Positions 1 through 64,000 of a stretch of 64,000 nt of DNA are shown here, one piece after another (within the stretch, counting starts at the first letter, position 1; every line of letters begins with the position of its first letter). The stretch lies in sequence record PP777464.1; one strand, given 5' to 3'. A model generated the notes under the pieces. The model worked only from the letters and a program-made list of their open reading frames with translations, searched no databases and had not been told where the DNA came from. The position numbers were made by a program, and so were the translations under genes.

Positions 1-62
1 GAACAGTTGAAAGTACTGATAAGTCATTAGAAGATGCGTTACAACGTGAAGTACAAGAAGAA

Positions 63-377
63 ATGAACTATATCATTGACAAAAGTCGCCTGTCTCCATT
101 AAAATCACTTGAATTGTTTCCAGAGGGTCACTCACATAGCTATAGTTATGAAATGACTTATGCTGAACTTAAAAAACTTCGTGATAATTATGCATATGGC
201 AAACATGCTAGTGCAGAGGTGGCTGGTGTAAATTTATGTCACATCTCTCGTTATTCGAAGGGACAAAATCGAGAAGCAGGATATAATAATCTTATGACAC
301 AGAACTTCATCGGAACTGCGAAACAAGAATTAGAGTATCTTGTACAAAAAGAAAACTTACTAATCAGCTATCTATAG
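63..377 (+). CDS. hypothetical protein
   Basis: 104-aa ORF in a tightly packed plus-strand run; no recognisable motif. Confidence 0.75.
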   Translation: MNYIIDKSRLSPLKSLELFPEGHSHSYSYEMTYAELKKLRDNYAYGKHASAEVAGVNLCHISRYSKGQNREAGYNNLMTQNFIGTAKQELEYLVQKENLLISYL

Positions 378-386
378 GAGTTTAAA

Positions 387-707
387 ATGTCGTACTCAAT
401 GTTCTTGGATGATATTCGTGATTATCAAAAATATTATCCTGACCAAGAGATGGTATTGTGTCGTGACTACGAAAGTGCATGTGAATACGTAATCAAAAAT
501 GGAATTCCAGCATTTGTCTCATTTGACCATGACTTGGGTGACTTGAGTACAGATGAGAAAACTGGATACACTTTTGCCAAATTTCTAATTGATTATATGT
601 TTGAGCATAATATTAAAGAACCATTTAAATACTATGTACATAGTAGTAATCCAGTAGGGAAAGTTAATATTGAAACTTACTTAACTAATGGATTTAATGC
701 ACTATGA
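387..707 (+). CDS. cyclic-phosphate-processing receiver-like (cREC) domain protein
   Basis: Motifs FLDDIRD, SFDHDLG, TGY and HSSNPVG match this family; AGGAG RBS upstream. Confidence 0.75.
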   Translation: MSYSMFLDDIRDYQKYYPDQEMVLCRDYESACEYVIKNGIPAFVSFDHDLGDLSTDEKTGYTFAKFLIDYMFEHNIKEPFKYYVHSSNPVGKVNIETYLTNGFNAL

Positions 708-1006
708 TTTCAACACATATCAAGAGTCTTATTTGCACAACGCTATTAGGTATAGGTGTTCTGTGGTTCAGTTCATATCATGAGAACACTAAACGTTATA
801 ATATTCATTACAATACAGCGACTGTAACAGGATTAGGTCAATGTAATGAAAATAAATGCTCATTTACTTATAAAACCAGTACTGGTGAAGTTCGTAATGG
901 GTTATCAAGAGATCCAGTATCAATTGGTCAACTAGTTTACCAGGAATGCTGGGAGGAAAAGGCTCGTGGTTCAAGATGTTATGTTGAATACGAACCGAGC
1001 ATGTAA
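704..1006 (+). CDS. membrane-anchored hypothetical protein
   Basis: N-terminal hydrophobic segment and Cys pairs; ATGA overlap with the previous gene. Confidence 0.7.
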   Translation: MISTHIKSLICTTLLGIGVLWFSSYHENTKRYNIHYNTATVTGLGQCNENKCSFTYKTSTGEVRNGLSRDPVSIGQLVYQECWEEKARGSRCYVEYEPSM

Positions 1007-1067
1007 TATTCCGAGTCACTAACCATTAGTCGAGTACAAGGATGTACTCATAACTCAAGGATGTTTT

Positions 1068-2507
1068 ATGAAAAAATATACAATTGACACAAACGTACTA
1101 CTATCTGATCCAAATGCTACCATTGCTTTTGATGGAGCAGCTATCATTCTACCGTTCACAGTACTTGAAGAATTGGATTCAATCAAAAGTCGTAATGTGG
1201 ATGTTTCCCGTGATGCTCGTGTTGCAATCCGTAACATTGAAGCTATCCTTTCTGATGCATCACATGAAGAAATTAGTAGTACTGGTGTTAATATTGCTGA
1301 TGTTCATACTAATATGAGTCCTGAAAGCAAATTGTTTGTTATTACAAGCGAAGAAGCTGAAGCACTAATTCGTACTTCTGGTAACGAAGAGAAAGTTCAA
1401 ACTCTTCTAAAAAGCACAGTACCAGATGATAAAATCATTTTAGTAGCATTAGCAACTGATTCAGTACTGGTTACCCGTGATATCAATATGCGTATCAAGG
1501 CTCTAAGCTACGGGGTGGAAGTTCAAGATTATCGTCATGATATCGTGATTGGTGATAGTGATTTGATTCACATTGGTCAACATCACCTCGACCTAGATTT
1601 TTGGGATGTGTATAGCAATCTAACTGATGTGTCTATCCAATCTGAACAAGTTGGTCGCCGTTTGTATCACTACATTCCAAAAAGCTTGATTGAACATATC
1701 ATGCCACAAAATATTTGCATCGGTGATTACCTATATGATAATGCTGATGTTCTATTTGTGTACGAAGGCCAATCTGCAATTGAAGAAGATGATGGTACTT
1801 TAACACCAGAAGATATTCTTGTATTCCAAGATATTGGACAATCTGTTGCTCTACGTGCTAAAGTGTGGGATATTAAGGCTAAGAATATTCAACAAGCACT
1901 AGCAATCAACAGTATCCTAGATCCTGATGTTCATCTAACAGTACTGTTGGGTTCCGCAGGTACTGGTAAAACATTGATCACCATTGCTACTGCACTGGAG
2001 CTAGTACTAGAGAAGAAAAAATACGACCGTATCATCTTCTCCAAAACACAAGATTCCCAATTCGAAGACATTGGTTTCTTGCCAGGTTCTGAGGCAGAGA
2101 AGGTGATTCCATTCTGTGGAGCTGCCATTGATGCGTTGGAATTCCTACACAAAGATGATGCTAACCCACAAGGCAGTATCGAAGAAATCATGAAACGTAA
2201 TGTTATCCAGTTCAAAGCACTAAACTTCGTTCGTGGGCGTTCTTTCACAAACACTATCCTAGTAGTGGATGAATTCCAGAACATTACTCCTGCTCAGGCT
2301 AAAACAATCCTGACTCGTGCAGGAATGAACTGTAAAGTGGTTATTATGGGCAACTTGAGCCAGATTGACTCTAAATTCATTAGTCCAGTTAACAGCGGTC
2401 TAACTTATGTTACCGAGAAGTTCAAGAACTGGGACGGTTGTCGTGTAATCGAACTAGAAGGTGTCGTTCGTTCACCACTGGCAGAATTTGCTGAAGAAAA
2501 TATGTAA
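1068..2507 (+). CDS. phoH: PhoH-family ATPase with N-terminal PIN domain
   Basis: PIN motifs DTNVLL, VLEELD, DDKI and VTRDINMRIKA; Walker A GSAGTGKT; RGRSF, DEFQN, GNLSQID. Confidence 0.93.
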   Translation: MKKYTIDTNVLLSDPNATIAFDGAAIILPFTVLEELDSIKSRNVDVSRDARVAIRNIEAILSDASHEEISSTGVNIADVHTNMSPESKLFVITSEEAEALIRTSGNEEKVQTLLKSTVPDDKIILVALATDSVLVTRDINMRIKALSYGVEVQDYRHDIVIGDSDLIHIGQHHLDLDFWDVYSNLTDVSIQSEQVGRRLYHYIPKSLIEHIMPQNICIGDYLYDNADVLFVYEGQSAIEEDDGTLTPEDILVFQDIGQSVALRAKVWDIKAKNIQQALAINSILDPDVHLTVLLGSAGTGKTLITIATALELVLEKKKYDRIIFSKTQDSQFEDIGFLPGSEAEKVIPFCGAAIDALEFLHKDDANPQGSIEEIMKRNVIQFKALNFVRGRSFTNTILVVDEFQNITPAQAKTILTRAGMNCKVVIMGNLSQIDSKFISPVNSGLTYVTEKFKNWDGCRVIELEGVVRSPLAEFAEENM

Positions 2508-2573
2508 TAATGTATGGGACATTCGTCCCATACATGATATAATAATATTGTTAACAACAAAGGAGAAATACTC

Positions 2574-2771
2574 ATGGCAAAGCAACCTAAGAAAAAAGAA
2601 CCAGTAGCAAAAGTTAAGAAAGTTAAAGTTATTCAATCTAAAGAACAACGCAATTACGAACTACGTAAAGCAGAAACCCTATCAGGTCTTCAAGCTCTAC
2701 GTAAACAAGGTGTTCTAACTCGTGCTCAATACCGTGAGATAGTAGCACAAAAAGGTTATTGGGGCATTTGA
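2574..2771 (+). CDS. small basic hypothetical protein
   Basis: AGGAG RBS; Lys-rich 65 aa. Confidence 0.7.
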   Translation: MAKQPKKKEPVAKVKKVKVIQSKEQRNYELRKAETLSGLQALRKQGVLTRAQYREIVAQKGYWGI

Positions 2772-2865
2772 AGCAATAAACTGGAGTTCATGATAAATAC
2801 TTTCATAAGAATAATAATACTTTTTATTAATTTAAAAAGAACTCCATGTGTTATTTCAGTTTTTC

Positions 2866-2892
2866 ATCCCTGTCTTTTGGCAGGGATTTTTT
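2866..2892 (+). terminator. rho-independent terminator
   Basis: ATCCCTGTC-TTTT-GGCAGGGAT followed by a T run. Confidence 0.8.
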
Positions 2893-2987
2893 CTTTCTAG
2901 ATATTGACAAAAGGATTAAACCATGAGAACATGTAGTAAAGGAAGAATGACATTCCATTAGGTTAGTTTAACTTAAAGGAGAAATAT

Positions 2988-3545
2988 ATGTTTTTTGACC
3001 AAACATTTACGTTGTACCATGATTCAGGTAAAGTTGAGATTATTGATAATCTGTTAGAGTACATTGCGGAACATGACGGTATAGACCGTTTCCACAGTAA
3101 GATGAAATTCGATTTAGCTGAATTCAACAAAAAGAATCGTGAAACATTTTGGAAGAACCGTTTCTATTACGAAATGTATCCAGAAAAGTTCGTAGGTTAT
3201 TATCTTTGTACTGAAAAAGGATTACTTGTATCTCCTGATTTACTTATGGGTGAATACATGATACTCTATAATGAGTACTGGGATCATAAACGAAATGCTC
3301 GTGACACTGAATGGCGACACAAGCGTTCGTATATGTACAAACATAACCACTCCAGATACAAACGTCCTAAGACCCAACAAGAGCGTCGTATGGCTTGTGC
3401 AGTACTGAAGGATGAGGGGGAACCGGATATACGTGGAAGACGTAAGATGCGTTCACTACCATCGTATTGGGATGATATCAGAACAAGACACAGTACTGGC
3501 TGGAAATACAGTACTAAACGTAAACATCAATACAAAGGGAGCTAA
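2988..3545 (+). CDS. phage hypothetical protein with basic C-terminus
   Basis: AGGAG RBS; C-terminal RPKTQQERR...LPSYWDDI...WK pattern resembles a family seen in large myoviruses. Confidence 0.8.
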   Translation: MFFDQTFTLYHDSGKVEIIDNLLEYIAEHDGIDRFHSKMKFDLAEFNKKNRETFWKNRFYYEMYPEKFVGYYLCTEKGLLVSPDLLMGEYMILYNEYWDHKRNARDTEWRHKRSYMYKHNHSRYKRPKTQQERRMACAVLKDEGEPDIRGRRKMRSLPSYWDDIRTRHSTGWKYSTKRKHQYKGS

Positions 3546-3559
3546 TGCTCCCTATTTTT
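3536..3559 (+). terminator. rho-independent terminator
   Basis: AGGGAGC-TAAT-GCTCCCT plus T run. Confidence 0.75.
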
Positions 3560-3563
3560 ATAG

Positions 3564-3902
3564 GTGAACTTTATGAACAAAATTGAAGTTGCTGTCGTGA
3601 TTGGTTATATTGAAATTGAACAGTGTGGCATTGATACCTTTATTGACACTCTTAATAAGTACCGTTCAGAGTACAAGGGATACATTAGTCTTTCACCAGA
3701 CGGTGGTTACGGTGGTTTCGATGGATACAATGTAATTTGGACCAGAGAAGAAACTGACGAAGAATACCATACACGAATTGAAGCTGAATCTAAAAGATGT
3801 GAAGAAATTGAACGTCAAGAAATGAAACACTTGATGAACAAGAAATCATTAAGTACCGAAGAGAAATCTAAACTGCTAAAATACATCAAGGATTACATGT
3901 AA
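3564..3902 (+). CDS. hypothetical protein
   Basis: ORF tiling with neighbours. Confidence 0.75.
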   Translation: MNFMNKIEVAVVIGYIEIEQCGIDTFIDTLNKYRSEYKGYISLSPDGGYGGFDGYNVIWTREETDEEYHTRIEAESKRCEEIERQEMKHLMNKKSLSTEEKSKLLKYIKDYM

Positions 3903-4549
3903 TGAAAAATGTATCACAAGAAAAGATTCTGTACCTTGCAAAGTACAATGGTGGATTTAATATTACCAGTTGTGAATATCATGGTAACATGGCTAAAATG
4001 ATTGACGAGCTACTAGAAGGTAAAATGCTCCGTTGGGAGACAAATGACCTTTGGTACGAATATGCGGGTCAACAATGGGAAAGTGACTACGATAATGCAA
4101 TTCATACGTATACAATTACTAAAAGTGGTGAAGTACGTTTGGCTATCATGCGTTGTGCTTACACTTACAAAAATTTCAAAGATGAAGAAAAGCATATTCG
4201 CCGAAATGAAGAGTTAGTACACCTAATGGGTGAAGCTGGCATTACAATGCATGACTTGTTCAATGAACCAAGATGGACTGGGAATCTGACCAAAGCAGAA
4301 TACAAAGCATTGCGATACATCCAAGTACCAGAAATCAACAAACCAAAAGAATGTATTGATGATGGTGAACTAAGCCTCAAAAATGTATTTGAAAGTACCA
4401 GTACTGAAAGTATTGCTGATCTTTCAGTTCAGATGGCTATCAAAGCTATGGAACTATTCAAAACACAATATGATGGTGTTAATTCAGATGAAGTAGAGCG
4501 TGAGTTCATTACGCGAGTACAAATTGCATTACATAAATCAAAAAAGTAG
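3902..4549 (+). CDS. hypothetical protein
   Basis: TAATG overlap, 215 aa. Confidence 0.8.
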   Translation: MKNVSQEKILYLAKYNGGFNITSCEYHGNMAKMIDELLEGKMLRWETNDLWYEYAGQQWESDYDNAIHTYTITKSGEVRLAIMRCAYTYKNFKDEEKHIRRNEELVHLMGEAGITMHDLFNEPRWTGNLTKAEYKALRYIQVPEINKPKECIDDGELSLKNVFESTSTESIADLSVQMAIKAMELFKTQYDGVNSDEVEREFITRVQIALHKSKK

Positions 4550-4680
4550 GATGATGTGCACTTGACATGTTCGCTTTGCAATGCGATAATATGAGTCCAG
4601 AAGAGATGGAACGTGAGTTCCTTACTTACATGAATGTTAAACTAGTCAAATGGCGTAAATCATTTCAATAGGTATTTTAA

Positions 4681-5652
4681 ATGAAAACTAAAATTATTTC
4701 TGAACAAAAAATCGGCAACACTACAGTACTGAATCTTGAAGTTCAAGGTCTTAATAATGTTCGTTCTCTTACGGTTTGTACTCAGAGAGATGATTTGACT
4801 GATTTCTATAGCACCGAATACATGTCAGAAGAACCTTGGGATATGGGATGGTTGGATGGTAGTAGTTATATCAGTTCTCGTTATAGTTTTGGTTCTCATG
4901 AAAATATTGAACAAGTAAAAAATGAGTATATTAAACTCAGTGATACTATTGAAATGAAAGAAGAAGATTGTGTAGAACTTTTCATTTTTGAATTCGATGC
5001 AGGAAATGGTAATTCATTACTAGTAAGTAATATTGAAGAACATTTAATGTATCATGAAATTGAAGATGTAGATTTTGAACGTATTAAAAATGTTGTTCAT
5101 ATGGTTGGTGGTAGTATTACTGATGATTCAGATATCGGTCATAATATTTCACTGTGCTTAATTTCTCATCCAAAAACTCGTGGTTTTAAAGTTCCACAAG
5201 ATGAAACTTACGCTTTTGAAACTGCTGATGAAGGAATTTATCCTTGGAATGATTATGTAGAATACTATGGTCATTTCTGTTCTGATACAAAAGAACTGAA
5301 AAAAGGTGAACAATATTTTGATATGTTCCGTGCTGCACAGCGTTTAGTACTGAATAATACTGAACTATTTCCTGATCGCGGTGAAGAAAATATGATTGAT
5401 ATTATCTTCAAGAACTATGATTATGTGCAGAACATTCCTGATAATGTACATTTGGAATATGTTCACGGTTCTTCGAACAAATTCTATAATATTGAATTGA
5501 ATGCTCCAGTGTGTGAAGTAATTATTGAGTATGGTGCTATTGGTAAAACCAGTACTACAGATGGTGAAGAATTCAAAACTATTGAAGAAGCACGTAAGTT
5601 CTTCGAGAAGAAAGTAATTTCTAAAATTAAAAGTGGTTATAGCCCAAAATGA
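4681..5652 (+). CDS. protein with C-terminal WGR domain
   Basis: C-terminus HLEYVHGSSNKFYNIEL...EYGAIG...EEARKFFEKKVISKIKSGY matches the WGR pattern. Confidence 0.75.
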   Translation: MKTKIISEQKIGNTTVLNLEVQGLNNVRSLTVCTQRDDLTDFYSTEYMSEEPWDMGWLDGSSYISSRYSFGSHENIEQVKNEYIKLSDTIEMKEEDCVELFIFEFDAGNGNSLLVSNIEEHLMYHEIEDVDFERIKNVVHMVGGSITDDSDIGHNISLCLISHPKTRGFKVPQDETYAFETADEGIYPWNDYVEYYGHFCSDTKELKKGEQYFDMFRAAQRLVLNNTELFPDRGEENMIDIIFKNYDYVQNIPDNVHLEYVHGSSNKFYNIELNAPVCEVIIEYGAIGKTSTTDGEEFKTIEEARKFFEKKVISKIKSGYSPK

Positions 5653-5897
5653 GAAAAAATATCATGAAAAATATATTCATTACATTAACAATATTTGTGT
5701 CCATTACTCTCTGTGGCTGTGCACCTAAAGTTCAGGAGGCTGATGCAGAGTTCATTCGCCAGAATTTGACTAAACTTAACTATGATGGTACATTGTATGC
5801 TTGCCATGAGATGCGTCATGGGCAAGATCTTAATCTCATGTGCAGGAAGATTGTAAACCGTACACGCCTTAACACTATTCCAAAGGATGCACAATGA
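5649..5897 (+). CDS. putative lipoprotein
   Basis: Hydrophobic N-terminus ending in TLCGC lipobox-like sequence. Confidence 0.65.
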   Translation: MRKNIMKNIFITLTIFVSITLCGCAPKVQEADAEFIRQNLTKLNYDGTLYACHEMRHGQDLNLMCRKIVNRTRLNTIPKDAQ

Positions 5898-6064
5898 AAG
5901 AAGTTATTGGATACAAATGCAAAAACTGCGGAAAGGTTCAGGGTAAGCACGGTGTAGAAGGGATGGCTTGTCCGAAGCCAGGTCGTGGTAATTTCAGAGG
6001 GTTCAGTACTGAAAAGTTTTATGAACCTGATTATTCAAAACCAGTAATGGGTTATAAGTTATGA
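5894..6064 (+). CDS. 56-aa Cys-containing protein not in the ORF track
   Basis: MKEVIGYKCKNCGKVQGKHG...MACPK; ATGA overlaps at both ends. Confidence 0.7.
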   Translation: MKEVIGYKCKNCGKVQGKHGVEGMACPKPGRGNFRGFSTEKFYEPDYSKPVMGYKL

Positions 6065-6420
6065 GTGATTATGTGGCATTTCTTCATCGCTTTGGTGAAG
6101 CTCAAGAAAAACACATTATCCGTATGCCAGCTTATGGTGAGAAAGACTGGTACAAAAGTACTATCAGCGTAGGTGCATTTCGTGACCGTGAAGCTGAATT
6201 CTTTCTTGGTAAGCAACACGAACGTGAAGTTCTTTGTTCACTGTGGCGTTTAGATGAATGGGATAGTGAAAATTCCAGAACGGCTGAATCAATGCTGGCA
6301 GTTGTTGGTATTGCGAACTATCAGCACCCATATGATCTGTTACCTACGTTTACCCATGCTTCTTTGTTTGACTTTTACAAAGAAGTAGGGTATGATTATA
6401 AAAAGAAACGTTACATTTAA
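6061..6420 (+). CDS. hypothetical protein
   Basis: ORF tiling. Confidence 0.75.
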   Translation: MSDYVAFLHRFGEAQEKHIIRMPAYGEKDWYKSTISVGAFRDREAEFFLGKQHEREVLCSLWRLDEWDSENSRTAESMLAVVGIANYQHPYDLLPTFTHASLFDFYKEVGYDYKKKRYI

Positions 6421-6465
6421 TATCAGTACTGTTATAGTGGCAGTACTTTTTATTTGGAGATTACA

Positions 6466-7080
6466 ATGACTACATCTGAAAAGTACTGGTGGATTATGGG
6501 CCATCCTAAATTCATCAACGGAGATATGGTTCCCCCAAGGATTGATATCGAACCACATGATGTGTGTCCAATCACAAACCGCATTGAATCATTTAAAGCT
6601 CTGAATACAAAGACACAATTTTGGGTAGAATTCATCTCACCTATGTACGTTGAGCAAGATGATGAATGGGTACAAGCACATGATTATGAGTTAGATTGCG
6701 GTGGTGATACTTATGATGAGGCAATTGATGAACTATACAAAAATGTGCTAAACACTTATGGTGATTACACCCAACAAGAAGCAGACGATACGTTTAATAA
6801 GGTCCATGCAGTCATTTCTACATCATCAATTTACAATTCAACAAAAACAATTTGGGAAGAACGTCACGGGTGGAGTTCATCTGTAATTGATGCTGAAGCC
6901 AAAGAAACAATTCTGGAAGACATAAAAAATATAAAAAGTACAATAGAAGCCTTGCGTGAATTTATAAAGTCTTGTACAATAGAACAACAGAAAGAGGCAA
7001 AGATGCATTTGGAGAGTGAAGAATGTAAACTTTGGGTTCTAGAGAAATCATTTGAAAAGGGTATAGACTTAGACTTATGA
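6466..7080 (+). CDS. hypothetical protein
   Basis: GGAG RBS before ATG at 6466. Confidence 0.8.
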   Translation: MTTSEKYWWIMGHPKFINGDMVPPRIDIEPHDVCPITNRIESFKALNTKTQFWVEFISPMYVEQDDEWVQAHDYELDCGGDTYDEAIDELYKNVLNTYGDYTQQEADDTFNKVHAVISTSSIYNSTKTIWEERHGWSSSVIDAEAKETILEDIKNIKSTIEALREFIKSCTIEQQKEAKMHLESEECKLWVLEKSFEKGIDLDL

Positions 7081-7445
7081 ATCGTAAACTTGAGAAACTA
7101 ATTGAAGAATTGCGACGGATGCCACCAATCGAGCAAGTGGGGAGCTACAAACGTTATCGTGTGATTGCTCGTGCACTTGATAAGAAAGGTCGTGTATTGG
7201 CAACACGTACTAATTCTTACACACATACTCACCCAGTACAGAAAGGTTTTGCAATCCGTGCTGGTCGTCCACAAGGTGAATTTCTTCATGCTGAAATCTC
7301 ATGTTTGCTGGCTTCTCGTGCTGAAGTTCATACTTTGTTGATTGCACGGGTAAGTAAAGATGGTATTCCAGTCCCTGCCAAGCCTTGTGAGATTTGTACG
7401 TTGGCAATTATGGAATATGGGGTAAAAGAAATTATTCACACATGA
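7077..7445 (+). CDS. zinc-dependent cytidine/dCMP deaminase-like protein
   Basis: HAE...PCEIC zinc motif. Confidence 0.8.
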   Translation: MNRKLEKLIEELRRMPPIEQVGSYKRYRVIARALDKKGRVLATRTNSYTHTHPVQKGFAIRAGRPQGEFLHAEISCLLASRAEVHTLLIARVSKDGIPVPAKPCEICTLAIMEYGVKEIIHT

Positions 7446-7663
7446 AAAAAATTGAACGCTACAAAAACCATACAGTTGTGGCTGAAGATGATATATTTTA
7501 TTATTATATTTTCAGACCCACACACTGTTTACAAATAACGACATTTGAGAATGATAATTTCAAAGATGTCTACTTCCATATAACAGATTTAGCAAAATAT
7601 TCCAGTACTGAACACTTTTCCAATTTAGTATTTGTGTACTGTATACCAAATCATAACATGTAA
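7442..7663 (+). CDS. hypothetical protein
   Basis: ATGA overlap start chosen over the track start at 7394. Confidence 0.6.
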   Translation: MKKIERYKNHTVVAEDDIFYYYIFRPTHCLQITTFENDNFKDVYFHITDLAKYSSTEHFSNLVFVYCIPNHNM

Positions 7664-7673
7664 GGAGTCAACA

Positions 7674-8033
7674 ATGGCTAAAACTATTTCTTTAAAAAAT
7701 GAAAGTACTGGAATCAAGAAAGACGGTTTCTATGGTTTTTCATGGACTACATTCTTTTTTGGTCCAATCCCTGCACTATTCCGTTCTGATTTTCTAACAT
7801 TCATCGGTGCGTTTGTCATCTTTGTAATCCTGAACGTTATTAGTTTTGGTACATTAGGTTTCATCGCCATGTTTGTATGGGCATTTTTCTACAACAAATA
7901 CTACACACAAAACCTACTCAAGCAAGGTTTTCGTTTGAATGGTGATGGTATTGAAAACCTGGCAGCAGCAGTGGCACTCGGTATTGATCTAAACAAAAAC
8001 AATACAGTGGATAAAAACAAAGATCCAGAATAA
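7674..8033 (+). CDS. HrgC/DUF2628-like membrane protein
   Basis: GFSWTTFFFGPIPALFRSD motif and TM helices; AAGGAG RBS. Confidence 0.75.
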   Translation: MAKTISLKNESTGIKKDGFYGFSWTTFFFGPIPALFRSDFLTFIGAFVIFVILNVISFGTLGFIAMFVWAFFYNKYYTQNLLKQGFRLNGDGIENLAAAVALGIDLNKNNTVDKNKDPE

Positions 8034-8252
8034 ATGGAACAATATGAGATAACTTACGATTATTATGGTAAGGCTTATATGAAGTGTGGTCGTTTTGTTG
8101 AACTATCAAATAGAGAAGCAATCGACCCACAAACCATTATATCCATACATAACTCGTACTATAAAAAAATTACCATAGCTAATTTTGCAACATACGTAGA
8201 TAATCCTATATTTCCGTATATTATTCATTTCTATTGTAGAGTTATAAAATAA
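8034..8252 (+). CDS. hypothetical protein
   Basis: ORF tiling. Confidence 0.6.
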   Translation: MEQYEITYDYYGKAYMKCGRFVELSNREAIDPQTIISIHNSYYKKITIANFATYVDNPIFPYIIHFYCRVIK

Positions 8253-8263
8253 GGTAAAAAGAA

Positions 8264-8674
8264 ATGTTAGCCGATGATTTTATGTCTCTAAGTATCAAGA
8301 TATTTGATATATTAGGTGATGAAATAGATTTCCATCTAAATGATAAAACTATACCACACGAAGATGGTGGATATTTTTTCGCATTTGGTAATAAGTTCAA
8401 TGTTGATTTTTCAATTCCGGTTCCTGATGGAAGTGATTATGCAGCATCAACATATTTTGAATTTCAGTTCAGTGGTCATACCGAGCGTTTACTAACATAT
8501 AGACGTAAAGGAAATTTCAGTAGACCAGAGATTATATTAATGGATTTTGAAAAACGCATAGAACTTGCAAAGAATAATCCATTCATCAGTACTTATGCGT
8601 TAAACCAATTCATTGATCTATTTGATGGATATCCAGACAGAATACGAGGGTCGTTACGTATAAATGCAGAATGA
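8264..8674 (+). CDS. hypothetical protein
   Basis: ORF tiling. Confidence 0.7.
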   Translation: MLADDFMSLSIKIFDILGDEIDFHLNDKTIPHEDGGYFFAFGNKFNVDFSIPVPDGSDYAASTYFEFQFSGHTERLLTYRRKGNFSRPEIILMDFEKRIELAKNNPFISTYALNQFIDLFDGYPDRIRGSLRINAE

Positions 8675-8849
8675 AATCTTTAAAAAAGAATACGATGGTG
8701 AAAGTCTCTATGATATTCAGCGAGACGTACATGAAGCATTCGATTCAAGATTTAACCCATTAGCTGGACAAATCCCACAAGATGAGTTTGGTTTCCAAGA
8801 AGGCACATTTACTGTGACTATTACATGGAGTCCAGATGAGACTAGCTAA
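8664..8849 (+). CDS. hypothetical protein
   Basis: ORF tiling. Confidence 0.65.
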   Translation: MQNEIFKKEYDGESLYDIQRDVHEAFDSRFNPLAGQIPQDEFGFQEGTFTVTITWSPDETS

Positions 8850-8952
8850 ACTTGTAATCGGATGCAGTGCAATTGCTGCATATATGTTTTTTGCCGCTCC
8901 AACCAATGTAGTACTGCTAATTTGGGCAGTTTTTATATTAGCAGTACTTTAA
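8836..8952 (+). CDS. 38-aa membrane peptide not in the ORF track
   Basis: MRLAKLVIGCSAIAAYMFFAAPTNVVLLIWAVFILAVL; GGAG upstream; ends at a terminator. Confidence 0.55.
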   Translation: MRLAKLVIGCSAIAAYMFFAAPTNVVLLIWAVFILAVL

Positions 8953-8973
8953 AGCACCCTAGTGGTGCTTTTT
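8952..8973 (+). terminator. rho-independent terminator
   Basis: AAGCACC-CTAGT-GGTGCTT plus T run. Confidence 0.75.
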
Positions 8974-9008
8974 CTATTTGTACAAATATAAAGCAATGTG
9001 ACCTTTCC

Positions 9009-9050
9009 TTGATATAGGTCAAGAGAAATACCCTGTTCTGACGCTATAAT
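9009..9050 (+). promoter_or_regulatory. FNR box plus sigma70 -10 element (class II FNR-type promoter) for nrdD
   Basis: TTGAT-ATAG-GTCAA (9009-9022, one mismatch to TTGAT-N4-ATCAA) and TATAAT at 9045-9050; box centre falls at about -41.5. Confidence 0.7.
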
Positions 9051-9111
9051 GGTGTCTGGTGATGTTAAATAACTTCACCCCCAGATGATTTCAAAATACA
9101 AGGAAAGTAAA

Positions 9112-10917
9112 ATGCAATTAGATAAATTATATACTGACGTAACAAATTTCCTAAATCAGAGCAATACTGATCTTACAAATGAAAATGCAAACAAAGATGC
9201 GAAATGCGTCAATACACACAGGGATTTACTTGCTGGTATCCTATCTAAGCATTATTCACAAGATGTTATTCCAAAGGAGCTAATGCAGTGGCATAATGAT
9301 GGTTATGGTCATATTCATGATTTAGACTACTATATCAGCCCATTAACTAACTGTTGCTTAGTTAACTACCCAGATATGCTAAAAAATGGATTTACCATTG
9401 GTTGTGCCAAAATTGAAGAACCAAAGAGTTTTAGTGTAGCATGTACAGTACTGACACAAATTGTACAAGCTGTTGCTAGTTCCCAGTACGGTGGTCAATC
9501 GTTGGCTCATATCGACGTTGGTCTTGAACCTTACGTCCAAAAGTCGTGGGATAAGCTATTAGCGAAGCAAAAGGCATATAATCTCAGTACTGAATACATT
9601 GAGGAAGAATTACGAAAAGAAGTCTATGATGGGTGTCAAACCTTACTTTACCAGACAAATTCAATGATTAGTACAAATGGTCAAGCAGCATTCATTTCTC
9701 TTAGTTTAGGACTGAATACTTCAAAATTTGGTAAATTAATCACTGAACAGTACTTAAAAGTACATGAGAATGGTTTAGGTAAAGATAAGATCACTCCTGT
9801 GTTTCCTAAAGTAATTTTCTTTTTACAGGACGGAATCAACATGAATAGCGATGATTGCAACTATGACATGAAACAGTTGGCAATGCGTTGTGCATCGAAG
9901 AGAATCTACCCAGACTTCGTTTCTGTGCCGTTAAATCACAAAGTTACAGGAAGTAGCAGTACAGCAGTAACTCCTATGGGTTGTCGTTCATTTTTAGGAA
10001 AATGGGAAGATTCCAATGGAAATGAGCAATATAACGGTCGTTTCAACTTAGGCGTGGTTTCTATCAATTTACCTCTAATTGCTCTTGAAAGTGCCTCAGA
10101 TGGAGAGTTTTTTGATAAAATAGACGAGCATATGAATATTGCATATCGTGCTCAGATGAACCGCGTAGAGCGTTTAAAAGGCACAAAAGCGAAGCAGAAT
10201 CCGATTTTGTTCATGGAAGGTGCACTTTCACGTTTAGGGGCAGAAGAAACGATTGACAAGCTATTTTATAACGGATATGCTAGTATTAGTATTGGTTACG
10301 TTGGTTTAGTTGAATGTTCAGAAATTCTGACTGGTTCTATCAGTAAGGAGTTCTGTATGTCAGTACTGAATTATATGAAAGTAAAATGCGATGAGTTCAA
10401 AAAAGAGAGTAATATAGCTTTTAGTCTATATGGAACCCCAGCAGAGTCACTTTGCTACAAATTTGCACGTTGCATCGAATCTAAATACCCTTCAGTACTA
10501 AAACGTGATTACATCACAAATTCCTTCCATCAACCAGTATGGGTAGAAAGTTCTGCATTTGATAAGTGGAGCTACGAAGAGGGCTTTGCTTACCTCAGTA
10601 ATGGAGGAAACATCAGTTATGTGGAATCACCCAACCTAAGTAACAATATTCAAGCACTTGAGACTTTAGTCAATTACGCTTACACAAAGATTCCATATTT
10701 TGGCATCAACCAGCCAATTGACCAGTGTTACGAGTGTGGGTATAAAGGTGAGTTCAGTGTAGATAAACACGGTTTTCATTGTCCAGTATGTGATAATCGC
10801 AATGAGAAGACAATCTCAGTGATTCGTCGTGTTTCTGGATATTTGGGGAACCCATCGTCTCGTGGATTCAACAAAGGCAAACAACAAGAATGTTGTGAGC
10901 GTATACAACACAAATAA
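9112..10917 (+). CDS. nrdD: anaerobic (class III) ribonucleoside-triphosphate reductase, T4-type without ATP cone
   Basis: NENANKD, HIHDLDY, PMGCRSFL, zinc motif CYECG...CPVC, glycyl-radical motif RRVSGYL; RBS favours ATG at 9112. Confidence 0.96.
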   Translation: MQLDKLYTDVTNFLNQSNTDLTNENANKDAKCVNTHRDLLAGILSKHYSQDVIPKELMQWHNDGYGHIHDLDYYISPLTNCCLVNYPDMLKNGFTIGCAKIEEPKSFSVACTVLTQIVQAVASSQYGGQSLAHIDVGLEPYVQKSWDKLLAKQKAYNLSTEYIEEELRKEVYDGCQTLLYQTNSMISTNGQAAFISLSLGLNTSKFGKLITEQYLKVHENGLGKDKITPVFPKVIFFLQDGINMNSDDCNYDMKQLAMRCASKRIYPDFVSVPLNHKVTGSSSTAVTPMGCRSFLGKWEDSNGNEQYNGRFNLGVVSINLPLIALESASDGEFFDKIDEHMNIAYRAQMNRVERLKGTKAKQNPILFMEGALSRLGAEETIDKLFYNGYASISIGYVGLVECSEILTGSISKEFCMSVLNYMKVKCDEFKKESNIAFSLYGTPAESLCYKFARCIESKYPSVLKRDYITNSFHQPVWVESSAFDKWSYEEGFAYLSNGGNISYVESPNLSNNIQALETLVNYAYTKIPYFGINQPIDQCYECGYKGEFSVDKHGFHCPVCDNRNEKTISVIRRVSGYLGNPSSRGFNKGKQQECCERIQHK

Positions 10918-10925
10918 GGTACATT

Positions 10926-11252
10926 ATGGATTTAAAGCCAATTGTGGTTAACAAATATAAAGAACCGTATGATGTGTATATCGGTCGTGGGTCTAAATGG
11001 GGCAACCCATTTACCCATATCAGTGATAAACAGACCAAAGCCGAGTTCATTGTTGCTACAAGGGAAGAATCAATCGAAAAGTTCAGAGAATACATTATTG
11101 AGCGTATTTCTAACGGTGAAGTTCAGATTGATGATTTACTTGAGTTAGCAGGGAAACGTCTTGGCTGTTTCTGTAAACCGAAATCATGTCATGGTGATGT
11201 TCTCGTTGAGATAGTGAGTGCAATATTAGATGAATTACCAGACGATAATTAA
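10926..11252 (+). CDS. DUF4326-family protein
   Basis: YDVYIGRGSKWGNPF...LAGKRLGCFCKPKSCHGDVL. Confidence 0.85.
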   Translation: MDLKPIVVNKYKEPYDVYIGRGSKWGNPFTHISDKQTKAEFIVATREESIEKFREYIIERISNGEVQIDDLLELAGKRLGCFCKPKSCHGDVLVEIVSAILDELPDDN

Positions 11253-11700
11253 AGACGACCTTATTAATGGGGAGGGAGTAAGATGCTCCCTTTTTGTTAG
11301 TGGGTGCAGTCATGGGTGTGACGGATGCTTCAACGAAGAAGCATGGGATTATAGAAGTGGACAAGAGTTCAGTACTGATACAATTGATATAATTTTAGCT
11401 GAACTCAGTAAGCCTTACGTTAGTGGATTATCCCTCCTTGGTGGAGATCCTCTAATGAAAAAGAACATAGAAACAATTTTAGAACTATGTAAGATTGTAA
11501 AAGAGACTTATCCCAATAAAACTATTTGGTGCTGGAGTGGATATACTTTAGAAGAGATTATGAATAATCATGCTAAAGACATTCTTCAGTACTTAGATGT
11601 ATTAGTTGATGGTAAATTTGTTTCAGAAGAAAAGAATTTAACATTACCATTTCGTGGTTCAAATAACCAACGAATTTTATATAAAAATAAAGACTTTTAA
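11230..11700 (+). CDS. nrdG: anaerobic RNR activating enzyme (radical SAM)
   Basis: NGEGVRCSLFVSGCSHGCDGC, LLGGDP, FRGSNNQR. Confidence 0.95.
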   Translation: MNYQTIIKDDLINGEGVRCSLFVSGCSHGCDGCFNEEAWDYRSGQEFSTDTIDIILAELSKPYVSGLSLLGGDPLMKKNIETILELCKIVKETYPNKTIWCWSGYTLEEIMNNHAKDILQYLDVLVDGKFVSEEKNLTLPFRGSNNQRILYKNKDF

Positions 11701-11704
11701 ACAC

Positions 11705-11727
11705 AAGCACCCAATGGGTGCTTTTTT
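11705..11727 (+). terminator. rho-independent terminator
   Basis: AAGCACCCA-A-TGGGTGCTT plus T run. Confidence 0.75.
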
Positions 11728-11737
11728 ATTACATTCA

Positions 11738-11743
11738 TAAATA
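11738..11743 (+). promoter_or_regulatory. putative late promoter (TAAATA)
   Basis: TAAATA recurs before structural genes (also 38621, 40492, 43256, 43558, 44335, 47268); resembles the T4 late motif TATAAATA. Confidence 0.6.
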
Positions 11744-11776
11744 CAGTAACTAATATCTAAATTACAAGGGATATGT

Positions 11777-14473
11777 ATGTCAAAGAAAATATATGGTGGC
11801 TTAGACGTCACTCATAATGTGACAGTTAAAGGGAAAAGAACAGTACAGGGCATCAATGATCAAGTATTTGATGCTAATGGTAATATGGAAATTGATACAT
11901 ATTCCAAAGAAGAATTACTTGATGTAATTAGTTTACTTCCAATCTCGCATTATGGTACACATAACTATCTACCTGCTGGGGTATCTGGTGATTTTAATGG
12001 TGCATCAGAAAACCAATCCCAACGTAGAAACAAAATACTTTTAGAAAACGATGGCACATTAGTACTATTACGTAGTGGTACAAACGGTAGTGTTGAAGGT
12101 TTATTTTATTCTTACCTAGCGAACGCATTATCCGTTACCGATATGAGCCGTACTGTTAATACAAGCCGTCAGTATAAGCCTGGCTATTTTGGGGCAAACC
12201 GTGTTGCTATTGGTTTATACAATACTGATTCAAAAATACTGTTAGGTCGTTACAATGACACATCTACCAATACTAATGGGTTGTTTATATCAGTAACGAA
12301 TGGTACATTGGATGATACACAACATAGTGGTCTTTTTGTGAACCAAGCTGATATTTCACCTGAAGGTGGGATTGAGTATGCTATGATGGCAGAAGACGGT
12401 TCAGTTTATGTATTCAACGTCCTTAATGAAAATAACAAACTACAGATTGTTGTTGTTCGTGTTGTATTGAATATTGCAAACGGTACTTATACTGCTACCC
12501 GAATCACGGGATGGACAACAAAAACTTTTTACAATACTACATATACTGCTCAGAATAATATAATCATTACTGACCATGTTAACTCAACTAATATTGCTGA
12601 TAAGCCATATGTCTATGTACCACAAAATTTGGCTGGTATGGGGATTTATATGACATCTATCGATTTATATGTTGCTCAGGAGCCAGGAACGCAGAACTTC
12701 CGATTCAGAATGAATGGTGACGCATGGTTCACTATGGCAAACTACAATACCCGACCACAGCATAGTTATAGTTTCAATTTTAACATGAGTACTAAACAAT
12801 GTAACTTGGATAATGGGAACGATATTGGTACATTTGCTGCACCATTTGTTGTTACAAACACAGGTTCGGCATTGGTTGCTACTGGTAACGTTCTCAACAA
12901 AGATCCTTTATATGACCATAGCGGTGCAAGAAACATTTACAGTTCATATTATTATCTGAATACAGGTGAAGTATTCTGTACTGCATGTCCAAACTTAGCA
13001 GAACCATTGCTTATGCAGAAAGCTAAATTTACTGCACAATCAATATATAGCATGATTAATGTACGTGCGAACATTTCAACTGATTTCAGAAATGGCATAG
13101 TTCGTCCTTCATTTGGTTCAGCAGTTGGTTCTTTTATTAACGGCGTAGAATTGCTTCCAGGGAACAGTACTAAACAGTATTCTCGTTCAACTGGTTCTGG
13201 TGCATTCCGTCCATCTTATGCAGTTCATAAAAGTACTCCTAACTTTACGTTTAATTCTTTATCACGTGGAACCATACAAGGTTATGAGCCAACAACAGAA
13301 CGTGCTAATGTGACAGATAACACGAACAACAGAGTTTTTATTAGTTCCATTAGTGGTAATAATGTTACTACAAATGGTGGGATATTCATGGTAGGTCAGA
13401 GATATTCCCAATCACTATCATATGATAAAAATATGAACGGAACTGGTATCATTAGTGTTACTCAATCTGTACTTGATAATTTCAGAAATGCTGAATACGC
13501 CAAAGTACTAAGCGACTGGAACTTATCTTCCGCTGCTTATAAAGATATGACATTGTTTGTTCCACAACAAACTGATATACCTGCATTCGTAATGCTAAGT
13601 ACAGTTACAAATACATATCAGAACTATATTAGAATTGCTGAAGTGAATGTGAATACACGTTCAGGTAATATCACTACAATTACCTTCAAGCGTTTAGTAC
13701 TAGAAAACGTTTACGGAAGTAACTTTACACCAAATGGTAATGGTAGTTTTGCTTCGTCTTCTGTTGGTTTAACAATATATGATGGTGGTTCTTTCTACTT
13801 CATAGGTGGTTCTGACCCATTATCTCACCCAACTATTGGTAATACAAACACACACCAATTCAGAGCATATGTAACAAAAGCAACTGCACAATTTGATAGT
13901 TTTATTATCAGTGGTTCACATGCAAGTTATGAGCAAGGTATTCAACCAGCAGCTTTACCTGGTATTGGTTTTGGTTATTTCCAAGCAATAGACTATGTAA
14001 ACAAAATGACTTTCCAAAAATGTGGTACTACAATTGCTGATTATAATAACTGGACTGCTCAAGGTGCACCGATTAACGTAGTTTCACAAGACGTTGCTCA
14101 AGGTTTTATTGTGTACTTCACAGAAGAAACTCCAGTAATTCTTTCTGGTAAAGCATTTACATTACCGATTACTAGTATAAACTTAACTACAGTTAAGGCT
14201 AATCCAGCAAACACATTATTTCATGTATATGTTAAAATGGAACAAGGTAATGCAAAATATGTAATAACAACTGATGTTATTTCAGAAACTGGTTCTACAG
14301 CATATAATATTTTCTGGATAGGTACTATACAAACAAACTCACTACAAATATCAAATGTTAACATACAAAAACGTTCAAGATTGGATATTTTCGGTGCGTC
14401 TCTTGAAGCTGCTGGTTCTTCATTCCCAGTTAGTTATGGTCTACCGTCACAAACAGGAACAATCAATTGGTAA
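11777..14473 (+). CDS. large virion structural protein (paralog of 15090-17819)
   Basis: Ser/Thr/Asn/Gly-rich; shares LLRSGTNGS.EG..Y and VSQDVA.GF.VYFT.E.PV motifs with the paralog; late motif upstream. Confidence 0.7.
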   Translation: MSKKIYGGLDVTHNVTVKGKRTVQGINDQVFDANGNMEIDTYSKEELLDVISLLPISHYGTHNYLPAGVSGDFNGASENQSQRRNKILLENDGTLVLLRSGTNGSVEGLFYSYLANALSVTDMSRTVNTSRQYKPGYFGANRVAIGLYNTDSKILLGRYNDTSTNTNGLFISVTNGTLDDTQHSGLFVNQADISPEGGIEYAMMAEDGSVYVFNVLNENNKLQIVVVRVVLNIANGTYTATRITGWTTKTFYNTTYTAQNNIIITDHVNSTNIADKPYVYVPQNLAGMGIYMTSIDLYVAQEPGTQNFRFRMNGDAWFTMANYNTRPQHSYSFNFNMSTKQCNLDNGNDIGTFAAPFVVTNTGSALVATGNVLNKDPLYDHSGARNIYSSYYYLNTGEVFCTACPNLAEPLLMQKAKFTAQSIYSMINVRANISTDFRNGIVRPSFGSAVGSFINGVELLPGNSTKQYSRSTGSGAFRPSYAVHKSTPNFTFNSLSRGTIQGYEPTTERANVTDNTNNRVFISSISGNNVTTNGGIFMVGQRYSQSLSYDKNMNGTGIISVTQSVLDNFRNAEYAKVLSDWNLSSAAYKDMTLFVPQQTDIPAFVMLSTVTNTYQNYIRIAEVNVNTRSGNITTITFKRLVLENVYGSNFTPNGNGSFASSSVGLTIYDGGSFYFIGGSDPLSHPTIGNTNTHQFRAYVTKATAQFDSFIISGSHASYEQGIQPAALPGIGFGYFQAIDYVNKMTFQKCGTTIADYNNWTAQGAPINVVSQDVAQGFIVYFTEETPVILSGKAFTLPITSINLTTVKANPANTLFHVYVKMEQGNAKYVITTDVISETGSTAYNIFWIGTIQTNSLQISNVNIQKRSRLDIFGASLEAAGSSFPVSYGLPSQTGTINW

Positions 14474-14485
14474 AGGATTAATCTT

Positions 14486-15073
14486 ATGGCATATATTATA
14501 AGATCCGATATCGAAGCTATGTCACAAATCGTAGTCCAGAATAAAAACACTGGACTATCTATTAGTGATATTAATGACGTATCGTATCGAACAGACGCAA
14601 ATGGGGAATGTACATTCCCCCTCTTAACAAAAGATGAAGTTGATTCTATTGTTAACGGTTTACCATTATCACAATATGGTGAACTTTATGATGTATCTAG
14701 TTTGTCAATTACATCAAGCGGTTATTCATTACGTTTTAACCGAGAGATACCTGCATTCATCGGTGGCTATCTTTATAATTACCCTGTTGTTGCAGTGACA
14801 GCACCAACAGTGGCATCAGGCACACAAACACAATATGTATACGCTACTTTAGTACTGGGAGAGCCAATTTATAGAATCTCAACTTCACAATTACAAGAAT
14901 CACAGATTATAATGTTCATCGGGACTATTACCGTTGGAACTTCTGGTATTACTGCTATCAACATTGAACGCGTATCACGATTCAATACATACAGACCAAG
15001 TACAACACAAAAAGGTTCATCTTTCCCAGTCAGTACTGGAAATCCAACACAAACTGGTACATTAGGCTGGTAA
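14486..15073 (+). CDS. short paralog of the flanking structural proteins
   Basis: N-terminal LPLSQYG and C-terminal SRFNTYRPSTTQKGSSFPVSTG.P.QTG.L.W match both neighbours. Confidence 0.7.
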   Translation: MAYIIRSDIEAMSQIVVQNKNTGLSISDINDVSYRTDANGECTFPLLTKDEVDSIVNGLPLSQYGELYDVSSLSITSSGYSLRFNREIPAFIGGYLYNYPVVAVTAPTVASGTQTQYVYATLVLGEPIYRISTSQLQESQIIMFIGTITVGTSGITAINIERVSRFNTYRPSTTQKGSSFPVSTGNPTQTGTLGW

Positions 15074-15089
15074 TTAAAGGAAAAAGAAT

Positions 15090-17819
15090 ATGTCATCCAA
15101 ACGCATCATTGGTAGTGCTGCTATACTTGGAAATTTGGCAATTGGTGGAAAGTACGCTATGCGTACTTTTAATGGTACAGCACCAGACGCAAATACAGGT
15201 ATTGTTGACTATCCAATTTATAAAAGATCAGAAGTTCAAAAAATACTTGATATGTTACCAATCTCCCGTATAGGGGAAATGGATTATCTACCATTAAACG
15301 TTAATGGTTCATACGAAGGGGCAACGTCGCTTTCAGATGTATACCGTATGCAACCAACAATAGTCGAAGATGATGGTACTGGTGTGGTATTACGTGCTGG
15401 TACAAATGGTAGTACTGAAGGATATTACTATGCATTCATTCGTGATTTGCGTAATATTGATGCACTAACACAAAGTAGTGTTATCAGTACTACATCAAAA
15501 TATCATCCTAGAATTCTTCCAAGTACTGAAAATGTTAAACAGTTCATCGGAACGAATGGTTATGAATTACTAGTTAGCCTATCTAGTGCAAGTAATTATA
15601 TTTTCACTTTAACAAATGGTACATTTAACGAAGTTGCACATATTCACGCTTCTATCGCTGCTACATCATTTGGTACAGATAAACCATTGTATGCACATAT
15701 CGTTAATGATAAAGTATTTGTGTGGTGCAAAGACACTACTATAGCAAACTATGGTTTGGCTTTAACATTATATACTGTTAATACAAGTAGTATTAAAGAT
15801 GGTACTATGAGTACTTTTGCTAAGGTTACTGGTTTTTCTGGTCAAACCTTAAGAAGTGTTAACTACACAAGTGCTAATAATTTGAAAATTTATGAAAGAT
15901 TATATTCAGTTGGAACTAGTAGTGATTCATTATTTGAATGCACTTCACCAGTTACACGAGTTGAATATTCAGATTATACAGATTATAATATACAAGCAAA
16001 CGTAAGTCCAGATTTATCAAAGATTAGAATTACATTATTCCCAACTAACCGTTTAGTATCAAATCTATATATTAGTACTGTTTATGCTAGTGGTTTTAGT
16101 TTTGTTTATACTATCAACTCTAAATCATTATCAATTGATGGAAGTAGTAGAGCACCAATAGCAGCGGAATATAATGATGTTGATGGATTCACACTAACAA
16201 ACCCATTTGCCATTGAGATGAATAACTTCATGGGTACACAGTTAGGTGTTCCACAATTAGGTAACGTTGGTTCTATATGCCAAACCTATGACGGTTTAGT
16301 ATTCAGCACACGTGCTCGTTGGAGTTCTTCTGAAACCTATGGTATTCAGGTTTATAACGTAACAGGAACACCATATGATAGTTGGGTTGCCAGTACTCGC
16401 AAAGCGAACAATTCTAAATTTGTAAACGTTGCCCCAACATATGGTAGTGCAGTAGGTGAAAACCTTTTAGGAACACGTTTTATTGATAAACGTAAAGTAC
16501 TGTTAGCATGTTCTGGAACATATGAAGATGAGTCATATGGTTATAACAATACAGTATTTTCTGAAATTGGTACTGATCCAACCTTCCAGTTCAATTCAGT
16601 ACAAAACAATACAACACTTAATGGTTTTGCACCACAAGCTAACCGAACTCGTCTTGGTGATGATTTCAAATATACAGGTATGATTTCACTAATTGATACT
16701 GACGGTTCAGTTAAATGTTATGGGACATCATTCATTGAAGGTGTATACAAAACAAGTGGTGGTTTGTTTAACCCAGATACTTTAGAATTTGATGGTTCTT
16801 ATACAATTGGTGATAATGTTCTGGAAACATTAAAACAAGAAATACTTGCTAATATTGGAATAGTAGGAGCATTTTCTGGTAAAATTGCTTTATATTATGT
16901 ACCAGATAGTTCTTTCTCAAAATCTATTGCGGTGGTTTCTGCATATAACTTAGGAAATAACCAAGGTTATGCAATATATTCTGAAGTTGATGTCACGGTT
17001 TCAGGAACCAATATTAGTTCTGCGTCTATGGTGAGTTCTAGATACGAAACACTTAATTCTGTAACAGGTATTGTAACCGAAGCCTATATGAAACGCTGTA
17101 CTGGTCTAACTGTTGCTAAGTATTCTGGTTTTGGTTATATTGGTGTTGATGCAGTTCATCAGTTTTCACAACCTGGTAATGCTCAATTCAAATTGATGAT
17201 TGCTAAAACAGTGAATGGTTTGATTACATCTAACCGATTTATGTCATCCAGCTACATAGATAATGGCAATGCATTCCAGCACGGAGTTATACCAGGTGTT
17301 GGATTTGGATACTATCATCTTCAAGATTCAGATTATCAAACTAAAGCAGTGTTTAGTCTCTTTGGGACAACATCAGCACAGATGGATGGGTTGATTGATG
17401 GTTCAGGAACTGTACAAGATAAAATCGTAGTAGTTTCACAAGATGTTGCTGAAGGTTTCACTGTGTACTTCACCCGTGAAGTTCCGGTATTCCTTGGTGG
17501 TATGTTTGATAGATTGGCGATTCAAACCATAGAATTAAGTACTATTAAAACTAACCCAGCTAACAGTACTTTTTATCTTTACATTCAAATGAACCGTAAC
17601 ACAAGAAAAGCGGCATACGTTATCAGTACAACTCTTCTTGATGAGACATTGACAAACGTATATGTTGGTGATATTGTTACTGGAAGTACGAGTATTACGT
17701 CAATTGATACTGAAAAGGTAACCCGATTCTTGACATACAGACCTAGTACGACCAAGCGTGGTTCTGCTATCCCCGCAAGTACTGGTGTTCCTTCAAGCTC
17801 TGGTACACGTTGGCATTAA
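15090..17819 (+). CDS. large virion structural protein (paralog of 11777-14473)
   Basis: Same motif set as 11777-14473. Confidence 0.7.
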   Translation: MSSKRIIGSAAILGNLAIGGKYAMRTFNGTAPDANTGIVDYPIYKRSEVQKILDMLPISRIGEMDYLPLNVNGSYEGATSLSDVYRMQPTIVEDDGTGVVLRAGTNGSTEGYYYAFIRDLRNIDALTQSSVISTTSKYHPRILPSTENVKQFIGTNGYELLVSLSSASNYIFTLTNGTFNEVAHIHASIAATSFGTDKPLYAHIVNDKVFVWCKDTTIANYGLALTLYTVNTSSIKDGTMSTFAKVTGFSGQTLRSVNYTSANNLKIYERLYSVGTSSDSLFECTSPVTRVEYSDYTDYNIQANVSPDLSKIRITLFPTNRLVSNLYISTVYASGFSFVYTINSKSLSIDGSSRAPIAAEYNDVDGFTLTNPFAIEMNNFMGTQLGVPQLGNVGSICQTYDGLVFSTRARWSSSETYGIQVYNVTGTPYDSWVASTRKANNSKFVNVAPTYGSAVGENLLGTRFIDKRKVLLACSGTYEDESYGYNNTVFSEIGTDPTFQFNSVQNNTTLNGFAPQANRTRLGDDFKYTGMISLIDTDGSVKCYGTSFIEGVYKTSGGLFNPDTLEFDGSYTIGDNVLETLKQEILANIGIVGAFSGKIALYYVPDSSFSKSIAVVSAYNLGNNQGYAIYSEVDVTVSGTNISSASMVSSRYETLNSVTGIVTEAYMKRCTGLTVAKYSGFGYIGVDAVHQFSQPGNAQFKLMIAKTVNGLITSNRFMSSSYIDNGNAFQHGVIPGVGFGYYHLQDSDYQTKAVFSLFGTTSAQMDGLIDGSGTVQDKIVVVSQDVAEGFTVYFTREVPVFLGGMFDRLAIQTIELSTIKTNPANSTFYLYIQMNRNTRKAAYVISTTLLDETLTNVYVGDIVTGSTSITSIDTEKVTRFLTYRPSTTKRGSAIPASTGVPSSSGTRWH

Positions 17820-17826
17820 AAATTTT

Positions 17827-17855
17827 AAGCTCGTCTATTGACGGGCTTTTCTTTT
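17827..17855 (+). terminator. rho-independent terminator
   Basis: AAGCTCGTC-TATT-GACGGGCTT plus T run. Confidence 0.75.
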
Positions 17856-17889
17856 ATGTGTATAATGCTAGAAAATACAGGAGGAAATT

Positions 17890-18456
17890 ATGGTCAAATC
17901 TTTACTACCACCACCAAAGCGTCACAAAATCCAAGAAATGAAAGACCAACGTACATTAAAGATGTACAACAATTTAGTTAAGTTACTGTGTAAAAGTCCA
18001 TCGCTCAAAGCAGAGTTTAAAACTGATGATGACCGCAAAGCACTAATTGAGATGAAGTATATGCTCAGTAAAATGTCCTTTTACAAATTTGTAAAAGAAT
18101 ACGCATCTGACCCATTTAGTCCTCGTTGGAGAACCAAACCAAGAGAGTTTTTTTTCGGTGGTTCATATACTGATATCATTCAAGATACTGTGATAGGCGT
18201 AGAGTTCGAGATTGATTATGAGCCGAATGGTGTGGAAAACTTGCTGATTGAGAAACGTTTACCAAGTGAAGAAGAAATTTATGTTTATGCAAGAAAACTT
18301 TCAACTTACAGTTCAAGAATTACTCTAGGCAAGTTAGATTCATTTATTATTTTCTATATACGTGTTGGTGTAGATAAAATGGTAACTAAACTCAATGAAC
18401 TTTCATTACAACAAAAACAGATTAATGCATACAAAGACATTACTGATTTATACTAA
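17890..18456 (+). CDS. hypothetical protein, tandem paralog 1
   Basis: DRKALIEMKYMLSK motif shared with the next two genes; GAGG RBS. Confidence 0.75.
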   Translation: MVKSLLPPPKRHKIQEMKDQRTLKMYNNLVKLLCKSPSLKAEFKTDDDRKALIEMKYMLSKMSFYKFVKEYASDPFSPRWRTKPREFFFGGSYTDIIQDTVIGVEFEIDYEPNGVENLLIEKRLPSEEEIYVYARKLSTYSSRITLGKLDSFIIFYIRVGVDKMVTKLNELSLQQKQINAYKDITDLY

Positions 18457-18462
18457 TGAGGA

Positions 18463-18984
18463 ATGAATATGTTTTTTGGCCCAGTTGGAAAACAAAACAG
18501 TACTTTAATTTGGCATGAAATTATCTTTAAAATTATATCAAAAAGTTTCACACTTAAAGATATCATCAATACAGATCAAGATCGTCGTGTTCTGTTAGAA
18601 GCAAAATATAAATTGAGCAAACACCCTTTGCTACCATTAATCATTGATTACGTTAATGATTATGAATCCAGTCGTTGGAAGTTTGAAGAAGGCGGTTTAT
18701 TTCGTGGAAAAACATTCTACGGTGCGGAACGATATGTATTCAGTGATGCAACAAATGGCGTTAAGTTTGCTATTAGAAACTTTAACTCCAAAGAAAATGA
18801 TTATCTTGAAAGTGGAGTGAAAGTATATATCGATAATAATAGCAATGTTCTAACATATGACGAATCACTAATTATGTTACAAATAATGCGTGGCGTTGAA
18901 GGTGTAAGACACAATCTTACTAATTTGAAAATTCAGCAAAATGATATACATAATAGACAGAAAATTAAGGGTTTATATAAATGA
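18463..18984 (+). CDS. hypothetical protein, tandem paralog 2
   Basis: DRRVLLEAKYKLSK. Confidence 0.75.
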   Translation: MNMFFGPVGKQNSTLIWHEIIFKIISKSFTLKDIINTDQDRRVLLEAKYKLSKHPLLPLIIDYVNDYESSRWKFEEGGLFRGKTFYGAERYVFSDATNGVKFAIRNFNSKENDYLESGVKVYIDNNSNVLTYDESLIMLQIMRGVEGVRHNLTNLKIQQNDIHNRQKIKGLYK

Positions 18985-19490
18985 TTTCATTTTTCAAAAA
19001 GAAAGAAAAAGTTGATGAAACTGGATTAGAATCGTTTCTATGGACTCTTATCATCAAAAAAAGTCCATTGATAAAAGAATATGCCATCAATGATACTAAT
19101 AGAAAAACTATCATTGAATACAAATACGAATTATCAAAATGTGATCCGATTGTTTACCACTTTGTAAAGTACTGTTCTAAAAATTTATCGGATATCACCA
19201 TTGATTATGAGTCAGTACCAATGAGTTTTCCTTATGGAGATTGGGTAAATACTTATGATATTTTTGATGGGTCTAACGGATTCAATTTTTATTTCACATC
19301 AAATAAAGCATATGTTCGAATCAAAACAGATATAGGTTGGGCATTACATAGCTCAAATAAAGAAGATTATAATTTATTAGCTGATGTATACAGAAGTGTT
19401 AAGAATTCAAAGGATATTGATGAAAGAATTAAAAAGCAAAATCGCATTTCTTTATCTTTAGAAACATATAAGTCAAAGTACGGTGGTTAA
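18981..19490 (+). CDS. hypothetical protein, tandem paralog 3
   Basis: NRKTIIEYKYELSK. Confidence 0.7.
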   Translation: MISFFKKKEKVDETGLESFLWTLIIKKSPLIKEYAINDTNRKTIIEYKYELSKCDPIVYHFVKYCSKNLSDITIDYESVPMSFPYGDWVNTYDIFDGSNGFNFYFTSNKAYVRIKTDIGWALHSSNKEDYNLLADVYRSVKNSKDIDERIKKQNRISLSLETYKSKYGG

Positions 19491-19492
19491 TT

Positions 19493-19894
19493 ATGACTAC
19501 AATCGATGATATCTACAGTACTATACGCAATATGAGTACAGATAGAAAAGTCTTTGGTGACAAAGAAAAGTCCAAATGTTATGGCATCGATTCTTTTGAT
19601 ATTATTTCATACGAATATAATAACAATGGGACAAGTTCACTAAACATTGTGTGTCCACGAGATCCAGAAAATAATTTCATGTACGTTGAAATTAACAATG
19701 ATGGTATGTTCTTTACTAAAGTATGTAAAGGTGGGAAAGAATACGAACCCATCGAAGTAATGAATGAAGAGAAATTCTTCCAAGAAGATACCATCATCAA
19801 TCTTGGATTTAGTTACAATGACTATCAAGTACTGGATCATGATTTTAAACGATACTATAATGGTTTTCTAAAGGAGTTAACGATTTACTTATGA
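19493..19894 (+). CDS. hypothetical protein (E..FFQ family, see 32724-34611)
   Basis: C-terminal NEEKFFQEDTIINLGFSYNDY. Confidence 0.7.
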   Translation: MTTIDDIYSTIRNMSTDRKVFGDKEKSKCYGIDSFDIISYEYNNNGTSSLNIVCPRDPENNFMYVEINNDGMFFTKVCKGGKEYEPIEVMNEEKFFQEDTIINLGFSYNDYQVLDHDFKRYYNGFLKELTIYL

Positions 19895-21129
19895 AAAACA
19901 ATTTTCTAGAACAAACTATTGTGAAACACTTAGCTGGTTCACAGGCGTATGGCACAAGCACACCAGAAAGTGATACAGATTATCGTGGTATCTTCCTTGC
20001 AAACAAAGAATATATCCTAACTCCTTTTTTTAATGTTAAGGAAGTTTCAGATACTTCTGAAGAAGATACTAAATTTTATGAAATCAATCAGTACTTAAGT
20101 CTGTATACTGAAGCTAACCCAAACATTCTTGAATCACTATGGGTTAAACCGGAACACATCGTAGAAAGTACTGAAATCTATGACTATCTACGCTCATTCA
20201 ATCAGCAATTATTGAGTTCAAAGATTGCACACTCATACAGTGGATATGCATACAATCAGGTTAAGCGTATGTCTAATCACCACGGCTGGCTCGATAAGGA
20301 ACGAATTGCTGAACGTAAACTAAATGAAATTTTAGAAGAACATCCAGTTGACGAAGTACTTTCATGGATGTATGATACATTTCCGCAGTATTTGGTTGAC
20401 CGTTTGAATAAATCCAATCTTCACCCATTCAATGCTACAAAAATTGATTTTGAAAAATACATGCGTGATACTTCATTACAATTAGTTTCAACACAAGCAT
20501 TGAAACAATATCATTTTGTACGTTTAGTACATAATTATAGTACTGATAAAGTATTAGATCGTGATTTCAATTTATTGAATTACAATTCTGGATATGAACT
20601 AATCCATTACGGTGAAAACATCTTTGGGGTAATTATCAACCCGAATGAAAGTACAGTGAATGCTGATGGTTCACTACGTTACTTCAACAAAGAACGTACT
20701 ACAGAAGAATTGAAAGTTCGTCCTGAACTCATTGTAAAATTCAATGAAAAAGAATACAAAGAAAATAGTGAGAACCGTAAGAGTTATCACAAATGGAAGC
20801 AGAATCGTAATGCCAAACGTGCTATTCTTGAATCACACCACGGTTATGATTGTAAACACGCAATGCATACAGTCAGGCTGCTGAATACAGCACAGGAAGC
20901 ACTTGAAACTGGTATCATCCAAGTTCACCGACCGGATGCTGCTATGTTGATGGACATTCGTAACGGGAAGTGGTTGTATCAAGAAGTTATGGATTATTTC
21001 AACGAAAAGGTTGACTACATCCGAAATGTGGCGTATCATAAGACCCATCTACCGAAGCGACCAAACATAAAGTTGGCTACGAAGGTACTATTAGATATCC
21101 GTGAAATGCAATGGTACAGTAAAAAATAA
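19891..21129 (+). CDS. RlaP-like pol-beta superfamily nucleotidyltransferase
   Basis: GSQAYGTSTPESDTDYRGIF, NPNILESLW, GYDCKHAMHTVRLL. Confidence 0.85.
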   Translation: MKNNFLEQTIVKHLAGSQAYGTSTPESDTDYRGIFLANKEYILTPFFNVKEVSDTSEEDTKFYEINQYLSLYTEANPNILESLWVKPEHIVESTEIYDYLRSFNQQLLSSKIAHSYSGYAYNQVKRMSNHHGWLDKERIAERKLNEILEEHPVDEVLSWMYDTFPQYLVDRLNKSNLHPFNATKIDFEKYMRDTSLQLVSTQALKQYHFVRLVHNYSTDKVLDRDFNLLNYNSGYELIHYGENIFGVIINPNESTVNADGSLRYFNKERTTEELKVRPELIVKFNEKEYKENSENRKSYHKWKQNRNAKRAILESHHGYDCKHAMHTVRLLNTAQEALETGIIQVHRPDAAMLMDIRNGKWLYQEVMDYFNEKVDYIRNVAYHKTHLPKRPNIKLATKVLLDIREMQWYSKK

Positions 21130-21139
21130 GAGGATTGTT

Positions 21140-21556
21140 ATGCTAAACGAACAAATCAAAGACGCACTACGTGTACTGAATCGCGAAGTTAACCGCATCC
21201 ATAAAAGTACTGATCGTTATAAACTAATGCATGAACTTAGACTTTCGTTGGAAGCTATCAATAATGGCGAATGGTATCTTGAACCAGAATATCGCACTCG
21301 TGAATTAACTGACGTTGAAAAAGCAATTGTCAAATTCATTACAAGTCGCGACAAAAATGCATCCGAAAAAGATGTATCAATGAACTTCCATCTTACTAAA
21401 TGTGAAGTCGTGGAAAAATTTAAATTCGATTGGCTTGACTGGATTGAAATGATCATGGAACTTGAAGAAGAATTCAAAGTTGAAGTTGATTTGGAATACG
21501 AGAATGAAAACACTAAACTGTATAAACTCGTAGATCATATTCAAAAAATGTTGTAA
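21140..21556 (+). CDS. acyl carrier protein-like domain fused to an N-terminal extension; attachment Ser replaced by Trp
   Basis: FKFDWLDWIEMIMELEEEFKVEVD aligns with ACP [24 protein letters not shown]; GAGG RBS before 21140. Confidence 0.7.
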   Translation: MLNEQIKDALRVLNREVNRIHKSTDRYKLMHELRLSLEAINNGEWYLEPEYRTRELTDVEKAIVKFITSRDKNASEKDVSMNFHLTKCEVVEKFKFDWLDWIEMIMELEEEFKVEVDLEYENENTKLYKLVDHIQKML

Positions 21557-21609
21557 ACATATAATATAGTACACTCTAAATAATATTACCAACTATAGGA
21601 GATGTTATT

Positions 21610-21984
21610 ATGAGTGTACTAGAAATTATTGTTTCAAAAGTTTTAATACCATATTGGAAACCAATTTTGGTAGTAGGAGTAATGGCAGGTTGTGTTTACG
21701 GTGGATGGTCAGCAAATACTTATTATACTGGTTATAAAGAAAGTATTGACCAAAAAATAGAAAAGAAAGTTGATTCTGCACTCGCTAAGATGCAGCAAGA
21801 AAATGCAAAAAACTATATAGAAACCAAAAAGATAATGCAAGATAATGCTAAAGTTATTGAGACACAAGTGCCTATTATAGTAGAAAGAGAAGTTTACAAA
21901 AACGTATGTCTAGATGAAGATGGCGTTAAACTTCTGAATGAACTTAAACAGAATTCCCTTGCAGCGAGGAATAAATTCAAATGA
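21610..21984 (+). CDS. inner-membrane spanin (Rz-like)
   Basis: N-terminal TM, coiled coil, VIETQVPIIVEREVYKNVC. Confidence 0.7.
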   Translation: MSVLEIIVSKVLIPYWKPILVVGVMAGCVYGGWSANTYYTGYKESIDQKIEKKVDSALAKMQQENAKNYIETKKIMQDNAKVIETQVPIIVEREVYKNVCLDEDGVKLLNELKQNSLAARNKFK

Positions 21985-22295
21985 AATACGCTTTAGTATT
22001 TGCAATTTCTTTTCTATTAATTAGTGGTTGTGCTGAAGAAATTAAGTATCAACCTAAGCCAATTGTAGAACAAGAAATCTTACTTGAACGTTGTGATGAA
22101 AACACACCACTACCAAGTAAGATCATGGTCGATAAAAATGGGTTCAGAGGATATGATGGTGCTGAAATTCTCGCAGTACTTGCAAAATGGGATGCAATGT
22201 ACAATGACTGTGCACTAAAACATGATGCATTAATTAAAACTATTCGTGATTTACAAAATCAAGATGTTAAGGTTAAAATTAAATCCGAGGATTAA
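21981..22295 (+). CDS. outer-membrane spanin lipoprotein (Rz1-like)
   Basis: Lipobox ISGC, Pro-rich segment, YNDCALKHDAL; follows the i-spanin. Confidence 0.7.
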   Translation: MKYALVFAISFLLISGCAEEIKYQPKPIVEQEILLERCDENTPLPSKIMVDKNGFRGYDGAEILAVLAKWDAMYNDCALKHDALIKTIRDLQNQDVKVKIKSED

Positions 22296-22297
22296 AA

Positions 22298-22909
22298 ATG
22301 TCAAAATATCAGGTCTACTATGTTGCCAAACTATCACTTCTTGATGAGTTAAATCAAAGAAGTACGCAGATGAAACGCTATACATATAACGGTGTTACTT
22401 TCCGATACTTCCCACAAAAAGTACTTACATTCGTTAAGAATCGTAAATGCGTTGCGTGTGGTATTGAAGCCACTGAAGTTCGCATTGAGCGTTCACATAG
22501 CACTGATCCGGTATATGGTAAACCTCACTTAAATGTCTATGCAGTTTGTGGTCTATATGAAGTACTGATGACAGTAGATCATAACCAACTAGCATCTAAG
22601 GGTGGACCTGATTTAGAGTCAAATTACAACACCATGTGTTCACGTTGTAACAGTCTTCGTTCTAATAAAACTGAATCAGTAGATGAATTCCTGGAAAAAG
22701 TTAAGGGTAGAAATCTACTGGAAGAACATATGAATGATTTTTTCAATAAAGATAAGAAGAAATCTAAAATTCCTACGCCAGAAGAATTGGAAGAACGCCG
22801 TTTACGTACAGAACTATGGGAAACCGACCATATATGGCATGTTCGTGATTTTGGACGACATATGAAAGCTCTAAAAAAAGAACAAAAGAAATTGAATAAT
22901 CACAATTAA
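22298..22909 (+). CDS. HNH-family endonuclease
   Basis: CVACG...MTVDH...SKGG...NYNTMCSRCN. Confidence 0.8.
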   Translation: MSKYQVYYVAKLSLLDELNQRSTQMKRYTYNGVTFRYFPQKVLTFVKNRKCVACGIEATEVRIERSHSTDPVYGKPHLNVYAVCGLYEVLMTVDHNQLASKGGPDLESNYNTMCSRCNSLRSNKTESVDEFLEKVKGRNLLEEHMNDFFNKDKKKSKIPTPEELEERRLRTELWETDHIWHVRDFGRHMKALKKEQKKLNNHN

Positions 22910-22919
22910 TATGTTATGA

Positions 22920-22952
22920 TAGGGACTTGAGAAATCGAGTCCCTATTTTTTT
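22920..22952 (+). terminator. rho-independent terminator
   Basis: TAGGGACTTGA...TCGAGTCCCTA plus T run. Confidence 0.7.
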
Positions 22953-22963
22953 GGAGAAAATAA

Positions 22964-23320
22964 ATGAAATCTAAAATCTTTTTACCGCAGTTAATGTGGC
23001 ATCTGGCAGAGTTAGATGAAGATGATGAATATACTGACTATGGTACATGGGATGACAGTACTGAATCATTCAATCCCGATGTTAAGTACAAAATCATTAG
23101 TAATGAAAGTAAAGGGCATAGACGATGGACAGAAGAATTTGATCTAGTTTTTCTTGACATGAACACGAACAAATATTATCATTGTACGTATGAACGAGGT
23201 TTAACAGAAGATAGACCAGCAGAACCATTCAGAAATGAAACTGATGGTGTTAAGTGCTATGAAGTTTCTGTTACCAGAGAAGAAATTATCACTTATCGAA
23301 CTTTGTGGAAATATTTGTAA
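22964..23320 (+). CDS. hypothetical protein
   Basis: GGAG RBS, acidic. Confidence 0.75.
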   Translation: MKSKIFLPQLMWHLAELDEDDEYTDYGTWDDSTESFNPDVKYKIISNESKGHRRWTEEFDLVFLDMNTNKYYHCTYERGLTEDRPAEPFRNETDGVKCYEVSVTREEIITYRTLWKYL

Positions 23321-23718
23321 TGCTAAAAGAATTAGATTTTTCAAACTTAGAAATCATCAGTGCTGTTAAAAATATCTCTGACTTTGGAGATGAGAAGTCA
23401 GTACTGGTAACTGTTACATTCGTCAAAGAACAGGATAGCTATAGCCATTTAGATGGTATTGAAGAACTAATTCACAAGACTAATCTACAAAACGATGGTA
23501 AACTCATCAAGCTTCAGGCTTCCTATACGCAAAAATCGTCATTTTTTGTAGACCTAAATAATGTAGTCAAGGTGGTATACAATCACCCTGAACACAAATA
23601 CAGGAACACAACAAGAAACGAGAATGATGCTATAGACTCCAATATCAAAGAGGATGTCGAATTCATCAACACAATTTTTGACCGTTGTTCCAAGGATTTG
23701 AAAAAGGTATACATGTAA
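23320..23718 (+). CDS. hypothetical protein
   Basis: TAATG overlap start. Confidence 0.7.
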   Translation: MLKELDFSNLEIISAVKNISDFGDEKSVLVTVTFVKEQDSYSHLDGIEELIHKTNLQNDGKLIKLQASYTQKSSFFVDLNNVVKVVYNHPEHKYRNTTRNENDAIDSNIKEDVEFINTIFDRCSKDLKKVYM

Positions 23719-23738
23719 CGGGACATAATACATCCTAG

Positions 23739-23747
23739 TGATATAAT
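23739..23747 (+). promoter_or_regulatory. extended -10 sigma70 promoter
   Basis: TG-A-TATAAT directly before the non-coding block. Confidence 0.55.
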
Positions 23748-23754
23748 GTATATT

Positions 23755-24268
23755 GTAAAATGACAACGGACATTGAAAAATGGATAATGAGAACCTACTT
23801 CTCTTGAAAATGTAAAGGATAGATGAGCTTTACCGTTGTAGCGAACAGCAAAAGAAACCTGTTAGAGTACTGGCAATCAAACAAACACGAGATAAGACCA
23901 CGAATCACGGCGACACGGCTGTATAAAGAACTCCAATAAGCACACAGAGAGTTCCTAGATAGATGTATAAGGTTCGCACCTTACGAATTTGCTAAGGGAG
24001 TTCAAGGATTGTGGACGCGATTTTACAAGAAAGTTGCGTCCAAAATTTGAGAACAGGTACTACTTTGATCGAATAGAGTTTAGTACTGAGTGCTGTTGAT
24101 GAAAAGACCAGCGACCGTTGCATATGACTGCGATAGAGAGAAACCGAGCAACCCGCTTTCGCTCTCTAAATTTTGGTACAGGAAAGATCCGTCCAAAATT
24201 TGAGAAATTCGCAATTCGATAATATCCGATGCCATCATCGTCAAGAGAGACTTAATTGTCTCTTTTTT
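23755..24268 (+). ncRNA. candidate large structured non-coding RNA (~500 nt), unclassified
   Basis: No long ORF, visibly higher GC, many helices, a 17-nt internal direct repeat, promoter upstream and terminator downstream. Confidence 0.5.
24243..24268 (+). terminator. rho-independent terminator
   Basis: AGAGAC-TTAATT-GTCTCT plus T run. Confidence 0.75.
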
Positions 24269-24408
24269 ATTACCTTCATTCCCCTGCGGGGGGATGAAAT
24301 AGTCCTCAACAAATCCCGTCAAGCTTTTAAAGTACATTATCATTTTCAGAAGGAACTAGTTTACGAAGTAAACGTAGTGACTTCTTGAGTTACGAGAGAA
24401 CGAAGTGA

Positions 24409-24837
24409 ATGAGTAACACAACGAAAATATCCAATACATCTGAATTAACACAAATGTTATTCAAAGAATATTTTGAGTATCAAATCAAAAGCGATCATAA
24501 TTTGGTTCAGACCTATTTGAAGAGAATCAAAGATCCATTAAGTTTAAACAAAGGAACTGAATTTTATAACAGTATTTTAGACTTTATTAATTTAGTTCAT
24601 ACAAACAGACCTATTGTAGTTTTCTTCTTTGATAAATCAATTCCTGTAGAAGTTCCTGATAATGTATTTTTTGTTACAGAAACTGATTTAAGTAATCAAA
24701 GTACTGTAAGTAGATTAAGGAATTGCTTACTTATAATTTGTGATTCTTCATTATATAACAATAGAGTACTATGGAATAGAAGTAAGAGAAATGCAGTTTC
24801 AGAAATGAATCCTGAAGTTACCTTTATTATTAACTAA
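24409..24837 (+). CDS. hypothetical protein
   Basis: 142-aa ORF with phage-like codon use. Confidence 0.65.
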   Translation: MSNTTKISNTSELTQMLFKEYFEYQIKSDHNLVQTYLKRIKDPLSLNKGTEFYNSILDFINLVHTNRPIVVFFFDKSIPVEVPDNVFFVTETDLSNQSTVSRLRNCLLIICDSSLYNNRVLWNRSKRNAVSEMNPEVTFIIN

Positions 24838-24867
24838 ATACCATAGAATAACTCTAAGGAGAGATTT

Positions 24868-25308
24868 ATGGAAAATATTAATGATTTACGACATGTAATG
24901 GACTTTATCGGAGATACTGAAGAAGATAGTTCTTATGATGAAGTACTACTTACATTTATTGAGAATAGTTTATTTTTAAGTGCTGCTGCTCACAACTGGC
25001 ATTTACAGAGCCATTTCTACACGAAGCACCTACAATTGGATGAACTATACAAAGAGTTACCTGAGTACGTTGATGCATTTGTAGAGGGTATTATGAACAC
25101 TCGCGGGGCATTGCAGGTAGGTACTGGTAACAGTTATCGTTTTACCCCTATCGAGGATTGTGTACCAATTCTTGAAGAATATGTTAGTCAATGTAAAGCC
25201 ATTCATGCTATGCTAGAAGAGGCTGAAGACTATGGTAGTACTAACACGCTAGAAGACATTATGAGTTTTTGTGAAGGAATGCTTTACAAACTCAAAGTTT
25301 TACAATAA
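24868..25308 (+). CDS. ferritin/Dps-like protein
   Basis: AHNWHLQ...KHLQLDELY.ELPEYVDAFVE four-helix pattern; TAAATA at 24835. Confidence 0.7.
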   Translation: MENINDLRHVMDFIGDTEEDSSYDEVLLTFIENSLFLSAAAHNWHLQSHFYTKHLQLDELYKELPEYVDAFVEGIMNTRGALQVGTGNSYRFTPIEDCVPILEEYVSQCKAIHAMLEEAEDYGSTNTLEDIMSFCEGMLYKLKVLQ

Positions 25309-25356
25309 AATATATGGAGAGTCATTGTGACTCTCCTTTTCTTTTGGAGAAATAAA

Positions 25357-25974
25357 ATGAAATCTCATGATTTAGCAAAATTACTACTATCTCAACCAAA
25401 TCTAGACATTTATCATTATGATGTGGATAGTGAATTGCATTATCAGAATTTTGATAATAAATTAATGGTCACCCCATCTGGTATTTTCACAACGGCAAAA
25501 CCCACATCAGTTTCTGAAAATGTACTTACACCATATGAAACCCCACTCTTGGGTCATGTACAAATTTTCTTTAAGGATGGTACTATTACTCCAAAATTGG
25601 AGGGTTCATCTATTCAAACTGTTCTTAACTTAGAATCTGGGTTGATATTTAACATTCCTTATGAAAAGCCAATTGTTTTATTAGGTAAAAATCAATCAGC
25701 ACCATCAGGGAATCAAAATGCTGTTTGGTATACACCCGATGATATTGATTTCATTTCTGTACTGACAGAATATGAACCTAGTACTTGGCATGGAACATGG
25801 GAAACTATGTCGTATGATGAAGCAATTGAATGTGGTAAAAATTTAGTTAAAATGTTATTTCCACAAAAAGAAGAACTTTCACAAGAACAAATTGATTCAT
25901 TTTCTAAAGATTTTCCTGATTCTGAATTCAATGTAAAAGTATCACCTTCTATTATTGATAAACTTGAAAAATAA
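25357..25974 (+). CDS. hypothetical protein (paralog of 26714-27301)
   Basis: MKSHDLAKLLL...TPSGIF...TP...P.LG...YTPDD. Confidence 0.75.
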   Translation: MKSHDLAKLLLSQPNLDIYHYDVDSELHYQNFDNKLMVTPSGIFTTAKPTSVSENVLTPYETPLLGHVQIFFKDGTITPKLEGSSIQTVLNLESGLIFNIPYEKPIVLLGKNQSAPSGNQNAVWYTPDDIDFISVLTEYEPSTWHGTWETMSYDEAIECGKNLVKMLFPQKEELSQEQIDSFSKDFPDSEFNVKVSPSIIDKLEK

Positions 25975-25990
25975 AAAAAAGGATTAAAAA

Positions 25991-26344
25991 ATGAGTGATT
26001 ACCGCGTAACATCTGGACTAATGGCCCGTCTTATTGAAGCAGTTCCTGAAGATGATTATGAAGCTATTTCAGATCGTCTTTTTGACGCAGATTCTAAACT
26101 CCATATTACATATGATGGTACATTGATTTACAGTACTGATATTGATATGTCTAGTTATGAATTTGAGATTTCTTTTGGTAACAAACTAACTACTGAAGAA
26201 TTCGCTCGAAAATGTGAGCGTGAAGGATTCTGTATTGATATTAGTTCAGTTCAGCCATATACATCACTGTGGTATGATGGTGCTGATAGTCCAATGTCTA
26301 CTACATCTTTACAGGATTTTCTAAATGCAAATCAAAAAGATTAA
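25991..26344 (+). CDS. acidic hypothetical protein
   Basis: ORF tiling. Confidence 0.75.
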   Translation: MSDYRVTSGLMARLIEAVPEDDYEAISDRLFDADSKLHITYDGTLIYSTDIDMSSYEFEISFGNKLTTEEFARKCEREGFCIDISSVQPYTSLWYDGADSPMSTTSLQDFLNANQKD

Positions 26345-26717
26345 ATTCCACCAGCATTGTTCTATACATGAATGTGATGATTGTGGTATGAACATGAGTG
26401 ACATTTATACAGTTTCCTGTAAAGGATTCAAATTCACTCACGGTGAACCTGCATATTGTTATGGCACAGAAGAAGGTGATATCGAAGTAGTTCTGAAAGA
26501 ATTGTTCCAGTACTTGCAAAGTGCTGGTCATGATGTTACAATGCCCACATATTACGAAGATGATTATGACTCACATGTAGAAGAAAATACATATTATAAT
26601 CAATTCGTTCATGGTAATGGCTTTATCACATACCTTCATGAGAATGGTATTGAGGTAAAAACTAAGTACACTAGTGATGATTACGAAAGTGATGACTCTA
26701 TGGAGATTGAAGATTGA
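26325..26717 (+). CDS. acidic hypothetical protein with CxxC
   Basis: HECDDCG. Confidence 0.7.
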   Translation: MQIKKIKFHQHCSIHECDDCGMNMSDIYTVSCKGFKFTHGEPAYCYGTEEGDIEVVLKELFQYLQSAGHDVTMPTYYEDDYDSHVEENTYYNQFVHGNGFITYLHENGIEVKTKYTSDDYESDDSMEIED

Positions 26718-27301
26718 AAGCAAAAGACCTAGCAGCACTGTTGATGCAGAACCCTGAAATGGAAGTGTATCATGAGCACATGCATATTGATGATATGTGT
26801 GACTCTTATTATTCACCAGAAAATGTATCTGGTATTGAAATCACACCAAGTGGTGTATTCATCAGTACTGAACGTATGGATTACAATTCCCAGCAAGAAA
26901 TCAAAACTCCACATAATAAACCTCGCATTGGTGCTATTGACCTAGTATTTCATCAGGACCGTTTGGTTGAATATGATGAAGACGATGGTACTACCCGAAC
27001 TGATGTTGAGAATGTTGTTTTTCCTTTTTATAATGCATACGAAGACCCAACAACTGGGGAAGACTTATTTCGTGAGCTATTAGAGGATGGACAAGTTTAT
27101 GGTCAGAATGGAACAGTTTTCACACTAGACCCTAATTATGAACCAGATCATAACACATGGCAATTCTACACACCTGAAGATGTAATGGAAGTTAAAGTAC
27201 TTACAGATCTTGACGATAATTGGAACCCAGTATATACTTCAATGACATTTGAAGAAGCAAAAAACCATTTCGTTTCTAAACTAAACATTACAAAAGAATA
27301 A
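26714..27301 (+). CDS. hypothetical protein (paralog of 25357-25974)
   Basis: MKAKDLAALLM...TPSGVF...TP...P.IG...YTPED; TTG start after GGAG. Confidence 0.75.
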   Translation: MKAKDLAALLMQNPEMEVYHEHMHIDDMCDSYYSPENVSGIEITPSGVFISTERMDYNSQQEIKTPHNKPRIGAIDLVFHQDRLVEYDEDDGTTRTDVENVVFPFYNAYEDPTTGEDLFRELLEDGQVYGQNGTVFTLDPNYEPDHNTWQFYTPEDVMEVKVLTDLDDNWNPVYTSMTFEEAKNHFVSKLNITKE

Positions 27302-27305
27302 GGAT

Positions 27306-27596
27306 TTGAAATTTATGAAAATTGTCGCAAGTGCATGGATGAAACTTACTGATGGTACTACTGCTTTTGAAGAGTATGGTTTTGTTGAAAGTGTAGAAGA
27401 ATTAAAGCGTTTCAAAAGTGAAAATGATGATGATGTATTTGACATTGTATTCACCTATCACCATATTCCAAATGATACAGATTATGAACATTATTATTAC
27501 AATCCAGACCTATTGGAAACACTAGTGTGCGACAATCAACATGAAATTGATGAAAACACTGCTCTACTAATGCTGAGTACCGTATCTCCGGTATAA
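27306..27596 (+). CDS. hypothetical protein
   Basis: ORF tiling. Confidence 0.7.
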   Translation: MKFMKIVASAWMKLTDGTTAFEEYGFVESVEELKRFKSENDDDVFDIVFTYHHIPNDTDYEHYYYNPDLLETLVCDNQHEIDENTALLMLSTVSPV

Positions 27597-27604
27597 GGAG
27601 TTAT

Positions 27605-28084
27605 ATGTATAACCTTACAATTATCCGCGAACCAAATGATTATGAAGGTAATACAATCTATGGTGAAGTTTTGGTATTTCAAAGTACTGAACAAAGTGGT
27701 ATTGAACATAAATTAAAAGATTATTTACGTGATCATTTATATCTGTACCGTACTGATGCAAATTGTAATTATGGTGATATAATGTTTATTGTAACGCACA
27801 ATGGTGCGGTAATTGAACATGTGAACATGACAAATGTAATGGATTTTTATAATTACACTGATACTTCTTTTCCATTGGATAACTATTTCAGTACTGTTTT
27901 TGATGCGTTACGTAAGAACGTTGCTAAAAATGATAGATTCTGTACTAATTTTAGATTATTAGAAACAAATACAAGAAAGAATCTTTCTAAGAAGTATGAT
28001 GAAGAACATAAGAAAAATCAGGAAATTCAACGTTTACATGAGTTAATGAAGAAATATCCCAACGAGGTCAAATATGGCTCTTAG
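27605..28084 (+). CDS. hypothetical protein
   Basis: AAGGAG RBS. Confidence 0.75.
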   Translation: MYNLTIIREPNDYEGNTIYGEVLVFQSTEQSGIEHKLKDYLRDHLYLYRTDANCNYGDIMFIVTHNGAVIEHVNMTNVMDFYNYTDTSFPLDNYFSTVFDALRKNVAKNDRFCTNFRLLETNTRKNLSKKYDEEHKKNQEIQRLHELMKKYPNEVKYGS

Positions 28085-28412
28085 AGGACAAACTCAATAT
28101 AAGTGTATTGAAGAAATCAGAAAGAAAGATGGAACACTTTTTGACAGGAAATTAAAACAAGAATATAAAGACCTAAGAGATGTTATCCGAAATGAAAGTT
28201 TCGGTGGGAAGCGTAGACAGAAGATTTATGAATTTCTGAAGAATGGTTTAGAAATTCAAGTCAATGGTCTTCATTGTGTACAAACCAAAAACGATCCAGA
28301 TATTTTACGTCTTTTAAAAGAGGGTAAAATAGAAATGTTCAATATCCCAATTTCATCCTATGGTAATAGATTAAAATGTAAGCACACGTACTTAAGGATT
28401 AAAAATGGGTAA
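28074..28412 (+). CDS. hypothetical protein
   Basis: GAGG RBS. Confidence 0.75.
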   Translation: MALRGQTQYKCIEEIRKKDGTLFDRKLKQEYKDLRDVIRNESFGGKRRQKIYEFLKNGLEIQVNGLHCVQTKNDPDILRLLKEGKIEMFNIPISSYGNRLKCKHTYLRIKNG

Positions 28413-28989
28413 ATTAGTATATTACTATGGTAGTATGTCTAGTGGTAAAAGTACTCATCTTTTACAAAAAGCATATAACCATAAGAAAAATGGAATGAAG
28501 GTAATTTACTTAACCAGTGCACTTGATGATCGTTATGGAACAGGAAAGATTACTTCAAGAATTGGCATCGAAGCTGTGGCTGAAGTAATTCCAAAAAATG
28601 ACATTAGTGTTCTTCTTAAAGTTAAAGAAACACTCAAAAATGACGTTGACATTAACAGTATCTATGTTGATGAATGTCAATTTTTAAACAGAGAACAAAT
28701 TGACCATTTAGCTGATATAGCAGATAATTATGGTGTTGATGTTTCCTGTTATGGAATACGAACAGATTTTGAATCCAATCTTTTTGAAGGTTCACAAAGA
28801 CTGTTCGAAATAGCTGATGACATACATGAACTTAAGAACGTGTGTGAGAATCAGAAGTGTGGCAAAGAAGCCACTATGAATGCCCGTATAGTTGAAAGTA
28901 CTGATAAAGTCTTTATTGGTGGTGATGAATCATACAAGAGTCTATGCAGAACTTGCTATATGGATTATATGAGGAATAAAAATGGTTGA
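28405..28989 (+). CDS. tdk: thymidine kinase
   Basis: YGSMSSGKST, VDECQF, YGIRTDF, F.GS..LFEIAD, zinc Cys motifs, IGG.ESYKSLCR. Confidence 0.95.
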   Translation: MGKLVYYYGSMSSGKSTHLLQKAYNHKKNGMKVIYLTSALDDRYGTGKITSRIGIEAVAEVIPKNDISVLLKVKETLKNDVDINSIYVDECQFLNREQIDHLADIADNYGVDVSCYGIRTDFESNLFEGSQRLFEIADDIHELKNVCENQKCGKEATMNARIVESTDKVFIGGDESYKSLCRTCYMDYMRNKNG

Positions 28990-29206
28990 TTCATTTATGA
29001 AACGCGTTTTGAATGATGTACTATCTGGATTTAAAAAAGCGACTAGTCTTATTTTTAGTTCAGTAGTGATGGTTATTACCGTAATGGCATTTGCACTTGT
29101 ACTGCATTTTGTACCATTCTGGTTAGTATTCATTGTACTCATTGTTCTTCTAGGTACGCATGTTTATTATGTTTACCGTGAAGCTTTGGATGATGATAAC
29201 GTTTAA
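28982..29206 (+). CDS. small membrane protein
   Basis: Two hydrophobic segments. Confidence 0.7.
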   Translation: MVDSFMKRVLNDVLSGFKKATSLIFSSVVMVITVMAFALVLHFVPFWLVFIVLIVLLGTHVYYVYREALDDDNV

Positions 29207-29249
29207 AAGTGTTTGACCTCACTATGTGGGGTCTTTTTAAGGTATCTAT

Positions 29250-29693
29250 ATGCATAACGAAACTGAAGTCTTCAAACGTTTCATTGATATTTGTTTACAC
29301 ACGAATTTGGTATATTTGGGTCCAGGAGCAAACTTCAGAACTTTATCTTCAATTTTAGGATACACTGAACCATCATGCTTATATTGCGATGGGAACATGA
29401 TCCATCTCACTGACGGTGATTTTAATGTTCAGTACATTTCACAATGTGATATGTATATATTCAATACACCAGAATATAATATTATTATTGAAGAACGTAC
29501 TAAAGATAATTACCCAACCCAATATGTAAGTTGGGATAGAACAGATTGCGTATATGCCACTGGCCCAGTACAGAAACCTATGAACTATCCTACTATTCAT
29601 TTGAATGTTATCCATGATGAATTGAAAGATTACTGTAACAGTATTTCAGATTCGGAAACAAAATACTTTCCTATTATATTTTTTAAGGTTTGA
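29250..29693 (+). CDS. hypothetical protein
   Basis: ORF tiling. Confidence 0.7.
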   Translation: MHNETEVFKRFIDICLHTNLVYLGPGANFRTLSSILGYTEPSCLYCDGNMIHLTDGDFNVQYISQCDMYIFNTPEYNIIIEERTKDNYPTQYVSWDRTDCVYATGPVQKPMNYPTIHLNVIHDELKDYCNSISDSETKYFPIIFFKV

Positions 29694-30085
29694 TTATGAG
29701 ATGGCGTAAACGACATGTAACAAGATTTAATAAAATAATCAAAAAGTATTTCTCGCATAAGTTAGATCCAATCACACTTCAACTAAGAAGTAGTATGTTT
29801 GATAGACGTTTCCCACAGTGTTTAGAATCGTACAGTCGTAAACGTTACAAGAATGAATACCTGGTATATCGTTATGATTTATCAGAATTCTTTTTGAATA
29901 CTCGTGTATCTGTACCCATCAGACTGTACTCAAGGGTAAAACGAAGTAGGGTCCAAGATATCACTTATGGTTATCTTATGCTTGAGATTAATGAACTCAA
30001 TGAAAAAACAGGTAGAAATTTCAGTACTTTATGTCTGGAAAACAATGATATCATAAAAAGAATTATAGAAGATTTGGGCAAGTAG
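29690..30085 (+). CDS. hypothetical protein
   Basis: ORF tiling. Confidence 0.65.
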   Translation: MIMRWRKRHVTRFNKIIKKYFSHKLDPITLQLRSSMFDRRFPQCLESYSRKRYKNEYLVYRYDLSEFFLNTRVSVPIRLYSRVKRSRVQDITYGYLMLEINELNEKTGRNFSTLCLENNDIIKRIIEDLGK

Positions 30086-30102
30086 GATTTTTTATGCTAT
30101 AA

Positions 30103-30459
30103 TTGGAGATGAGTATGAAATACATCGACAAAGGTACAGTTGAAACACAGTACTGGAATATTCATATTGCTGGTGATATCCAAACAGCAAGAGAGTACAC
30201 ACGAAAGTTTGCATTCAAGCTTGGATTTTGTGTACAATTGATTCCGTGTGAATACATCTACACGGGTGGTCTTGAAAGTGGAATGTGTGCTCGTATTATT
30301 CAGTACCCACGCTTCCCAAAAGAAGAAGTATATCTCAACCGAGATGTATTAAACTATGCTAAGGGTTTAGCTGAAGAGTTGTGTCAAAAGAGTTTTACTA
30401 TTGAGCGAAACAATGATACAATCTATTATGAAAGTGCCGACCCTTTACACAAGAAATGA
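30103..30459 (+). CDS. phage hypothetical protein
   Basis: YIYTGGLESG...IIQYPRFPK pattern resembles a widespread phage family. Confidence 0.75.
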   Translation: MEMSMKYIDKGTVETQYWNIHIAGDIQTAREYTRKFAFKLGFCVQLIPCEYIYTGGLESGMCARIIQYPRFPKEEVYLNRDVLNYAKGLAEELCQKSFTIERNNDTIYYESADPLHKK

Positions 30460-30470
30460 AAGGAAAATAT

Positions 30471-30602
30471 ATGAATGGACTAAAAAAGTTTGGTAAAGAT
30501 TTTCTAAAGTGCATCCGTTATACATACGATGCTAACCCTGAAATGACCGCCATTGTGGGTGTGTTTATTACACTCGTTGTATTAAGCTTTATTGTGGTGT
30601 AA
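30471..30602 (+). CDS. 43-aa membrane peptide not in the ORF track
   Basis: AAGGA RBS; C-terminal TM helix. Confidence 0.6.
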   Translation: MNGLKKFGKDFLKCIRYTYDANPEMTAIVGVFITLVVLSFIVV

Positions 30603-30605
30603 AAT

Positions 30606-30809
30606 ATGATTGAAATTAATGCTGATGTTTATTGTAGTGCATCACCAAACTACTTCATTTATGCACTAAGTACATTTGGTGAAACTGAAGGTGAAACTTT
30701 TGTTTTAGTAGATAATACTACATGGTACAAAACAAGTAATAAAATTCCGAAAGATGTTTTAGAAACTTATGTTCGTATTGAAAATAAAAATATATATGTA
30801 AATTTATAG
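30606..30809 (+). CDS. hypothetical protein
   Basis: ORF tiling. Confidence 0.65.
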   Translation: MIEINADVYCSASPNYFIYALSTFGETEGETFVLVDNTTWYKTSNKIPKDVLETYVRIENKNIYVNL

Positions 30810-30816
30810 GTAAAAT

Positions 30817-31227
30817 ATGATTGAAATGGAAGGAACTCTGGTGTATGATCCAGATCGTGGCACTATGAAAAAGAAGAAGGACTTCTGGTTAGTACTGCAA
30901 CTTCCATTACAGTTGGTTCGATACTACCAGTACTTCATCAGAACTGACTTACATATTGATATTAAAGACCCACAATGGGGAGCACATGTCAGTATCGTTC
31001 GTGGTGAAGTGCCACCAAATCCAGAGTACTGGAAAAAGTACGATGGTATGAAAGTTAAGATTAAGTTCGATCCTTTCATCGAAGAAGTAAAAGACAATAA
31101 GAAACCTGGGTCATTCTTTATCATAGAGTTTGAAGATGATTTCATTGCACATATTCGTAATGAACTGGGTTTGGCATCTAAATATTTCAAATATCACATC
31201 ACCATTGGTAGAACATACTACGATTAA
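30817..31227 (+). CDS. 2H phosphoesterase-family protein
   Basis: Two HxS/T motifs: GAHVSIV and YHITIG. Confidence 0.75.
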   Translation: MIEMEGTLVYDPDRGTMKKKKDFWLVLQLPLQLVRYYQYFIRTDLHIDIKDPQWGAHVSIVRGEVPPNPEYWKKYDGMKVKIKFDPFIEEVKDNKKPGSFFIIEFEDDFIAHIRNELGLASKYFKYHITIGRTYYD

Positions 31228-31394
31228 TGTGGTTATTTGGTAAATAGGTCTTGATATAACTAAAAAGTATGCTATACTACTTAAATGTTCCAAAGAACAA
31301 CTGAGTACTGTAGAAAGTCCAATGAGGCTTTTGCAAATGGCCTCTTTGCCCTCTTTGTGATTGCTCATTGTTAACAACCAACAAAGGAGGCGTT

Positions 31395-32321
31395 TTGAAA
31401 AAAGCGAAAAAAGCACTGAAAACTAAAATTGCCGTAGGCGTATTAGTTTCATCAGCCCTATTCGCTGCGATTGGATTTTATGGTTTTTCTCAAAGTGATC
31501 GTGCATCATCATTAGACGAAAGTCAGGTGCATAATTTAAAACCACAAGTTACGCAAATTCAAAAGCAGGAACTACCACAGGTGTCAGTACCAAAAGCAGT
31601 TCCAAGCAGCGAGAAACATTATACGGTTCAACCTGGTGATAGTTATTATTCTATTGCACAGAAATTTAAACCTAAAAATGTACAGATTGAAGATTATGTC
31701 ATTTTGTTGAAGAACATCAACTTAAATGCAACTCTTCATACTTCTCAGGGTATCTTTATCCCAACAAAAGAGGATTTGAAGAACGTATTGTTACCAGATG
31801 TGACTGTACTGTTTGATTATAAAGATCCAGAAATTGTCAATCACATCAAAGAAGCTGAAGGTTCTATTGAATTTCAGTCCAAGAACAAACGACGTTTACT
31901 TGGTGGGAAAGTTGGAGTTCCTTTCCACAATTCTAAATTTCATCCCTATAAGGACATGAAAGGTAATTATACAATTGGTTATGGGCATTATTTGGGTAAG
32001 AAAGATTCTGATGCAATGAAGTACAGAAACGGGATTACCAAAGCACAGGCCAACAAACTTTTAATGCAAGATATGAAAAGGACTTACGAGGACTTTACAC
32101 TATTGATGCAGAAGAAAGATGCAGTTAATCTGACAAAAGAACAGCAGCGTATCCTGTTTGAAATGTCATACACAATGGGCGTTGATAAATTGGCAACATT
32201 TGACAAACTTTGGAAAAGTGTTAAAATGGATAACCCTAAGAAGTTCAAGAAAGAAATCATGAATTCCTTGTGGTATCGCCAAGTTACAAACAGAGCGGAT
32301 TTGCTGTTAAGCTCACTCTAA
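31395..32321 (+). CDS. lysozyme (T4-lysozyme/GH24-like) with LysM domain and N-terminal membrane anchor
   Basis: HYTVQPGDSYYSIA (LysM); HIKEAEG...PYKD..GNYTIGYGH; SLWYRQV.NRA; TTG start after AAGGAGG. Confidence 0.85.
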   Translation: MKKAKKALKTKIAVGVLVSSALFAAIGFYGFSQSDRASSLDESQVHNLKPQVTQIQKQELPQVSVPKAVPSSEKHYTVQPGDSYYSIAQKFKPKNVQIEDYVILLKNINLNATLHTSQGIFIPTKEDLKNVLLPDVTVLFDYKDPEIVNHIKEAEGSIEFQSKNKRRLLGGKVGVPFHNSKFHPYKDMKGNYTIGYGHYLGKKDSDAMKYRNGITKAQANKLLMQDMKRTYEDFTLLMQKKDAVNLTKEQQRILFEMSYTMGVDKLATFDKLWKSVKMDNPKKFKKEIMNSLWYRQVTNRADLLLSSL

Positions 32322-32336
32322 AAAGGTAGGTAAATT

Positions 32337-32669
32337 ATGCTAGATTTAGTTATTCAAGGTAATGTTGATATTACTCCAGCAATCAATGACGCGATTCATG
32401 CAGAAGCAAATGTACTAACGAAATTTAGTGATTCTTCAGTACTTTATATCGGTGTTCATGTGAAGAAAGAGCATAAGAATCAATATTCCGTAACTTTAAC
32501 ATCAGGTGGTAAGATTGTCACCGCCGATGATGCAGATTTATACAAAGCAATTGGTGATTCATTTGAAAAAATGGAAACTGTCTTAGGTAAAGACAAAAGC
32601 ATTAAATTGCATCGCCGTAACCACCCCGAACATCCAGTTCAAGAAGACTTGACTGAAGACGAAGAGTAA
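32337..32669 (+). CDS. ribosome hibernation factor-like protein (HPF/RaiA, S30AE family)
   Basis: IQGNVDITPAI...ADDADLYKAIGDSFEKMETVL matches the HPF pattern. Confidence 0.75.
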   Translation: MLDLVIQGNVDITPAINDAIHAEANVLTKFSDSSVLYIGVHVKKEHKNQYSVTLTSGGKIVTADDADLYKAIGDSFEKMETVLGKDKSIKLHRRNHPEHPVQEDLTEDEE

Positions 32670-32678
32670 GATATAATA

Positions 32679-32708
32679 AAGGGACAGAGATTATTCTGTC
32701 CCTTTTCT
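32679..32708 (+). terminator. rho-independent terminator
   Basis: AAGGGACAGA...TCTGTCCCTT plus T run. Confidence 0.75.
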
Positions 32709-32723
32709 TATGGAGTTTTAATT

Positions 32724-33104
32724 ATGAATTATTCCTGGATGGGAATTGTAAAATCTTTAATATCAACACATGATATGGACTTACCTGAACACCTAGTTAT
32801 TAATAGATGGTACTATCCATATCCAGATAACCGTTGTGTTGGGATTGGATTTTTTATTAATCAAAAATCTCAATTTGTCGGATTAATTGAAGATGATACA
32901 AAATACAACCTTGTGTTGAATGCTGATCACATAAAATACTACACCCATAAAATTGACGAAGACTATGATGTTATAATCCCAGTAGAGATAGACGAAGCTT
33001 CATTTTTTCAGTTATCATTAATTCATGATATATCTGATATTACTTATGATAATGTGAAAGACCTTTTTATATTGTACAATAAAATGTATAATTACTTTAT
33101 ATGA
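32724..33104 (+). CDS. hypothetical protein (E..FFQ family)
   Basis: DEASFFQLSLIHDISDITY. Confidence 0.7.
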   Translation: MNYSWMGIVKSLISTHDMDLPEHLVINRWYYPYPDNRCVGIGFFINQKSQFVGLIEDDTKYNLVLNADHIKYYTHKIDEDYDVIIPVEIDEASFFQLSLIHDISDITYDNVKDLFILYNKMYNYFI

Positions 33105-33116
33105 TTGAGGTGTAAG

Positions 33117-33488
33117 TTGAGAAATACATTAATTAAAGTTAATTTATCACATTTCGACCCATATCAGAAATATGAAGAAAGTCGAAGATATAATATTAAT
33201 GAAGATTTCACAATATATTTCAATAGAACATATAGCATAATCATCATTACTATTTGTAATCATATAAAAATTTGTATAACAAAAGACACAATAACTTTAC
33301 ACATTCAAGACAAAGAAACTGATATTCCAACAGATTTGGATGAAGATGGATATGCTCAAGACGAATTCTTGAGAGATCACTTGTTGATTGAGTACAGCAC
33401 TTATGCATTGATTAATTTCTACAAAGTAAATTACATTAAGTGGTTGTCTGGTGAAAGTGATGATGGTATAATAGAGTATAATATATAA
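33117..33488 (+). CDS. hypothetical protein (E..FFQ family, divergent)
   Basis: DEDGYAQDEFLRDHLLIEY; TTG start after GAGGTG. Confidence 0.6.
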   Translation: MRNTLIKVNLSHFDPYQKYEESRRYNINEDFTIYFNRTYSIIIITICNHIKICITKDTITLHIQDKETDIPTDLDEDGYAQDEFLRDHLLIEYSTYALINFYKVNYIKWLSGESDDGIIEYNI

Positions 33489-33613
33489 TGAATACAATTA
33501 TACTTGAAGAAGATTTGGGTGTTTATGAACAAGAAACCGACGTGAACAAAGAACCAGAATACAAGCCTAATGGCTTCTTGGAACGTCTCTTTGATTGGCT
33601 GATGGGGGAGTGA
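33488..33613 (+). CDS. 41-aa microprotein A, not in the ORF track
   Basis: MNTIILEEDLGVYEQETDVNKEPEYKPNGFLERLFDWLMGE; overlaps neighbours at both ends; paralog at 34623. Confidence 0.75.
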   Translation: MNTIILEEDLGVYEQETDVNKEPEYKPNGFLERLFDWLMGE

Positions 33614-33798
33614 TGGAATATACAATATGTGCTATTATTTGTATCTTAGCTTTAATCTGTGGCGTTGGTGTGATGATTTATTGTGATGCAGAACCCAGTA
33701 CTGAAGTAGGAACAACAATAACACTTAAACCTGGTGTTAAAATTAATGATACCTATTGCTACAATCCAAACACAAACCGCTATGAGATTTGTTTATGA
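33613..33798 (+). CDS. small membrane protein
   Basis: TGATG overlap start; N-terminal TM. Confidence 0.65.
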   Translation: MEYTICAIICILALICGVGVMIYCDAEPSTEVGTTITLKPGVKINDTYCYNPNTNRYEICL

Positions 33799-34202
33799 GA
33801 ACATTCAACATTGATTATATAATTGATTCGATTGCAGAACATATGAAAAACATAAGTAAAAACGAGCCTGGTTTTTACTTCAACTTAGATAAACTCCATC
33901 GCAATACCAATGTATCTAGTTTTAATCGTGCTAAGAAACTTTACATCCGTATACATAACCTTTGGTACAGTGACGATACGTTGATGATAGATATCACTGT
34001 TGATGAAGAAATAACATTAAGATATATTGACGATTTTAAATCAGATGATATTCGTTCTGGCTCATTACCAATTGATGCTTCATATGAAGAGTATCTACAA
34101 TATCAGTTCATTGATGACACATTTGGATTTGACTTTGAACTATATAATAGTATAATGAACGTATACCATATATACGAAAGGAATTTGAATGGACATTCGT
34201 AA
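33795..34202 (+). CDS. hypothetical protein (E..FFQ family)
   Basis: EEYLQYQFIDDTFGFDF. Confidence 0.7.
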   Translation: MRTFNIDYIIDSIAEHMKNISKNEPGFYFNLDKLHRNTNVSSFNRAKKLYIRIHNLWYSDDTLMIDITVDEEITLRYIDDFKSDDIRSGSLPIDASYEEYLQYQFIDDTFGFDFELYNSIMNVYHIYERNLNGHS

Positions 34203-34611
34203 AATACCAAATTTCCACAGTACATTAAGGTACTTTTCTGAACAAGAAATCAGTACTGAAATACGAGGCATGATTTCGTATAATCAATATAGAGTACTAA
34301 CCACTAATAAATTTCAGGGTACAGTACGTGTAAAAATACGAAACGCGTTAGTAGAGAATGATGAATTATTAATTACACTTAGAAAAAGTAAGATAGAATT
34401 AGCATACGCAATTTTCGATACTACATGTGATTTGATGTGGAACACACTGTTAAAAAAAGAAGGTTCATTGCCAGTTTATGATAATGGTCCTGAAACACTT
34501 GTTCAGTACATGTTCATTGATGATACATTTAGTATTGACTATCCGTCATTTCAGTGTATACTAGATATACATGCAAAATATTACGACCGTCTACGTGATA
34601 GATTAATTTAA
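34189..34611 (+). CDS. hypothetical protein (E..FFQ family)
   Basis: ETLVQYMFIDDTFSIDY. Confidence 0.7.
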   Translation: MDIRKIPNFHSTLRYFSEQEISTEIRGMISYNQYRVLTTNKFQGTVRVKIRNALVENDELLITLRKSKIELAYAIFDTTCDLMWNTLLKKEGSLPVYDNGPETLVQYMFIDDTFSIDYPSFQCILDIHAKYYDRLRDRLI

Positions 34612-34622
34612 TTGGAGGCATT

Positions 34623-34745
34623 GTGATTACGGTATTAGAAGAAGATTGGGGTGTTTCCGAGCAAGGAACAGATGAATATGAATATCCAGAATATCAGCCA
34701 AAAGGCTTCTGGGAACGTCTACGTGATTGGTTGATGGGGGAATGA
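34623..34745 (+). CDS. 40-aa microprotein B, not in the ORF track
   Basis: MITVLEEDWGVSEQGTDEYEYPEYQPKGFWERLRDWLMGE; GGAGG RBS with GTG start. Confidence 0.75.
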   Translation: MITVLEEDWGVSEQGTDEYEYPEYQPKGFWERLRDWLMGE

Positions 34746-34746
34746 T

Positions 34747-35862
34747 ATGAAAAAGTATTTGGTTGGTGGCTACGTTCGTGACCGTTTAATGGGCATCCGT
34801 GCAAAAGACAAAGATTATGTTATTGTCGGTGCTACCGAATCCGATATTAAATACTTGCAAAGTATTGGATACAAGCAAGTAGGTAAGGATTTCCCTGTAT
34901 ATCTAAGTCCAGAAGGTAATGAACACGCATTAGCCCGTACTGAGCGTAAAACTGGTACTGGATATGGTGGTTTCGAAGTGAATACAAAAGGTGTGACACT
35001 AGAACAAGATCTATATCGTCGTGATCTCACAATCAATAGTATTGCATATGATCCAGTACTCCAGATTCACATCGACCCTTATGGCGGGAAAGCTGATATC
35101 AAGAACAAAGTACTTCGTCATGTATCAGAACACTTTAAAGAAGATCCATTGCGTGTTCTACGTTTGGCCCGTTTCGCTACGCGTTACTCCGACTTTACAA
35201 TCCATGATGATACTATGACAATGTGTAAAGATATGGTTAGTACTGGTGAACTAGACCATCTAGTTCCAGATCGTGTTTTTGTTGAATTCGAAAAAGCACT
35301 TTCTGAAGAAAACCCTTCCAAGTTTATCAAAACTCTGGTACAATTTGGTTATTACGAAAAGGCATTTACTACAGTTCCAGTTACCAAGAAACGTCTGGAA
35401 TTAATTGATTCTATCTCTGTAAATTGTACAGAAGAATATAAACCATATTTCTTATGGACAGTACTTCTTGAAAATGAAGAAGTAAATAATGATTCAGTAC
35501 TTAACGGTTCCATTAAGGTTCCAGTTAAGTACGTGAAGTTTAGTAATTACATCAAGCGTTTCCGTGAAGATATTAAAACCTTCCGTAAGAAGACCCCAGT
35601 TGAAATGGGACAAATCTTACTGGATATGAATATCAAAAACAATGGTGGTGAAGATTTCCTTTACAAAGTACTGGAAAACTTCATTTTGAACAAAGAAATT
35701 GATTCTGAACTTGAAGATTTGATTATTAAAGTTTATGATCGTTATACTGATGTTGAATTACCTGATATTCAGCAGTTAGTGAAAGATGGTGAACTCCAAA
35801 CATCGGAGATTCGTGATTTTGTTGCTGAATTGCGTATTGAAGCAATCAAGCAAATGTTCTAA
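34747..35862 (+). CDS. cca: tRNA nucleotidyltransferase (CCA-adding enzyme, class II)
   Basis: YLVGGYVRD, DKDYVIVG, ARTERKTG.GY.GF, DL.RRDLTINSIA, EDPLRVLRLARF. Confidence 0.93.
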   Translation: MKKYLVGGYVRDRLMGIRAKDKDYVIVGATESDIKYLQSIGYKQVGKDFPVYLSPEGNEHALARTERKTGTGYGGFEVNTKGVTLEQDLYRRDLTINSIAYDPVLQIHIDPYGGKADIKNKVLRHVSEHFKEDPLRVLRLARFATRYSDFTIHDDTMTMCKDMVSTGELDHLVPDRVFVEFEKALSEENPSKFIKTLVQFGYYEKAFTTVPVTKKRLELIDSISVNCTEEYKPYFLWTVLLENEEVNNDSVLNGSIKVPVKYVKFSNYIKRFREDIKTFRKKTPVEMGQILLDMNIKNNGGEDFLYKVLENFILNKEIDSELEDLIIKVYDRYTDVELPDIQQLVKDGELQTSEIRDFVAELRIEAIKQMF

Positions 35863-35937
35863 AAGCTGGGACAAGTTAACATCTTCTGATATAATTACTA
35901 GTATCTGAACATCACTTGATGATAAAGAGATAAGATT

Positions 35938-36382
35938 ATGCGTTATAGCTGTGGTATAATATTTTATCGTGATGGTCAGATACTTATCGGGCATACAACA
36001 CGGACAGAATCACTGGGACTTACCTAAAGGTAAAACTGAAGGTACAGAAACATTTAAAGAGGCTGCTGTACGTGAATGCTACGAAGAGACAGGATATGAA
36101 ATCGATGAAGATGATCTTCTGTTTCTTGGTGATGTATCGTATAGAAAGGGGAAACGTTTAGTTTTATTTTTCTATACAGCCAAAGATAAGCCTATACCAG
36201 AAGAGTTGGTGTGTAAAAGTACTTACACAAACAGATATGGTAGAAGTCACCCAGAATTGGATAAGTTCATGTACATTGATGTACTAGATTGTCAAAAGTA
36301 TTTGACTGAACGAATGTGTAACAGTATAATAAAGGCTGTTACGATGTTTCAACGAAATAAAGGGAAAAGAAATGAAAGTTAA
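35938..36382 (+). CDS. NUDIX hydrolase (T4 NudE-like), split by a +1 shift at CGG 36001
   Basis: Frame 0 gives MRYSCGIIFYRDGQILIGHTT; the +1 frame gives GQNHWDLPKG...AAVRECYEETG (Nudix box). Confidence 0.85.
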
Positions 36383-36620
36383 AATTTATGGTCGCACTAC
36401 TGGTTGTAAATTCTGCGACACTGCTAAAGCAGTATGTGAAAATAACAAATTTGATATGGAGTTTATCGATATTGTTACCGCTGGTATTGATGGTGCTAAA
36501 CTATCTGAACTATGTGGTGAGCCAGTACGACAGGTTCCACAAATTTTCGTAAACGATGTTTACGTTCCAGGTGGCTGTACTGGTTTCGTTGAAGGTCTTA
36601 AAGAAGGTCGCTGGAATTAA
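36372..36620 (+). CDS. glutaredoxin
   Basis: GCKFC, VRQVPQIF, VPGG. Confidence 0.9.
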   Translation: MKVKIYGRTTGCKFCDTAKAVCENNKFDMEFIDIVTAGIDGAKLSELCGEPVRQVPQIFVNDVYVPGGCTGFVEGLKEGRWN

Positions 36621-36862
36621 TGAATATTGATAAAGTATCATCTCGTGCAAAACATTTAGCTGACACATTGGGTGTTGAATTTAAAATGCCTGATATGGAA
36701 GCCGCAAAAGTTAAAGCACAACGTAAAATTCACAAAATGAAAGAATACACTACTAAGAAAGAACAGTACGATAAAGCGGTTGCTTATATTATTGAAGCTT
36801 TCAGTAAAGATGATATTTTGGCATTCATCGCTTCAGTAGAGGTTTCGAGCAACCCTAAATAA
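36620..36862 (+). CDS. hypothetical protein
   Basis: TAATG overlap. Confidence 0.7.
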   Translation: MNIDKVSSRAKHLADTLGVEFKMPDMEAAKVKAQRKIHKMKEYTTKKEQYDKAVAYIIEAFSKDDILAFIASVEVSSNPK

Positions 36863-36907
36863 TAATGAAGAACACAAGTTCTTCGTAACAATTTGGGAGA
36901 TACTATT

Positions 36908-37150
36908 ATGCTCAGTTTTCGTGAACAATTAGCAAAAGGCCAATTCGCTGCTAAAGCTCAAACATCCATTCCTAAAAAGTCTGCTTTCTTAGGGACGATT
37001 ACAGAAGATGGTTATTGTGATTATGATGCACCAGAAGATTCATGGTACATTACGAAAGACACAAAACGTGGTAATAGACTTCACAAAAGTACCATTGCTC
37101 GCAAACAACGAAAAGAATTGAAAAAAATTCGATTCGGTGAAGAAGAATAA
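36908..37150 (+). CDS. hypothetical protein
   Basis: GGGAG RBS before ATG at 36908. Confidence 0.7.
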   Translation: MLSFREQLAKGQFAAKAQTSIPKKSAFLGTITEDGYCDYDAPEDSWYITKDTKRGNRLHKSTIARKQRKELKKIRFGEEE

Positions 37151-37160
37151 AATATAAATT

Positions 37161-37190
37161 AAGGACTCTGATTACAGAGTCCTTTCTTTT
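37161..37190 (+). terminator. rho-independent terminator
   Basis: AAGGACTCTG-ATTA-CAGAGTCCTT plus T run. Confidence 0.75.
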
Positions 37191-37201
37191 CGGAGAATAT
37201 A

Positions 37202-37678
37202 ATGATACATGAACACCTAGGTAATTTGTTTGAATTGTTCAACACTGTTACTGATGATCAAACCGCGTTGCATATAATCGCTCATGGTTGTAATGCACAG
37301 GGTAAGATGGGTTCGGGTTTTGCAAAAGAACTAAGAAATCGTTATCCGATGGCATATGATGATTATAAAGCATATGAAAAGGAAATGGGATTTCTAAGAA
37401 CAGGACAAATTTCATATTCTTCTATAAGTGATGATTTGCTTATCGCAAACTGCATTACCCAAAAGTACTATGGTAATGACGGTTCTAAGTATGTGAGTTA
37501 TGATGCAATCGATGATGTTTTCAAACAACTCAATTACTTATGTAACGTTGAACGCACTGTTCATGTACACTTCCCGAAAATTGGAGCCGATTTAGGCGGT
37601 GGTAACTGGAACGTTATCAAAGAAATCATTGACCACAGACTGGTTAATGCAGAAAAACACTTATACTTTCTAAAATAA
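37202..37678 (+). CDS. macro domain (ADP-ribose processing) protein
   Basis: IAHGCNAQGKMGSGFA...FPKIGADLGGGNW. Confidence 0.88.
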   Translation: MIHEHLGNLFELFNTVTDDQTALHIIAHGCNAQGKMGSGFAKELRNRYPMAYDDYKAYEKEMGFLRTGQISYSSISDDLLIANCITQKYYGNDGSKYVSYDAIDDVFKQLNYLCNVERTVHVHFPKIGADLGGGNWNVIKEIIDHRLVNAEKHLYFLK

Positions 37679-37688
37679 ACAAAAGGAC

Positions 37689-38006
37689 TTGACAAAAATG
37701 ACTATGACCGTTAAACTACTAAACATCAACAGCGTTGGCCCAGTACTAGCAATTCTACAAAATGATGCACCAGAAGCAGTAGTAGTTAACTACCCAGCAC
37801 AGCTAGGTACTGACGAACAAGGTGAAATCATTCTACGTGATTACCTAGAATTCATTAGTTCTGAAAAAGGCGTTATTTTTTATAAATCCAACATCATTAG
37901 CATCAGCGATGCAAACCCTGCACTAGTTGAAGCTTATGTTGAAGCAATCAAGGCTATCGAAGAAAAACCAGCACTGATTGTTCCTGATAACAAAATCATT
38001 CTATAA
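37689..38006 (+). CDS. phage hypothetical protein, possibly Sm-like
   Basis: Beta-rich core with C-terminal LVEAY...LIVPD. Confidence 0.65.
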   Translation: MTKMTMTVKLLNINSVGPVLAILQNDAPEAVVVNYPAQLGTDEQGEIILRDYLEFISSEKGVIFYKSNIISISDANPALVEAYVEAIKAIEEKPALIVPDNKIIL

Positions 38007-38018
38007 TAGAGGTATCTA

Positions 38019-48397: not shown

Positions 48398-49909
48398 ATG
48401 GATAATTTTTTCAGTACTGAAACTACCACAGTACCTAATGGATATGTATATACTTCTCACACTGGTGGCAAATATGTATTTCTAGAAGGTTTCTGGTTTA
48501 ACGACAATAATATGTTAATGGTAGACCCTAAAAAATACCCATCCATGTACGCAAGTGCTCGACAACAGATTGTTGAGCACAATCTATCTTCTAGTGAATA
48601 TAAAATTGGTAAAAAATATATTCTTGAAGGTAAAGAGTGTACATTTCTTGGTGAAAATCGTTTCAATTCTAAAGATGGAATTCTACTAACTGAAAGTGAA
48701 ATTATCACTGAACTAATGGCAGATGACCACCGTGTATATAATGTTTCAAAAGAAACTCTACAAAAAGAATGGAACTCCCTAAAATTCTATATCCTTCCAC
48801 CATATGCTGATGATATTTCTATTCCAGCAGGTATGGAAGTTAGTGGATTTAAATTCATCCCTAAAAATCACCGTTTTGTTGATGCAAAATCTGGACGTCC
48901 AGTTGACCCAGCAATGACACGTAAACTTTCCGATGAAGGTATGCGTATTGCTCGCCAATTAGCACCAAAAAACAAACTAATTCCAATTAAATCTACATTA
49001 GTACAAGGTAATACTCGTTCAGAATGGAATGGTAAAGAATTTTGTGATAATGATGGTAATGTTGTAATTCCAGAACAAAATGCACATGTAATCTTTAATG
49101 CATATCAGCAATTTGTTAAGGCTAACCCTGGTGATTTTCCTTCACTAACTGGTGATCATGAATCAGGTGAACAACGTTTTGGTTCAGGTGAAAAGCCAGA
49201 ACAACCTAAACAACCAGTAAAACAGCCAGTATTCGCAACAAAAGAATCCATTAATGAAGCAGATGAAGAGATTGAAGAAACTGAATCTGTTGTGGTTCCA
49301 CATGGTTACCGCATTACTTCAAATAAAGGTAAAACATACATTAAACAAAAAAATGCATGGTTTGATGTAGAAACTAAAAAACAACTAAATTCTAGTGCTG
49401 CAAAAAGTGTTGAACGTGCTGCTCAACGTGATATAATTCGCCATAACAGTTCTGGTGCAATGAAAATCGGAACTAAAGTAAAATCTAAGAAAGGCACAGA
49501 GTATTCTTATATCGGTGGTAACCGCTTTATCAGTGCAGAAGGTAAATTGATTCCAAAATCAACTGCTGATGACATTCTTGCTCGTTATGATGCAGAACGT
49601 GCTGATAAGAAAGAAGAAGAACCTGAAGAGAAAGTAGATGCTGAAGTATCAAGTACTGATGTAGTTGAGCCAAAAGCTGAACCTACTAAAGAACCAGAAC
49701 CTGTATCAGAGCCAGAACCTGAAGTTCCTGCTCCTGGTGATGAAGTTCAATCATTGGCTTCACGAATTAAAGAATCACCTTACGCTAAGAAAATTACAGT
49801 ACTCTTAACGCGTGGTGATGAGGTTTCTCTAATTGCTGCTGACATTTTACTATCTGGTAAAAAGGATGAAACAGTGCAAATTTTAAAATCATTAAATAAG
49901 AATGATTGA
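48398..49909 (+). CDS. putative head internal protein with internal repeats
   Basis: Repeated VP.GY...S..G..Y...WF and KIG...G..Y.F.G.NRF...G.LI units; ESINEA motif; AAGGAG RBS. Confidence 0.6.
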   Translation: MDNFFSTETTTVPNGYVYTSHTGGKYVFLEGFWFNDNNMLMVDPKKYPSMYASARQQIVEHNLSSSEYKIGKKYILEGKECTFLGENRFNSKDGILLTESEIITELMADDHRVYNVSKETLQKEWNSLKFYILPPYADDISIPAGMEVSGFKFIPKNHRFVDAKSGRPVDPAMTRKLSDEGMRIARQLAPKNKLIPIKSTLVQGNTRSEWNGKEFCDNDGNVVIPEQNAHVIFNAYQQFVKANPGDFPSLTGDHESGEQRFGSGEKPEQPKQPVKQPVFATKESINEADEEIEETESVVVPHGYRITSNKGKTYIKQKNAWFDVETKKQLNSSAAKSVERAAQRDIIRHNSSGAMKIGTKVKSKKGTEYSYIGGNRFISAEGKLIPKSTADDILARYDAERADKKEEEPEEKVDAEVSSTDVVEPKAEPTKEPEPVSEPEPEVPAPGDEVQSLASRIKESPYAKKITVLLTRGDEVSLIAADILLSGKKDETVQILKSLNKND

Positions 49910-49931
49910 TAACTAAAAGGATTTATTTAAA

Positions 49932-50921
49932 ATGGCTAAAAAAATTAATGAAGCACAAGTTAAAATCGATATCGCAGGACTAGAATCTGAAGATCTAGAA
50001 ACACTATCTCGTATGCTTGCACTAGCTGGTCAAGCCGAGCGTCAAGCTTCTCCGGTTGCTGCTCCAGTTCCTTCTATGGGGTCAATGACCCCTTCTCTAC
50101 CACCAATCGCTCCACTCGATATGGATTCAATTGGTGCTGGTGCAGAAGAAGAAGTTGGTGGTTCAATGGATGGTGCAATTGATGCACCTGTTGAAGACCC
50201 ATTAGAAGTTGCTGCTGACTCACTATCTGCTGAAGCTGGTGATTTTGGTGGTGATTCTGAAGAAGTAAGTATGGATGCAGAGTTCGAAGAGCCTGGTGTT
50301 GCAGATGAAGAAGAGTTTTCTTTAGATCTTTCCGGTCAACCTCAACTAGAATCAGTTGAAGAAGAGGAAGAAGAAGAAATCATCGAAGAAGAATTCGATT
50401 TCAGTCGTATGCTATCTCTAGCTGGTCTTCAAGACGAACCAGAAGATGAATATTCAGTAGAAGGTAACCCATATACTGAAGTTAAAGTTGAAGAAAACAC
50501 TTTCCTACCAGACCTAACCATCTCTGAAGATGAAGAACAAGGTGACAGTACCGATTTTGGTCCTTACAACACTGAAGCTGATGCCGTTCGTGACGGTCAA
50601 GCTAAAACTAATGGTGTAGAAGGTGACCACTTTGTTGTTATTACCAAGGGTAACAAGTTCTACTGGAGACGTGTCGTTGATGAAGATGTTGACAATCGTC
50701 CTGAACCAGAGTACTATGACAATGACGGTAACGAGAACCGTGTTCACAAATTTGAACCTAAGTTCCCAGGTACTGCTCTAGGTGACAACCCACTCAATGT
50801 TAATGAGAGTGATGAGTCCGTGGAAGGTAACGAAGAACTAGAAGATGAAAGCGATGAAGAAGTCGAAGACATTTTCGAAAGTCTCCAGAAGAAATATCAA
50901 CAATTTCTAGGGGACAAATAA
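49932..50921 (+). CDS. highly acidic prohead core/scaffold-like protein
   Basis: Glu/Asp-rich; KKINEA and LESV motifs. Confidence 0.6.
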   Translation: MAKKINEAQVKIDIAGLESEDLETLSRMLALAGQAERQASPVAAPVPSMGSMTPSLPPIAPLDMDSIGAGAEEEVGGSMDGAIDAPVEDPLEVAADSLSAEAGDFGGDSEEVSMDAEFEEPGVADEEEFSLDLSGQPQLESVEEEEEEEIIEEEFDFSRMLSLAGLQDEPEDEYSVEGNPYTEVKVEENTFLPDLTISEDEEQGDSTDFGPYNTEADAVRDGQAKTNGVEGDHFVVITKGNKFYWRRVVDEDVDNRPEPEYYDNDGNENRVHKFEPKFPGTALGDNPLNVNESDESVEGNEELEDESDEEVEDIFESLQKKYQQFLGDK

Positions 50922-50922
50922 G

Positions 50923-51315
50923 ATGGGATATAATTATCGTGAATTGGTTGAAGCATTAGATGAAATCACTTCTAGTGAAGAATCTACTGAAGAAGAAAGT
51001 TTTGCAGTTGAGACTCCTTCTGATGCTGTTGCCACCGATTTACTTAAAGATATCACCGAATGCCTTATCCACATTGTGGATAAGGTTAAATCAGGTGAAG
51101 ATCAAAAAGAAATCGTAGAAAAGCTTCAAAAAGCGTGTGACATTTTATCGGATGTTCGATATAATGATGAAAGTACTGAAGAAGTTGATGAATCCACTGA
51201 TTGCTGCTTCGGAACCAAAGATATGGGTCCGAAAATTGGTAAAGATGGTGTCCAAGACTATAAAGTTAAAGATGCTCCTTCATATGCAGCAAGACAGGGT
51301 TTCGTGGGGATGTAA
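50923..51315 (+). CDS. acidic putative head protein
   Basis: LVEA and EVDES motifs. Confidence 0.55.
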   Translation: MGYNYRELVEALDEITSSEESTEEESFAVETPSDAVATDLLKDITECLIHIVDKVKSGEDQKEIVEKLQKACDILSDVRYNDESTEEVDESTDCCFGTKDMGPKIGKDGVQDYKVKDAPSYAARQGFVGM

Positions 51316-51318
51316 TTT

Positions 51319-51696
51319 ATGATTCCTGAACCACACAACAGTACTGAATTTCAAAACGATGTACTTTTAAAAGTTAGAGAAGTACATGGATCAGACGCTG
51401 AATTAACAGACCGTATGCTTCTGATGTCAATTTTTGAAAATTTCAGAACTGGCGGTGGTTTAAGACTTAGCAAGTTTGGATATACAATTTGTAAAGAAAA
51501 CATTCTTTACGAATTTACAAAAATCCCCTTGCAAAGAGAGTTCAAAAGTTCTATAATCTTTACATCGCTTGATAGGATATGTACTTCACCCTACTATGTA
51601 GAAGGGCAGTACATATACCTCTCGGACGCAATGATAGTTACAGAGTTAACATTGTGTGGTGATGATTTTAGAATGTTATTTTCGATGCACATGTAG
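51319..51696 (+). CDS. hypothetical protein
   Basis: ORF tiling. Confidence 0.7.
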   Translation: MIPEPHNSTEFQNDVLLKVREVHGSDAELTDRMLLMSIFENFRTGGGLRLSKFGYTICKENILYEFTKIPLQREFKSSIIFTSLDRICTSPYYVEGQYIYLSDAMIVTELTLCGDDFRMLFSMHM

Positions 51697-51704
51697 CTTC
51701 GAAA

Positions 51705-51757
51705 ATAAAGAAAAAAAGATGTTGACAACGCCGAATGATGTGTTATAATGACCACCA
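51705..51757 (+). promoter_or_regulatory. strong sigma70 promoter P1 (rrn P1-like)
   Basis: A-tract UP element, TTGACA 51722, 16-bp spacer, TATAAT 51744, then GACCACC. Confidence 0.85.
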
Positions 51758-51793
51758 CGAAGCAAGTTTTCAAAATCACAAGATGTGAGATTG

Positions 51794-51850
51794 AAAAAGA
51801 AATAAAAAAGTTGTTGACAAGCCTGAACGATGTGATATAATGACCACATC
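51794..51850 (+). promoter_or_regulatory. strong sigma70 promoter P2 (rrn P1-like)
   Basis: A-tract UP element, TTGACA 51814, 16-bp spacer, TATAAT 51836, then GACCACA. Confidence 0.85.
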
Positions 51851-52012
51851 AAGACGGCAAAGAGAAATGCCTTTTTAAATACACGGATGATTCATGAAGT
51901 AACAAAGGAACTGATAAGTTAAAAATTCTTTTAACACAGTTCCTTTACTTTTGCCCACGGATTGGCTATAATAGAAACCTAAACGATTTTATCCAACAAA
52001 AGGAAAATATAC

Positions 52013-53341
52013 ATGTCTACTCAAAACAACGATATCCTGAACGTAAAACTGACTCCTAAGAAAGCTAAAGAAGCAATGGCACTGGCTGACATGATTCAAG
52101 ATAGCCTGATGATTTGGGGTAGCCCTGGTATCGGTAAATCTGCTATCGCACGTCAATACGCTGATGAGAACTACCCACTGCGTAAAGATAACGTGGCAAA
52201 AATTGAGTTCATGAAACAACAAATCGAAGCTGATACTGAAAATGCTGATCAACTTCGCCGTGAACTGGCAGCGTTTGAAGCCAAACTAATCGACCAAGAC
52301 ACTAACTTTATCGATTTCCGTTTGTCTCAGATTGAACCAAGTGACCTTCGCGGTATCCCAGTTCCAGAGAAAGTGTTCCTTGATATGGATGGTAAGCAAC
52401 TGATTGAATCTGAACTGGCTAGTGCACAAGATTACATCGCTGAAACAGCAGTTGTGTGGGCAGCACCTAAAGTACTGAAACTGTCTCCAGATTGGAAAGG
52501 TGTTATTCTGTTTGACGAAATCAACTCTGCAATGCCGATTGTACAGGCAGCGTCTTATCAGCTAATCCTCGACCGTTGTGTTGGTGAGATGAAGCTACCT
52601 AAGACTGCACTGATTCTCGCAGCAGGTAACCGTGAAACTGATGGCGGTGTAACGTTCTCTCTAGCTACACCACTGCGTGACCGTATGACCCACATCGAAA
52701 TGATTCCTTATCATCAAGATTGGATTAACGATTATGCGATTGGTAAGCGTTTGAACCCAGCAACTGTAGCGTTCATCAACAACACTGGTGCTAAACACTT
52801 CAACACCCTTAGCCCACAAGATCCTTCTCACTGTGGTGGTACTTCTCCACGTTCATGGGAAGCAGTAGCACGCTACGAAGATCTGAAGAAAGTTAAGAAC
52901 ATTGATAAAGAAGTGTTCCGTGCGATGATTGCAGGTCGTGTTGGTGAAGGCGTAGCAACTGAATACATCGAGTATGTTGATAACGTAGCTAAACTACCAG
53001 ATACCATGTCCATCCTACAGGGTGAGATTAAAGAGATTGATGCTTCGCTTGATATTTCCGCGAACTACTTCATCACTCTGAATCTGGTTTACAAAATTAT
53101 CGACCTCTACAATGAGAAGCAAGAACAACGTCTACCAGTGGAAGATTGGGGTAAGCTGTGCAACAACTTCATCACCTTCCTAGACCATAACTTCTCTGCA
53201 ACTCAAGCAGAACTGGCAGTACTGGCGATTCGTACCATCACGCTTCATAAAGTAGCGATTACGATTAAAGATGTACCAGCGTTTAAAGACTTCGTTATGA
53301 AGTACTCTGACCTAGTACGTAAAGCACGCTCTCTTGGTTAA
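52013..53341 (+). CDS. MoxR-like AAA+ ATPase
   Basis: WGSPGIGKS, DFRLSQIEPSDLRGIP, LFDEIN, AAGNR, PLRDRM, SPRSWE. Confidence 0.9.
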   Translation: MSTQNNDILNVKLTPKKAKEAMALADMIQDSLMIWGSPGIGKSAIARQYADENYPLRKDNVAKIEFMKQQIEADTENADQLRRELAAFEAKLIDQDTNFIDFRLSQIEPSDLRGIPVPEKVFLDMDGKQLIESELASAQDYIAETAVVWAAPKVLKLSPDWKGVILFDEINSAMPIVQAASYQLILDRCVGEMKLPKTALILAAGNRETDGGVTFSLATPLRDRMTHIEMIPYHQDWINDYAIGKRLNPATVAFINNTGAKHFNTLSPQDPSHCGGTSPRSWEAVARYEDLKKVKNIDKEVFRAMIAGRVGEGVATEYIEYVDNVAKLPDTMSILQGEIKEIDASLDISANYFITLNLVYKIIDLYNEKQEQRLPVEDWGKLCNNFITFLDHNFSATQAELAVLAIRTITLHKVAITIKDVPAFKDFVMKYSDLVRKARSLG

Positions 53342-53356
53342 TAATTAAAAAGAGTG

Positions 53357-53395
53357 TTGACAAGGAGGATACCACATGGTATCCTTCTTTTATCT
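53357..53395 (+). promoter_or_regulatory. overlapping sigma70 promoter and palindrome/terminator
   Basis: TTGACA-17-TATCCT, with AGGATACCA-CA-TGGTATCCT inverted repeat followed by TCTTTT. Confidence 0.55.
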
Positions 53396-53416
53396 TAACT
53401 AAACGAGGAAATACAA

Positions 53417-54826
53417 ATGTCAGATAAACGTTTCAGTGATGTTACTCCGGCTCTCCAGAAAGAATGTCAAGATCGTCTGATCTTAGCTCGCACATCTTTA
53501 ATGCTAACATTCCCATTCTTTGGTGTACTGGCTTCTCGTCTGCGTCCAGTTGCAAACAACACATGGTGTCGTACTTTGGCTGTAGATGGTAAGCATTTAT
53601 TCTACAACGTAGAATTCATCATGGGTATTCAGGACCAATCCAAAAAGTCAGCATACGAAGAAGCAATTCGTGAGAAACATCCTGAAGTAACTGAAGAACA
53701 ACTTAAAGAAATGACAGAAGGTTTGACCGATGAAAACCTGATTGCAGTTATCTGTCATGAAATTCTTCACTGTGCATATGACCACTTCTTGCGTCGTGGT
53801 ATGCGTGACCCGCAGCGTTATAACCGTGCTGCTGACTATGCAATTAACCAGATTCTTGTTCGTGATAAAATTGGTAAAATCCAAAGCCAATGGCTGTACG
53901 ATAAAAAGTACGATGGTATGACTGCTGAAGAGATTTATAACATTCTCGAAGAAGAAGATAAGCAGGATCAAGACGGAGAAGGTGAAGGAAATCCACAGGC
54001 TGGTAGTGGTGAGGGTGAAGGTAAATCACGCGGTACTTTTGGTGATATCAAAGATGGTAAAGGCAAAGGTACAACAATCGACCAGCATGACGTTCCACAA
54101 GAAGGTCAAGAAGGTGGTTCAAGTGATAAACAAAAACGTGATTATATGGATGATTTCAAAACAGCAATGATGAATGCTGCTCGTGCAGGTGGTACTCCTG
54201 CTGAAATCGCACGTATGATTAACAACTTCAAAGAACCAAAGATCGACTGGCGTTCTAAACTTCACCGCACACTGCGTAGCTGGTTGAAGTCTGATGCAAC
54301 TTATCAAAATCCTAATCGTCGTTCATGGGGTGCTGGTTTTGGTAGTTCTGGTTCATTCTACGGGAATCCAATCTTCCCTGGTATGAAACCAGATGATGAT
54401 ATTGATATTGCAATTGCACTAGATGCATCCGGTTCTATCTCTGAAGATATGCTCCGTGATTTCATCAGTGAAGTACTGGGTATCACTAAGCAGTTTAAAC
54501 AATTTAAAATCCGTATCATGACGTTCGATACTGAAGTTTATACTGTGAAAGATTACAAAACTGGTGAAGAGAGTAAGATTCTCGAATATCCAGTGAAAGG
54601 TGGTGGTGGTACTGACTTTGAAGCAGTATGGGTTCATATGAAGCATGACAACTATAAGCCTAAACAGCTTATTATGTTTACAGATGGTGAGCCGTGGCAG
54701 TCATGGGGTGATCCTGATTACTGTAAGACACTGTTTGTTATCCACAGTAATCCTAACAAACAAGCACCATTTGGCGAAACTGTACACTACGAATATGAAG
54801 CTGACAAAAAGCGTCAACGTAGCTAA
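53417..54826 (+). CDS. HEXXH metallopeptidase (DUF2201-like) with C-terminal vWA domain
   Basis: TLAVDGK, HEILH, YNRAADYAIN, IDWRSKL, MIDAS-like ALDASGSIS, GGGGTDF, FTDG. Confidence 0.88.
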   Translation: MSDKRFSDVTPALQKECQDRLILARTSLMLTFPFFGVLASRLRPVANNTWCRTLAVDGKHLFYNVEFIMGIQDQSKKSAYEEAIREKHPEVTEEQLKEMTEGLTDENLIAVICHEILHCAYDHFLRRGMRDPQRYNRAADYAINQILVRDKIGKIQSQWLYDKKYDGMTAEEIYNILEEEDKQDQDGEGEGNPQAGSGEGEGKSRGTFGDIKDGKGKGTTIDQHDVPQEGQEGGSSDKQKRDYMDDFKTAMMNAARAGGTPAEIARMINNFKEPKIDWRSKLHRTLRSWLKSDATYQNPNRRSWGAGFGSSGSFYGNPIFPGMKPDDDIDIAIALDASGSISEDMLRDFISEVLGITKQFKQFKIRIMTFDTEVYTVKDYKTGEESKILEYPVKGGGGTDFEAVWVHMKHDNYKPKQLIMFTDGEPWQSWGDPDYCKTLFVIHSNPNKQAPFGETVHYEYEADKKRQRS

Positions 54827-54935
54827 GTACTAAATAATGAGAACGGAAAATTCCGTTCTCTACTTTTTTCAGCGGGACAGCTTGGAAAAAGGTGATATAA
54901 TTATATTTGTAACAACATACATGGAGAGTATTAAA

Positions 54936-55166
54936 ATGGAACAAGAACCAGAAAAAATTCAACTAACACTAATCGACCTAATCAACGCTGCTAAAATCAT
55001 GGAAGCTGCTGTGGCTCGTAATTCATTTAAAGTCGAAGAACTTGTTGATGTTGCTCCAGTCGTATCTAAGTTTGTTGAGTTTGCTAACTCTGCACTCGAA
55101 GATATCAAAGCACAAGAAGAAGCTGATGCTGCACAAGCTGCTGCTGAACAAAATAAAGGAGAATAA
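54936..55166 (+). CDS. hypothetical protein
   Basis: GGAG RBS before ATG at 54936. Confidence 0.7.
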   Translation: MEQEPEKIQLTLIDLINAAKIMEAAVARNSFKVEELVDVAPVVSKFVEFANSALEDIKAQEEADAAQAAAEQNKGE

Positions 55167-55168
55167 TA

Positions 55169-55822
55169 ATGGCTATTCGTCACGTTGGTGTAGTACGTAA
55201 TACGGGTTCACGAGTATTTGTGGTATGGCGTTCACTCCCTGATGATCCAGAACATTGTCTCATTGTTTATCGCGACTCACTTCCTGAAGCATATGCTCAA
55301 TCTGTTGCAGATTTAGTAATGAATCAAGGTCAATCGAATGTAGATTTGTGGGAAGTTATGCATAAGATTGGTCATCTAGACGGTCGCAAAATGCTAGATG
55401 TTCTTCATAATCTACAACATTTGCGTCGTGCACGTACTTGTGATATTGATATGCATGTTGGTGGAAACAGTAAGATTTCTCTTGATGTTCTAAACAACGC
55501 AATCAATGATAATGATGCTAAAAAACATGAAGATGGTAAAGTTAAAGAATACAACCCATTCAAGCCACAAGAAGTTGATACTTCTGTTGAAGAAGCTACC
55601 ATTGTTGAGCAACTACTTAAAGATGCACAACGTTATGAGCAGTTGGCTAAAGAGCACTTTGAACGTGCTTACAACTTAGAACCATCTCTACGTCCACAAG
55701 TTCAAGCAACACCTGTAGCACCTGATAGCAAAACTTTCTATATTGAAATCCCAGAAGGAATTTCACAAACCAAAGCAATTGAGAAAGTTAAACAGGCATT
55801 TGCAGAACGTAAAGCAAAATAA
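55169..55822 (+). CDS. phage hypothetical protein
   Basis: AAGGAG RBS. Confidence 0.8.
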   Translation: MAIRHVGVVRNTGSRVFVVWRSLPDDPEHCLIVYRDSLPEAYAQSVADLVMNQGQSNVDLWEVMHKIGHLDGRKMLDVLHNLQHLRRARTCDIDMHVGGNSKISLDVLNNAINDNDAKKHEDGKVKEYNPFKPQEVDTSVEEATIVEQLLKDAQRYEQLAKEHFERAYNLEPSLRPQVQATPVAPDSKTFYIEIPEGISQTKAIEKVKQAFAERKAK

Positions 55823-55827
55823 TATAA

Positions 55828-56424
55828 ATGAATAAAATAGAATTAGATGAAGCAATCAATGGTTTATCTAATGTATGTTTCAGTGGCGGGGCAGCAGGTG
55901 CTGACCGCCTTTTTTCTATCTATGCAAAAGACAATGGATTTGAAGTAATAAATTTTTCATTCAAGGGTCACCAAAGCAGCGTAGATGAAAATACTATATT
56001 AGAAATTCCACCCAATATCCTTTGTGATAGTTCAATATTAAAACAATTAAACATTGCATGTTACTCTTTACGCCGTAAAGTTCCTAAGCCTGGTTCGTAT
56101 GTATATAACTTACTTGCAAGGAATAGTTACCAGATACTTAATACAAAAAGAGTATATTGTATTGCAAATATTACATCACCTACGCAAGTTTCAGGTGGAA
56201 CTGCATGGGCCGTACAGATGTATATGGATTCAGTTGACAATCCAGAAATATATTGTTATGATATGAACACTCGCTCTGTATTTTATTATGATACAGTACT
56301 GAAAGAGTTTACTGAAACATTCTCAATACCAGCACCACACGGTAACTGGACTGGGATTGGTTCACGTAATGCTACACAAAAACACATGGAACACTTTATT
56401 ACATTTTTCAAGGACGTAAAATGA
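55828..56424 (+). CDS. SLOG/DprA-like nucleotide-binding fold protein
   Basis: SGGAAGAD, LLARN, SGGTAWAV, GIGSR. Confidence 0.65.
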   Translation: MNKIELDEAINGLSNVCFSGGAAGADRLFSIYAKDNGFEVINFSFKGHQSSVDENTILEIPPNILCDSSILKQLNIACYSLRRKVPKPGSYVYNLLARNSYQILNTKRVYCIANITSPTQVSGGTAWAVQMYMDSVDNPEIYCYDMNTRSVFYYDTVLKEFTETFSIPAPHGNWTGIGSRNATQKHMEHFITFFKDVK

Positions 56425-57350
56425 AACAACTACAAGAACTATATCAAAGAATTCTGGATCAAGGTGTCGAAAGCGTTGATCGTACTGGTGTTGGCACTAT
56501 CAAGCTAATCGGACAACAAATGCGTTTTGACCTAAAAGAAGGTTTCCCAGCAGTAACTACTAAACGTTTGGCTTGGAAAGCAATGACTTCAGAATTGTTA
56601 TGGTTTATTGAAGGTTCTCACGATGAGCGTCGTCTGTGTGAAATTTTACACGGGACACGTGATGTAGAAAAGAAAACAATTTGGACAGACAACTACCTTA
56701 ATCAAGGTGTAAGCCTTGGGTATTCTGATGGTGAGCTTGGCCCAGTTTATGGTAAACAATGGCGTGAATGGGAAGATTATAAATTCAGTTCCAGTACTGA
56801 AGAAATTCAAGAACTAAAAGATAAAGGGTATAAAGTTATTGATTATACTGGTTCACATGGTGTTATTATGCGTCGTGTAACTGACCAGCTAAAACAAGTT
56901 ATTGAAGGTATCAATACTGATCCATACGGTCGTCGTCACATTCTAAGTGCATGGAACGTTGGTGAGCTTGATGCTATGACTTTGCCACCCTGTCATAGCT
57001 TTGTGCAGTTTTGTGTTGTACAGGGTAAACTAAGTTGTATTCTTCATCAACGTAGTGCTGATCTATTCCTTGGTGTGCCATTTAATATTAGTAGTTACTC
57101 ACTACTAACTCATATGATTGCACAAATTACAGGGTTAGATGTTGGTGAATTTATTTGGAATGGTGGCGACTGCCATATCTACCAAAACCATATTGAACAA
57201 GTAAAAGAGCAACTCCAACGTGAACCACGTACATTACCAGAATTATGGCTAGATCCTACTATTACTGATATTGAAGATTTCACTATGGATTCTTTCAAAT
57301 TAGTTAATTACGATCCAATGCCAACAATCAAAGCACCAATGGCTGTATAA
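56421..57350 (+). CDS. thyA: thymidylate synthase
   Basis: DRTGVGT, FPAVTTK, ELLWF, LGPVYGKQWR, LPPCH, QRSADLFLGVPFN, HIYQNH. Confidence 0.97.
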   Translation: MKQLQELYQRILDQGVESVDRTGVGTIKLIGQQMRFDLKEGFPAVTTKRLAWKAMTSELLWFIEGSHDERRLCEILHGTRDVEKKTIWTDNYLNQGVSLGYSDGELGPVYGKQWREWEDYKFSSSTEEIQELKDKGYKVIDYTGSHGVIMRRVTDQLKQVIEGINTDPYGRRHILSAWNVGELDAMTLPPCHSFVQFCVVQGKLSCILHQRSADLFLGVPFNISSYSLLTHMIAQITGLDVGEFIWNGGDCHIYQNHIEQVKEQLQREPRTLPELWLDPTITDIEDFTMDSFKLVNYDPMPTIKAPMAV

Positions 57351-57353
57351 AAG

Positions 57354-57381
57354 AAAAGGGAGACTTATGTCTCCCTTTTTT
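57354..57381. terminator. bidirectional terminator between convergent blocks
   Basis: AAAAGGGAGAC-TTAT-GTCTCCCTTTTTT. Confidence 0.8.
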
Positions 57382-57382
57382 A

Positions 57383-64000: not shown

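What the first reader, a model, noticed from the sequence alone, without database searches (positions are those of the whole stretch)
35938..36382. NUDIX gene interrupted by one extra base at ACA-C-GGA
MRYSCGIIFYRDGQILIGHTT (35938-36000) joins GQNHWDLPKG (from 36002) only if C36001 is skipped. This restores the G.x.TG...HxWDxPKG pattern of T4 NudE-like enzymes. The ORF-track GTG start at 35969 has no RBS and loses the first beta strand. The site is not a homopolymer, which makes a routine indel error less obvious.
Basis: partly seen in the sequence, partly recalled or inferred. Interest (0 to 1): 0.7.

Follow-up and report, generated by a model that had tools for sequence, protein, structure and literature searches.

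The report
Conserved +1 frameshift in phage NUDIX gene
A jumbo E. coli phage's NUDIX hydrolase gene carries one extra base that every sequenced phage of its genus shares, and both halves still evolve as protein, so the ribosome most likely skips a base at the phage's rarest codon (CGG); this would be a rare, directly testable programmed +1 frameshift that every database record annotates as a shorter gene.

Summary
ATG 35938-36000 (21 codons) and GGA 36002-36382 form one NUDIX hydrolase only if one base (C36001, or equally A36000) is skipped.

It is not an assembly error. The window is an Asteriusvirus jumbo coliphage, 100% identical to fEgEco12. The same ACA ACA C GGA is present in all 12 distinct sequences read at the site, and 21 further GenBank records are identical to 121Q across it. 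More distant jumbo phages (EJP2, Munch, Serratia BF, Yen9-04, GAP32, CBB, phiKp_21) have one intact ORF reading ...GHTTGQxHWDLPKG.

Within the clade, synonymous divergence reaches 0.5-0.7. Variable sites switch register exactly at the extra base:
- Upstream: 9 of 10 changes fall on frame-1 third positions (P = 3.6e-4).
- Downstream: 91 of 127 fall on frame-2 third positions.

The extra base creates an in-frame CGG, the rarest sense codon in the window (3 of 16,057 codons).

Best explanation (confidence about 0.6): a conserved corrective +1 ribosomal frameshift at ACA_CGG_A. This is the motif reported for glass-sponge mitochondria and resembles Ty3. No stimulatory element was found, the peptidyl-tRNA cannot re-pair, and no protein evidence exists. 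Main rival: initiation at the internal ATG 35972, as all records annotate.

The parts
35868..35895 (+). Promoter-like site (GGGACA, 16 nt, TG-n-TATAAT extended -10) just 5' of the NUDIX gene
   Evidence: 10 of 12 matches, TG present. The GATATAAT core is conserved in 121Q and PBECO4. This is a consensus match only.
35924..35929 (+). Weak Shine-Dalgarno-like AAAGAG, 9-14 nt before ATG 35938
   Evidence: A GAG 9-11 nt before the ATG is present in every relative, split or intact. Pairing energy is only -2.9 kcal/mol.
35938..36000 (+). NUDIX segment 1: 21 codons in frame 1 (MRYSCGIIFYRDGQILIGHTT), encoding the first beta hairpin of the fold
   Evidence: Among clade members, 9 of 10 substitutions fall on third positions of this frame, and pN is at most 0.02 against pS up to 0.44.
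35998..36004 (+). Proposed shift heptamer ACA_CGG_A: P-site Thr ACA, A-site rare Arg CGG, +1-frame Gly GGA
   Evidence: Invariant in all 12 frameshifted sequences read. CGG occurs 3 times in 16,057 codons, the rarest sense codon. The site of the shift is inferred, not shown.
36001..36001 (+). The extra base (C). Removing A36000 instead would give the same protein.
   Evidence: Comparison with intact orthologues that read ACN ACN GGN CAR.
36002..36382 (+). NUDIX segment 2: 126 codons plus stop in frame 2 (GQNHWDLPKG...), containing the Nudix box GKTEGTETFKEAAVRECYEETGY
   Evidence: Pfam PF00293 E = 4e-11. phrog_1185 nudix hydrolase E = 7e-45. Within the clade pN/pS is about 0.1, and 91 of 127 changes are at third positions.
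36001..36027 (+). Zero-frame tail RTESLGLT plus TAA, the end of the 29-aa product made when no shift occurs
   Evidence: The tail varies (RTAALGFT, RTTALGFT) and is two residues longer in A4. Its variable sites sit on zero-frame position 1 (6, 1, 0), so it is not selected as protein.
35969..35974 (+). Internal GTG 35969/ATG 35972 in frame 2, the start used by all database annotations
   Evidence: The ten frame-2 residues up to the shift vary non-synonymously (MVRYLSGIQH, MVRYLSDIQH, MVRYLLVIQH, MGRYLSGIQH, MVRYLLDTQH).

Best explanation
The gene encodes one full-length NUDIX hydrolase of about 147 aa, of the T4 NudE type. A single-base insertion arose in the ancestor of the Asteriusvirus jumbo coliphages and has been kept since. 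Ribosomes start at ATG 35938 and translate 21 codons. With Thr-tRNA(UGU) on ACA (35998-36000) in the P site, they meet CGG in the A site. CGG is the rarest codon of the phage and is read by a scarce host tRNA-Arg(CCG). During the pause, a fraction of ribosomes accept Gly-tRNA on the overlapping GGA (36002-36004). That skips C36001 and continues in the +1 frame to the stop at 36380-36382, giving ...GHTT-GQNHWDLPKG..., the same junction as in intact orthologues. The remaining ribosomes read on and terminate eight codons later, making a 29-aa by-product. This is corrective +1 ribosomal frameshifting of the Ty3 and glass-sponge-mitochondria type, with a hungry sense codon and no re-pairing of the peptidyl-tRNA. 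It probably also holds NUDIX expression low. Shown here: the extra base, its conservation, protein-level selection on both halves with the register switching at the base, and the rarity of CGG. Inferred: that the ribosome, rather than another process, makes the join, the exact P-site and A-site assignment, and the efficiency.
For: 1. The extra base is real and shared. ACA ACA C GGA is identical in the window, fEgEco12, TH47, CMSTMSU, 121Q, PBECO4, SD-1, UE-S1, ph0011, JNE01, Turkey5, A4 and one metagenome contig. A further 21 GenBank records are 100% identical to 121Q over 74 nt spanning it. These come from many laboratories and countries.
2. Relatives outside the clade have one intact ORF.
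3. The clade is old and the gene is under selection. Downstream pS is 0.47-0.70 against pN 0.04-0.08. In the upstream 21 codons pS reaches 0.44 with pN at most 0.02.
4. Substitution periodicity switches exactly at the extra base. Upstream counts by frame-1 position are 1, 0, 9 (binomial P = 3.6e-4). Downstream counts by frame-2 position are 24, 12, 91. The zero-frame tail gives 6, 1, 0. The same upstream changes are non-synonymous in the annotated frame.
5. CGG is the rarest sense codon: 3 of 16,057 codons in 62 long ORFs. This is the only CGG in the window with a 0/+1 ORF arrangement not explained by an ordinary gene start.
6. Precedent exists. [quoted passage not shown] In E. coli, CGG_C has one of the highest A-site scores for +1 shifting, and the yehP shift at a CGG_C site was confirmed by mass spectrometry (PMC2790909).
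7. The upstream piece is an integral part of the fold.
Against: There is no protein, ribosome-profiling or reporter evidence. The P-site tRNA-Thr(UGU) cannot re-pair in the +1 frame (ACA to CAC), which in bacteria usually means low efficiency. No stimulator was found. The upstream GGG/GGA/GGT is not a conserved Shine-Dalgarno. The flanking RNA folds no better than shuffles (z = -0.2) and shows no covariation. Synonymous sites 3' of GGA vary freely. The upstream region is only 63 nt, so the selection test rests on 10 substitutions. RBS strength does not favour ATG 35938 over ATG 35972. A single origin of the insertion is supported only weakly by the neighbouring CCA gene tree (support 70), and the short NUDIX tree is incongruent.
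Confidence: 0.6

Rival explanations
1. Internal initiation. The functional product is the N-terminally truncated protein that starts at ATG 35972 (or GTG 35969), as every GenBank record annotates. It lacks the first beta hairpin and carries about ten unrelated residues instead. The upstream 29-codon ORF is a remnant.
For: An ATG in the right frame is present in all clade members. Its Shine-Dalgarno score equals that of the upstream ATG. The downstream part is clearly under purifying selection, which this model also explains. All annotators chose it.
Against: It does not explain why the 21 upstream codons still change almost only at frame-1 third positions, including the ten codons that lie 5' of the internal ATG. 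The ATG is a by-product of the conserved Arg-Asp-Gly codons and is equally present in intact orthologues (Munch, Serratia BF, Yen9-04). The ten frame-2 residues are unconstrained. The product would lack Pfam NUDIX positions 1-28, which are two strands of the central sheet.
Confidence: 0.2
2. Split protein. The 29-aa peptide from ATG 35938 (beta hairpin plus eight unrelated residues) and the fragment from ATG 35972 are both made, and they assemble non-covalently into an active NUDIX fold.
For: This would explain protein-level selection on both pieces without any recoding.
Against: It needs efficient internal initiation with no evident signal. It must also tolerate an unselected tail on each fragment at the interface. 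The zero-frame tail varies in sequence and length. I know of no precedent for a NUDIX domain split after its second strand (own knowledge, not searched exhaustively).
Confidence: 0.1
3. Decaying pseudogene. The insertion inactivated the gene and the remnant has not yet degraded.
For: A frameshift 21 codons into a gene is the classic signature of inactivation.
Against: Clade members differ by pS 0.5-0.7 yet pN/pS is about 0.1 in both halves. Apart from the unverified CMSTMSU record, there is no further stop or indel in the sequences read, and start, stop and Nudix box are all kept.
Confidence: 0.04
4. Sequencing or assembly error in this window.
For: None beyond the general frequency of single-base indels in assemblies.
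Against: The site is not a homopolymer. The same base is present in more than 30 independently produced genome records and one metagenome contig, which differ at neighbouring positions.
Confidence: 0.01

Closest known systems
Corrective +1 frameshifting in glass-sponge (hexactinellid) mitochondrial genes
   Same: A single inserted base immediately 5' of a GGA codon creates an extremely rare in-frame CGG (or UGG) codon. The protein is restored by reading GGA in the +1 frame, and the peptidyl-tRNA has no obvious re-pairing (PMC5009743). The motif CGG_A is identical.
   Different: That system uses mitochondrial ribosomes and a reduced tRNA set. Here translation is by E. coli ribosomes during phage infection. 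The sponge inserts are mostly T, while this one is C. Neither case has a measured efficiency that I could cite.
Yeast Ty3 GCG_AGU_U programmed +1 frameshift
   Same: [quoted passage not shown]
   Different: Ty3 has a 14-nt 3' stimulator and a special near-cognate P-site tRNA. No stimulator was found here, and ACA is read by a cognate tRNA-Thr(UGU), which the phage itself also encodes.
E. coli CGG_C +1 shift-prone sites (yehP, pepP, cheA; FSscan)
   Same: Same host translation apparatus. CGG in the A site is scored among the most shift-prone because its tRNA is scarce and near-cognates compete. The yehP trans-frame peptide was seen by mass spectrometry (PMC2790909).
   Different: Those sites truncate or alter a normal gene and have no demonstrated function. 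Here the shift would be required to make the conserved protein. The +1 codon is GGA rather than GGC, and the P-site codon is ACA with no +1 pairing.
prfB (RF2) and Listeria phage PSA/A118/A500 +1 frameshifts
   Same: These are productive +1 ribosomal frameshifts in bacteria and phages (PMC5009743).
   Different: They use a stop codon or CCC slippage (CUU_UGA_C, CCC_UGA), with P-site re-pairing and an SD or pseudoknot stimulator. None of these features is present here.
Phage T4 NudE (e.1)-type NUDIX hydrolases, phrog_1185
   Same: The protein family matches: phrog_1185 E = 7e-45, 35-43% identity to T4-like NudE proteins over 70-94% of the piece, and the same GH(A/T)T...HWD(I/L)PKG N-terminal motif.
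   Different: T4-type genes are single uninterrupted ORFs. Substrate specificity was not tested here.

Membership tests
NUDIX hydrolase superfamily (Pfam PF00293) | Significant match to the NUDIX domain profile | tested here: met
   The downstream piece scores E = 4e-11, 43 bits against a cut-off of 21.1, covering profile positions 29-97. The intact orthologue covers 7-117.
NUDIX hydrolase superfamily (Pfam PF00293) | Nudix box GX5EX7REUXEEXGU with the catalytic glutamates | tested here: met
   Read directly: G-KTEGT-E-TFKEAAV-RE-C-Y-EE-T-G-Y. All G, E and R positions are present. The two 'U' positions are Cys and Tyr rather than Ile, Leu or Val.
NUDIX hydrolase superfamily (Pfam PF00293) | Complete alpha/beta/alpha fold including the N-terminal strands | tested here: inconclusive
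   The fold is complete only if the two pieces are joined. The 21 upstream codons align to strands 1-2 (PDB 3i7u alignment from residue 4; model strands 2-11 and 14-19, mean pLDDT 65).
T4 NudE-like phage NUDIX (phrog_1185) | Profile match and a conserved GHxT...HWDxPKG N-terminal motif | tested here: met
   phrog_1185 E = 6.8e-45. The motif is present across the junction and in intact orthologues.
T4 NudE-like phage NUDIX (phrog_1185) | Hydrolysis of dinucleotide substrates (FAD, Ap3A, ADP-ribose, as reported for T4 NudE; own knowledge) | not testable with these tools
   Needs an enzyme assay.
Programmed/corrective +1 ribosomal frameshift | Two overlapping ORFs in 0/+1 arrangement that together match one protein | tested here: met
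Programmed/corrective +1 ribosomal frameshift | Shift site and arrangement conserved across diverged relatives | tested here: met
   ACAACACGGACA is invariant in 12 sequences with pS up to 0.7, and 21 more records are identical to 121Q.
Programmed/corrective +1 ribosomal frameshift | Purifying selection on both frames, switching at the site | tested here: met
   Counts by codon position are 1, 0, 9 upstream and 24, 12, 91 downstream; P = 3.6e-4 for the upstream part.
Programmed/corrective +1 ribosomal frameshift | Slow-to-decode zero-frame A-site codon | tested here: met
   CGG occurs 3 times in 16,057 codons, the rarest sense codon in the window. The host tRNA-Arg(CCG) is scarce (PMC2790909).
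Programmed/corrective +1 ribosomal frameshift | Peptidyl-tRNA able to re-pair in the +1 frame (Ty1/prfB class) | tested here: not met
   ACA to CAC gives no pairing with anticodon UGU (direct reading). The site therefore belongs, if anywhere, to the Ty3/sponge class, which does not need re-pairing.
Programmed/corrective +1 ribosomal frameshift | Stimulatory element (internal SD, downstream structure or 3' context) | tested here: not met
   There is no conserved SD (GGG/GGA/GGT varies). Folding z = -0.2 and the covariation term is positive. 3' synonymous sites vary.
Programmed/corrective +1 ribosomal frameshift | Trans-frame protein detected | not testable with these tools
   Needs mass spectrometry, a western blot or a reporter assay.
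Translational bypassing (T4 gene 60 type) | Matched take-off and landing codons flanking a coding gap | tested here: not met
   The only candidate pair, GGG 35989 to GGA 36002, is GGT in JNE01 and Turkey5. It would also delete HTTG, whose codons show synonymous-only change in frame 1.

The most novel reading that the evidence does not exclude
The CGG_A site is a regulatory sensor rather than a tolerated defect. NUDIX output would then be set by the ratio of charged tRNA-Arg(CCG) to tRNA-Gly(UCC) in the infected cell. The phage's own tRNA-Thr(UGU) (two tandem copies in fEgEco12) might contribute as the P- and E-site tRNA. Expression would rise when the host tRNA pool is depleted or attacked, for example by arginine starvation or anticodon-nuclease defences, which is also when the neighbouring CCA-adding tRNA repair enzyme is needed. 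This would be the first conserved, functional hungry-sense-codon +1 frameshift in a bacterial system. The 2016 recoding review says no trans-frame proteins with a starvation-specific function made by hungry-codon frameshifting are known (PMC5009743).
Probability: 0.12. Interest if true: 0.9.

Novelty: new variant of a known kind. Interest (0 to 1): 0.7.

Why it matters
Productive +1 ribosomal frameshifts are very few in bacteria and phages (prfB, some Listeria phage structural genes), and those use a stop codon or CCC slippage. This would be a genus-wide, selection-maintained +1 shift at a rare sense codon with no re-pairing, decoded by ordinary E. coli ribosomes. That would bring the Ty3 and sponge-mitochondria mechanism into the most tractable experimental system available. 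It would allow a direct test of the out-of-frame-binding model by varying tRNA-Arg(CCG) levels in a K-12 host. Practically, every Asteriusvirus GenBank record inspected here annotates the gene with a start that is probably wrong (nine records; in all, more than 30 records carry the extra base), and gene callers will keep doing so. The case also shows that a conserved 'broken' gene can be recognised from the switch in codon periodicity alone.

Tried and rejected
- **RNA structure as stimulator.** The single-sequence fold of 35985-36075 has z = -0.21. The alignment fold of 8 clade members has a positive covariation term. Nothing was found.
- **Internal Shine-Dalgarno stimulator.** The only G-rich triplet upstream (GGG 35989) is GGA or GGT in relatives. 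Rejected.
- **Bypass or hop models.** GGG to GGA and CAG to CAG are inconsistent with JNE01/Turkey5 and with frame-1 synonymous changes up to codon 19.
- **Transcriptional slippage.** There is no homopolymer or simple repeat at the site.
- **Phage suppressor-like tRNA with an 8-nt anticodon loop.** Both phage tRNA-Thr(UGU) genes have ordinary 7-nt loops (CUUGUAA). The 8-kb tRNA region of fEgEco12 that I scanned holds no Arg or Gly tRNA, and the fEgEco12 paper lists none. tRNA-Thr genes are widespread in phages, so their presence is not specific.
- **RBS strength to discriminate the two starts.** The two scores are equal, so the test is uninformative.
- **Antisense ORF 35776-35994 as the source of constraint.** It lies in exact antisense register, so the variable sites are its first codon positions. 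Rejected.
- **Scan of the window for other CGG-centred 0/+1 ORF switches.** Four other geometric hits turned up, none credible; the one at 34827 lies inside the CCA gene.
- **Pattern scans for more clade members.** These returned only 121Q in the viral contigs and one metagenome contig identical to 121Q.
- **NUDIX-only DNA tree.** Too short and too saturated to test a single origin. The neighbouring-gene tree is compatible with one origin but with weak support.
- **Structure model of an intact orthologue.** Only pLDDT 65. Foldseek returned generic NUDIX folds at TM 0.4-0.5, which says nothing about substrate.
- **Literature search.** No report of this frameshift was found.

Full report
**What is in the sequence**

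The window reads ...ATC GGG CAT ACA ACA C GGA CAG AAT CAC TGG GAC... around 35986-36022. An ORF from ATG 35938 encodes MRYSCGIIFYRDGQILIGHTT, continues as RTESLGLT and stops at 36025-36027. A second ORF in the +1 frame is open from 35960 and encodes ...HGQNHWDLPKGKTEGTETFKEAAVRECYEETGY... up to the stop at 36380-36382.

The second ORF matches Pfam NUDIX (E about 1e-11), but only from profile position 25-29 onward. It also matches phrog_1185 'nudix hydrolase' at E = 7e-45.

**Where the window comes from**

The 1.1 kb around the gene is 100% identical to Escherichia phages fEgEco12 and WPEC3. It is 99.5-99.9% identical to seven further phages, 98.8% to TH47, and 80-86% to 121Q, PBECO4 and about 25 other Asteriusvirus jumbo phages of 310-390 kb.

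The neighbouring genes are a CCA-adding tRNA nucleotidyltransferase (34747-35862), a glutaredoxin (36372-36620) and a macro-domain protein (37202-37678).

**The extra base is a property of the whole genus**

I read the site in 12 distinct sources: the window, fEgEco12, TH47, CMSTMSU, 121Q, PBECO4, SD-1_S14, UE-S1, ph0011, JNE01, Turkey5, A4, and one metagenome contig (OEQX01000033). All have ACA ACA C GGA. A 74-nt query spanning the site from 121Q is 100% identical in 21 GenBank records.

Every annotated record I opened starts the CDS at the internal ATG, equivalent to 35972, and none uses a join.

The orthologues in more distant jumbo phages are single ORFs that start at the upstream ATG and read MR(Y/H)TCGIIFYRDGQILIGHTTGQxHWDLPKG. 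These are EJP2, Munch, Serratia BF, Yersinia fHe-Yen9-04, Cronobacter GAP32, Pectobacterium CBB, Klebsiella phiKp_21 and five metagenome contigs. Their DNA reads ACN ACN GGN CAR where the window has ACA ACA C GGA CAG. Exactly one base is therefore in excess, either C36001 or, equivalently for the protein, A36000.

**Both halves are still protein-coding, and the frame changes at the extra base**

Within the frameshifted clade the downstream part has pS 0.47-0.70 and pN 0.04-0.08. The clade is therefore old and the gene is under purifying selection. In the 21 upstream codons pS reaches 0.44 while pN never exceeds 0.02.

| Region | Frame used for counting | Minimum substitutions at codon positions 1, 2, 3 |
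|---|---|---|
| Upstream 63 nt | frame 1 | 1, 0, 9 |
| Downstream 348 nt | frame 2 | 24, 12, 91 |
| 27-nt zero-frame tail | zero frame | 6, 1, 0 |

- The single non-third-position change upstream is a conservative Ile/Val change.
- The binomial P for at least 9 of 10 at third positions is 3.6e-4.
- The tail is therefore selected in the +1 frame, not the zero frame.
- Scored in the annotated frame, the upstream changes fall on position 2 and alter the residues (MVRYLSGIQH...SDIQH...LLVIQH, MGRY......LLDTQH).
- Four of the synonymous changes lie 5' of the internal ATG, where the annotated model predicts no coding constraint at all.
- The antisense ORF 35776-35994 is in exact antisense register, so it cannot account for the pattern.

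This refutes assembly error and recent pseudogenisation. It is hard to reconcile with a protein that begins at the internal ATG.

**What the upstream piece contributes**

In the intact Serratia BF orthologue the Pfam NUDIX match runs from residue 6 (profile position 7) to 117. The best solved relative, the Aquifex Ap4A hydrolase 3i7u, aligns from residue 4. An AlphaFold model built from six intact orthologues puts strands at residues 2-11 and 14-19, though with mean pLDDT only 65. Its Foldseek matches are all NUDIX folds at TM 0.4-0.5. The 21 codons therefore encode the first beta hairpin of the fold.

**How the join is most likely made**

Synonymous-only change in frame 1 extends to His19 (CAT/CAC). 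Frame-2-type change starts at Gln (CAG/CAA). The switch must therefore happen within ACA ACA C GGA.

The extra base turns the zero-frame codon after Thr21 into CGG. In 62 long ORFs of the window CGG occurs 3 times in 16,057 codons and is the rarest sense codon. The next rarest is AGG at 16, and the preferred Arg codon CGT occurs 389 times.

In E. coli the cognate tRNA-Arg(CCG) is scarce and outnumbered by near-cognates. CGG_C received one of the highest A-site scores in a mechanistic model of +1 frameshifting. A +1 shift at a CGG_C site in yehP was confirmed by mass spectrometry (PMC2790909).

[quoted passage not shown] The phage site is that same motif.

I therefore propose the following. Thr-tRNA(UGU) sits on ACA in the P site, the ribosome pauses on CGG, and Gly-tRNA is accepted on GGA in the +1 frame. 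Ribosomes that do not shift terminate after eight more codons.

A random one-base insertion rarely creates the genome's rarest codon at its own position. This suggests that only such an insertion could be tolerated and fixed (inference).

**What is missing from this model**

- The peptidyl-tRNA cannot re-pair (ACA to CAC).
- I found no conserved internal Shine-Dalgarno, no RNA structure (z = -0.21; covariation term +0.55) and no conserved 3' context.
- Efficiency is therefore probably low. The shift may act mainly as a brake on expression.
- The phage encodes tRNA-Thr(UGU). There are two tandem copies in fEgEco12 and one or two in other clade members, and the anticodon loops are ordinary. This fits the phage's heavy use of ACA (25 per thousand) and is not specific evidence.
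- A TGnTATAAT promoter-like site lies at 35868-35895.

**Origin of the insertion**

A tree of the C-terminal 150 residues of the neighbouring CCA enzyme places all frameshifted phages on one side of a branch (one change, support 70). The 348-nt NUDIX tree is poorly resolved and needs at least two changes, with A4 drawn towards Munch and EJP2. A single origin in the Asteriusvirus ancestor is the simplest reading but is not proven. Local recombination is possible.

**Rivals**

| Rival | Probability | Main point |
|---|---|---|
| Internal initiation at ATG 35972 | about 0.2 | Explains downstream selection but not upstream selection |
| Split two-chain NUDIX | about 0.1 | Explains both, but needs an unsupported internal start and unselected tails at the interface |
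| Decaying pseudogene | about 0.04 | Contradicted by the comparative data |
| Sequencing or assembly error | about 0.01 | Contradicted by the comparative data |

Bypassing and transcriptional slippage were considered and rejected (see the tried-and-rejected field).

**Novelty and verdict**

I found no paper that mentions this frameshift, and the fEgEco12 genome paper does not mention NUDIX at all. The protein is an ordinary T4 NudE-type NUDIX hydrolase.

What is unusual is its decoding. It is a genus-wide, selection-maintained single-base interruption at the rarest codon. The best explanation is a corrective +1 ribosomal frameshift of the Ty3 and sponge-mitochondria kind operating on E. coli ribosomes. 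That is a new variant of a known kind of recoding, unproven until the junction peptide is seen, and it is cheap to test in laboratory strains.

Noticed in passing
L020 638-1315 (Escherichia phage EJP2, OQ411014): In EJP2 the intact NUDIX gene runs straight into the glutaredoxin gene as one 225-aa ORF (...KKEDNMKVVIYGRKAGCKWC...). This is either a natural NUDIX-glutaredoxin fusion or a lost stop codon, and it is annotated only as 'glutaredoxin 1'.
   Followed up: no
L028 3988-4141 (fEgEco12 294987-295140): There are two tandem tRNA-Thr(UGU) genes with normal 7-nt anticodon loops, close to tRNA-Ser(GCU), Met and Asn. They decode ACA, the codon in the P and E sites at the proposed shift. Other clade members have one or two copies.
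   Followed up: partly
window 35868-35895: Extended -10 promoter-like site (TGATATAAT with GGGACA 16 nt upstream), about 40 nt before the NUDIX ATG. The GATATAAT core is conserved in 121Q and PBECO4, and similar boxes precede the gene in Munch and phiKp_21.
   Followed up: partly
window 34747-37678: Gene cluster of CCA-adding tRNA nucleotidyltransferase, NUDIX, glutaredoxin, two small unknowns (phrog_34640, phrog_15319) and a macro-domain protein (37202-37678; Pfam Macro E = 6e-4, phrog_335 E = 3e-46). This may be a tRNA-repair and ADP-ribose/NAD-related module.
   Followed up: no
window 35962-35987 and the same stretch in L004, L008, L009: TTTTATCGTGATGGTCAGATACTTAT is almost invariant at the DNA level even between genera whose NUDIX genes are otherwise saturated at synonymous sites. 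This may reflect codon preference or an unrecognised nucleotide-level constraint.
   Followed up: no
L019 (phage A4) NUDIX downstream part: The A4 NUDIX shares several residues with Munch and EJP2 (FAEA, FEIDEKD, KYKP, LKC) that other frameshifted phages lack, so the NUDIX tree conflicts with the CCA tree. This points to local recombination or retained ancestral states.
   Followed up: partly
L022 (CMSTMSU, MH494197) and L026 1075-1312 (SD-1_S14): CMSTMSU (flagged UNVERIFIED_ORG) has additional breaks in NUDIX and its neighbours. SD-1_S14 has the glutaredoxin split into two CDS. These look like record-quality problems, unlike the conserved NUDIX frameshift.
   Followed up: no
window 7076-7445: Two of the only three in-frame CGG codons in long ORFs of the window fall in this single 123-codon ORF (CGA CGG ATG and GCA CGG GTA). 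Either the ORF is not a real gene or its codon usage is atypical.
   Followed up: no
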